Source: Heterodontus francisci | Lineage: Eukaryota | Reading direction: 5' to 3' | NCBI RefSeq assembly: GCF_036365525.1 | Contig: NC_090394.1 | Span: 37,359,243 to 37,423,242, forward strand | Length of the DNA stretch: 64,000 bases | In this document: piece by piece, positions 1 through 64,000 of the stretch | Numbering within the stretch: the first letter of the stretch is position 1 | Layout: the number at the start of each line of letters is the position of its first letter | Translations under genes and position numbers: made by a program | Notes under the pieces: generated by a model | Told to the model about the DNA's origin: nothing | The model's input: only the letters and a program-made list of their open reading frames with translations | The model's database searches: none

Positions 1-1089
1 CAAACTATAGAAAGCAAATAAGGATCCAATAACCAAAATCACCAATGCGGTCCTGATTTCACCCCAAAGGGCACTCCTGTAGTGAATGCATAGAGTCCAT
101 ATAGAGACATACAGTGCTTATTCTCAGATGCCTACTCCAAGTTGAGCGTCTAGCTGAAGTTTTTACTCAAGCACGCTTGTCTACAATACCCCAACACATC
201 TTAACTCCAATCTCAAACTCAGAAGGACATTCCCTACATCACCAGTAAGACATTTCAATTGTCCAACTTTTTGCATGCCTTACCTCACTGACTCTACAAG
301 TATGAATCTGGCCTCTGCTTATATCCTCCCTAGGATGAATGCAACTCCCCACAGAATCAAACCCATACCCTATCATTCCATGACATACCACATGTAATTT
401 CTGTTGTAGTACTGGGCTACCCTGTGACCAAACAAAATGGTTGCATCTAATACAGCCAAAGAAACTGAGTTAGTCCATACTGGCACATAAACCAACCAGG
501 AGGTGACCCTGTACTCAGATTAGTTCTGTAAATGGAATCCTCAACTGGACACTGTAATTTTAGATTTATTGCAATAACAAAGACAGATTGAGTCTCTCCA
601 GATCTAGCTAACCTCAAGTATAATGTAATCTTTTGAAAAATTATTAGGGTCAAAGTTCAAAATTTCATTGACTAGAGTATTTTGCTTTAAGAGATAATTG
701 GGTTTCAGTGGAGAAGATTTCTCAGTGTTGGCATTAGCTGCAACCTTTCCTTTCTTATGATAAAATATAATTTCACATGGACTTATTATTATTCAACCTC
801 AAAGTCAATTTGAAAGTCAGTTGAAACAAGAAATTAAAAAAAAAAACTTAGGGACAGAAGTTGCAGCAGCTGTAAAAGGAATGAAGCCCAAAACTTGCTT
901 AACTCATCATGAGCCCCATAAGATTGAGTATCTGGCATTATTTCCTCACATTCAATATTAAAATTCATTGCGTTTATAATTATCACACCTTGGTTGTTAA
1001 CTCTTAGTACGAACATGAATATAACATGTGCACTTCCCATCGCATCTCCAAGGTATGTTGTAGTTAACAGGAGAGAAAAGGAACAAAAA

Positions 1090-1222
1090 ACCAAACAGGA
1101 GGAGGCCATTCAGACCGAGCCTACTCCTCCATTCCATTAGATCACAACTGATCTGTACCTCAACCACATTTCCCCCACTTAGCTCCAGATCCATTGACAC
1201 CCTTAACTAACAAAATATTTAT
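1090..1222 (-). mobile_element. CR1/HER1-type LINE 3' tail fragment
   Basis: Sequence 'aaacaggaggaggccattcag...tagatcacaactgatc' matches the reverse-strand CR1 tails at 10880, 43625 and 53582. Confidence 0.6.
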
Positions 1223-2194
1223 ATAAAACACATTAACAAATAATGAATATGCTAAAATATTAAGTCTGTAATCCCACCTCAGGTTTTAGAGAATTGCTAG
1301 AAACACACAGGATTTAGGATTTCATCAAAATCCCATACTTGACTAAATCAGATTTTTGCCCTTTTGATGGGGTGGCAGGGGACGGAGAAGAAACTTACCT
1401 CTCACCATGAGACACATATTAAAGCAGTTTGTTTAATTGCAGATTGTTTTGGGATAAATAGAGCTGATAGATATTTGCATTTTACCTGAAATATGACAAC
1501 TTTTGAGCAACATCTCTTTTTCTCCAAGATCCCATTTTAGAAACGAGAAAACAAACCAAATACAATAGAAAATCAGAAGGAGGTGGGGACATCAATATAC
1601 AGTGCTAGATTACACAAACATGCAACAAATGGGCAATTATATATGTCAACTCTAATTCTTTTACATGTTATCACTATTATTCCTTTAATTCTCAAATCAT
1701 TTAATCGTGGCATATACTTGCTGTTGAAAAATCTTCAACGACCTTGGAAGGTGACGCAGAAATTGCTCTTGGCAAGTTCAATTCAAGTTACAATAATGAA
1801 GAGTCAATGAACTCACATAAAACTCATTTACCTGTAGCCATCAATAACATTTGTATTTATGAGCTTTAAATAGCCATCGCCTGACATACGTTTGTGCAGG
1901 ATTTTTCATACTTTGATGATACCCCTGAAAATAATTGGCACGGCAGAAAGATAAACCACACAATAGCATCCTGCTGAGTAACTCTTAGATTAATAAATTT
2001 CCTTTATAGCTTTCAAGATACAGACTGACAATTTTTCCTTTCCCCTTCTCTCTTGTTCATTTCCTCTGCTCTGTGCCATATCTTTCAGGTTATAGATTAG
2101 AGGGAGAAATGGAGAAAGAACAGAAGCAAAGAAAAAGTTACTCATGAGGTTTCTTAATGATTTTAACACCATTAAGGCTCTGAACTCAAAGGAT

Positions 2195-2330
2195 CACACC
2201 ATGATACAGCACAGCAGGTGGCCATTTGACCCATCATATCTGTGCTGAGTCTATGGCAAAGTGATCCAATTTGTCCCACTATCCTGCTCTTACCCCTTCA
2301 AATATTTATCTAATTCTCTTTTGAAAGTTG
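2195..2330 (-). mobile_element. CR1/HER1-type LINE 3' tail fragment
   Basis: 'tacagcacagcaggtggccatttgacccatc...ttttgaaagtt' resembles the CR1 3' end at 36925. Confidence 0.55.
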
Positions 2331-2555
2331 CACTATGTTAACAGAAGACACAGATGGTGAAAAACAAGCTCAGCCAACAAGACAGACTGGCTGGATGGTG
2401 ATAGAGTTGCACTGCAACTTCGCATAGATAAGTTGCGGAACCATTAATTGCCCAAGTTCAAAGTATCCATAAGGTCTAAGACTGGGACAACACTATTTGT
2501 TGAAGGTTCCGATTTCCCAGCGGGTAGACTTGTTTTGCTGTTGCTGTAGCTCAGA

Positions 2556-3672
2556 GGCAGAGTCCTAGGCCCAACCATCTTCAGCTGCTTCATCAATGAC
2601 CTTCCTTCAATCATAAGGTCAGAAGTAGGGATGTTTGCTGATGATTGCACAATATTCAGCACCATTCACGACTCCTCAGATACTGAAGCAGAAATGCAGC
2701 AAGACCTGGACAATATTCTGGGTTAAAATCCTGGAACTCCCTTTCTAACAGCACTGTGGGTGTACCTACCCCTCATGGACTGCAGCGGTACAAGAAGGCA
2801 GCTCACCACCACCTTCTCAAGGGCAATTAGGGATGGGCAATAAATGCTAGCATAGCCAGTGATGCCCACATCCCATGAATGAATAAAAAAAAAATTTTTT
2901 AATCCAGGCTTGGGCTGATAAGTGGCAAGTAACATTCGCGTCACGCAAGTGCCAGGCAATGACCATCTCCAACAAGAGAGAATCTAACCATCTCCCCTTG
3001 ACATTCAACAGCATTACCATCGCTGAATCCCCCCACTATCAACATCCTAGGGGCTACCATTGACCAGAAACTGAACTGGAGTAGTCATATAAATAACATG
3101 GCTACAAGAGCAGGTCAGAGGCTAGGAATCCTGCAGCGAGTAACTCACCTCCTGACTCCCCAAAGCCTATCCACCATCTACAAGGCACAAGTCAGGAGTG
3201 TGATGGAATACTCTCCACTTGCCTGGTTGGGTGCAGCTCCAACAACACCCAAGAAGCTCGACACCACACAGGACAAAGCAGCCCGCTTGACTGACACCCC
3301 ATTCATCACTGACGCAAAGTAACAGCAGTGTGTACCATCTACAAGTTGCACTGCAGCAACACACCAAGGCTCCTTAAACAGTACCTTCCATACCCGCGAC
3401 CGCTACCAACTAGAAGGACAAGGGCAGCAAAGACATGGGAACACCTGCAAGTTCCCCTCCAAGTCACACACCATCCTGACTTGGAACTATATCACTGGGT
3501 CAAAATCCTGGAACTCCCTTCCCAACAGCACTGTGGGTGTACCTACCACCAATGGACTGCAGCGGTTCAAGGCAGCAGCTTACCACCACCTTCTCAAGGG
3601 CAATTCGGGATGGGCAATAAATGCTGCCCTAGCCAGCGACGTCCACATCCCATGAATGAATAAACAAAAAAT
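2556..3672 (+). mobile_element. 5'-truncated CR1-group LINE (same family as 60356-63766): RT C-terminal half plus 3' tail
   Basis: Closely matches 62577-63760. Encodes VLGPTIFSCFINDL..MFADD and IYKAQVRSVMEYSPLAW. Ends in cacatcccatgaatgaataaa plus an A-rich tail. Confidence 0.9.
2718..2901 (+). mobile_element. 3'-tail fragment of the same LINE family nested inside the RT of the host copy
   Basis: Interrupts the host sequence cctggacaatat|ccaggcttggg, which is uninterrupted at 62731-62753. Carries the family tail and an A-run. Confidence 0.85.
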
Positions 3673-5249
3673 TAAAAAAGCAACTCTCAGGATGGTCCAA
3701 AATTGCAGCCATTCCAGTTTACTACTCAGTTGCTAGGAAAGTCCATTTCAGTGGAATGGTCCATTCAGCTAAGCAAGTGAAGACGAACCAAGTCAGGGTG
3801 AAATTAAACAATGATAAGCCCATAGCTTTTTCAAAAGTAGAACAGGGGGCTACTTTGAACGTAAAGTACTTCCCCAGATTTTCTTTTCAATTGGTTCCTA
3901 GTAACAATGAGACAACATAGCTGCTCTGTCCATCATCAGAGCAAAACAATGCATTTGTATGAAGCCAACGAAAAGCGAATTTAAAAGCATAATATATGCC
4001 ACAAGACTTTCTTTGCAAAGAATGCACATCCTCAATACACACAACCTTCGCTGTCACAGTAGAATGATTGAAGAGTCTCAAAGATTCAATGATGCAACAC
4101 AAATCTTTCAACTCTTCAAATACACCACTGCTTCATGTTTCTCAAATTCAACCAACAGCAATCACTTCCTTTTCTTCTGGAATTTCAAATACACCAGCCT
4201 AAATGCTCTTCTTTCTACCTGCATAATCTGTGTTGAAATCAAGCTCAGTGTAGCTCTCTAACACATCCTGCCCTAGGACCCCAAAACTGTGAAACACCTT
4301 GCCTCCCTCTATCTTCTCACCCGCTGGCAACCTACAGGCTTTTAGAACTAAAGCTTACTGTAGCCTAATCACTGTTCATTTACATCATCTTCTCTACTAC
4401 TTTTTTCAGCCTTGATGGTATTCTGCATTAGGGGTCTTGGTCCTTCAACTAGGTTTTCTCAATAAAATAGCAAATCAGTGTATTTTGTAAAAGATTACAT
4501 CAGGGAACAGTACAGTTTAAAACCAAATTCTCCAAAAGGGATTCAGAAAACGCCATCGATTGGAAACATAATTTTACATCATCTCAGTGTGCCTTCAATG
4601 AGATAAATGTTGGCTGAAACACAAGTTCTCAAAAAAAATTAGCTCTGTTTGTACAATAACTAATATCTATTGCAAAATTATTCCAATACAAATCAAACAA
4701 GTTCTAACTGTTCATTCTCATGGACTAGCAATCAAAATGTTTCTGTTTGTTCAAGAGAAGAGAATCAGAAAAATCTGTTCTAAGTTGGAGACATAACAGA
4801 AGCATACACCCTCAGGTTAAAGAAACCCAAATCTTATAAAATGTTGCATTATTTTCTCCTGTATTAATAACTTATTCTATTCTCTCCATCACAATTTTAG
4901 TCCAGAGGATATCTGGAGAAGGCAAAACCAAATAGAGAAGTGCGCATTCTCTATGTAATAAAACGTATGTATGGTTTTATGGTCTGAAATGGTTTTAGGA
5001 ACAGTAGTAGTCAATCGGGTTGGACTTGGCTCAACAGGTATTAATAACTTTGTATGGGAGATGTCTGTCATAAATATGGCTTCAAGGTTGTTTAGCCGAA
5101 GAGATTATTAGAATGCTTACCAACAGAATTTTTTTCTATTTTTTAAACAAATGATTAAAATTGTAAAATGATAACGACTACAGAGCTGCAATGGTGAATG
5201 GAGTAACCCAATTCTTTAAGTTCCAATTCTAAAATGATAGTAGTCCCAG

Positions 5250-6519
5250 TGTTACGACTGAGGTGGGAAGAGTGCAATGTTAGTTCAGTCCCACTTCTCC
5301 AGAGGTCACAGCATATCAATAGATTGTCCCACCTACCAAAAAACATATTCTATTTGTCCCCCAGAATAAAGCACACCAACCAGGTTTCTTTAATCAGCAT
5401 TAACTGTTTATTATAAAAACAAGTCTTAATCAATAATGAGATAACTCTATATATGAAAAGCTTCTTATTTCCCGATCCCTCATGCACCTACACAAAAAAA
5501 GTTAACCGGGGAAAAAGGATTTATGTTTACAGCTGTTTTATAGGAATAAAAGGAATAATAAAATAACTTAGTTTGTCACGTTCTGTCAGGAATTTCTTCG
5601 GTTTGGTGAGGTGTCCCAGAGTTGAATTAGATTAGATTAGATTAGAGATACAGCACTGAAACAGGCCCTTCGGCCCACCGAGTCTGTGCCGAACATCAAC
5701 CACCTATTTATACTAATCCTACACTAATCCCATATTCCTACCAAACATCCCCACCTGTCCCTATATTTCCCTACCACCTACCTATACTAGTGACAATTTA
5801 TAATGGCCAATTTACCTATCAACCTGCAAGTCTTTTGGCTTGTGGGAGGAAACCGGAGCACCCGGAGAAAACCCACGCAGACACAGGGAGAACAATTGTC
5901 AGATGCCACTCAGTCTCTCCAGGCGAGGTTGATGAACAGTCTGTGATGGTTAGGCATTCAAGGTAACTCAATTGCAGCAGACTTCACATAGGTCTTTCAT
6001 CAGGGGTGCAGATCTTGGGTTTTGCAGCAGCAGGATAGCAGTAAAAGATTTCTTCAGATTTCAGGATTTCTTAAAACACAGGAGGCAACAGGAACCACTT
6101 GATGCAGGGATTCTTCAGACAAGTGGCGATAGGAATCTGCCACCTTTGAAATACAAGGTTTCTTCTCAAGAGATGCAGGATTCCTTTACAGAGAGAGGTA
6201 ACACTTTCTCTGAGTCTTCCTCTCTCGTCTCCAGGAAGGTCAAAACCAAATTTCAAATGCCTGCTCTTTGTCCGACTCACTGGCTTTTTAAAGGGTCCAA
6301 AGTGAAAGCAAAACCTTCCTGAACAGGTTACAAGTCCAGACATAGAGTCGCCCTTATCATTCAAAGAGTTGCTCCAAGGTGGTCAAATCCCTTGCTGGTT
6401 TCCTTGAAATTGCCTGCTTTCCTGTTCTTGTGTACAAGTTCAGCTTTCTTTCAATATTTTTCAGTTTAAGACACACAGAATTCTAAGTTTTTAATACAAA
6501 AATAAAAAGCCTTTCAACA
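5250..6519. mobile_element. Probable solo LTR (Gypsy or class I ERV type), interrupted by a SINE
   Basis: Starts TGTTACGA like the solo LTR at 52201 and ends ...TTCAACA. Flanks ccag/ccaa form an imperfect 4-bp TSD. Confidence 0.5.
5626..5893 (-). mobile_element. HE1-like (V-domain) tRNA SINE, 5'-truncated
   Basis: Reverse complement of the body and tail of the SINE at 23485. Tail repeat is (ATCTA)n. Confidence 0.9.
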
Positions 6520-6611
6520 CCAAGCAAAGTTGGAGATTGGATCAATAAATATCATCTGGTTTGAAAGCAACTAGCTCCTTTAATTTGCAAATACATATAT
6601 TGTTATAAAGA

Positions 6612-6915
6612 TTAGGTTCTGGGTTCAAGCACTATTCTAGGATTTGAACACATAATCTTGGTCTAAACATCTGAACTGGGAAAGTACTGTGTATGAATGG
6701 GATCAATCTGCCCGTTCAGGTGGACATGATATCCGACAACATTATTCAAAGAGTAGGGAATGCCATCAATGTCCTGGCCAACATTCCTCCGTCAAACACA
6801 ATTACCAACCACCAGTTACTTGTTTCATTGACATTTGTAGAATATTGTGTGCAAAATATATACAAAACACTGAGGCACCTCCAATGTGAAAGGCAGTATA
6901 TAAAATGGAAGACAA
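6612..6915 (+). mobile_element. Degraded DeuSINE (SacSINE1/AmnSINE1-like)
   Basis: Motifs gggttcaag, tcaggtggacat, tgtcctggccaacatt and tgaaaggc..tatataaa are colinear with the copy at 9025. Confidence 0.65.
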
Positions 6916-8935
6916 ACAACTTTTTATGTTTGTAAACATCAGAAACACACTTGGTCTCTCTTCTGTGACTATTATTCAGATGGCGTAAGACGCAACCTTG
7001 AACTTTTAAATTACTAGTGGATCTCCCATGGCATTCCCCACAGTAAGTCTGAAGAAAGCGAGTTTTCCCTCAGAGTATTAGTTATGATGTACATATAATT
7101 TTGGGGATCTGTAGATTCTGGAGCTTATGAAACTTATCTTGTTCGTTAAGTGAGCAGCTGTAGGCGTGACAGTATGTCCCAAATAAGATGTGTGTAACAT
7201 ACATAGCAAAATGTTATTATTTAATAGCTATTTTAGGAGATTTTGATAGTACATCAGTTTCTTAATAGAACTACCTTGACACAAAAAATAAATGCAGTTT
7301 AAAGACCATGATTTATAGTTGCTGTGAAACCAGTAATTGAAGATATCACCAACACTGAACCAGAAAGACTTTGTAATAATTTAATATGGAATTTAAAAAA
7401 TTACCTCCTGCCTGACCACAAAGCGCTTAAACCACTTTTCATTATATTGCAGTGTTGGTAATACCTGTGCTCATTTGTTTTTCAACATGCAATTACTTGC
7501 TAGTCTGTTAAAAGCAAGATTCTAATTTTACATACAGTATGATGCAAGCTACATCAATATGCACTTACAATCTGGAGAATAGGACTTAGCATACAAGGAG
7601 GAGTGGGACAGAGTATAAAGATCCCTGCTCTGAAAACTGCTGTTACCGAATAAAGGGATGGAATAAAATATTGTACCACCGGTTACTTAAACATTATTTC
7701 AGTGCACTATATAAGTATCAAGATATCAAGGCGCAGCACACCTCACTGTGAACTATTGTTGCCCTTGACTAGTTCAATAAAAATGACACATTCAGAATGA
7801 ATTTTCACTATATCCTGAGAATGTCATTATGAAAAAGAATCTATTGTATTCCTATCTTATATCTAATTGTATAAATCTATAAATAAACAGTAAAAGATAT
7901 CCCTTATATGAAAACTCATGCACATATCTGGAAATTAAACTGATCAAGAAAGTGCAACACAAACAAGCTGACAGTTACAGAACAAATTCAGATAAAAGTA
8001 AACCAAGGTAAGAATGCTGGACAAAAATACACATCAGAAAATTTAGCAAGACAGATTATACTGATATACAGATCGCAAGAGAATGGAACTATAGTAGTTA
8101 AATTAATATTTATTTTCTTGCAAAGAGCAAGTAGATTACACACTGAAACTGTTAATTATTCCTAGTTTAAAGAATTACCATAGTTTATAAACAGATGGTG
8201 ACAGAGTCAAAGTTACAAGCTCTGCAAACCAGTAATGGACTGAATATTACATTACAGGAGGTTGCTGGTCTGCTTGCCAGAGAGCAAGCAACTAACACAC
8301 ATTTCATCAAAACAAACCCTGCAGAATACGTGACAGTACATAGACAGAAATAGCATCAGCTTATCAACACAGACAAATGGGTCTGTTATCAGACTCAGGC
8401 CACCTCACACCAAGCATTAATCACAATTACCAAACTCATTCTATCCTGGCTAGCAGGTGGCAATACCCAATTTCCAGCTACTTCAGATCAAGAAAACAGC
8501 ATATTATCCCCAGCTGAGGTACCTGCCTACACTTATTTCTTGCATGCCTTTTTAAAACAATAAGTTTTTTCCTTAGCATGGCATCAACACCAACCTATAA
8601 TCTTGCCCTTAGGTAACTTTTTTTTCTCCCCAATGACGAATACTACAGCTGGTCACATCGTTCAATTTGTTTCAGAAAAATACAAAGTTATTTCAGATTT
8701 GGGACATGGATTTCATATTTGCAAAAAGCCTTTTTTCTGCTGTCAAGTATGAAAAATACACAAACATACAATTACAAAAAGCTGCAATATTCCGGATTTC
8801 AGATCAATTGTGGTACTGTACTTACAGTGTGAGACAGTGCATATGCAGACATCATTGATCAAAGATTTTAAGGTGCACTTATTACGGTGGTATTATTTTC
8901 TCAGGTGCACTTATTAAGTTTGTTCTATCTGGAGT

Positions 8936-8969
8936 TGGTGGGGGGTGGGGGGGGGGGGGGGGGGGGAGG
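8936..8969 (+). repeat. Poly-G tract
   Basis: Run of about 20 G with flanking G-rich sequence. Confidence 0.9.
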
Positions 8970-9024
8970 TGATACTGGAAATCCAAATGATTGCCCCAAT
9001 CATGAAAGTGACAAGCACTCACAA

Positions 9025-9420
9025 CTCAGATCTCACTCCACAGGCTTGAGCACAAGATCCAGGTTGGCACTCCGTTGCAGTTCTGAGGGAGTGCTGCACA
9101 GACTTTCAGATAAATTGTTACATCGAAGCCCGTCTGGCCTCTCAGGTGAATGCAAAACATCCTGACACATTTTTGAAGAAGAGCTGGGGAGTCCTCCCCC
9201 AATGTCCCGGCCAATATTTATCCCTCAACCAACATCATGAAAACAGAACATCTGGTCATGATTTCATTGCTGTTTGTGGGAGCTTGCCGTGCGCAAATTG
9301 ATTGCCATATTTCCTATATCACAACCGTCACTGGACTTCAGAAGCACTTAATTGGCTGTAAAGAACTTTGGGGTGTCCTGAGGCTATGAAAGGCACCATT
9401 TGTAAATGCAAGTTCTTTTA
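9025..9420 (+). mobile_element. DeuSINE (SacSINE1/AmnSINE1-like)
   Basis: Recognisable Deu domain: gaagaagagctgggga..tgtcccggccaatatttatccctcaaccaacatc..ttgctgtttgtgggagcttgccgtgcgcaaattg. Ends in an L2-like tail. Confidence 0.85.
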
Positions 9421-9461
9421 TATGAAGCAGTTCATATGAAGTACACCATCAATAAAAACAC

Positions 9462-9693
9462 TGGGTTTTCGCCCGGTGCTCCGGTTTCCTCCCACAGCCA
9501 AAGACTTGCAGGTTGATACGTAAATTGGCCATTGTAAATTGCCCCTAGTGTAGGCAGGTGGGAGGAGAATGGTGGGGATGTGGTAGGGAATATGGAATAA
9601 ATGTAGGATTAGTAAATGGGCGTTTGTTGGTCGGCACAGACGCGGTGGGCCGAAGGGCCTGTTTCAGTGCTGTATCTCTCTATGAGTATGACT
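9462..9693 (+). mobile_element. HE1-like SINE, 5'-truncated
   Basis: V-domain gtgctccggtttcctcccac and the HER1-derived tail gggccgaagggcctgtttcagtgctgtatctct. Confidence 0.9.
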
Positions 9694-10879
9694 GTTTAAC
9701 AGTCCCAATGTCAATTTACTAAATACTGGCTAGTCCTCAATTTGAAAGCAGACTTGAGCTGTGTACTTGTGTCCACTAGGAACGAAACTGAGACAAGAGA
9801 AATCAGTTCTGCCACATTTGCATATCAAGTGTTACAATATTACATTTTCTTCTTTGTCCCCCCCCTGCAGACATGTTAAAATACAATGTTCCTTTATCAT
9901 TAAGTTACCTCTTTGCCCCAGTGCTGTGTGCTAATCGCTACACAACAGCAGGCACTTGACATCTTGTCAGGAATAGGCAACAATTCATTTCAGAAATCGA
10001 AGATTTAAAAAATAACTACGGCAAGCATGAATCCCTTTATTTATGTTGCTCGATTTCACAAGGCATAAACACAGGGAGAAGGGTTCTGGAAAGTGCAGGT
10101 GCTGCAGGGAATCTACAATACCTCTAAGCACATGTTCACTGAACAGAGATGTCGCAGTGACAGTCTGGATGTTTATAAGCATGGTCCTACTGCAAACACA
10201 GCACAAAGATTTCAACTAATGAAGGTAAAAAAAACTCAAAAGTTTATAGTTTTCAAATGAGCAAGTATGTTACTGACACTATAACACTGCATGCCACACT
10301 GAAGTGCAGCACCCATCAAAAAACACAAAGACACAACTAGGTCTTGACTCAAACCCACTCCTTTAAAAGTTTGGAGTTCATGTGACGGGTGTATAAATCC
10401 ATGCCCAACCACATTAAGTGAAGCAAAAAACGAAACATGCACATGACTGATTTTTTTCACTGGCAAAGAAATGTCATGTAATATTAAAGTAGGACAGCAT
10501 GTACAACACAAAGCAGAATGGATTATAAGCTAAAAAGGACTGTCATTTCAGAAGTAAAGAAACAAAAATAATTAATGAGGCTGGTGTGCTATTTAAAAGT
10601 CCAGATCTATAACCATTTGGTGACGCACAAAAAATGTTAATTTCATATTTAATAACTGCAAGATCAAGTCCTGGTATGCACCAACACTCCAATGATGCAG
10701 TTACTGTTACACTAGCACCGAGACCAGTAATACACAGTACAAACCACAGCCAGCAACACCAATGTCAGCCTGGGGTCTGTGAATTGCATTTACCATTACA
10801 GGCGGTCAGCAGGACCACCTGAGCATTTTTTTTTGCAGAGCCAGACACGTACCACAGTGAAGATATACTCCATGCAATG

Positions 10880-11535
10880 TAAAGGAACATAGAAACAGGA
10901 ATAGTCCATTCAGCCTCTCGAGCCTGTTACTCAATTCAATAAGATCATGGCTGAAATAGATCCCAACACCATCCACCTGCCTTAGCTCCATAACCCTCAA
11001 TACCTTTGGCTAGCAAAACTTTATCAATCTCAGATTTAAAATTATTAATTGAGATAGCGTTTGCTGTTTTTTTGTGGGACAGAGTTCTACACATCTACCG
11101 CCTTTTGCATGAAGTGTTTTCTAACTTCTCTCCTGAATGGACTGGCTCTGATTTAAGGGCATGTCCCCTTGTACTAGCCAGCAACACCAGCAGAAACTGT
11201 TTCTCTCGATCAATACCATCAAATCCTTTCAAAATCCTAAAAACCGCACAAATCATCCCTTAACTGTCATTATTCCAGGAAGTACAAGTGTAGGTTATGT
11301 AATCTCTCATAATTTAACTCTTGGAGCCTTGGTAACATTCTGGGAAATGTATGCTCCACTCCTGCCAAGGCAAATATATTCTCTCTGAGGTGAGGTGTCT
11401 AGAATTGTACACACTATTCAATGTGGTCACAACAACACAAGAAATAGGAGGAGTAGACCATATGGCCCATCGAGCCTGCTCCACCATTCAATACAATCAT
11501 GGCTGATCTTAGGCTTCAATTCCACTTTCCCGACC
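10880..11535 (-). mobile_element. Two CR1-type LINE 3' fragments (about 10880-11430 and 11432-11535)
   Basis: Two tail motifs (aacatagaaacagga..ccattcagcc and caagaaatagga..ggcccatcgagcctgctcc), plus a degraded relic of the EYCVQFW region near 11400. Confidence 0.7.
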
Positions 11536-12619
11536 AAACGCGAGTTATTTTGTTACAACTGCTTAACAGTGTTGCTCAAGTGTCCCAAGTTGCCAATAAA
11601 TGAATCACTCTGCATTTACTATTACCTCTACATTTTCTCCCCAGGTCAAGAGGCCAGGATAAGGCAATGTGGTCTTTTAATAATTGTGGTAAGTCAGAGG
11701 CAGAGAATTTTTGCAAGGTCTTTTCAAATAGAATATGAATAAGGATTGTATTATCATAAAGTAAAAAGTTTTACTAAAACTACTGATTATGTTAACTCCT
11801 TGTACAACTTGAAGATAAATTTTAAGCTTTTGATTTCAACTTTCTTTAAATTTATGGTCTCTGTGGGCTCATTTTATTTCACTTTTCTCACTCATCCTGC
11901 ATTTGATTTGCGCTTAGTCACAGACTTCTGCTCTTCTCCCTTTGCTTGACCTCTCAGTCTTCAAGTCCTTGCCATCACAAGCACTGCAGCAGTACAAGCC
12001 CTGGCATTTTGGGCTGTTCCTGGACTTGACTTTTTACTGATCCCCTTCTGAATTGTCTTACCCCACTTGGGTCAGGCCTCCCCTCACTTGGACGCCCCAT
12101 TGACTGCTTTCCCCATGCCCCTCAACCACCTTTTTCATGTTCACCATTTTCAAGCATCAAACTCAAAAACTAGCAATTGGTTTTCAAATGGATTATCACA
12201 CAATGTGGTATGCATATTGCTATAAACCATGGTTGTCCAGCATATGACCCACAGGCCAGAATCCAGCCCACCAGTCCTGTGACTGACAGCAGGCTGTCTG
12301 TGGCTTGGCTTGGATTAATGGCTCTCTCACTTAAGTGGACATCAGACGGAAGGGGTAGGCGTCTGTCTGTGATTGGTCACTTTTTGTGACTAACAGCGGC
12401 TGCACGAGCTGGGTGAGCGCTGTTTGGCGGTTCTTGGCAGGCAGTTCAGGCTGCTGCAATGGAGAGGGAGTGAGAAGCCGAAGGGAAAACAGGAAACGAG
12501 CCAGCACAAAGCCAGAGGCGCAGGCAAAGCGTACCAGCGCTGAGGGAGCACACACAGACAGAGACAGAAAGAGAGAGATAAAACAGCCCTTTAAAACAGC
12601 AACAGCCAAGCTGGGGGAG

Positions 12620-15600
12620 CAAGAGAGAGGGGAGGGGGGAGAGAGCGAGAGAGAGAGAGAGGAGGGAGGGGAGGGGGGGAGCGAGAGAGAGGGGAGGGGG
12701 GGAGCGAGAGAGAGGGGAGGGGGGGAGCGAGAGAGAGGGGAGGGGGGGAGCGAGAGAGAGGGGAGGGGGGGAGCGAGAGAGAGGGGAGGGGGGGAGCGAG
12801 AGAGAGGGGAGGGGGGGAGCGAGAGAGAGGGGAGGGGGGGAGCGAGAGAGAGGGGAGGGGGGGAGCGAGAGAGAGGGGAGGGGGGGAGCGAGAGAGAGGG
12901 GAGGGGGGGAGCGAGAGAGAGGGGAGGGGGGGAGCGAGAGAGAGGGGAGGGGGGGAGCGAGAGAGAGGGGAGGGGGGGAGCGAGAGAGAGGGGAGGGGGG
13001 GAGCGAGAGAGAGGGGAGGGGGGGAGCGAGAGAGAGGGGAGGGGGGGAGCGAGAGAGAGGGGAGGGGGGGAGCGAGAGAGAGGGGAGGGGGGGAGCGAGA
13101 GAGAGGGGAGGGGGGGAGCGAGAGAGAGGGGAGGGGGGGAGCGAGAGAGGGGGGAGGGGGGGAGCGAGAGAGGGGGGAGGGGGGGAGCGAGAGAGGGGGG
13201 AGGGGGGGAGCGAGAGAGGGGGGAGGGGGGGAGCGAGAGAGGGGGGAGGGGGGGAGCGAGAGAGGGGGGAGGGGGGGAGCGAGAGAGGGGGGAGGGGGGG
13301 AGCGAGAGAGGGGGGAGGGGGGGAGCGAGAGAGGGGGGAGGGGGGGAGCGAGAGAGGGGGGAGGGGGGGAGCGAGAGAGGGGGGAGGGGGGGAGCGAGAG
13401 AGGGGGGAGGGGGGGAGCGAGAGAGGGGGGAGGGGGGGAGCGAGAGAGGGGGGAGGGGGGGAGCGAGAGAGGGGGGAGGGGGGGAGCGAGAGAGGGGGGA
13501 GGGGGGGAGCGAGAGAGGGGGGAGGGGGGGAGCGAGAGAGGGGGGAGGGGGGGAGCGAGAGAGGGGGGAGGGGGGAGCGAGAGAGGGGGGAGGGGGGAGC
13601 GAGAGAGGGGGGAGGGGGGAGCGAGAGAGGGGGGAGGGGGGAGCGAGAGAGGGGGGAGGGGGGAGCGAGAGAGAGGGGAGGGGGGAGCGAGAGAGAGGGG
13701 AGGGGGGAGCGAGAGAGAGGGGAGGGGGGAGCGAGAGAGAGGGGAGGGGGGAGCGAGAGAGAGGGGAGGGGGGAGCGAGAGAGAGGGGAGGGGGGAGCGA
13801 GAGAGAGGGGAGGGGGGAGCGAGAGAGAGGGGAGGGGGGAGCGAGAGAGAGGGGAGGGGGGAGCGAGAGAGAGGGGAGGGGGGAGCGAGAGAGAGGGGAG
13901 GGGGGAGCGGGAGAGAGGGGAGGGGGGAGCGGGAGAGAGGGGAGGGGGGAGCGGGAGAGAGGGGAGGGGGGAGCGGGAGAGAGGGGAGGGGGGAGCGGGA
14001 GAGAGGGGAGGGGGGAGCGGGAGAGAGGGGAGGGGGGAGCGGGAGAGAGGGGAGGGGGGAGCGGGAGAGAGGGGAGGGGGGAGCGAGAGAGAGGGGAGGG
14101 GGGAGCGAGAGAGAGGGGAGGGGGGAGCGAGAGAGAGGGGAGGGGGGAGCGAGAGAGAGGGGAGGGGGGAGCGAGAGAGAGGGGAGGGGGGAGCGAGAGA
14201 GAGGGGAGGGGGGAGCGAGAGAGAGGGGAGGGGGGAGCGAGAGAGAGGGGAGGGGGGAGCGAGAGAGAGGGGAGGGGGGAGCGAGAGAGAGGGGAGGGGG
14301 GAGCGAGAGAGAGGGGAGGGGGGAGCGAGAGAGAGGGGAGGGGGGAGCGAGAGAGAGGGGAGGGGGGAGCGAGAGAGAGGGGAGGGGGGAGCGAGAGAGA
14401 GGGGAGGGGGGAGCGAGAGAGAGGGGAGGGGGGAGCGAGAGAGAGGGGAGGGGGGAGCGAGAGAGAGGGGAGGGGGGAGCGAGAGAGAGGGGAGGGGGGA
14501 GCGAGAGAGAGGGGAGGGGGGAGCGAGAGAGAGGGGAGGGGGGAGCGAGAGAGAGAGGGGAGGGGGGAGCGAGAGAGAGAGGGGAGGGGGGAGCGAGAGA
14601 GAGAGGGGAGGGGGGAGCGAGAGAGAGAGGGGAGGGGGGAGCGAGAGAGAGAGGGGAGGGGGGAGCGAGAGAGAGAGGGGAGGGGGGAGCGAGAGAGAGA
14701 GGGGAGGGGGGAGCGAGAGAGAGGGGGGAGGGGGGAGCGAGAGAGAGGGGGGAGGGGGGGAGCGAGAGAGAGAGGGAGGAGGAGGGGGAGCGAGAGAGAG
14801 AGGAGGGGGAGCGAAAGAGAGAGGAGGGGGAGCGAAAGAGAGAGGAGGGGGGAGCGAAAGAGAGGAAGGGGGAGCGAAAGAGAGGAGGGGGGAGCGAAAG
14901 AGAGGAGGGGGGAGCGAAAGAGAGGAGGGGGGAGCGAAAGAGAGGAGGGGGGAGCGAAAGAGAGGAGGGGGGAGCGAAAGAGAGGAGGGGGGAGCGAAAG
15001 AGAGGAGGGGGGAGCGAAAGAGAGGAGGGGGGAGCGAAAGAGAGGAGGGGGGAGCGAAAGAGAGGAGGGGGGAGCGAAAGAGAGGAGGGGGAGCGAAAGA
15101 GAGGAGGGGGAGCGAAAGAGAGGAGGGGGGAGCGAAAGAGAGGAGGGGGGAGCGAAAGAGAGGAGGGGGGAGCGAAAGAGAGGAGGGGGGAGCGAAAGAG
15201 AGGAGGGGGGAGCGAAAGAGAGGAGGGGGGAGCGAAAGAGAGGAGGGGGGAGCGAAAGAGAGGAGGGGGGAGCGAAAGAGAGGAGGGGGGAGCGAAAGAG
15301 AGGAGGGGGGAGCGAAAGAGAGGAGGGGGGAGCGAAAGAGAGGAGGGGGGAGCGAAAGAGAGGAGGGGGGAGCGAAAGAGAGGAGGGGGGAGCGAAAGAG
15401 AGGAGGGGGGAGCGAAAGAGAGGAGGGGGGAGCGAAAGAGAGGAGGGGGGAGCGAAAGAGAGGAGGGGGGAGCGAAAGAGAGGAGGGGGGAGCGAAAGAG
15501 AGGAGGGGGGAGCGAAAGAGAGGAGGGGGGAGCGAAAGAGAGGAGGGGGGAGCGAAAGAGAGGAGGGGGGAGCGAAAGAGAGGAGGGGGGAGCGAAAGAG

Positions 15601-16070
15601 AGGAGGGGGGAGCGAAAGAGAGGAGGGGGGAGCGAAAGAGAGGAGGGGGGAGCGAAAGAGAGGAGGGGGGAGCGAAAGAGAGGAGGGGGGAGCGAAAGAG
15701 AGGAGGGGGGAGCGAAAGAGAGGAGGGGGGAGCGAAAGAGAGGAGGGGGGAGCGAAAGAGAGGAGGGGGGAGCGAAAGAGAGGAGGAGGGAGCGAAAGAG
15801 AGGAGGAGGGAGCGAAAGAGAGGAGGAGGGAGCGAAAGAGAGGAGGAGGGAGCGAAAGAGAGGAGGAGGGAGCGAAAGAGAGGAGGAGGGAGCGAAAGAG
15901 AGGAGGAGGGAGCGAAAGAGAGGAGGGGGGAGCGAAAGAGAGGAGGAGGAGGGAGCGAGAGAGAGAGAAGGAGGAGGGGGAGCGAGAGAGAGAGGAGGAG
16001 GAGGGGGGAGCGAGAGAGAGAGGAGGAAGGGGGAGCGAGAGAGAGAGGAGTAGGGAGCGAGAGAGAGACC
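12620..16070 (+). repeat. Polypurine minisatellite: 22-24 bp unit GAGCGAGAGAGAGGGGAGGGGGG grading into a 20-bp unit AGCGAAAGAGAGGAGGGGGG
   Basis: Directly visible tandem units; almost no T on the + strand. Confidence 0.97.
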
Positions 16071-16149
16071 CACCGGAGGGGTGGGGAAGAGAGACAGACG
16101 GGGGTGGGGAGGGCGGGGAGAGACAGACACACACAGAGAGGGGGGAGGG

Positions 16150-17992
16150 AAGAGAGACACACACGGGGGGGGGGGGGGGGGAGACACACACACGGGGGTG
16201 GGGGGGGGGGGAGACACACACACGGGGGTGGGGGGGGGGGAGACACACACACGGGGGGGGGGGGGGGGGGAGACACACACACGGGGGGGGGGGGGGGGGG
16301 GGAGACACACACACGGGGGGGGGGAGACACACACACGGGGGGGGGGGGGGGGGGGAGACACACACACGGGGGTGGGGGGGGGGGGGGGGAGACACACACA
16401 CGGGGGGGGGGGAGACACACACACGGGGGGGGGGGGGAGACACACACACGGGGGGGGGAGGGAGACACACACACGGGGGGGGGAGGAGGGAGACACACAC
16501 ACGGGGGGGGAGGAGACACACACACGGGGGGGGGGGGGGGAGACACACACACGGGGGGGGGGGGAGACACACACACGGGGGGGGGGGGGAGACACACACA
16601 CGGGGGGGGGGGGGAGACACACACACGGGGGGGGGGGGAGACACACACACGGGGGGGGGGGAGACACACACACGGGGGGGGGAGACACACACACGGGGGG
16701 GGGAGACACACACACGGGGGGGGGAGACACACACACGGGGGGGGGAGACACACACACGGGGGGGGGAGACACACACACGGGGGGGGGAGACACACACACG
16801 GGGGGGGAGACACACACACGGGGGGGGAGACACACACACGGGGGGGGAGACACACACACGGGGGGGGAGACACACACACGGGGGGGGAGACACACACACG
16901 GGGGGGGGAGACACACACACGGGGGGGGGGAGACACACACACGGGGGGGGGGAGACACACACACGGGGGGGGAGACACACACACGGGGGGGGAGACACAC
17001 ACACGGGGGGGGAGACACACACACGGGGGGGGAGACACACACACGGGGGGGGAGACACACACACGGGGGGGGAGACACACACACGGGGGGGGAGACACAC
17101 ACACGGGGGGGGAGACACACACACGGGGGGGGGAGACACACACACGGGGGGGGAGACACACACACGGGGGGGGAGACACACACACGGGGGGGGAGACACA
17201 CACACGGGGGGGGAGACACACACACGGGGGGGGAGACACACACACGGGGGGGGAGACACACACACGGGGGGGGAGACACACACACGGGGGGGGAGACACA
17301 CACACGGGGGGGAGACACACACACGGGGGGGAGACACACACACGGGGGGGAGACACACACACGGGGGGGGAGACACACACACGGGGGGGGAGACACACAC
17401 ACGGGGGGGGAGACACACACACGGGGGGGGAGACACACACACGGGGGGGGAGACACACACACGGGGGGGGAGACACACACACGGGGGGGGAGACACACAC
17501 ACGGGGGGGGAGACACACACACGGGGGGGGAGACACACACACGCGGGGGGGGAGACACACACACGCGGGGGGGGGAGACACACACACGCGGGGGGGGGAG
17601 ACACACACACGCGGGGGGGGGAGACACACACACGCGGGGGGGGGAGACACACACACGCGGGGGGGGGAGACACACACACGCGGGGGGGGGAGACACACAC
17701 ACGCGGGGGGGGGAGACACACACACGCGGGGGGGGGAGACACACACACGCGGGGGGGGGAGACACACACACGCGGGGGGGGGAGACACACACACGCGGGG
17801 GGGGGAGACACACACACGCGGGGGGGGGAGACACACACACGCGGGGGGGGGAGACACACACACGCGGGGGGGGGAGACACACACACGCGGGGGGGGGAGA
17901 CACACACACGCGGGGGGGGGAGACACACACACGCGGGGGGGGGAGACACACACACGCGGGGGGGGGAGACACACACACGCGGGGGGGGGAGA
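16150..17992 (+). repeat. Minisatellite GAGACACACACAC(GC)G(n), about 19-25 bp units
   Basis: Directly visible tandem units with variable G-runs. Confidence 0.97.
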
Positions 17993-18005
17993 NNNNNNNN
18001 NNNNN
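17993..18005. other. Assembly gap (13 N)
   Basis: 13 consecutive N. Confidence 1.
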
Positions 18006-21000
18006 TGGGGGGGGAGCGAGGAGAGAGGGGAGGGAGGGGAGCGAGAGAGAGGGGAGGGGGGAGGAGGAGAGAGGGGAGGGGGGGAGCGAGAGAGAGGGGA
18101 GGGGGGAGCGAGAGAGAGGGGAGGGGGAGCGAGAGAGAGAGGGGAGGGGGGAGCGAGAGAGAGGGGAGGGGGGAGCGAGAGAGAGAGGGGAGGGGGGAGC
18201 GAGAGAGAGAGGGGAGGGGGGAGCGAGAGAGAGGGGAGGGGGGAGCGAGAGAGAGGGGAGGGGGGAGCGAGAGAGAGAGGGGAGGGGGGAGCGAGAGAGA
18301 GAGGGGAGGGGGGAGCGAGAGAGAGAGGGGAGGAGGGGGGGGAGCGAGAGAGAGAGGGGAGGGGGGAGCGAGAGAGAGAGGGGAGGGGGGAGCGAGAGAG
18401 AGAGGGGAGGGGGGAGCGAGAGAGAGAGGGGAGGGGGAGCGAGAGAGAGGGAGGGGGAGCGAGAGAGAGGGAGGGGGGAGCGAAGAGAGAGGAGGGGGGA
18501 GCGAAAGAGAGAGGAGGGGGGAGCGAAAGAGAGGAGGGGGGAGCGAAAGAGAGGAGGGGGGAGCGAAAGAGAGGAGGGGGGAGCGAAAGAGAGGAGGGGG
18601 GAGCGAAAGAGAGGAGGGGGGAGCGAAAGAGAGGAGGGGGAGCGAAAGAGAGGAGGGGGGAGCGAAAGAGAGGAGGGGGGAGCGAAAGAGAGGAGGGGGG
18701 AGCGAAAGAGAGGAGGGGGGAGCGAAAGAGAGGAGGGGGGAGCGAAAGAGAGGAGGGGGGAGCGAAAGAGAGGAGGGGGGAGCGAAAGAGAGGAGGGGGG
18801 AGCGAAAGAGAGGAGGGGGGAGCGAAAGAGAGGAGGGGGGAGCGAAAGAGAGGAGGGGGGAGCGAAAGAGAGGAGGGGGGAGCGAAAGAGAGGAGGGGGG
18901 AGCGAAAGAGAGGAGGGGGGAGCGAAAGAGAGGAGGGGGGAGCGAAAGAGAGGAGGGGGGAGCGAAAGAGAGGAGGGGGGAGCGAAAGAGAGGAGGGGGG
19001 AGCGAAAGAGAGGAGGGGGGAGCGAAAGAGAGGAGGGGGGAGCGAAAGAGAGGAGGGGGGAGCGAAAGAGAGGAGGGGGGAGCGAAAAGAGAGGAGGGGG
19101 GGGAGCGAAAGAGAGGAGGGGGGAGCGAAAGAGAGGAGGGGGGAGCGAAAGAGAGGAGGGGGGAGCGAAAGAGAGGAGGGGGGAGCGAAAGAGAGGAGGG
19201 GGGAGCGAAAGAGAGGAGGGGGGAGCGAAAGAGAGGAGGGGGGGAGAGAGGAGCGAAAGAGAGGAGGGGGGAGCGAAAGAGAGGAGGGGGGAGCGAAAGA
19301 GAGGAGGGGGGAGCGAAAGAGAGGAGGGGGGAGCGAAAGAGAGGAGGGGGGAGCGAAAGAGAGGAGGGGGGAGCGAAAGAGAGGAGGGGGGAGCGAAAGA
19401 GAGGAGGGGGGAGCGAAAGAGAGGAGGGGGAGCGAAAGAGAGGAGGAGGGAGCGAAAGAGAGGAGGAGGGAGCGAAAGAGAGGAGGAGGGAGCGAAAGAG
19501 AGGAGGAGGGAGCGAAAGAGAGGAGGAGGGAGCGAAAGAGAGGAGGAGGGAGCGAAAGAGAGGAGGGGGGAGCGAAAGAGAGGAGGAGGAGGGAGCGAGA
19601 GAGAGAGAAGGAGGAGGGGGAGCGAGAGAGAGAGGAGGAGGAGGGGGGAGCGAGAGAGAGAGGAGGAAGGGGGAGCGAGAGAGAGAGGAGTAGGGAGCGA
19701 GAGAGAGACCCACCGGAGGGGTGGGGAAGAGAGACAGACGGGGGTGGGGAGGGCGGGGAGAGACAGACACACACAGAGAGGGGGGAGGGAAGAGAGACAC
19801 ACACGGGGGGGGGGGGGGGGGAGACACACACACGGGGGTGGGGGGGGGGGGAGACACACACACGGGGGTGGGGGGGGGGGAGACACACACACGGGGGGGG
19901 GGGGGGGGGAGACACACACACGGGGGGGGGGGGGGGGGGGGAGACACACACACGGGGGGGGGGAGACACACACACGGGGGGGGGGGGGGGGGGGGAGACA
20001 CACACACGGGGGTGGGGGGGGGGGGGGGAGACACACACACGGGGGGGGGGGGAGACACACACACGGGGGGGGGGGGGAGACACACACACGGGGGGGGGGA
20101 GGGAGACACACACACGGGGGGGGGAGGAGGGAGACACACACACGGGGGGGGAGGAGACACACACACGGGGGGGGGGGGGGGGAGACACACACACGGGGGG
20201 GGGGGGAGACACACACACGGGGGGGGGGGGGAGACACACACACGGGGGGGGGGGGGAGACACACACACGGGGGGGGGGGGAGACACACACACGGGGGGGG
20301 GGGGGAGACACACACACGGGGGGGGGAGACACACACACGGGGGGGGGAGACACACACACGGGGGGGGGAGACACACACACGGGGGGGGGAGACACACACA
20401 CGGGGGGGGGAGACACACACACGGGGGGGGAGACACACACACGGGGGGGAGACACACACACGGGGGGGGAGACACACACACGGGGGGGGAGACACACACA
20501 CGGGGGGGGAGACACACACACGGGGGGGGAGACACACACACGGGGGGGGGAGACACACACACGGGGGGGGGGAGACACACACACGGGGGGGGGGGGAGAC
20601 ACACACACGGGGGGGGAGACACACACACGGGGGGGGAGACACACACACGGGGGGGGAGACACACACACGGGGGGGGAGACACACACACGGGGGGGGAGAC
20701 ACACACACGGGGGGGGGAGACACACACACGGGGGGGGAGACACACACACGGGGGGGGAGACACACACACGGGGGGGGAGACACACACACGGGGGGGGAGA
20801 CACACACACGGGGGGGGAGACACACACACGGGGGGGGAGAGACACACACACGGGGGGGGAGACACACACACGGGGGGGGAGACACACACACGGGGGGGGG
20901 AGACACACACACGGGGGGGGGAGACACACACACGGGGGGGGAGACACACACACGGGGGGGAGACACACACACGGGGGGGGAGACACACACACGGGGGGGA

Positions 21001-23340
21001 GACACACACACGGGGGGGAGACACACACACGGGGGGGAGACACACACACGGGGGGGGAGACACACACACGGGGGGGGAGACACACACACGGGGGGGAGAC
21101 ACACACACGGGGGGGGAGACACACACACGGGGGGGGAGACACACACACGGGGGGGGAGACACACACACGGGGGGGGAGACACACACACGGGGGGGGAGAC
21201 ACACACACGCGGGGGGGAGACACACACACGCGGGGGGGGAGACACACACACGCGGGGGGGGGAGACACACACACGCGGGGGGGGGAGACACACACACGCG
21301 GGGGGGGGAGACACACACACGCGGGGGGGGGAGACACACACACGCGGGGGGGGGAGACACACACACGCGGGGGGGGGAGACACACACACGCGGGGGGGGG
21401 AGACACACACACGCGGGGGGGGGAGACACACACACGCGGGGGGGGGAGACACACACACGCGGGGGGGGGAGACACACACACGCGGGGGGGGGAGACACAC
21501 ACACGCGGGGGGGGGAGACACACACACGCGGGGGGGGGAGACACACACACGCGGGGGGGGGAGACACACACACGCGGGGGGGGGAGACACACACACGCGG
21601 GGGGGGGAGACACACACACGCGGGGGGGGGAGACACACACACGCGGGGGGGGGAGACACACACACGCGGGGGGGGGAGACACACACACGCGGGGGGGGGA
21701 GACACACACACGCGGGGGGGGGAGACACACACACGCGGGGGGGGGAGACACACACACGCGGGGGGGGGAGACACACACACGCGGGGGGGGGAGACACACA
21801 CACGCGGGGGAGGGGGGAGACACACACGCGGGGGGGGGAGAGACACACACGCGGGGGGGGGAGAGACACACACACGCGGGGGGGGAGAGACACACACACG
21901 CGGGGGGTGGAGACACACACACGCGGGGGGTGGAGACACACACACGCCGGGGGGGGGGGAGACACACACACGCCGGGGTGGGGGGGGAGACACACACACG
22001 CGGGGTGGGGGGGGAGACACACACACGGGGGGGGGGGAGAGACACACACACGGGGGTGGGGGGGGGAGACACACACACGCGGGGGGGGGAGACACACACA
22101 CGCGGGGGGGGGAGACACACACACGCGGGGGGGGGAGACACACACACGCGGGGGGGGGAGACACACACACGCGGGGGGGGGGAGACACACACACGCGGGG
22201 GAGGGGGGAGACACACACGCGGGGGGGGGAGAGACACACACACGCGGGGGGGGGAGAGACACACACACGCGGGGGGGGAGAGACACACACACGCGGGGGG
22301 TGGAGAGACACACACACGCGGGGGGTGGAGACACACACACGCCGGGGGGTGGAGACACACACACGCCGGGGTGGGGGGGGAGACACACACACGCCGGGGT
22401 GGGGGGGGAGACACACACACGCGGGGGGGGGGGAGAGACACACACACGGGGGTGGGGGGGGGAGACACACAAGGGGGTGGGGGGGGGAGACACACAAGGG
22501 GGTGGGGGGGAGACACACAAGGGGGTGGGGGGGAGACACACAAGGGGGTGGGGGGGGAGACACACAAGGGGGTGGGGGGGAGACACACAAGGGGGTGGGG
22601 GGGGAGACACAAGGGGGTGGGGGGGGGGGGAGACACAAGGGGGTGGGGGGGGAGACACAAGGGGGTGGGGGGGGAGACACAAGGGGGTGGGGGGGGAGAC
22701 ACAAGGGGGTGGGGGGGGGACACAAGGGGGTGGGGGGGGGACACAAGGGGGTGGGGGGGGGACACAAGGGGGTGGGGGGGGGACACAAGGGGGTGGGGGG
22801 GGGACACAAGGGGGTGGGGGGGGGGACACAAGGGGGTGGGGGGGGACACAAGGGGTGGGGGGGGGACACAAGGGGGTGGGGGGGGGGGAGACACAAGGGG
22901 GTGGGGGGGGGGAGACACAAGGGGGTGGGGGGGGGGAGACACAAGGGGGTGGGGGGGGGAGACACACACACGGGGGGGGGACACACACACACGGGGGGGG
23001 AGACACACTCACCGGGGGGGGGGAGACACACACACACGGGGGGGGGGGGGGGGGGGGAGAGCCACACACAGAAAGGGGGGTGGGGGTGGGAGCCACACAC
23101 AGAAAGGGGGGTGGGGGTGGGAGCCACACACAGAAGGGGGGGGGGGGGGATGCGTGCAAGACCCGGGAGGGAGGGGGGAGGCGTGCGAGACCCGGGAGGG
23201 AGGGGGGGAAGGTGCAAGACCCAGGAGGGAGGGGGGAGTATTAGACCCCAGGGGTGGGGGGGTAAGAGCAGAGAGAAAGAGAGATGGACACAAAGAGGAG
23301 AGAGAGGGAGGCACAGAGAGGGGTGAGAGGGAGAGAGAAA
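18006..23340 (+). repeat. Second pass of the same array series (GA-rich 22-24-mer, 20-mer, GAGACACACACAC-Gn), ending in GACACAAGGGGGTGGGGGG units
   Basis: The spacer gacccaccggaggggtggggaagagagacagacg occurs at both about 16067 and about 19707, a 3640-bp offset. Confidence 0.95.
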
Positions 23341-23341
23341 G

Positions 23342-23461
23342 AGATCAAGATCACTTCAGACAGATGGACAACTATCCGGAATGCACTGCATTACTATATC
23401 AAATGTGCAGGCAGACATTAACTACTTGTGCAAGCAAAAACAATGCCAGGTACGTCACTAA
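23342..23461 (+). pseudogene. hAT (Buster/Charlie, GTF2IRD2-like) transposase C-terminal relic
   Basis: Translates RSRSLQTDGQLSGMHCITISNVQADINYLCKQKQCQVRH*, resembling the RSxLTDxHL...DIxxL..KQCQVSH* ending of this family. Confidence 0.75.
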
Positions 23462-23484
23462 ATCAGTGTTCAACATAGTGACAA

Positions 23485-23826
23485 GGGGCGGCACAGTGGC
23501 GCAGTGTTTAGCACTGTAGCCTCACAGCTCCTGCGACCCGGGTTCGATTCTGGGTACTTCCTGTATGGAGTTTGCAAGTTCTCCCTGTGACCGCGTGGGT
23601 TTCCGCCGGGTGCTCCGGTTTCCTCCCACAGCCAAAGACTTGCAGGTCGATAGGTAAATTGGCCATTGTAAATTGCCCCTAGTGTAGGTAGGTGGTAGGA
23701 GAATTGTGGGGATGTGGTAGGGAATATGGGATTAATGTAGGATTAGTATAAATGGGTGGTTGATAGTCGGCACAGACTCGGTGGGCCAAGGGTCTGTTTC
23801 AGTGTTGTATATCTCTATGACTCTAT
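23485..23826 (+). mobile_element. Full-length HE1-like tRNA SINE inserted in the hAT element
   Basis: A box TGGCGCAGTG, B box GGTTCGATTC, V-domain and ATGACTCT tail. Absent from the homologous hAT copy near 40000. Confidence 0.92.
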
Positions 23827-24260
23827 AAAGTAAGTTAATAAATTAGTCTTGTTATTAAAATGCACATTTTTGTTTTGATTGATAGTAAGATAGATTTTTA
23901 CCTTTCCGAAATTTGTTCACCGCCCCCCTGTTTAGGCCAAAAATTGTAATGTGGCCCCTTCATGCAAAAAGTTGGACACCCCTGCTATAAACACTTAATT
24001 GCCAGTTTCCACACTTAGTGCATGGATACAGGCTGTGCAGGCATCCTGGTTGGGGCACAGAGCAGTGTATGGGCAATATGAGGATGGAGGCAGAGTCAGC
24101 AAAGTGCAGGTGATAAGGGGACGAGGAGAGATTTGTGGATATTAGGGTGATGGGGAAACAAACAGATAGGGATGCTGGCATGGAATATGATGAGGAGGGC
24201 GCACAGGAGTCAGCAATACGGGCAGGAGAGGTGGGTGAGAGCGGGAGAGGGCCTCTGATT

Positions 24261-24576
24261 TAAAGGCCTGCTACCCGACCCGAACCTGACGTGTCAGGTT
24301 CGGTTCGGGTCGAGTCGGGTTGCCCTTCCGGGTCCGGCATTCGGGGTCGGGTCGGACACGCTCTATCACAGGTAAGTGGCTCCACTGTTAATTTAATTTT
24401 TTGACTAGAAAGGTGGTTTTGTTAATTATTTTAAGCTTGTGCAGATCAGCAACAAAGTGAAAAACAGAAGGTAAGTTAACTGATGGTTGGGTCAGGCGCG
24501 GGGGAAAAAAATGGAAGGACTTGGGCCGAGTCGGACTCGGGTCAGGTTTTTTTTTGCAGACCCGAGCAGGCCTTTA
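24261..24576. mobile_element. hAT (Ac-type) MITE
   Basis: Perfect 12-bp TIR TAAAGGCCTGCT/AGCAGGCCTTTA, 8-bp TSD ctctgatt/ctctgact (7/8) and subterminal ACCCGA/TCGGGT repeats. Confidence 0.85.
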
Positions 24577-27500
24577 CTCTGACTGACTGTTCTCACAATG
24601 CTATGCTCCGATGCCTTGCACCTCCCCCAACTCCCCCTTGCCAAAATACTCCCTGAAAACTGCTCTAACCATGTTTTTCTCTGTAGCACCCCACAAAGTA
24701 AACCCACTTGTCAATTTTCCCACATCACACCATTACCACCCTCATGTCGCTGCACCTAAATCCAGCCTCCTACACTGAAGAACCTCAGGAAGCCCTTCTC
24801 AATATTCCAGCACCCTGGTACCCTAATTCACAACAAATTCTCCCCAGTACTGAAAAACCTCAAAACTCCCTCCTACTACAATTAGACACTGGCACCCCAT
24901 TCTAGGTACCTGCAGTGATCCCACATCCTACCACTCCTACTCCCCAGTGCTACAACAGCCCACTCCCAATGCTCCCAGATACCAGACTCCTCATCAACCC
25001 ACATGCTCTCTCCTGCCCCCCACGCCACTTTCCATTATTGCTACACCATACCTCCTACGTATGTACACCATCTTTCCTACATCCTTCTGTGATGCGTTTT
25101 GGGACACTTTATTATGTTAAAGGCATTATATGAAGACCATTTGTTGTAGTAGGGTTGAAAAATGAGACAGAATCAACTACATATTTAAGTATTTAATCGT
25201 AATCAAGGCCATTTGATTTACAGGTTCCCCTCAAATATGCGCACAATTACTGCATTTGAACCTGAAAATATCACTAACATGGGCATAAAAATAGTTTGAC
25301 ATATTTAAACATTATGGCTCTGATATTATATTGCACATTTCATTCAATAAGAGGTGTCCTCTTAGTCACATTGAGCGATGCAATAAAGACACATACATAC
25401 AAACTAGTGAATCTCTCACAGCACTGTTCAATCAGTTGGAGGATATAATATTCTATAAAAACAGGGCTGTTACAATATAGAGAACTATACTGTATTATCT
25501 TGGTAAGTGATTTACTGTGCATTAACAAATTTAGTCATGTTTATTATATGACATATTGGAATTTGTATTAATGTTTTGAGGATTGGATTGGATAATTTTA
25601 TGTCTACATATTTGTGTCTGAACAATGAACCCAGACAATAAGCAACAGCTTGAAGGAGTTACTCAACCACACAGCGTGAGTGAGATGAATTAACAAATAC
25701 AGTTGAAATGACATAATCAATGAAGCACGCTGGGTTAATCATGATGTCTGCCAGTGTTGACTCAGCTTCCTCACACTGGGGCTCAGATACTCTTCCCAGT
25801 TTCCCCAGTGATCAGTCAGCATTTACTGGAAGCAGAAAATAATAACTGTAAAAAATCTAAAAGATCTGGAATATATGATAGGAATCGCTGTACTTTGCAC
25901 TCCTTTAGTCAACTGTTCTGATGAAAAGTTCTCAACGAAGGCTGTAATTTGTGAAACTAATGATACGAATAAACAGTTTTAAGAAAAATAAATTGTTTTC
26001 AAGACCTTTCAATATGCCTCTAAAAACTGTCAGGGAAGGTGATCTGCAGCAGTTCAAGTCATGCTCACAATTAGAGGATTTATTCTCCTGCATCAGCTGG
26101 ACCAAAGCCTACTGACAGTCACACTCACCAAAGCATAATGTTAAGAAACACAAAATAATTTAACTTAAAATTATAGGGAAAAACATGAGCACAAACTTCA
26201 ATGCAATATTTTTAAAGCACATTAGTCAATTCCTTGTGGTGGCTTTCAACATTAAGCATTAGAACGGGCCAAAAGAAAAATAATGTGTGAAAAGTAGTTG
26301 AAGTATATGACATGAACATTTGAAGTAATCTTAGAGTTTCTTAAACACTACATTAGCAATTCAATAACACTGCAATTTAGTTAATTCAAAGGTAATATTT
26401 GAAGGAGCAAGAAGTTATGCTGAAGGTTGGAAGAAACATTTATGTGTGGCTCCCCTTAGTAATACAAAGTTGAGTTTTATAAAAGTTATGGCAACAAGAA
26501 ATTAAGCTATAATATGTGTATGATTTAAAAGTATTGATGAAAGACAGGAACTAATCTACAATAACCATTAAGTCTATACCTTTAAAAAAAAATCTTATAT
26601 TGAAATCAATAAAACTAACAGCACATTATCTCCTGCTCAAGCTTCTCTACTGCTTCCATCACAATCAAATTTTTAAATGTTATTTGGATTTTATGCAGTA
26701 ATTTATAGTCAATTTTGCAGTATAATTAGCTAAGGCACTATTCTCAGGAGAATCCCAAAGTACCTTTGATCTAGCAATGATCCTGCAACCCAGTAACTAT
26801 ATTAAATGAGTTACCATAACTAACATTAGGAAACATTACAAATAAAAGCCACATTCAATTTTCCTAAAAAATTTTTGGCAGAACACAATTATTTTGTCAG
26901 TTACTCAACAAGCAATGGCTAAGGTTCGTAATTTGCCATAGCTTGATATTTCATGATCTTTATATTGCACAGGATCAGAAATTTACACACTGAGCACACT
27001 CATGCCACATGAAGACTGATTTTGCCCAAAAATAGCACAATTTAAATTACAACAGTTAAGTTAGGAGGGATAGAATATTGCTGGAACCTGAGATAGAGTG
27101 CAACTGAAGAAGTTTTAAGCAGGCAAATAGGCTGGTTCATCATCAGCACCTGCACATCACTTGATTTCCTTGCTGTTGATTTTCTCATAGAGATTGCAGC
27201 TCCTCCACTTTATTTTCCAGTCTACAATTTTGCAAAGGAAATTATGGCATTATAGTCCAGGCCACTTTCAAGTCAATCCACACTCAAGAAATCAGCTGAG
27301 AGAACTTGCGGCAGCACAGACCGTCAGTCATGCCACACTGTCAGGTTAGGTTGTGAGTGAGGAGATAGAAACACAATTTTCCCAATTTTACCCATAACTA
27401 CCAGTGATTTTCAGAAAAAGTTCCCATGATCGATGACTACAACTATTTATGACCCGGCCTCTAAATTAGTCCCAGTCAATAGATACTAAAGATCAGCTAA

Positions 27501-27789
27501 AGGATTGTCACAAACAGTAATTTATTGAAACAGATTGTTCAACCCATAAGATGAACACTTCCATTAACTTGATGCTGAAAAATGCTGATGATTCTGAATT
27601 CTGCAATTGGTACTGAGCTTGGGTCACATGAAAGGACTTGGATTTGGTTTTGCAACATATTTTTTTTTTAATTAACTTGCATAGCTCTCCCAACTTACCT
27701 TAGATTATGACTCAGTATACAGGAAACATGACATTCTCACTAGTTTCTGGACTTTTAGGCTAATGAGTGCAATGTTTATACTACACAGT

Positions 27790-28178
27790 AGGCTGAGGGG
27801 CGGTAGATACCTATAAAATTATGAAGGGGCTTGAGAGGCTAAATGTAGAGATGATGTTTCCTCTTGTGGGAAAATCCAAAACTAGAAGACATAAATGTAT
27901 GAGAGTCACCAATAAATACAATAAAGAATTCAACAGAAACTTCTTTAACCAGAGCGTGGTTAGAATGTAGAACTGACTACCACATGGGGAGTGGCTGAGA
28001 TAAAAAACATAGATGCATTTAAGGGGAAGTCAGATAAGTAAATGAGGGAGAAAAGGTTATTCTAATAAGGTGAGATGCAATAGGATGGGAAGAGGCTCAT
28101 ATGGAGCACAAACACCAGCAAAGACCAGGTGGACCAAATAGTATGTTCCAGTGCTGTAAATTTAGTGTAATTCTATGC
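27790..28178 (+). mobile_element. CR1-type LINE 3' fragment
   Basis: RLRG..YKIMKGL..MFPLVG.SKTR relic followed by the CR1 tail tgctgtaaatt..tgtaattctatg. Confidence 0.8.
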
Positions 28179-28353
28179 AAAGTATATCCAGAGACAGAGC
28201 CATCGCATAGCAATTTGACTATGAAAGATATTACAAGATCTCCGGTCTTACCGAACCATGGAGATCCAGGATAAAGCATGACAGTATTTTGTTTAGCATG
28301 TAGAGAGTTTGCCCAATGACTAACAAAACAACAAAGCAAGTAACTTATTTGCA

Positions 28354-29210
28354 TAAAACAGGGAAAAGTGAAATGCTGGAAATAAACAGGTCAGTCAGCA
28401 TCTGCAAAAAGAAAAGACAAGTCTTTTTGGGTGTGTGCACCTTTCATCAGAACTGAACTAAAGATAAACTGGCATTTCAGTAAAGTTGGAAATAGAGGGG
28501 AAGGAGAGAAAACTAACAGATAGACCAATCACAGAGGAGTTGCTGTGTTAAATAACCTGTAAAGTGCCAGAGAACAGGGGAAGAAAAAACATGCTTGGTT
28601 GAGGATCATTTAGCATGTGGCAGAAATGGTGGAAGATGACTGAGAATGCAGAGGCTGGTTGATGGAATCAAGTGTCCTGTTGACAAATGTGGAAAGGAAA
28701 CATTGGTTAAAGAAAAAGATAGGACTTTTCAGAAGCTCTCGTAAGGGAGGTGAAGTTATCAGACAGTTCAAGGGCACTTAGGGAAATGCTGGCCTAGCCA
28801 GCGATGCCCACACCCCATAAAAAATCAAATTTTAAAAACTGGGAGAAAGGGATGGAGTCGTTACAGAAGGCAAGGTGGGAATATCACAATGGTTGTGGAA
28901 GTCAGTGGGCTTGTACTAGATGTCAGTAGAAAGCCCATTGTCATTGATGGTTAGAGAGAGAGAGAGGTGTCCAGGAAGGGAAGGGGTGCATCTGTAATAA
29001 ACCACATGAAGATGAGGATGGATAGAAATTGGAAGAGCAGTTAATGACATTCTCCAAGTAGAAGCAAGAGCAGAAAATGGCATCAAGATATTCACCAATA
29101 TAGAAGGGCCCGAGTAGGTTTGCAACAGAGAGTGTTCCCCATATCCTACAAAAAGGAAGCCATGGCTGGGACCCATAGAAAATTCCGACAGCAACACCTT
29201 TCATCTGCAT
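28354..29210 (-). mobile_element. Penelope-like element relic (RT fragment plus terminal repeat), with a short LINE-tail insertion near 28765-28830
   Basis: Minus-strand peptides QMKGVAVG, MGPSHGFLFVGYGEHSLLQTYSGP and LSTDI*YKPTD match the Penelope RT core. 28354-28455 is homologous to the terminal repeat at 31205-31310. Confidence 0.75.
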
Positions 29211-29299
29211 TTATGTGCTGTTTTATCACATTCTCAGGATGTACCAAAGTGTTTCACAACAAATAAATTACTTCTGAAGTGCAGTCACTGTCATTAGGT

Positions 29300-29478
29300 G
29301 CCAGAAGGTAGTTGAATCTGTTCAGTCTAGGTCAATTTCAAATGTCATTACTGAGAATTTTAGAATTTTGTTAAGCAAAGGTATTAAGGGATACAGAACC
29401 AAGGTGACTAGATGGAGTTAAGATACCTATCAGCCATGATCTAAATGAACGGCCTATTCCTTTTTCTATGTTCCTATG
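29300..29478 (+). mobile_element. CR1-type 3' tail fragment
   Basis: ccagaaggtagttga..gtattaagggata..atcagccatgatct..tatgttcctatg. Confidence 0.6.
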
Positions 29479-30124
29479 TCTCAGCTCCACTCTAGAGTTT
29501 GAGCACATAATCTAGGTTGTCACATTTAAAACATCTTTGCAGCCAACAGTTCACTTGTTTAATAACATTAATTTTTCCTGCACTAAAATCCCCAACAATT
29601 GCCATTACTGCCTCTGACACAAAACCTCAAACTCTCTAAGGCTTTGCATGCGCTCTCTCTTTCTGGCAGAAAATCTTTTGTCTCAAAAATTTCTCTTCAG
29701 TTAAGCTAATTCAGTGTTGGGTTACACTAAAAATAAGTATTTTGGAAACTCAAAAGCTGATGTTAACTCCTTTGTCTTTTGTATCATCTCTAATTGGCAA
29801 TTTAAAAAGCTTCTATTGCAAATCATCTCATCATTCCTTCAACCTCCAAATTATAGGCCTAGCAGCATATATCCTACTATCATGCAGTCTTGCCCTTAGG
29901 GATGGCAAGACTCTATCATTACCCGACCATTGTCGGGAGAGAGGACTAGTTTATCGTTAAGAATTTGGCTCCACTTGTCTCAGATGGTGAAATCTGTGCC
30001 TATCCCACCACTCACTATAAAGGACTTTAAAATGTAAGTGGATTATCTGCTTTGCAATGTTAGCACTTCCCTGATCAGCACTGGACCAGCCACCCCCATC
30101 CCCAAACCCTATGTTACTCATTTT

Positions 30125-30450
30125 AAGGTCCAGGACTACATGCAGAGTGACGCACTAAAGCTTAGGGCAGCCACCGCAAAGGCTCAATGGGGAAAGGCCA
30201 CTGTGTAAGGCCCTCCCACCATAGTATACTGAGGGGTTAGAAACCGTGTAAAACCCATGTATGCACCAGGAAATGTTTCACATGAAAGGTAAATGTATAT
30301 TGTAAATATAAGCTATAATGGCAAGTGTATGAGGCACCTCACGTACTCTGTTGAAAGAAACTTATCGTATTCCACTCTATGCAATGTCAAATTTGAACTG
30401 TTATGTAGTGTACTTTCACAAATTTGAATAAAGTATATTTTTGAAAAAAA
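30125..30450 (+). mobile_element. 5'-truncated Tx1/L1-type LINE 3' end
   Basis: ORF end KVQDYMQSDALKLRAATAKAQWGKATV*, followed by a 3' UTR, AATAAA and an A-tail. Confidence 0.65.
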
Positions 30451-30994
30451 TGGATAACATGACGGAAGAAATTCAGCTACTTAAAATGAGATGCATAACA
30501 CATTCTTTTTATTGCAACTCAAGGGATTTTTGCTACTGCGAGGTCCAGACTACATTTCTTTGAACAAAAATTAAATCAATAATTTTACGATTTTTCTCAG
30601 CTCAGTAAACAAGCCTCTCTATTCAAAATGACTATAAATTTACACCAGAGCAAAACTTGCTGCAGGGTATGTTTAAAAAATGGATGCTATATTATTAAAA
30701 TTAATTTGTCGAAATGAAATATTAAGAAAAGAATTTCTCACTATGCACAGAGGGATGATAACTGTTTAAAATCAATGTCCATTGATTTTACAGAAATACA
30801 ATAAACTACAGTTCCAACTGATTTGATTAAATGAATACAGAAACATTCTTCTATCACCGTATTTCAACTCAGACAGACTTTCAGAAGCTCAATTACCTAC
30901 TTGTTTAGGTAAATCATGGTAGGTAGATCATTTTGTATTTGACAGTATTACCAAGAATACTTAAAAGTTCTAGTTGTTCATGTTTGTGCTTGGG

Positions 30995-31312
30995 GGCTAG
31001 GCTGTTCATTTTTCTGTCAATTAACACCCTCTCTGCGCTAACGCTTTGTCTTTCAACACACCATTAACATACCCGTTTGCCTTTGCTCCATGACCTTCTG
31101 GTCAGTTATTGTGTGATCCTCTGTCCTATCAACACCTTGCCTTTTGTTACTTCTTGCCTCACCCCGACTTTACTTGCTTAAAACCCATTACATTTCTAAT
31201 ATTTGCCAGTTCTGATGACGGGTCACTGACCTGAAATGTTAACTCTGCTTCTCTCTCCACAGATGCTGACAGACCTACTGAATATTTCCAGAATTTCTTC
31301 ATTTTATCTCAG
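30995..31312 (+). mobile_element. Penelope-like terminal repeat fragment
   Basis: Typical elasmobranch PLE end: ttctgatga..ggtca..gacctgaaa.gttaactctg.ttctctctccacagatgctg..gacct.ctga.tatttccag. Confidence 0.75.
31208..31244 (+). ncRNA. Minimal type I hammerhead ribozyme motif (PLE-associated)
   Basis: AGTT-CTGATGA-c-GGGTC(act)GACCT-GAAA-tGTT-AACT. Stem I AGTT/AACT, core CUGAUGA and GAAA, stem II and a GUU cleavage triplet are present. Confidence 0.65.
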
Positions 31313-32649
31313 CTTTAAATTGCTCTCTTGAAATCACTTGCGTGTCCATTTGTTTTTAAAACTGTGTATTTCACAGAAACTCTATGACACTTTGGTTAAT
31401 TTGTATTGCTGGCAACAGCTATCATGCTAGACACAAACAGAATTGCACTCCATGTTGTGATACGATATCTACACTGAAGGATTAGTGGCACTAATGTAAA
31501 TATTTCAAGGTAACTGAATGATAAATCAGCTAATTATGATGTATACAAGTATTTCACAGTACTGAAACGGAACACAAATAGCCAGGCAAAACAAAAAAAA
31601 ACTTTAACATATCTTAGAAATAGCCCATAAGATTGCTTTTATTCTGAAATGTCCTACCCAAAACACTAACCTACCCTTCCTGTTCATTACTGACGGAGTT
31701 GCTGCACAATTCCATATGCTCTACAGGTTTGTGCAGAACTTTCTCTTTGCTTTATCCAATATTGTGAATTTGTTTAGCACTGATTTGTTTAACAAGAATA
31801 ATCAGATGTTCCATGTCACAGGTCTTTTTATTAAAAAAAGCATCCATTTGCAAGGACCCATCCATCGTAGGAAACAGTCATTTCAGATTGCACCCATCTC
31901 TCCATCATTCTTGATCAACATTAATTCAACCACTGTTTAAAAATATTCTTTCTAAATCGCTCTTCCTACCTTCTATTGTGCATGTAATGATTCAGGTGTA
32001 ATTATGCTAAATGGCCCACTTCAAAATTTAATTTCAATTCGCAGAATTAATCCGATGCCGAGAGTACAGATGTAAAATTACAACAGGGAGACAATGGCTT
32101 TTAAATATGTCTTTCTGTATGTCACTGATGTAAAATTAATTTGCCAATAACTGTAACTTGCTGCAGCTGCATTTACTTCATTTTTCTGCCTATCCCTGCA
32201 GCTGCAAATTAGAGAAAGAAATAAAAACAACTTGGAGAGCGCTGCTCCAACAAAGGAACAGCTGCAACACTGAAAGAGGTGCTGAACTCAAATTCTTACT
32301 CTAAAAAAGAGCTAATTTCTCCATTATATGAAGGGTACAAAATTACTGATCTGAATATTTAAAACTGTGAAACTTAATTTGTACTGAAAAAAATGCTTCT
32401 TTGTAAATTGTGAGCAATGTTTTTCGTTCAGATATCACAAGCAAGATTTTGATTTAAAAATTAAGTACTTAAATTTTACATTCTTCGCAGCTATTTCATT
32501 TTTTATAGTTGTTTTTCATGGGATAAGGCATCATTGTTACTCAGGTAGCATAGCAGAAGATGGTGATATCAGATTCAGACTCAATGGATTACAGACTATA
32601 ACAAAAGAAAACAGAGAAGAATTTAGATCATATCTCTAATGCAAAAAAT

Positions 32650-33620
32650 GTCCAAACAGATACATGACGAGCACAAGTTGGAGATGGGGTGGGGTGAGAA
32701 TAACAAGAACAGGGATTTTAAATTTAACACACTTGGGAACCAAATGTAGGTCAGCGAGGTTAAAGATGTTTTTTTTAGTTTTTAGTTTTAGAGATACAGC
32801 ACTCAAACAGGCCCTTCGGACCACCGGGTCTGTGCCGACCATCAACCACCCATTTATACTAATCCTACACTAATTCCATATTCCTACCAAACATCCCCAC
32901 CTGTCCCTATATTTCCCTACCACCTGCCTATACTAGGGGCAATTTATATTGGCCAATTTACCTATCAACCTGCATGTCTTTGGCATGTGGGAGGAAACCG
33001 GAGCACCCGGAGAAAACCCACGCAGACACAGGGAGAACTTGCAAACTCCACACAGGCAGTACCCAGAATTGAACCCGGGTCACTGGAGCTGTGAGGCTGC
33101 GGTGCTAACCACTGCGCCACTGGACAAGCAGGATAGACACTGGTGGTTCAGATTTGGACAAGTTGGAATTTATGGTTATCGGCAACTTCAGAGAAATTAA
33201 TTCCAGAAGTGACAAAGCATGGATAAGATTTCAGCAGCCAAGGGACTGAGATGGGCAACGATGAAGAGGTAGAAGTAAACAGCTGAACGATGGATAGATT
33301 TTGAGGTTTGATGCTCAGCTCTGGATCAAATAGGATACCAAGACTTCACATGGTTTTTTTAGCGTGAGCAAGTGGCAAGGAAGAGGTACAGAGTCATTTT
33401 TAAGATCAAGGATTTCAATCTTCCCAATGTACTACTGGAGGAAATTCTGACTCATCCATGATGATATCAGACACGCAGTCTAACAAGACAGAGATATTCA
33501 TGGAGTCAAGGTAAGTGGTGAAGTAGTAAATCTGGGTGCCATCATCTTACATATGGAAGCTGGACTATGGAATGCAGATTATAGCACCAAGAGGGAACAC
33601 ATTAATGAGGGAACAAGAAT
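32650..33620 (-). mobile_element. Degraded L2-type LINE fragments interrupted by a SINE
   Basis: Colinear motifs with the L2 at 46828-47650 (ttttaaat..tgggaaccaaatgtaggtcagcgag; ggatttcaatcttcccaat). Confidence 0.55.
32769..33122 (-). mobile_element. HE1-like SINE, near full length
   Basis: Reverse complement includes A and B boxes, the V-domain and a (TAAAAC)-like tail. Confidence 0.92.
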
Positions 33621-34743
33621 GTATACTTCAGATAAGATACAAAGTTCGCATTCAAAGCCTATAAAACTTTCACATTATAAGTTTCAATAACGAACCCAAA
33701 AGTTCTATTCCGTAAAACACAATAGGTGTTCACACCCAATCTTTAAAAAAAAAGAGGTCAGGCATTCTCTTGCAGGGAGGGTACATAAATCTTCAGCTTG
33801 TCACACACCAGATTTAGCACAGAATTAGAAATGGGTCCACCACCCTCTCCCAAGTCACAATAGTACAAGGGAGACTGGCAATGGTGCAGGAACAGGAAGA
33901 CCCACTGCTGGAGGTGTGTTTCCCATTCTTTCTCACCCTTTTATCTGAACAGAAGGCAGCTTGTAGCAATACAACTATGTAACCTTATTTTTTTCATATT
34001 CTGATGACAGTTTTGCATGCTTTCAATAACTTTTGATTCAACAGTGTGCCTCTTATTAAACTACTGGGCGTTGCTTTTCTGAAAGTTAAATAGTTCAAAA
34101 TCCCAAAACTGCAACTGAAAATTTTTCAATAACGCAGCTCTCTTTTTGTATTAATTATTCAACCCATGCAGGCTGGAGAGATCATGCCAATAGCACAGCT
34201 GAAGTTCAACCAAGTAAGTCAGCAACGCAATCCATTGATGAGCTTCAAGGAGCAAAACAAACTGTAAAAGAAGATTTGAAATATACATTGAAGGCCTATA
34301 AAACCTTGTGATGTTATAAATTTGAATGAGAATAAGATCCAAAGTTCTATGGCATAAAGCAACTGAATAGGAGGTCACACCCAAGTTATCAAACAGGTGC
34401 CAGACACTTTGTTGCAGCAAGGGAGTCCAAAACCTTCAGTTGGTCAAAGACCAGATTTGGCAAAGGAATGGAAATGGGCCATTCATACTCTCCCAAGCTG
34501 TAGTAATATATGGCAATAGGGCACCAAAGACAAGGCTGAAGAAATAAAAATAACTTTCTTTTTAAATGTATATATTTTCTGGTGAACTTATATCTGCAAA
34601 TTGAGACACATCCAAGGCAGGGAATAAGGGGGACCACTTTCTCTTTTTGGCACCCACTCTGAAGAACTGTAAATTGGGGTTACCTTAAATCTTCTCTAAT
34701 TTGCCACAATAGTATTCTTCAGCTATAATCATAGAAGGACATC

Positions 34744-34950
34744 TGTTATATCCCAGAAAACCAGGTGGTAAAGACAGAACTGGAGACAATCTTTACACAA
34801 TTTTATAAGCATTTATTTACAGTACACACATTAACGAGCATGCACCTCCTAACCCACCAACCACAGTTTCAGTCTGTTCCTATTTATAGGAACAGAAGTG
34901 AATCCCCTGTTAATGCCCCCATCTGCATACAATTAAATATAATTAATATA
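34744..34950 (-). mobile_element. Short solo LTR (Gypsy-type)
   Basis: TGTTATA...TAATATA flanked by a 4-bp CATC direct repeat. The minus strand has CTATAAATAG upstream of AATAAA. Confidence 0.55.
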
Positions 34951-35189
34951 CATCAATTTCCTAACCACCACGCTGTATCCTGAGTGCAAACTCCTGATTT
35001 AATAATTTGCGCTACATTATGAATAGTCTTTTGACAAAGCCTATCTTCAGGCTATCTAAAACAATAAAATCTCCTACGTTAGGAAGCCTAGAGTAACTGA
35101 CCTGTTCACGTTCTCTAGAGTTACAGCAAAAATAAAAAATTTTGGTGGGGGTGGGGTAGGGGAAACTTTTTACAGGTCCCTGCACAAAC

Positions 35190-35938
35190 TCCATTCCCGA
35201 GCTATCGACTCCAGCCCGCTCCCTGGCAACTGTCTGCGGCTGAACCAGACTGTTGCAGCATTGGTTTCATATTTGACCGCAAGATGCATTACCAACTACA
35301 TATCCGCACCGTCACTAAAACTGTTTATTTCCACCTCTGTGCCATCTCCCAGCTCTACCCCTGCTCAGTTCATTTGCTGCTGAAACCCTCAACCATGCCT
35401 GTTACCCCTAGCCTTGACTATTCCTATGCATCTTTGGCAGCTTCCCATGTTCCAGCCTCTGCAAGCTGAAGTCATCCAAAATTCTGCTGCCCACATCCTA
35501 ATTTGCACCAAGTCCTTTTCACTCATCGCTTCTGTGCTCCCTCACATACACTGGCTTCCAGTTAAGCACTGCCTTGACTTTAATTTTTTTTTCCAAGTCT
35601 CTCTGTGGCCTCACCCCTCTGTAATCTCCTCCAGCCTCACAACCCTCCAAGATATCTCCACTCCTCCAATTCTGGCCTCTTGTGCATCCCCAATTTTAAT
35701 CACTCCACCATTGACGGCCATGCCTTCAGCTGCCTAGGCTTAAGCTCTGTAATTTCCTCCCTACAGCTCTCAGTCCCTCTAATGCTCTGTGCTCCTTTAA
35801 ACCTACCTTTTTGACCAAGTTTTTCGTCATCTGTAAGAAATCCTTATTTGGCTACGTGTCAACTTTTGTTTCAGTAACCCTCCTGGTGAAGCGCATTGAA
35901 ATAATTTTACTACATTAAAGGGACTTTAGTTGTAGTTG
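35190..35938 (+). mobile_element. L2-type LINE 3' fragment
   Basis: Relic peptides YFHLCAISQL, SLDYSYA and IQNSAAHIL...HWLPVK, followed by an L2 tail. Confidence 0.8.
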
Positions 35939-36924
35939 TGTTCTGCCTGTTATCTGATATACACACTAGGAATGACTCTCTTATTGTACTAAATGGTACG
36001 TGTAACTGCTGACACAAAAGGAACTGCAGACAGCAAGAGAATGCATCACTGATACAAGCCGATGCCATCATTTTTTTTGAATTCCAAGAGGTTAAGCCTG
36101 TACACTGAAAGCAGCGCAGAAACAGTGCTCACCTCTACTGTCTTTCACAGACAGCATCCCAAATGGAGAAGGTATATAAAACTTCATCATGAAATTACCA
36201 CAGCTGTCGCGACTGTCAACTGAGTTTGTTAGAAGTGGTGGAGTCACACGATTCCATACACCAGTGAAATTAATTTTTCAATGGCTCATCTGTGTCTCAG
36301 TCTATTCATTTGATAAGAAAAAATAATGAATGGTTAAGACAATATTTTCTCTTCAAACATACTAGCAGATCTCTGTGACAATTCACACTAGGTCACAGGA
36401 TACAATGCTTTATAAAAAGAGTACAGCATCAGTGCTGTTTTATTACAATTGTTTAACTTCAATTATTGGACCCTTTGAATGACCAGGAGTAGATAGCATT
36501 GTCTGAATCTGGAGTCAGGGTCCAAGCTAACACCAAAGTAAAAGCACAGAGATTTCCTGAACAGGGTACTATCATTCTACTTTACTAGAGTAATTATCTT
36601 TGTCATTAAACAACACAAGTTTAGGATTGATGCAAAATTGGAAACTGCATTTTGCTGATGCCAAACAAGTCATGTAAATGCACCCTTAGCATGCATCTCA
36701 GCAATGATGTGGAGGCTGTTTCCACATTGTGGCACTGGAAAACATTCCACAGAACTAAAACACCTCAGACACATTTCATCACTGACTCAGTTAAATGACT
36801 CCAAATAGGATTTTGGACTTTTAATCATTTGCTAGAAAGTCTGAAATATATAAATCACGCATTGTATTGCCAATTTCTGTATTTACTTCATTGTAATTCT
36901 ACATTCTTGTAAGCAAATATAAAA

Positions 36925-39835
36925 TCATAGAATGATTACAGCACAGGAGGCGGCCCTTTGGCCTATCGTGTCCATGCCAACTCTCTGCAAGAGCACTCAA
37001 CTATTCCCACTCTCCCACCCCTTCCCTGCAGCCCAGAAAATTTTCTCTACTCAGGCATTTATCCAATTCCCTTTTGAAAGCCACGACTCAATCTGCCTTC
37101 ACCATGATCTCAGGCAGTGCATTCCAGATCCTAAGCAATCGCTGCATAATCAAGTTTTTTTCTCATGTCGCCATTGGTACTTCTGACATCCAACTTAAAT
37201 CTGTGTCCTCTGGTTCTCAAGCCTTCCATCGATGCAACAGTTTCTCTCTATCTACACTGTCCAGCCCCCTCATGATTTTGAACACCTTCCTCCCAACCTT
37301 CTCTTCCCTAGCTTCTCCAACTTATCCACATAACTGAAGTCCCTCATCCCTAGAATCATTCTCGTAAATCTTTTCTACACCCTCTCTAAAGCCTTTACAT
37401 TCTTCCTGAAGTGTGGTGCCCCAGAATTGGACACAATACTCCAAGTAACGCCGAACAACTGTTTTATAAGTGTTCACCATAACTTCCTTGCTTTTGTACT
37501 CGATGCCTCTATTTATAAAGCACACAATTCCATATGCTTTTATTAACCATTTTCCCAATCTGCCCTGACACAACGATTTATGCACATATACCCCCAGGTC
37601 TCTGATCCTGCATCCCCTTTAGAATTGTATTCTTTATTTTGTATTGCCTCTCCTCGTTCTTCCTCCCAAAATGTATCATTTTACACTGCTCTGCATTAAA
37701 TTTTATCTGCCACGTGTCCATCCGTTCCACCAAACTATATCCTCTTGAAGTCTATCACTATTCTCTCACAATCCAAAATACTTCCAAGTTTTGTGCGCTC
37801 TGCAAATTTTAAAATTGCGTCCTGTACACCCAAATCTAGGTCCTTAACACAGATCAAGAAAAGCAGTGGTCCTAGTCCCATTCCCACTTTCCTCCAGTCC
37901 GAAAAACAACTGTTCACCCCTACTCTCTGTTTCTTGTCACTCAGCCAATGTTGGATCCATGCTGCCACTGTCCCTTTTATTCCATGGGTTTTAACTTTGC
38001 TGACAAGCCCGTTATGTGGCACTTTATCAAATGCCTTTTATAAGTCTATGTACACCACATGAATCTCATTACCCCTCTCTGTTACCTCATCAAAAACTCA
38101 ATCAAGTTAAACACGATTTGCCTTTAACAAATCCGGGCTGGCATTCGCTAACTCATCCATGTTGTCCAAACAACCATTAATTTTGGTCTGGATTATCATT
38201 CTAAAAGCTTTCCCAGCACTGAGGTTAAACTGACTGGCTGGTAGTTGCTGGGCTTATCCTTACATCCTTTTCTGAACATTCTCCACTCCTTTGGCACCAC
38301 ACCTGTCTCTAAGGATGATTGGAAGATTACGGTCAGTACCTCCGCAATTTCCACCCTTATTTCTTTCAGTATCCTCGGATGCATTTCATCTGGTCCTGGT
38401 GATTTAGCTACTTTAAGTACAGCTAACCTTTCCAATAACTCCTCTATCAATTTTTAGCCTGTACAGTGCCTCAACTACCTCACCTTTCACAGTGACTTTG
38501 GTAGCATCTTCTTCCTTGCAAAATACAGATGCAAAGTACTCATTCAGTACCTCAGCCATGCCCTCAACCTTGATGTGTATATCTCCTTTTTGGTCCCTAG
38601 TCAGACCCACTCTGCCTTTTACCAGTTTTTTACTATTTTATAATGCCTACAAGACTTTTGAATTCTCTTTTATGTTAGCTGCTAGTCTCTTCTCATACGC
38701 TCTCTTTGCTTCTCATTTCTATTTTCACTTCCCGTACTCAGCCTGATTCTCACTTGTATTATCAACCTGACATCCGTCATATGCACCATCTTTCTGGCTC
38801 ATCTTACTGCCTACCTCTTGCATTGTCCAGGGAGCTCTGGCTTTGTTAGTCCTACCTTGCCCACTCGTGGGAATGGACAAGCACAAAACTGGAACTTATA
38901 TCTTCCTTAAAAGCACTCCATTGTTCCACTACAGTTCTGCCTGCCAACCTTTAATTCAAATTTATCTGGAGCAGATTCATTTTCATCCAACTGAAATTGG
39001 CCCTCCATCAATTATCTTTACTCTGATTGCTCCTTGTCCTTTTCCATATTATCATATGGTTTAGGTTAGCCATTTTAACTCTCCACTAAATGTTCCCCTA
39101 TTAATACTTTATCCACTTGACCCACCTCATTCCCCAGAACCAGATCCAGCAATGGCTAATTCCTCATTGAACTGGAAATATACCGATCTGGAAAATTCTC
39201 CTGAACACACTTCAGAAACTCTCCCCTCTCTGTCCTTTACACTATTACTATCACAGACTATATTAGGATAAGTAAAGTCCCCCATTATAACTACTCTATA
39301 GTTTCTGCACTTCTGTATAACTTCTTGCAAATTTGTTCCATTATATCTTTCCGACAAGGTAGCGGCCTATAGAATACCTCGATTGGGTACTTGTACCTCT
39401 GTTGTTTCTTAGCTCTAACCAAATAGATTCTGTCTTTATCCCTCTGGGATATCCTCTCTCTCCAGTACTGTAATATTCTCCTTAATCAATAGTGCCACCC
39501 CTCCTCCTTTCTTTATTTCCTCATCTGTGCTGAACACCTTGTATCCGGGAATATTTAGTACCCAGCCATGCCCTTTTTTGAGCCAGGTCTCCGTTATCGC
39601 CACACCATATTTCCACATGGATATCTGCACCTGCAGCTCACCAACCTTATTCAACACAGTCTGTGCATTCACATGCATGCACTGTAAACTTAACATTGCA
39701 TTACCGCTCACTCCACCAAATATCTTACTATTTCTTATTCTGTTGCGATTTGTCTCTCCCAATCCTTTGCGCATCTACTTTTCTCTCCAGAATATTACCT
39801 CCTGGTTCCCATCCTCCTATCAAGTTAGTTTAAAC
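36925..39835 (-). mobile_element. CR1/HER1 LINE ORF2 relic (APE plus RT, fragmented)
   Basis: Peptides AITETWLK..NIPGYKVF...KKGGGVALLIK, IMGDFTYP, KSPGPDEMHPRILKE, NYQPVSLTS, LGPLLFLI and LEYCVQFW, plus the 3' tail at 36925. Confidence 0.93.
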
Positions 39836-39859
39836 CAGGGTTGTACAACCTCTTTGCGT

Positions 39860-39891
<32 letters not shown>

Positions 39892-40540
39892 TTCAGAAAG
39901 ATAAAGGCATTAAAAAATTATCTATCAGCCAAAACAACAAATGTGCATTTTTGGGAAGAAACTTAAATGAGAAGATTAATTTATTGACTTGCTTTCTCAC
40001 CACAATGTTGGACACTGATTTAGTGAGATACCTGGCATTTTTTTTGCTTGCACAAGTAGTCAATGTTTGACCGCGTAATTCTACAGCGATTTGGAATATC
40101 CCAGACAGATGTCCATTTGTCAGGAGCGATCTTGGTCACTGTCTCTCTCTTCCTCTGTCCTTCCCTCTCGCTCTCTCTCTCTGTGCCCCCCCTCCACTTT
40201 CTCTCTCTCTCTGTCCCCCCTCGCCCCCTCCGTCACTCTCTCTCCCTCCCCCCTCACTCTCTCTCCCTCCCCCCTCACTCTCTCTCCCTCCCCCCCTCCC
40301 GCTGTCTCCCCCCTCCCGCTGTCTCCCCCCTCCCCCTTCTTCCCTTGTCCCCACTCCCCCTTCACTCCCTGTCCCCCTCCCCCTTCCCTCCCTCTCCCCC
40401 TTCCCTCCTTTATCCACCTCCCCCTTCCCTCCCTTTCCCCTGTCCCCCCTCCCCCTCTCTACCTGCCCCCCCTCTCTACCTCCCTCTCTGTCCCCTCCTC
40501 CCCCTCTGTGTTCTCCCCCCCCACCCCCCCTCCCCCCTCT
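39836..40540 (-). mobile_element. Second, truncated copy of the Buster/Charlie hAT family, with an approximately 400-bp purine tract
   Basis: Terminus CAGGGTTGTACAAC follows gtttaaac. 39940-40140 is the reverse complement of 23340-23484 plus 23827-23885 and encodes NIDYLCKQKKCQVSH*. 40140-40540 is CT-rich. Confidence 0.8.
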
Positions 40541-40554
40541 GGTCTCCATCAGAA

Positions 40555-40824
40555 AATAGATTGCATTTTTCTTGGGCGTGAAATAAGTTGTTAGTGCATT
40601 TTTTGATGAATCGTAGTGGCTTGTGCAGGTTTAAGTGTCTCAAAAATATTTCCCACTTCTTCGCCTTTATAGTGGAGAAGTAAAACCTTGTTTTCTCTAT
40701 CAGTGATTCCAAAATTCACCATTGCGCCCTCGAATCATCAGAGCCACTTCTACCAACGAGGGATCACAAATGAGGGCTCAGAGTGCACATCAAAATGTGA
40801 CAGGTTGGGTATAGCCGTCACCAT
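40555..40824 (-). pseudogene. Gypsy (Metaviridae) gag N-terminal relic
   Basis: Translates MVTAIPNLSHFDVHSEPSFVIPRW*KWL**FEGAMVNFGITDRENKVLLLHYKGEEVGNIFETL, then after a frameshift YDSSKNALTTYFTPKKN. This is the typical Gag start of Mag/K02A2.6-like elements. Confidence 0.75.
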
Positions 40825-41180
40825 CTGAATCGTCAATACAGTGATTGTGCCTGCGGAACGCTATCCTGGATCCTTGATCACACACGATCACACAGACGTT
40901 GTCAAAAGTAATAGCGGCAGGTGGAAGAAACAAATGCACATTTTGGGGGGGGGTGGGGGGGTGCAATCGTGCAACAAATTCTTCTCCAAGGTTTAAGCAG
41001 ACCTAACTACCCTTGCATTATTGTATGAGACAAAATGGATGTAATGCATTAGCTGCACAAAGATAAATGGTCTGCTGCACACAAAAAAAAACTGTCCATA
41101 TTTGACAATCTGCATTACCAGAAGCACATGACTAAAAGCACAGCGAATTATACCTGGCTATAAAGTAAATGCAGATTCTG

Positions 41181-41351
41181 TCCTCGAAGCCATTGTAAGA
41201 TCTCACATAGTAGATCAGCTATTGTACATCTCTGGAACAAACTCAGGCACTACCTTCTGAACTGCTGCTGTAAACTGAATCTTATTGACTCCCTCTAGTG
41301 GCACCACTCCACCAAGCGTGTGCAGTGGCCTCAAATGAACAATACACTACA
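41181..41351 (-). mobile_element. Gypsy 5' LTR (41194-41351) and primer-binding site (41181-41192)
   Basis: Minus strand reads TGTAGT...CTTACA then a-TGGCTTCGAGGA (compare the TGGCGACGAGGA PBS). Lies upstream of the gag relic in the same orientation. Confidence 0.6.
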
Positions 41352-42329
41352 TAGCAAATGAACAATCCATTACATCCTACCCCAGATGTGAGAGAGAGCA
41401 CAAAACCAGCAGGCATCGGGCTTATATTGTCAAAAACAGGTTGCAAAAATGCTACTGCCATTTTAAAACACATCATCAATCTAAAACCAGAAATAAAATG
41501 AGAAAAACGTTTGGGGATTTTAGATCTCTCTAATGCATTACAACTTAGGGCAGGGGGTCAGGAGGTGGAGGACAGTGGGGAGGGGGGGGGGGGGGCGGAA
41601 GTAGTATAGGAGAAGTGCTGGAACACATTGGCAGTGTACCATGGATTGGTGAAAACAATATTCAATTTACTACATTACTTCAGAAGAGATTAAAAGAGAA
41701 AAAGTCATCCAGCTCTTTCTCTCTCCAACTAACAACCAATCTATAGCAGTATAAGTGGAAAGTCCAGGAGCAGCCTGCCCACCCACCCTCAACTGCTATG
41801 TGGTCTCCAGAGGCCACTAGAAAAAGGAGAAAATTATTATAAATGAAAAAAAGAGAAATTGTATTCTCAAACAGCAAAACATTTCAGAGGCTATGCGCAA
41901 TACCAAAATCTTCAGTTTCCACATCAGAAAAACCAAGTGTCATGTCACCTCCACTTTTTTTTAAAAAAAAGAAAAAAGCAAAAAGATAGCAACTTTTTCT
42001 CACACAGTATTTTAAAGCACATTTAATGTCTGGCACTGAACTTGCAGCAGTAATTCAATGTTGAGGTTCTGCTGACGTTCATAAACCACTTAAGCTCCGC
42101 TCTTGTTGTTTATTGTACCAGGATTGCTCAACTGAATTACTGCCGCAAATCTCACTGGCAGCCATCCATTACCCAACATTATAGGTACTATTTACTGGGA
42201 CATTAAGAATGTAGGATTTCTTTTCAGAGTTAAGAGAATTTTTAAACTTTTATTTTAAAAATTTTTTCTTCTAATTTTCTCCCCTCCTTTCCTAAAAACA
42301 CCTACACGTTCTTGTAACAGTTTTTCTTA

Positions 42330-43312
42330 TCAGGCAGATAGGCAAAGAAGTTCTTCAAATTTGCATCCATACATTTTGTTAAGAGGAATAAGGAGTTTGC
42401 ATACTCCTTGGAAAATAAGTGTTTAAATGGGGTAAAGAAACAGATTAATAAAGCCATAGAAAATGTAAATAAAGCACTGGGGTGCATTTCTAGAAAGATG
42501 GAATTGAAAAGCAGTGAAGTTAATTAAACTTGCATAGAACCTTAGTTAGATTACACTTGGAGTACTGTGAACAGTCCTGATCTCCATGTTATACAAAGAG
42601 CAAAGAAACACTGGAGAAGGTGCAAAAAATATTCACTGGAATGATACCAGGTTATACTCATCAAAAAATATCGAATAGGCTGGGGCTATATTCGCTAGAA
42701 AAGCGAAGACTGAGGAGTAATTTAGTTTAGTTGATACAGCACTGAAACAGGCCCTTCGGACCACCGAGTCTGTGCTGACCATCAACCACCCATTTATACT
42801 AATCCTACACTAATTCCATATTCCTACCACATCCCCACCTGTCCCTATATTTCCCTACCACCTACCTATACTAGTGACAATTGCTAATGGCCAATTTACC
42901 TATCAACCTGCAAGTCTTTGGCATGTGGGAGGAAACCGGAGCACCCGGAGGAAACCCACGCAGACACGGAGAACTTGCAAACTCCACACAGGCAGTACCC
43001 AGAATTGAACCCGGGTCACTGGAGCTGCGAGGCTGCGGTGCTAACCACTGCGCCACTGTGCCGCAAGAGGTCTTTAAGAATATGCAAGAGTTTGATAGAT
43101 AGACATAAAGATGATGTTTCCACTGGCAGGCAAGACCAGAACTAGGGGCCATAAACATAAGATAGTCCCTAATAAATCCAATAGAGAATTCAGGAGAAAC
43201 TTCTTCACACAGAGAGTGGTGAGAATGTGGAACTTGCTATTATAAGGAGCAGTTGAGATTAATAGCACAGATACATTTAAGGGGAAACTAGCTAAGCACA
43301 AATGACAAAGGG
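42330..43312 (+). mobile_element. CR1 LINE 3' fragment interrupted by a SINE
   Basis: Relics of LVRLHLEYC, LEKVQK, LEKRRLR and TRGHKHKI..NFFTQRVVRMWN. Confidence 0.8.
42720..43064 (-). mobile_element. Full-length HE1-like SINE
   Basis: Head gcggcacagtggcgcagtggttagc on the minus strand; (AAACT)n tail. Confidence 0.92.
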
Positions 43313-43316
43313 CGCT

Positions 43317-43620
43317 GGGCGGCACAATGGCGCAGTGGTTAGCACCGCAGCCTCACAGCTCCAGGGACCCGGGTTCAATTCTGGGTACTGCCTGTGCGGA
43401 GTTTGCAGGTTCTCCCTGTGACCGCGTGGGTTTTCGCCAGAGGCGAAAGACTTGCAGGTGATAGGTAAATTGGCCATTGTAAATTTCCCCATAGTGTAGG
43501 TAGGTGGTAGGGAATATGGGATTACTGTAGGGTTAGTATAAATGGGTGGTTCTTGGTCGGCACAGACTCGGTGGGCCGAAGGGCCTGTTTCAGTGCTGTG
43601 TCTCTAAATAAATAAATAAA
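43317..43620 (+). mobile_element. Full-length HE1-like SINE (small internal deletion)
   Basis: A box TGGCGCAGTGG, B box GGTTCAATTC and a (TAAA)n tail. Confidence 0.92.
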
Positions 43621-43624
43621 GGGG

Positions 43625-44012
43625 AAACGAAACATAATAACCTAAGAAATAGGAACAGGAGTAGGCAATTTGCCTGTCCCACCATTCAATAGGATCATGC
43701 CCGACGATCTACTTCAACTCCACCTTCCCGCACTGTTCCCATATCCCTCAATTTGCTCAGTACCCAAAAATCTATCAATTTCATTCTTTAATATACACAA
43801 CATCCACAGCTCGAGTTGAAAATTCCAAAGACTCACAACACTCGAGTCAAGAGTCTTCGCCTCATCTCAGTTCTAAATGGCCAACCTCTAGTGCTGAGAA
43901 TGCGACTCTGTGTTCTAGATTCCCCGGCCAGGGGAAATATTTTCTCAGCATCTACCTTGTAAAGCCCCTTAACAATCTTATATATTTAATTCAATCACCT
44001 CTCATTCTTTTA
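43625..44012 (-). mobile_element. CR1 LINE 3' fragment
   Basis: taagaaataggaacaggagtaggc..ccattcaataggatcatg..tcacctctcattctt. Confidence 0.7.
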
Positions 44013-44173
44013 CATCTACATGAGGAAGCAATGCCAAACTTACATAGCTGCCAATAACAAGATTGCGAAACTAACTTTCATCTTTTCTCAGTTCTGACAA
44101 CCCAGCTCACATACACATCCTTTGAAGTCATTAGCAGCTAACATTTAAACAAAAAGATTCCCCATCTTGTATG

Positions 44174-46470
44174 GTCTTCCTTCCTTCTGGCCTCCTTGTC
44201 TCAAGAGACAATGGGTAAAACGCCCCAGAGGTGGTTAGTGGTTTGTGGAGCAGTGCTTGGTGTGGCTATAAAGACCAATTCTAGAGTGACAGACTCTTCC
44301 ACAGGCACTGCAGGTAAAGTTGGTTGTTGGGGCTGTTGCACAGTTGGCTCTCTCCTTACACTGCTGTCTTTTTTCCTGCCAACTGCTGAGTCTCTTCACC
44401 TCGTCTTTATAGCTGTCCACCAGCTCTGGCGATCACTGGCAACTAGCTCCCACAACTTGTGGTCAATGTCGCAAGACTTCATGTTGCGTTTGCAAACGTC
44501 TTTAAAGCGGAGACATGGACGGCCGGTGGGTCTGATACCAGTGATGAGTTCGCTGTACAATACATCCTTGGGGATCCTGCCATCTTCCATGCGGCTCACA
44601 TGGCCAAGCCATCTCAAGCACCGCTGGCTCAGTAGGGCGCACATGCTGGGGATGTTGGCTGCCTCGAGGACTTCTGCATTGGAGATACGGTCCTGCCACC
44701 TGATGCCAAGGATTCTCCGGAGACAGCGAAGGTGGAATGTGTTGAGACATCGTTCTTGGCTGACATATGTTGTCCAGGCCTCGCTGCCGTAGAGCAAGGT
44801 ATTGAGGACACAGGCTTGAAACACTCGGACTTTTGTGTTCCGTGTCAGTGCACCCTCTTGGCCAGTCTGGACATAGAAGCAGTCGCCTTTCCCATGCGCT
44901 TGTTGATTTCTGCATCGAGAGACAAGTTGCTGGTAACGGTTGAGCCCAGGTAGGTGAACCCTTGAACCACTTCCAGAGTGTGGTCGCCGATATTGATGGA
45001 TGGAGCATTTCTGACGTCCTATTCCATGTTGTTCGTTTGCTTGAAACTGATCAGGCCAAATTTGTTGTAGGCAGCCGCAAGCCTGTCCATGAGTCTCTGC
45101 AGACACTCTTCTGTGTGGGATGTTAATGTAGCATCGTCAGCAAAGATTACTTTCCATACTTTGGTCTTCGCTCCAAGACGGGCAAGGTTGAACAACCTGC
45201 CACCTGATCTTGTGTGGAGGAAAATTCCTTCTTCTGAAGACTTGAACGTATGAGAGAGCAGCAGTGAGAAGAAAATCCCAAACAGTGTGAGTGCAAGAAC
45301 ACAGCCCTGTTTCACGCCACTCAGGAAGGGAAAGGAGTCTGATGATGCACCGTTATGCTGAATTGTGCCTTTCATATTGTCATGGAACAAGGCGATGACG
45401 CTTAGTAGCTTTGGTGGACATCCAATCTTTGCTAGTAGTCTGAAGAGACCACATCTGCTGACGAGTTCAAAGGCTTTGGTGAGATCTATGAAGGCAATGT
45501 AGAGGGGCATCTGTTGTTCGCGGCATTTCTCCTGTAGCTGTCGAAGGGAGAACAGCATATCAATAGTGGATCTCTCTGCTCGAAAGCCGCACTGTGCCTC
45601 AAGGTAGACACGCTCAGCCAGCTTCTGGAGTCTGTTTAAAACGACTGGAGCAAAGGCTTCACCACTGTGCTGAGCAGGGAGATTCCACAGTAGTTCTTGC
45701 AGTCACCGCGGTCACCCTTGTTCTTATACAGGGTGATGATATTGGCATTGCGCATGTCCTGTGTTACTGCTCCCTCATCCCAGCACAAGCAAAGCAGTTT
45801 GTGGAGTGCTGAGAGTATAGCAGGCTTGGCATCTTGATTATTTCAGGGGTAATGCCGTCCTTTCCAGGGGCTTTTCCACTGGCTAGAGAATCGATGGTGT
45901 TACTGAGCTCCGATTTTGTGAGCTGTTCGTCCAGCTCCTCCATGACTGGCAGAGACTGGGCTGCATTGAGGGCGGTATCAGTGACATCATTTTCCCTGGA
46001 GTACAGTTCTAGGTAGTGCTCCACCCAGCTGTCCATTTGCTTGCTTGGATCAGTGATCGTTTCCCCTGATTTAGACTTGAGGGGGGTGATCTTCTTGATG
46101 GTTGGCCCAAAAGCTCTCTTAATGCCATTATACATCCCTCTGATGTTTCCGGTGTCGGAGGCCAGCTGAATACGACTGCATAGGTGTTGCCAGTAGTCAT
46201 TTGCACAGCGCCTGGCTGTTCTTTGCATGGTGCTTCTGGTGGCTTTAAGTACTAAGGATGTTAACTCGCTGGGGGCTTTCTTGTGGTTCAGCAGTGCAGT
46301 GCGTTTGGCAGCTATGACTGGTTCCATCTCTTCAAAGTGAGATTGTAACCAGTCTGCATTCTGCTTCTCACGCTTGCCAAAGGTGGTCATTGCTGAGTCA
46401 TAGATGGCGTCTCTGATGTAGGCCCATGGTCACTGCATCCCCTGCAGGAGTGTTTTGAAGGGCTTTTTCA
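44174..46470 (-). mobile_element. RTE-clade (BovB-like) LINE, 5'-truncated, with frameshifts
   Basis: Peptides GKAPGKDGI, AFIDLTKAF, GVKQGCVLA, FADD, LLYGSEAWT, LRWLGHVSRM and the C-terminal zinc finger CSACGRVCHSRIGLYSH; (GAAG)n tail. Confidence 0.93.
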
Positions 46471-46474
46471 GGCT

Positions 46475-46825
46475 TAGGCTGGAGGACATTGCAGAGATAG
46501 GATGGGGAGAAGCTATGAACAGTTTAAAGACAAGAATTTAAAATCTAATTCTTTGGGGACAGGTAGCCAACATAAGTCAGGGAGGTTGGGTGATATGCAA
46601 CTAAGACTTTGCACAGATGAGGATACATGCAACAGAGTTTTGAAAAAGTTGGAATTTATGGGTGGTAGAAGATCGAATGCCAAAATGGAGAGCATTGATG
46701 TAGTTAAATTTGAAGATGGGCGTGTATGATGGTTTCAGCAGCAATGGGGTGGAGGAAGCAATATTACCATGGTGGAAATGAATGGCCTTTGCAATGGAAA
46801 GGACATGGGATCTGAAACTCAGCTC
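46475..46825 (-). mobile_element. Degraded L2 fragment
   Basis: Relic peptide LPDLCWLPVPKELDFKFL. Confidence 0.6.
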
Positions 46826-46827
46826 AA

Positions 46828-47650
46828 CATCATATATTTATATAGCGCCTTTAATGGAATAAAACGCCCCAAGGCACTTTACAGGAACACGATAAAACAA
46901 AGTATGACACTGAGCCCCACAAGGAGATATCAGGTCAGATGACCAAAAGCTTGGTCAAAGAGGTAGATTTTATTTTGGAGTGTCTTAAAGGAGGAAAGCG
47001 AAGTGGAGAGGTAGACAGGATATTCCAAAGCTTGGGGTCTAGGCAACTGAAGGTATGGCCACAATAGTGGAGCAATTAAAATCAGGGATGCACAAGAGGC
47101 CAGAATTAGACGAACGCAGACATCACAGAGAATTGTGGGGCTGGAGGAGATTACAAAGATAGGAAGGGGCGAGGCCAATGGAGGGATTTGAAAACAGGGA
47201 TGAGAATTTTAAAATCAAGATGTTACTTGACTGGGAGCCAACACAGGTTAGCGAGCACAGGGGTGATAGGGGAAGGGGACTTGGTGCAAGTTAAGACATG
47301 GGCAGCAGCGTTTTGGATGATGTCAATTTTATCGAGAGTAGAATGTGGGAGACCAGCCAGGAGTGCATTGGAATAGTCAAGTCTAGAGGTGACAAAGGCA
47401 TGAATGAGGGTTTCAACAACAGATGAGCTGAGACGGGGCAACGTTAGGCAACACTACGGAGGTGGAAATAGGCAATCTTAGTGATGGCATGAATGAGGTC
47501 GTAACCTCATCTCGGGATCAAACGTGACACCAAGATTGCGAACAACAGATTGCTTAATCTCAGACTGTTCCCAGGGAGAGGAATGGAATTGACAGCTGGG
47601 GAATGGAGTTTGGAGCAGGGACTGGAAACACTGGCTTCAGTCTTTCCAAT
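46828..47650 (-). mobile_element. L2 LINE 3' fragment
   Basis: Peptide ETLIHAFVTSRLDYSNALLAGLP..IQNAAAHVL...HWLP-type motif (here CWLPVK). L2 tail aaggcgctatataaata on the minus strand. Confidence 0.88.
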
Positions 47651-48324
47651 AAAAGAGCTCAGGATCATAAATTCCACAGGTTCTGGCCATCCTGGCATAT
47701 TAAGTTGGAGTGCTAATCAAAGGAATGGCTCGCAAGATTCCCCGTTTGAACAACAACCTACTACTCAGGTTCTGACTTCACATTCCAGTCATCAGCCAAA
47801 GGCTACCAATTGGGCACTTGGCAAAACATGCCACCTCTGATGTATCAGATCTATCAAACTCTAACCTTTTCTCCTTCCCTCCCTTGCCATCTTGATTGAT
47901 TAGTGCAGGTATCAGCAATAGTTACTGAGGAGTCCATCTTTCTCTCATAGGCAAATCTACCACAAAATGAGAAAGTACCTCCAGCTGTGTGCTAAGACAA
48001 TAATTGAGCCTCCTGGACTCAGGGGAGAAAGCAACTGTTCATCCTTTGACAAAATTTTAAGCGAGAACTGCAAGAAGTGGAGAACAGCCCTGGCTACTGA
48101 ATCATTCCCCTTTTCCAAGAGATGGTGGATTTAATGGTAGCTGAAAGGCATGATTAAATCAACGTCTAGATGAGTAAATCAAATAAAAATCAGGATTAAA
48201 GCACAGATGAACAAATAACCAGCACATCCCAAACACAGTAAAAACAGAGGAGAATGAGGGGAAACCCTCAGTCTTGTTTTTGGCCAGGAAGCAAGTAATT
48301 GTTCCAACAAATTGAAAGTGTTAC

Positions 48325-48575
48325 TTCAATATCTCAGTGGGTAAATGCACTAACCATTGTGGTTGAGTCCAACGAACTAGGAACATCCCAGTTTCCAATC
48401 CTGGTCTGTGTGGTAGTTGGTCACATATTATGTCTTAGCACCTATTAGAGGTTCAGATGGGGTGGGGTGACAAGAGTAGCTAGCGTTCCAGTCTGTTTGC
48501 TGTCAAGTTACCCACACTGGAATGAGAATGTGTGGATGTGGAGCAAGGATGGGCTCAAGCACAGCTGTACAACTG
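48325..48575 (+). mobile_element. Old degraded tRNA-derived SINE
   Basis: ctcagtgggtaaatgcact head, a decayed B box and cctggtctgtg; family not identified. Confidence 0.4.
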
Positions 48576-49105
48576 AAGCATAATTTCCTCCCCTGATGGT
48601 ACTAAATTATGATCTATTTTGCAAGGCTCTATACATTATGAAACTTACTGAATAAAGGTAGTTAGCTGCATGCAACTAAAAGAAATTGGAGGAGAGCAGA
48701 CAGGCAAAGAGGAGCTAACCTTTCTAACTTATGATTTACCAACAGACTTTCAAAGGATGTCAGACAGTCAAGATGTGCTCCTCATCATCATGCATGCAAT
48801 AGGGGTTTAGAAGGAATTTCTTGCACAGAGAGTGATGAGAATGCATAGGAAACGACGGGAGAAAATTAGAGGAAACAGAAGATTCAAACAGAAGTTTCAG
48901 AATTCTCTTACCTCTGAAAATAAATGCTACATTCTTGACACACAAGAACTTAGCCCAATTACTGCCCACAAATGTACAGTTCGCTGGAATTAGCACCATT
49001 GGTGTTATGCGAAGCAAGTTGTCTTCTCTCATTTAAGAATGCAAGGTATTAGATATTTGGCAGTGAGACTCAAGGTAATAATTCAATTTAGCAACATACT
49101 TGTTA

Positions 49106-49188
49106 AATGATTCTTAATGTCACAGTAAACAGTACCTATTGTTATTATTTGAAGTAGAGAAAGATACAAGTCTAGTAGCGAGGGGAGA
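49106..49188 (+). repeat. 83-bp direct repeat, copy 1
   Basis: 80/83 identical to 51362-51444. Confidence 0.9.
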
Positions 49189-51361
49189 CAGGAGCTGTGG
49201 AATTAGTTTTGAATTACTCTAGCAAACAGCCAACCACACAGGATGGGGCAAATGCTCCTTAAGTGTTTATGGCTCAATGGCTTCATATACTGAAGGAGAA
49301 GATTGAGGCAAATTTCTCCTCATGCTCTTTCTCAACCATCCAAATCCCTCACCACCAATGTCTCCTAAATGCTGTGAGCTCACTATGAGATTGGTCCTTT
49401 ATTTCTACTCTCTTATATGGCTGACACATGTAATAATATATCTATCACTTTATACTCTGCATTTGATGCTGTAATAAAATCATGGCAAAATCTGACAAAA
49501 ATCAACAGAAGGCTGGAGACAGAGGCACAGAAGGTGGCCATTCAGCCCATCGAGTCTATGCCAGCCCTCTTTAGAGCAATCCACTCAGTCCCATTCCCCC
49601 AGATATTAATCTTAAAATCAGTCCTTTGAAAAGATTTCTTATGGAACCTTCTTTAAACTAAAATTTGTATTGTCAAAAACAAACAATACATTTTTGCAAA
49701 GCCCAGGACTTAAGAGCATTGATTTGTTGCAGCCTTGGGACACAGAGGAAATAATAACGAATACCAAAATAGAGAGATAATATGAATATCTAGTACTACC
49801 GTCTGCCATGACTAATGGTCTCACTAATGGATCAGAACAGGCTCATTCCTCTGTGTTCTTAACTTTGCTATGCCTGGCAAATTACTTCTCTCTACGTCAC
49901 TTAGTTCCCTTGTCCCACAAGAACATAGCCCTTGAATTAGATAGAATTTTTAGCATAGAAACAAGTTATTCAGTCCAACGGTCTCTGCCAGTATTTATGC
50001 TCCTTCGCCAAACCCTATTAAAATATCCTTTCCCCCTTCTGTATGAATAGTGTCTATGCTGTTTACTGCAACTACTCCATGCGGTACAGCCATTAATATA
50101 TGTTAACCAAGCTACATTCTCCCATTTAAGTTAACTATGTTGCTCCAATGTAGAGGCACAGACCTACAAGAGACAGCTCCTTACCCCAGGTGAGTGCCCA
50201 AGTTCAGTTGTTTAAAGAGGGCTGTCAAGCTGCAGAGAAAGTGAAAAATATCCAAATCGAGACAGGCCAAGCTGTTCTACCAGAGTCAATAAAAGGGGCC
50301 TCACAACAACTTAGCTAGCCATCCTCTCACTAGAAAATGGTATACAGCATGAGAAAATTAAGAGGAAAGAAACCAGAAACAAAAATGCTAATTATGCTAT
50401 TACGATTACTGAAGTACGAGAATATCAAGTTTTCCAGGGACCTCTGGTTTCAAATGGAGATCATGATTAATACTAGACACTGAAACCAAGGTAAATTAGA
50501 AAGAAGTAGGGTGGTCAATGTAGAGCAAGAAATAAATTTCAGCCTAGTTTTATATGGTCCACTTCTGGTATGGGCCTTGAACTCTCAACTTTGATTCAAA
50601 AGGCAAGGCTGCTAACACTGAGTCAAGCTGACCATTAAACTGTGCTGCAATGCAGATCAAATGGTTAGCACTAAGGTATTGCCAAAATACTGTGTTCTTA
50701 ATATTATAGTGAAGTTGTTCTAAAGCCGTGAACTGACATCCCAGCACAGTTCTACACGCACTATCTTACTGAGGTGCTAATTTTGGATAAAATGTTCAAC
50801 AGGGATCCTGTGGCTTCAATTAAGTAGACCCTGCAGCACAAATCACAAAGGTGTCACAATGCTCACATTTGAGTTAACACTTGCCCTGGATATTTCCCAA
50901 CTCTCACTTCTGCATTTACTGCCCCAGCATATATATCAGACATAAAGAAAAAAAACAAATCCTGGAAATCTGGACTAAAATCAGGAATGTGCAGTCCAGT
51001 CAATATCTGGGGAAAAAAAGGTTAACATTTTAGATGATACCCTTACCATAAGCATCTGCATTACATTGTACTGTTCTAGGAAAGATCTTCAAAACCACAC
51101 AAATGCAATGATTAAGCAGTTGAATTCATACTGCTGTTAAACATCAAGATTACGTGATAAAAGGATAAACCAAAAAAGAGGAAGAACCTCAAAACAGTCA
51201 TCTTCTCAGTTGGAAATGCAGCTGACTTGGCACTGAAAAGCACTGTAGGAATCAACAACCTACCCATCTCCTAGTGAGCCAAAAAGGAATGGGATAAAAG
51301 CTGTTTATAGAAGTATGGAATGCAATTCTACCAGCCGATGGTGTGTGGACAAATAAAGTTC

Positions 51362-51444
51362 AATGATTCCAAATGTCACAGTAAACAGTACCTATTGTTA
51401 TTATTTGAAGCAGAGAAAGATACAAGTCTAGTAGCGAGGGGAGA
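51362..51444 (+). repeat. 83-bp direct repeat, copy 2
   Basis: 80/83 identical to 49106-49188. Confidence 0.9.
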
Positions 51445-52200
51445 AATAAAACAGATTAACAACATGTGCTTTTAGTACTGATAATGTGCCATGCGCACTA
51501 GATGCACAAGACATCCTTGCCCTGCCCTCCCCAACCCCTGTCAAACAACGCTATAAGGTATAAAAGGAGGAAAACCCCATGGGTCTGGAATCAATTTTGC
51601 ACCGGTCTCCAGAAAAATCAGAGGTACAGAAAATAAGCATTGTTTTCCCATAGGTGCTCCAACAGGAGACACCAGCATTCTGGTATATTGCAAGGGAGGA
51701 GAGGTCACTCTTCCAGCAACTCATCACTAATATAAATGTCTAACTCCTTCCAGCTGAAGAGAGAGACAAGAATACAAATTATGCATGGGAGAAGCCAGCA
51801 CTGGATGATGCAGAGGTGATTAGACAGCTCTGCAGAGAACATGTGAATATAACAAATTGTGCCATTAAGTTGGCTAGTGCCTGTGTCCAATGGTTCAGCA
51901 CTCATCACAACAAAGGGCCATTGTTAAGAGTCTAGTCACTGAAAGCCATATGAACAGTAAATGTGCTCTTAATGAAAGAGTGAATATAAATGAAATAAAT
52001 GCATTTGAAATAAAGCTCATTATTTCACTGCATGTAAAAGTTTTAACAACAAAAAGCAAGGCACAATTCACACATCTATTATTACCATGGCTGCATAATT
52101 CCTTACACACCTGCTCCACCTGGCATTACTGAATCTCAGACTCACAGAAATGGAGAACACATCTGTAAAAACATGCAATAATAAAGAGGGGCCTCACACT

Positions 52201-53203
52201 TGTTACGAACAGGTGGCAAGCAGTGTGGCTAACTTCCCAATGATCACAATCGTGGTTTGTTAAAAATGGTGCGTTAATCCAAGTGCTTTAGGGTCAAATA
52301 AACAAATGACAGATTTGCTCGTGGTTGAAAAAAATTACATTTAAACAGCAAAAACCTAAACTTCGCAACCTTCACCCAGTCATGCATTCACACACACATG
52401 CATACACAAGAATAGAGATGGGGAGGATGCAGTTTATGTTTAAAAGGGAGGCAAGAGTTCATTGTTCTCAGAAAACCTGTTGTATCTTCCCAGGAGGAAA
52501 AGTATTTTTAAAGGTGCAGGCCTGAATGTTTGTATTCGTGAACTAGCTGAGGTGTTGAAGATTTCTGGTTGTTAAAACTTCAGACTGGAGGTGGTGGTCA
52601 CTTTACGTTCCCTGCTGCAACAAGTTGAAGTGTAGAATTAGCAGCAGAGCTTCATCCTTGTGCTGATCCAATCTCTCAGCCTTTGGCTGAACTGGCTTTC
52701 GTTGTTTTTTTCTCAATCTCTCCTCTCTCTCCAGAGGGCTACCTTTAAAACTCCATCACCTTTGATTTTCTGTTAAGTGACACATCGCCCTCTCCTCTGG
52801 TGTGACCACACAATGGACCAGGATATGGACACCATGGCTATCTGTTGATGTCTGAATGGGGACCATTCTGTTATAATGGTGCTACTCCATACTTTTTAAT
52901 TTTGTTTTGGGCTGTAAGTCAGCTTGTCTCCAGAACCCTTTGCAAATAAGAGTTATTAATATGCAATGGTGCTTTCAATTTCAATGGGCTCTCCCCAGAG
53001 CTATTCAGACGCAGTTAATGACTTTCATCTTTGTATACAGGTTTGATGATTTCCTGTACAGGAGGGGTCACATGACCACAACCCCATTTTGATTGTGGTA
53101 CAAGTGTCCACGTTCTAATGCTTTAGTTTAACAGTTGACTTTTTATTTTCATAATTCTTCCAATTCATTGTTTATTTCATCACGGCTCCTTTTGTGCATG
53201 ACA
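52201..53203. mobile_element. Solo LTR, about 1 kb (Gypsy or class I ERV type)
   Basis: Termini TGTTACG...CATGACA with a perfect 4-bp TSD CACT (52197-52200 and 53204-53207). Confidence 0.8.
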
Positions 53204-53967
53204 CACTGAGGATAAATCCAAAGTCCAGAGGAGCAGCATAATACAGACAGCTACTCACACTGGCACGCTTCATTGATTCACTCAAGTCCACAGTTTCAAG
53301 ATTAAAACATGAGTGGACAAAATCAGAAGTTCATTTTGCACAACATACCACCAAATTTCAACCAGTTTGTCATTAAAATAAAGTTGACATGAATAAAGTC
53401 ATAGCATTTAGTATATTAAGTATCTTCAAAAGTTGATTTTAAGAGGATTCCAATCAGAGTGGATATTGAAAAGATTTTGCAGTAAGATAGGTTTTTCACT
53501 CATTTAATTAAGTTCCACTCCACACCTAAAATGGTGTTACTGGAGGCAAGTGTTCGAGTTAACTATCTTAAAATGTGCAAAATACATAGAATTTACAGCA
53601 CAGAAACAGGTCTTTCAGCCCAACTGGTCTATGCCAGTGCTTATGCTCCACATAAGCCTCTTCCCATTCCAATTACTTCTCGCCCTGCTCCAGGACCCTT
53701 CTATTCCCTTGTCCCTCATGCCTCCTGTTAAATGCTTCAACCACTCAATCATGAAGAAATTTCTCAAATTCTTTATTTGATCTGTTAGTGAATAATCTAT
53801 ATTTATGCTCTCTTGTTCTGGATTCACTAAGAAGTGGAAACAATTTTTCCACATTCAACCTAACAAAGTCTTGATTATTTTAAAGACCTCTAGTAGTTCT
53901 AATCTTAGTCTTGTTTTTTTTTTCCAGAAAAATAGCTCCTACCTACTCAATCCTTTTTCTTATCCAT

Positions 53968-54915
53968 AAATCATGGGATGTGGGCATCACTGGCAAAGCC
54001 AGTATTTATTGCTCATCAAGGTGGTCTTGGTGAGCCATCTTCTTGAACTGCTGCAGTCCATGTGGTGAAAGTGCTACCACAGTGCTGTTAGGTAGGGAGT
54101 TCCAGGATTTTGACTCAGTGACAATGAAGGAATAGTGATACATTTCCAAGGCAGGATAATGTGAGACTTTGAGGGGAGCTTGCAGGTGATGGCTTCCACA
54201 TGTGCCTGCTGCCCTCACCCTTCTAGGCAGTAGAGATTGTGGGCTTGGGGAGTTGTTGTCAAAGCAGCCTTGGCGAGTTGCTGCAGTGCATCTTGCAGAT
54301 AACACACACTGAAGCCACAGTGCATCACTGATGATGGGGTGCCAATCAAGTGAGTTGCTTTTTCCTAGACGGTGTCAAGCTTCTTGAGTGTTGATGGAGC
54401 TGCACTCATCCAGACAAATGCAGAGTATTTCATTATACTCCTGATTTGTGACTTGTAGATGGTGGAAAGGCTTTGGGGAGTCACAAGGTGAGTAACTTGC
54501 CACAGAATAACCAGCCTCTGACCTGCTCTTGTAGCCTCATAAGTTAAGTTTCTGTCAATGGTGAAGCCCAGGATAATGGGTGATTGATGATGATAATGCC
54601 ATTGGATATCATGGAGAGGTGGTTAAGATTCCCCATTGTTGGTGATGGTCACGGACATGCTTGGCTCCGCTGTCAGAGGATGGGGATGTTCATGGAGCCT
54701 CCTCCCCGATTAGTTGTTTAATTGTCCACCACCGTTTATGACCAAATGTGGCAGGATTGAAGAGCTTTGATCTGAACCTTTGGTTGTGGGATCGCTTAGC
54801 TCTGTCTATTGCTTGCTACACCTGCTGTTCAGCATGCATGCAATCTTGTGTTGGAGCTTCACCAGGTTGGCACCTCAATTTTTACGTATACCTGGCATTG
54901 CTGCTGGCATTCTTA
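53968..54915 (-). mobile_element. Internally deleted older copy of the 60356-63766 LINE family
   Basis: Tail tcatgggatgtgggcatcactggc; segments match 62810-63750 and 61580-61830 in reverse complement. Confidence 0.85.
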
Positions 54916-55344
54916 ATCAAGTTCTTGTAATTCTTTTCTGCACTTCCTCCAGTGCTTCAATAACCTTTTCGCAGTACAGAGACCAGAATTGCACAAGTGC
55001 ATTATAGAATCAGATAGTGTGGTCTAACCAAGTTCCTATGATCCCCCACTTCGGTATCATCTGCAAATTTTGACTTTATACCAACAATTTCTAAATCCAA
55101 ATCATTTACGTATATTGTGAACAACAGCGGTCCCAATAGTGATCCTTGTGGGATGACATTCCCCACTTACTGCCAGTTTGAAGAACTTCCCTTAACTTTT
55201 ACTCTCTTCTTTCTGTTCTGTAGGCATCTTTCAATCTATTCTGCTTCCAAGCCCCCACTCCACATGCCTTGACCTTTATCATGAAGTTTTTATGTGGCAC
55301 CTTATTAAAGTCCTGCTGAAAGTCCATGCATATCATATCCTAGG

Positions 55345-55550
55345 ATGGAGAGACACTACCCCCAGGCCAATAAGCAGTTCCATGAGGTGCAGATCCATAT
55401 GGAGCAGCTGGAAAAGGCTACTCACTTGGTGGAAAATGAAATCCAAGCCTGAATAGATCAGCGTTCAGCAACGTGGAGCCATTTAACATACCGGCCAAAG
55501 AACCTCCAAAGGGTTGGCAGAATATCAAACTCAGAATGGATCAACTGAAA
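55345..55550 (+). pseudogene. GOSR2: Processed (intronless) 5' fragment of Golgi SNARE GOSR2/membrin
   Basis: Translates MERHYPQANKQFHEVQIHMEQLEKATHLVENEIQA*IDQ, then after a frameshift FSNVEPFNIPAKEPPKGWQNIKLRMDQLK. This aligns with the vertebrate GOSR2 N-terminus as recalled (..KQVHEIQSCMGRLE..VHIVENEIQASIDQIFS..SKEPPNKRQNARLRVDQLK). Confidence 0.85.
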
Positions 55551-58500
55551 TTAAGGATCAACTATACTTGATCCTGCATTACCCATAAAATGTATTTTTA
55601 GAATTAAAGTTTATTTTGATGCAACAATCACTTCATTGCAAAATCACAAATGACTTAAATTAGTAACTTCCAACATCTAAACATTACCTTTGTCTACTCT
55701 GTTCTTCAAATATTTCAATTATGTTGACTAAATATTACCTTTCAAGAAATGCTTGCTTATATTCTCCACCTCTATATGCTTTGCTACTGATGTTAGCTAG
55801 GATTCCAGTATTTATCCTACCACTGATGTTAACTGGTCTATAAATCCCTAGATTAATTTCTTCTTTTTTAAGATAGGAATCACATTTGTTTTGCATCAGT
55901 CCTCTAGCACTATTCCTTTATCAACTGATGTAAGGATAGTGCCTCGACTGCTCCTTCCCTAGTTTCTTTGAGTATCCACAGGTATAATCCATCTGGAGCC
56001 ACTGCTTTGTTCTTAAGTTTGTCTAACATCACCTTTCTATCATATCCATTTTGATGACTTCTACTGTTGTCAGTTCCTCTTCGTTAACCTCTTCAGTGAA
56101 AAGTATCTATTCAGTAATCCAGCCATTTCGTTATCATATTCTGTGAGACTTGTTTGCACATCCTGGCGAGCCTGACCCTATTTTAATTCTCCTTTCGTTA
56201 CTTATGCGCCGATTGAATATTTTACTTTTTAAAAAATATACTTTGACATTTTCATTTCATATTTCCTCCCATGCTCCTAATTGTCTATTTAACGTCTTAC
56301 CTAAGCTCATCATATTCCTTTTTACCATCCTTTCCTTTATTGTTTATGTACTTTGCACATGCTTTTTTTCTTTGGACTCAAATCTAACATATCATTCAAG
56401 TTTTCCCTTTGCTGTGTAGAACCCTTAAAGCAATTCTCTCTCCAATTCTTTTTGGCCAGAAGAAGCCAATTTAGCATATCTGCAAACTGAAGGTGCTATT
56501 TATCCCAGCTCAGAGATGTCTGAAGCTTCCATTAAAATTCTTTCCATTGACTCTATTCCCACTTTTTTCATTCTGAACATCAAATGAAAAAAAGGAATTG
56601 CATAGTAGTATGCAAGATCCATTGCAACTGACCTGCTGCAGAGAGATTAATGAACAGTGGAGCACATCTCTGCGTTACTTCCCTCTTCTGCTTGCACTCA
56701 AAAATGACTTCTTAGTTTCTCCTTATGTAATGTGACTTAAGCAACCCTACAACAACATTTCCAGCCAGAATGAAGACAAGGTTTTGAGAAATCAATGACT
56801 GATATTTTCAGTAGGAAATGGGCATTTTTCTTCCAGCCATTAAATACTGCTTAATCTTTTCATTTACTAATAATTTTTCAAGTCAAGTTCTAGAACATAA
56901 CATTTCTGTGGGTTGGGGCAGGGAGGGAAAGGCACTTTTCTTTCCCATGACCGACTGTCAAATAGCCAGGAAGCCAGATTCTCGCCACTCCTGATGCCTT
57001 AACTGCAGACCAAGTAATACTGTACAATTAGTCAAATTTATCATACTGTCTGAAGCATGGATTCTTGAGAAGAAATAGCATCTTCATCTCTACTACTATT
57101 CAATGACATAATGGTTCATAAATACAAAAATACACAACTTGGTTTAGTTAACAGTGATGGCATTACAGATACACTCAGAAATCTAGTTTTTTTTTGACAC
57201 ATGACCTTGGTCGCTCATATAATTATTTAAGTTTTGATTGGTGTTCTAACATATCTATTAATTTAAAACTATGCAGCTGGGGCTTGCACATTAATACGGC
57301 GCAACTTTACCTGCCTGGAACCATTTTAATCTGAATAAATGTAGCACACATTCACACTGCATCAGAAGCCTTCCACCATGCCAACGTATTCTTTCAACAA
57401 AGATCTATTAACATAAACGTGCTTTGCAGCCCCAAGTATGCTAATTGAAACGATTCCTTGTATTGACAGTATGACTTGTACAGTAACTTATAGACCCACA
57501 GAAAGTCACTTGCACAAGAATGCAAAGACGACACTGCTGCAAGCTCAAGTGATCTGCTTCAGTACTAAATGAGTCCTCAATTACATCTACTTACAAATGC
57601 ATCTCCAGTAGCCAACTCCTACTTTTGTATGCCAAAGACCTCTCTTTCCCAATTCATATGCAGAAATTGGTATAAACAAATATATTCAACTTCAACACAG
57701 TAACAGTCTTCCAGAGACAGAGGTGAACACCATTTTAAAGGGGGAACCAGTCAAGTCTTACTTTCCAAATTCATTTTCTACCAGTCCATTTTATGAATCT
57801 AAATCATCGAGATGCATTTCCCAGACATCCTACTATATGAAACACGATTTAGTTTTGACCAGCATTCAGCAAGCTAACATGAGCATGATTTTGGGATTTC
57901 TGCACCCGTTCTCAGAATCTTCAGTAAACCAATTCCAAACTGCTCCTATATAGAGCCAGGACAATAGGTTCTTTTGGTCGTATAAATTCTTTCATTACCT
58001 TTCTCTCAAAAAGTACTAATGACAAACCCTTCGAGAATACTTGGACTCTGTCATTCTTGTGCAGGAATAGCAAATTGTATACCAAGACCTTGAAATTCCT
58101 GCACGGGTGCATCCTGGTAGTTACACCAAAAAAATGTGCTCATTCTCCCAATCTGAAGATACACTGAAATTCCCTTCCAATCCAATTTGCAAAATGGACG
58201 TGAAAGTTATAAATCACAGAAACAATCAGGACCCAAGGGAAGTGCCAAACTCAAACAATATATCAAAGTATGAAATTTAACATTCAAATCTTTCAGCCAT
58301 CATCCAAATTATGCATAAATGTCTCAGAGCCTGCAATCAGGCAAAGTTTTCAATTTTTAATGTGACTTGTACTTACGTCATAAGACATGAAAAGAAACAA
58401 AGTAATGAGCACATCTCAATGAGGACTTTTTTTTTCAAATGCATAAAACAAAATCCAACAGCAGACAAATGACTTGTTTCCTGCTGCACCTGAATATCTG

Positions 58501-59017
58501 CTGATAATTTGAAGAGAGCCTGAGTAAAGCGCCATTGCATGAATCTCCTGTATGAGACTCTATTACCTAGGCGCAGATTGAAATTACTAGCACTTATGCC
58601 AGAAGTACAAACTGTTGCAGCTGCAACAATATACAAAAATATACACACAGAACACTGGCAGAAAGATTCTGTATACTGCATACTATTCTGTCTGTGGAAT
58701 TCTCTCCCAGACCGTATTCTTGCCTGAAACCTTAACTTTCAGTGCTGAAATTAAGAAGCTGGGTAAAAAGTGGGCCATCAGCAACCTGTGACTTTCCGAT
58801 TTGAGCAACTGTATGAAGCTCCCAAATCACCATATATTCAAGCATGGGGATGACTACAAATAGAATCTTCTTTTAAGAGCAGACTACAAAAAAGGTACAG
58901 CTTCTGAATCATGGGAAATAAGATTCTCAATTGTGGGAGCTTCTGTGAAACCACTGAACAAACAAATGGTATTTTAAAACTCCAAAACAGTAAAGAGAGA
59001 AACATCCTTCTCAAGAG

Positions 59018-59765
59018 TATTTCTTAAATGGTAAGAGATTAGAAAGTGTGGATGTACAAAGGGACCTGGTGTCCTTGTCAATAAGTCACTGAAAGCTAAC
59101 ATGCAGGTGCAGCAAGCAATTAGGAAGGCTAATGGTATGTTAGCCTTTATCGCAAGAGGATTTGAGTACAGGAGTAGTGAAGTCTTGCTTCAATTGTATA
59201 GAACTTTGGTTAGACCACACCTGGAGTACGGTGTGCAGTTGTGGTCCCCTTACCTTAGGAAGGATATTATTGCCATAGAGAGAGTGCAACGAAGGTTCAC
59301 CAGACTTGTTCCCGGGATGGCAGGACTGTCCTATGAATTGGGATTGGGGAAACTGGGCCTGTATTCTCTAGAGTTTTGAAGAATGAGAGGTGATCTCATT
59401 GAAACTGACAAAATACTTAAAAGGGATAGACAGAGTAGATGCAGCGAAGATGTTTCCCCTGGTTGGGGAGTCTAGAACCAGGGGACACAATTTCAAAATA
59501 AGGGGGAAGCCACTTAGGATACAGATGGGGAGAAATTTCTTAACTCAGAGGGTTATGAATCTTTGGAATTCTCTATCCCACAGGGCTGTGGAAGCTCAGT
59601 CATTGAGTATGTTTAAAGCAGAGATTGACAGATTTCCAAATACAAATGACATAAGGGGATATGAGGATACTGTGGGAAAAAGGCACTGAAGTGGATGATC
59701 AGCCATGAACATATTGAATAGCAAGGCAGGCACGATGGGCTGAATGGCCTCCAATGTTCCTAAAT
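59018..59765 (+). mobile_element. CR1/HER1 LINE 3' fragment
   Basis: Peptides KANGMLAFIARG..LVRPHLEYGVQLWSP..ERVQRRFTR and ESRTRGHNFKI, followed by the CR1 tail. Confidence 0.92.
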
Positions 59766-59954
59766 TTCTCAATGACCAACAGTGCCCTTTTCTGAGGCAG
59801 AGCAGCTGAACTGTCCTAAGCCAGCTGTTCTCAATCTTTGCCCTCGAATTTCTGCTGTGAGGAAGTGACTTCATTCCAATAGGTCATTTGAGATGAGAAG
59901 CTAAACATAGGAAATTTGTGCTACTAGTCAGGGTGGAGGCAGGAAAGAGATGAT

Positions 59955-60172
59955 TTTGCATTTTACACAGTGCTGATGATCTGGAATGCACTGCCTGAAG
60001 AGGTGGTGAAAGCTGATTCAATAATAACTCTGAAAAGGGAACTGGATGTACACTTGTAAAGGAAACATGTCCAAGGCGACAGGGGAGTAGAACGAATTGA
60101 ATAGTCTATTAAAAAGAGCCGGCACGTGCACAATAGGTCAATTGGGGCCTTCTGTGTTGTATGATTCGACTA
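59955..60172 (+). mobile_element. CR1 3' tail fragment
   Basis: ctggaatgcactgcctgaagaggtggtg...ggccttctgtgttgtatgattc. Confidence 0.75.
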
Positions 60173-60355
60173 TTATGAAACCAAGAATTCATGAGTTATT
60201 GGGCATGATGCTAATGTTTCATGTACTGACACATCTTGTATGCCATACATACATAAGCAGAAAACATACACATACCCATGTAATTTCTTCTATTTTAGGT
60301 GGCTGGGGACTGAAAGTTACATCTACCAGAGCACCTGAACAATCTTAACATTTAT

Positions 60356-60446
60356 GGGGAGGCGCTGGCGTAGTGGTATTGTCACTGGACTAGTAACCCA
60401 GAGACCCAGGGTATTGCTCTGGGGACATGGGTTCAAATCCCACCAC
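60356..60446 (+). promoter_or_regulatory. tRNA-derived internal Pol III promoter (A and B boxes), tRNA-Thr(AGU)-like
   Basis: A box TGGCGTAGTGG at 60366-60376, anticodon-like loop CTAGTAA, B box GGTTCAAATCC at 60430-60440. Confidence 0.75.
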
Positions 60447-63400
60447 AGCAGAAGGTGGAACCATCTGGTTCACTAATGTCCTTTAGGGAAGGAAACCTGC
60501 TGTCCTTACCTGGTCTGGCCTATATGTGACACCAGACCCACAGCAATGTGGTTGACTCTTACATGCCCTCTGAAATGGCCTAGCAAGCCACTCAATTGTA
60601 TCTAACCACTACGAAGTCAATAAAAAGGAATGAAACCGGACGAACCACCCGACATCGACCTCGGCACTGGAAACGACAATGGCAAACCCAGCCCTGTCGA
60701 CCCTGCAAAGTCCTCCTTACTAACATCTGGGGGCTTGTGCTAAAGTTGGGAGAGCTGTCCCACAGACTAGTCAAGCAACAGCCTGACATAGTCATACTCA
60801 CGGAATCATACCTTACAGACAATGTCCCAGACACTGCCATCACCATCCCCGGGTATGTCCTGTCCCACCGGCAGGACAGACCCACCAGAGGTGGTGGCAC
60901 AGTGGTATACAGTAGGGACTGAGTTGCCCTGGGAGTCCTCAACATCAACTCTGGACCCCATGAAGTCTAATGGCATCAGATCAAACACGGACAAGGAAAC
61001 CTCCTGCTGATTACCACCTACCGCCCTCCCTCAGCTGATGAGTCAGTACCCCTCCATGTTGAACAGCACTTGCAGGAAGCACTAAGGATGGCAAGGGCAC
61101 AAAATGTACTCTGGGTGGGGGACTTCAATGTCCATCACCAAGAGTGGCTCGGTCGCACCACTACTGACCGAGCTGGCCAAGTCCTAAAGGACATATCTGC
61201 TGGACTGCGGCAGGTGGTGAGGGAACCAATAAGAGGGGAAAAAATATTTGACCTCGTCCTCACCAATCTGCCTGCCGCAGATGCATCTATCCATGACAGT
61301 ATTGGTAGGAGTGACCACCGCACAGTCCTTGTGGAGACGAAGTCCCGCCTTCACATTGAGGATACCCTCCATCGTGTTGTGTGGCACTACCACCGTGCTA
61401 AATGGGATTATTTCGAACAGATCTAGCAATGCAAAACTGGGCATCCTTGAGGCGTTGTAGGCCATCAGCAGCAGCAGAATTGTATTCAACCACAATCTGT
61501 AACCTCATGGCCCGGCAAATCCCCCACCGTACCATTACCATCTAGCCAGAAGACCAATCCTGGTTCAATGAAGAGTGCAGGAGGGCATGCCAGGAGCAGC
61601 ACCAGGCATACCTCAAAATGAGGTGTCAACCTGGTGAAGCTGTAACACAGTACTATCTGCGTACCAAACTGCGTAAGCAGCATGCGATAGACAGAGCTAA
61701 GCGATCCCATAACCAACGGATCAGATCTAAGCTGTGCAGTCCTGCCACATCCAGCCGTGAATGGTGGTGGACAATTAAACAACTAACTGGAGGAGCTGGC
61801 TCCACAAACATCCCCACCCTCAATGATGGGGGAGCCCAGCACATCAGTGCGAAAGATAAGGCTGAAGCATTTGCAACAATCTTCAGCCAGAAGTGCCGAG
61901 TTGATGATCCACCTCGGCCTCCTCCTAAAGTCCCCAGCATCACAGATGCCAGACTCCAGCCAATTCAATTCACTCTGCGTGATATCAAGAAACGACTGAA
62001 GGCACTGGATTCTGCAAAAGCTATGGGCCCTGACAATGTTCCGGCAATAGTACTGAAGACCTGTGCTCCAGCACTAGCCGCACCCCTAGCCAAGCTGTTC
62101 CAGTACATCTACCCTGCAATGTGGAAAATTGCCCAGGTATGTCCTGTACACAAAAAGCAGGACGTCCAACCCGGCCAATTACCGCTCCATCAGTCTACTC
62201 TCAATCATCAGTAAAGTGATGGAAGGTGTCATCAACAGTGCCATCAAGTGGCACTTGCTTAGCAATAACCTGCTCAGTGACGCTCAGTTTGGATTCCACC
62301 AGGGCCACTCAGCTTCTGACCTCATTACAGCCTTGGTTCAAACATGGACAAAAGAGCTGAACTCGAGAAGTGAGGGGAGAGTGACTGCCCCAAACATCAA
62401 GGCAGCATTTGACCGAGTATGGCATCAAGGAGCCCTAGCAAAACTGAGGTCAATGGGAATCAGGGGAAAAACCCTCCACCGGCTGGAGTCATGCCTAGCG
62501 CAAAGGAAGATGGTTGTGGTTGTTGGTGGTCAATCATCTGAGCTCCAGGACATCACTGCAGGAGTTCCTCAGGGTAGTGTCCTAGGCCCAACCATCTTCA
62601 GCTGCTTCATCAATGACCTTCCTTCAATCATAAGGTCAGAAGTGGGGATGTTCGCTGATGATTGCACATTGTACAGCACCATTCGTGACTCCTCAGATAC
62701 TGAAGCAGTCCGTGTAGAAATGCAGCAAGACCTGGACAATATCCAGGCTTGGGCTGATAAGTGCCAAGTAACATTCGCACCACACAAGTGCCGGGCAAAG
62801 ACCATCTCCAACAAAAGAGAATCTAACCATCTCCCCTTGACATTCAATGGCATTACCATCGCTGAATCCCCCACTATCAACATCCTAGGGGCTACCATTG
62901 ACCAGAAACTGAACTGGAGTAGCCAAATAAATACTGTGGCTACAAGAGCAGGTCAGAGGCTAGGAATCCTGAGGCGAGTAACTCAACTCCCGACTCCCCA
63001 AAGCCTGTCCACCATCTACAAGGCACAAGTCAGGCGTGTGACGGAATACTCTCCACTTGCCTGGATTGGTGCAGCTCCAACACTCAAGAAGCTCGACGCC
63101 ATCCAGGACAAAACAGCCTGCTTGATTGGCACCCCATCTGCAAACATTCACTCCCTCCACCACTGACGCACAGTGGCAGCAGTGTGTACCATCTACAAGA
63201 TGCACTGCAGCAACGCACCAAGGCTCCTTAGACAGCACCTTCCAAACCCGTGACCTCTATCAACTAGAAGGACAAGGGCAGTAAATGCATGGGAACACCA
63301 CCACTTTCAAGTTCCCTGCCAAGTCACACACCATCCTGACTTGGAACTATATCGCCATTCCTTCACTGTCGCTGGGTCAAAATCCTGGAACACCCTTCCT

Positions 63401-63450
63401 AACAGCACTGTGGGTATACCTACCCCAAATGGACTGCAGCGGTTCAAGAA

Positions 63451-63664
63451 TAGTGGGTATCTGGAATGAGCTGCCAGAGGAGGTGGTGGAGGCAGGAACA
63501 GTAGCAACATTTAAGAGGCATCTGAACAGGTACTTGAATGAGCCAGGCATAGAGGGATATGGAATTAATGCAGGCATGTGGAATTAATATAGATAGGCAT
63601 TATGGTCGGCATGGACACGGTGGGCCGAAGGGCCTGTTTCTATGCTGCACGACTCTATGACTCT
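63451..63664 (+). mobile_element. HER1/CR1 3' fragment inserted into the LINE's 3' region
   Basis: 5-bp direct repeat AAGAA at 63446-63450 and 63665-63669. Tail gggccgaagggcctgtttc..gactctatgactct is shared with the HE1-like SINEs. Confidence 0.88.
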
Positions 63665-64000
63665 AAGAAGGCAGCTCCCCACCACCTTCTCAAGGGCAAT
63701 TAGGGATAGGCAATAAATGCTGGCCTGGCCAGTGACGCCCACATCCCATGAATGAATCAAAAAAAATTATTTTTTCATCTGAAAGTTGTACTGTCAATGG
63801 CATACTGCATTGTATTCAACTCAAAAATACCATCTAAACAATTTTTCTTCAGAAATGAGTCATGGAAATTAGAAGCAAATTAATTTATAAAGTATATGCT
63901 ATTTTTGTTAACATCTTTATGCCCTCTAACACTTGAATGAAACCAAATACTTGATTACTTCTGCTGAAAAGATGAAAGAGTAAACATTTAGTGGTCCAAA

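What the first reader, a model, noticed from the sequence alone, without database searches (positions are those of the whole stretch)
60356..63766. Candidate Pol III-driven autonomous LINE: tRNA/SINE head fused to an APE-RT ORF lacking TTTT terminators
Seen: the element starts with a tRNA-like head (A and B boxes), continues through about 150 bp of SINE-body-like sequence and runs directly into one APE-RT frame. Reading by eye I found no TTTT on the sense strand across the 3.4 kb, against more than a dozen AAAA runs. The bodies of the other two copies (2556-3672 and 53968-54915) also lack sense TTTT apart from one nested-insertion junction, whereas the RTE and CR1 copies here contain several. 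Established: vertebrate Pol III terminates at T4 or longer runs, and LINEs normally use Pol II promoters. Inference: this family may be a protein-coding retrotransposon transcribed by Pol III, in effect an autonomous SINE. I cannot tell whether this has already been described.
Basis: partly seen in the sequence, partly recalled or inferred. Interest (0 to 1): 0.75.

Follow-up and report, generated by a model that had tools for sequence, protein, structure and literature searches.

The report
Shark LINE with a tRNA promoter
A very common 3.3-kb shark jumping gene that encodes its own copying enzyme begins with a tRNA-type promoter and almost lacks runs of T on its coding strand, so it is likely transcribed by RNA polymerase III, an enzyme thought to make only short non-coding RNAs.

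Summary
Confirmed. 60356-63766 is a decayed copy of an abundant 3.3-kb single-ORF LINE (APE + RT). The tRNA-type head (A and B boxes) is part of the unit: 19 of 29 copies picked by ORF alone carry it in register, and an older subfamily has it too. The family matches the elasmobranch Zenon consensuses in a 2026 supplement (five species, all starting with this head); that paper never mentions tRNA or Pol III. Absence of TTTT alone is weak, but TTT across codon boundaries is 0 of 71 (RTE 9 of 58, CR1 10 of 65; 64 outside LINE ORFs undepleted). New here: the ORF has no AUG before the endonuclease domain; the partner SINE equals the LINE minus its ORF, and its subfamilies group with LINE subfamilies; the head/body does not match printed SacSINE1/Deu sequences, as some earlier notes of this scan supposed. 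Best reading: an autonomous LINE likely transcribed by Pol III (0.6). No RNA data test the polymerase. The scan noted this family before in other genomes.

The parts
60356..60460 (+). tRNA-derived head with A box (60366-60376) and B box (60430-60440); anticodon position reads AGT; extra hairpin in the variable-arm position
   Evidence: flanks of 43 copies diverge exactly at its first base
60461..60583 (+). Conserved 5' body shared with the partner SINE; ends in a two-codon ATG GCC TAG (60575-60583). A 79-bp linker present in other copies is missing just before it in this copy
60584..63703 (+). Single APE-RT reading frame (975 codons in family columns; broken in this copy), Arg-rich N-terminal stretch, no in-frame ATG until codon 210, stop TAG at 63701-63703
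60722..61327 (+). Apurinic-like endonuclease domain (PF03372 below cut-off, PF14529 above)
62171..62893 (+). Reverse transcriptase domain PF00078, E=2e-31
63451..63665 (+). Later nested insert, 3' fragment of another repeat (CR1-like by recall), not part of the family
   Evidence: other copies join 63450 directly to 63666
63704..63766 (+). 3' UTR and short A tail, shared with the partner SINE
2550..3672 (+). Two 5'-truncated 3' fragments of the same family, one behind the other
53954..54910 (-). Older, internally deleted 3' fragment of the family (74-77% identical)

Best explanation
This is a copy of the shark-and-ray Zenon LINE, whose full-length unit starts with a tRNA-derived A-box/B-box head and is likely transcribed by RNA polymerase III across all 3.3 kb. 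Shown: head, body, one APE-RT frame and an A tail travel as one unit; the coding strand avoids TTT and T-rich words. Inferred: Pol III starts at the first G, about 10 nt before the A box; selection removed terminator-like T runs so that full-length RNA is made; transcription would end at the first T run in the flank. The uncapped RNA would be translated from a non-AUG start upstream of the endonuclease motif (likely with help from the conserved 5' body; the exact mechanism is the weakest step). The protein would copy the RNA by target-primed reverse transcription from the 3' tail and would also mobilise the 0.4-kb SINE that equals the LINE without its ORF.
For: Unit: 19 of 29 copies chosen by ORF start alone have the head about 440 bp upstream; the other 10 end in unrelated flank or carry a diverged older 5' end. 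43 of 60 fetched loci run head to tail; A box in 36 and B box in 42 of 43 (one mismatch allowed), upstream columns 30-47% agreement against 53-95% inside the head. 33 copies: 3298 columns, one frame with no stop column over 975 codons, 3.7% mean divergence, 0 T4, 6 T3. T3 in the ORF 4 vs 12.8 under synonymous shuffles (0 of 2000 as low); A, C and G runs normal. TTT made across codon boundaries 0 of 71 vs RTE 9 of 58 and CR1 10 of 65 from the same genome (Fisher P=5e-4 and 4e-4); the RTE has almost the same T content (0.206 vs 0.196). 64 related LINE ORFs from metagenomes: obs/exp median 1.02, lowest 0.42, all with T4 runs. Synonymous T at TTT-making sites 4 of 53 vs 226 of 690 elsewhere, P=4e-5. 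Interrupted T words: 4-of-5 T windows 1 vs 10.9; C-rich pyrimidine tracts not depleted, which fits degenerate Pol III terminators (PMC3141230, abstract and section 13) better than splice-site avoidance. Older subfamily (19 copies): head present, 0 T4, ORF differences mostly at third positions 105 vs 42 and 29. Seven published Zenon consensuses from five elasmobranchs start with this head and show no T4 in the 400 nt visible; hagfish and coelacanth Zenons do not have it and hold T4 runs (read by eye). Nine upstream ATGs and two AATAAA in the first 350 nt suit a capped, scanned Pol II mRNA poorly.
Against: No transcript start, cap or polymerase data. T4=0 by itself is not significant under codon-aware nulls (P 0.09-0.15). 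Plain TT across codon boundaries is also low in the RTE control (3 vs 10.6; family 5 vs 16), so only the TTT-level signal is family-specific, and only two in-genome control families were tested. Old and young subfamilies differ by just 6.5%, so they are not independent. The A and B boxes are not better kept than the rest of the head between subfamilies (2 and 1 majority differences, partly at CpG sites; head 15.5% overall), and the stingray consensus B box lacks one base. How an uncapped RNA without AUG is translated is unexplained; no covariation-supported IRES-like fold was found (1 compensatory pair). Pol III is regarded as poorly processive (PMC10886601, passages).
Confidence: 0.6

Rival explanations
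1. The LINE is a Pol II element. The tRNA/SINE-type 5' module is a captured 5' UTR that acts as an internal Pol II promoter or RNA signal, and T runs are avoided for another reason (U-rich RNA sensing or decay, export).
For: All LINEs with own promoters are described as Pol II (PMC10886601, PMC5786205, passages). TT is low in the RTE too. Boxes not specially conserved.
Against: Does not explain why TTT and interrupted T words are lost only in the headed family and not in RTE, CR1 or 64 related ORFs, nor the fixed start 10 nt before the A box, nor the missing AUG.
Confidence: 0.2
2. Split labour: Pol III makes the RNA that is copied, but the protein comes from separate capped Pol II transcripts (host read-through or spliced into an exon that supplies the AUG), acting on the RNA through the 3' tail.
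For: Accounts for head, T purge and missing AUG without new translation chemistry; the same tail mobilises thousands of SINE copies in trans.
Against: The ORF stayed under purifying selection through successive source elements, which is easiest if each RNA makes its own protein; no conserved splice acceptor was evident before the endonuclease motif (read by eye).
Confidence: 0.18
3. Chance juxtaposition of a SINE and a truncated LINE in this copy.
For: A SINE with the same head is abundant.
Against: 1660 exact matches to the 36-nt body-ORF junction, same junction in two subfamilies and five other species.
Confidence: 0.01

Closest known systems
Elasmobranch Zenon LINEs (CarCar_, RhiTyp_, HypSab_, ScyCan_Zenon-1, SquAca_Zenon-1/2/3; Stuart et al. 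2026, PMC13343379, Suppl. Table 2)
   Same: First 400 nt match this family's head, linker, body and ORF start (by eye); length 3244-3314 nt for the five Zenon-1 rows vs 3298 columns; no ORF1; A tail.
   Different: Nothing found to separate them. The paper's main text has 0 hits for 'tRNA', 'polymerase III' and 'start codon' and its supplement 0 for 'tRNA': head, T avoidance, missing AUG and partner SINE are not described there.
tRNA-derived SINEs (SINE2) and bipartite LINE-derived SINEs (Kojima 2018, PMC5786205)
   Same: tRNA head with A/B boxes, LINE tail; the partner SINE is the 5' and 3' ends of the LINE.
   Different: There the head is added to a deleted non-coding LINE and SINEs are said not to encode protein; only RTE and Vingi were found as donors. 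Here the head sits on the coding, autonomous element itself.
SacSINE1 / Deu-SINEs with L2-2_CM (PMC5499810, PMC4824008)
   Same: Shark tRNA-headed SINE with a conserved body and a LINE partner.
   Different: The SacSINE1 head (positions 2-78) and the Deu-containing EbuSINE2 and SINE2-2_CM sequences printed do not resemble this head or body by eye (one 10-letter word in common).
R2 retrotransposons (recalled; only the title of a cited paper seen)
   Same: Protein-coding non-LTR element whose RNA is not a normal capped Pol II mRNA and is thought to be translated unconventionally.
   Different: R2 is cut from an rRNA co-transcript by a ribozyme and has no promoter of its own; different clade and endonuclease.
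TRIMp3 elements Cassandra, Helenus, Ajax (PMC10886601)
   Same: Retrotransposons other than SINEs that carry a Pol III promoter.
   Different: Non-coding, LTR-type, at most 1.3 kb.

Membership tests
Zenon LINE (CR1 group) | Single ORF with APE and RT, no ORF1 | tested here: met
   only 307 nt lie upstream of the frame
Zenon LINE (CR1 group) | Poly-A tail (unique to Zenon in the CR1 group per PMC13343379) | tested here: met
   short A tail in full-length copies
Zenon LINE (CR1 group) | Sequence match to published elasmobranch Zenon consensuses | tested here: met
   first 400 nt of seven rows, compared by eye and by motif search; the rest of each cell is cut
Zenon LINE (CR1 group) | RT groups with reference Zenon proteins in a tree | not testable with these tools
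   no named reference proteins; tree of 36 unnamed relatives leaves it on a long branch, nearest 52%
tRNA-derived SINE (SINE2) | tRNA-derived head with A and B boxes | tested here: met
tRNA-derived SINE (SINE2) | Short and non-coding | tested here: not met
   3.3 kb with a 975-codon frame under purifying selection
tRNA-derived SINE (SINE2) | Transcribed by Pol III | not testable with these tools
   only contigs available
Pol III type-2 template | Fixed start just upstream of the A box; no internal T4 | tested here: met
SacSINE1 / Deu-SINE | SacSINE1-type head | tested here: not met
   by eye against positions 2-78 printed
SacSINE1 / Deu-SINE | Deu domain in the body | tested here: not met
   by eye against EbuSINE2 and SINE2-2_CM; body motifs absent from two SINE supplements (one file not searchable); very remote homology not excluded

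The most novel reading that the evidence does not exclude
A self-sufficient, protein-coding retrotransposon transcribed by RNA polymerase III: a 3.3-kb uncapped RNA, kept free of T-run terminators since before sharks and rays split, translated without an AUG, and repeatedly shedding its own SINE by deleting the ORF.
Probability: 0.45. Interest if true: 0.92.

Novelty: new variant of a known kind. Interest (0 to 1): 0.78.

Why it matters
The textbook split is LINE = Pol II and coding, SINE = Pol III and non-coding, with Pol III limited to short RNAs. A natural 3.3-kb coding Pol III unit would break that split, give a natural model for long Pol III transcription and for cap- and AUG-independent translation, and show a direct route by which a SINE arises from its LINE by one deletion. 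It is testable with a plasmid and standard inhibitors. Even if Pol II is used, a LINE that has carried a SINE head across shark and ray evolution appears undescribed.

Tried and rejected
SacSINE1/Deu identity: my first recalled label; dropped after comparison with printed sequences. Start by -1 frameshift from the out-of-frame ATG at column 354: that ATG reads ATA in the older subfamily and no slippery heptamer was evident. Start at ATG column 287: absent in the older subfamily. Read-through of ATG GCC TAG CAA: attractive, because it is kept in both subfamilies at 135 nt from the endonuclease motif, in frame (36 of 43 young, 7 of 17 old copies, 6 old unmatched), and in frame in three published consensuses, but out of frame in the RhiTyp and SquAca-1 rows, the latter with a TAA (by eye); left open, not favoured. 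IRES-like fold: z=-2.0 for one copy, one compensatory pair: no support. RNA: 24 runs listed, 4 laid, all contigs, kind mostly guessed; they cover the element and show the SINE joint but cannot give start, strand or level. Older-subfamily search by the 53968 copy returned mostly young copies, as did (5 of 40 fetched, all 91-94% to a young copy). Viral contigs: no relative. No tRNA head or body match in 80 metagenome loci. Target-site duplications: none of 4 nt or more in 32 of 34 copies. Literature: ten searches found no report of a Pol III or tRNA-headed autonomous LINE; Repbase, Dfam and subscription journals were not searchable; Nishihara 2006 and two R2/ribozyme papers were not held; the supplement of PMC5499810 and one file of PMC4824008 could not be read and may bear on the SINE's name.

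Full report
Observation. The window lies in a 6.0-Gb genome. 60356-63766 holds an A box and a B box, a body, remnants of one APE-RT frame (Pfam PF14529 and PF00078 above cut-off, PF03372 below) and an A8 tail. The sense strand has 0 T4 and 15 A4 runs; T3 runs are 9 against 23.5 expected. The copy is decayed: 3.5% from the family columns, five in-frame stops, several deletions including 79 bp after the head, and a 215-bp insert near the 3' end.

The head belongs to the family. A search with the ORF start alone scored 40 of 1970 candidates and gave 30 loci; of the 29 other than this copy, 19 carry the head about 440 bp upstream, and none shows a different common 5' end. Of 60 loci fetched from two searches, 43 run from head to tail (24 of the 60 came from a query that included the head). 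Their flanks are unrelated up to the first base of the head. ARAGORN reads 11 of 43 heads as tRNA at default score, 32 relaxed, nearly all Thr(AGT), against 0 and 2 of 860 shuffles; Rfam does not reach its tRNA model. The exact 36-nt body-ORF junction occurs 1660 times; 7 of 33 aligned copies have it exactly, so several thousand copies reach the body. An older subfamily (19 copies, 72-87% to a young copy) has its own variant of the same head.

One frame, no AUG. In 33 copies of near-full length (10 of 43 left out for large indels or inserts) one frame has no stop column over 975 codons. Its first in-frame ATG is codon 210, past the endonuclease's first motif at about codon 47, whereas most full-length relatives (37-45% identical) have Met shortly before that motif (starts set by gene callers). 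Between subfamilies, differences fall mostly on third positions, so the frame was under selection. The start is unresolved; see Tried and rejected.

T avoidance is real at the TTT level. T4=0 is unremarkable under codon-aware nulls (P 0.09-0.15), but T3 is 4 vs 12.8 (0 of 2000 shuffles), and all four are Phe TTT codons: no xTT codon is followed by T (0 of 44) and no TTx codon is preceded by T (0 of 27). The same test on 25 RTE and 25 CR1 copies gives 9 of 58 and 10 of 65. 64 of 80 metagenome loci had ORFs long enough to test; their ratio has median 1.02 and minimum 0.42. Interrupted T words are also missing on the sense strand and common on the antisense, while pyrimidine tracts are normal. 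Against over-reading: plain TT at codon boundaries is equally low in the RTE, and the two subfamilies share ancestry.

Partner SINE. A 0.4-kb element consists of head, linker and body joined to the last 75 nt of the LINE, starting four codons before the stop; 3461 exact junction matches, with two junction types. In a tree of 42 5' modules (15 of 57 dropped for short coverage) seven young SINEs group with 13 young LINEs at 99/96, and SINE monophyly is rejected (AU P=3e-6; groups named before the tree, test run after it; old copies have long branches). So SINEs arose more than once from the LINE, or the two swap 5' ends. Which came first cannot be told.

Comparison with what is known. PMC13343379 (abstract, passages on Zenon/ORF1, and supplement rows cut at 400 characters) reports Zenon elements in five elasmobranchs, coelacanth and hagfish, without ORF1 and with a poly-A tail, not yet in repeat databases for elasmobranchs. 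All seven elasmobranch rows begin with this head; the hagfish and coelacanth rows do not. A Heptranchias perlo protein is 82% identical. The head was therefore probably gained once in the elasmobranch lineage. The whale shark preprint (10.1101/443036, passages) only names CR1-Zenon. PMC5786205 (passages and supplement passages) and PMC10886601 (passages) state that LINEs use Pol II and SINEs are non-coding and short. PMC5499810 (parts 1-3 of 6) and PMC4824008 (passages) describe SacSINE1/Deu-SINEs, which this is not by the sequences I could see. PMC3141230 (abstract, section 13) shows that degenerate T-rich words terminate human Pol III. PMC11481361 (passages) names Zenon as a SINE partner in bivalves. 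The R2 comparison is recalled. Species names behind the row prefixes are my expansion.

Verdict. The anatomy is shown and general; Pol III transcription is the best-fitting but untested inference (0.6). Earlier notes of this scan describe the same family in other genomes; they are not independent support. As a sequence it is a known Zenon lineage; as a tRNA-headed, TTT-avoiding, AUG-less coding element with its own SINE it was not found in the searches listed.

Noticed in passing
L062 and L116 (G000 C1, about 136.6 and 189.2 Mb): Two full-length copies sit at what looks like the same position inside the same other repeat (matching 5' and 3' flanks): segmental duplication, a composite unit, or a preferred target.
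   Followed up: no
3' ends of 43 full-length copies: 13 of 43 have a T4 run right at the A tail. Probably A-tail decay, but a retained Pol III terminator followed by A addition is not excluded.
   Followed up: partly
window 12300-23500: About 11 kb of low-complexity GA- and CA-rich tandem sequence with an N gap and repeated blocks; long spurious ORFs; may be partly an assembly artefact.
   Followed up: no
   Followed up: partly
P0040: A Heptranchias protein annotated as aldo-keto reductase 1B1-like contains a piece 85% identical to this ORF: exonised LINE or annotation error.
   Followed up: no
L322, L324: Copies of the partner SINE inserted inside older copies of its own LINE.
   Followed up: no
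window 60201-60244: Weak Rfam snoR1 match (E=0.024, far below gathering score); likely chance.
   Followed up: no
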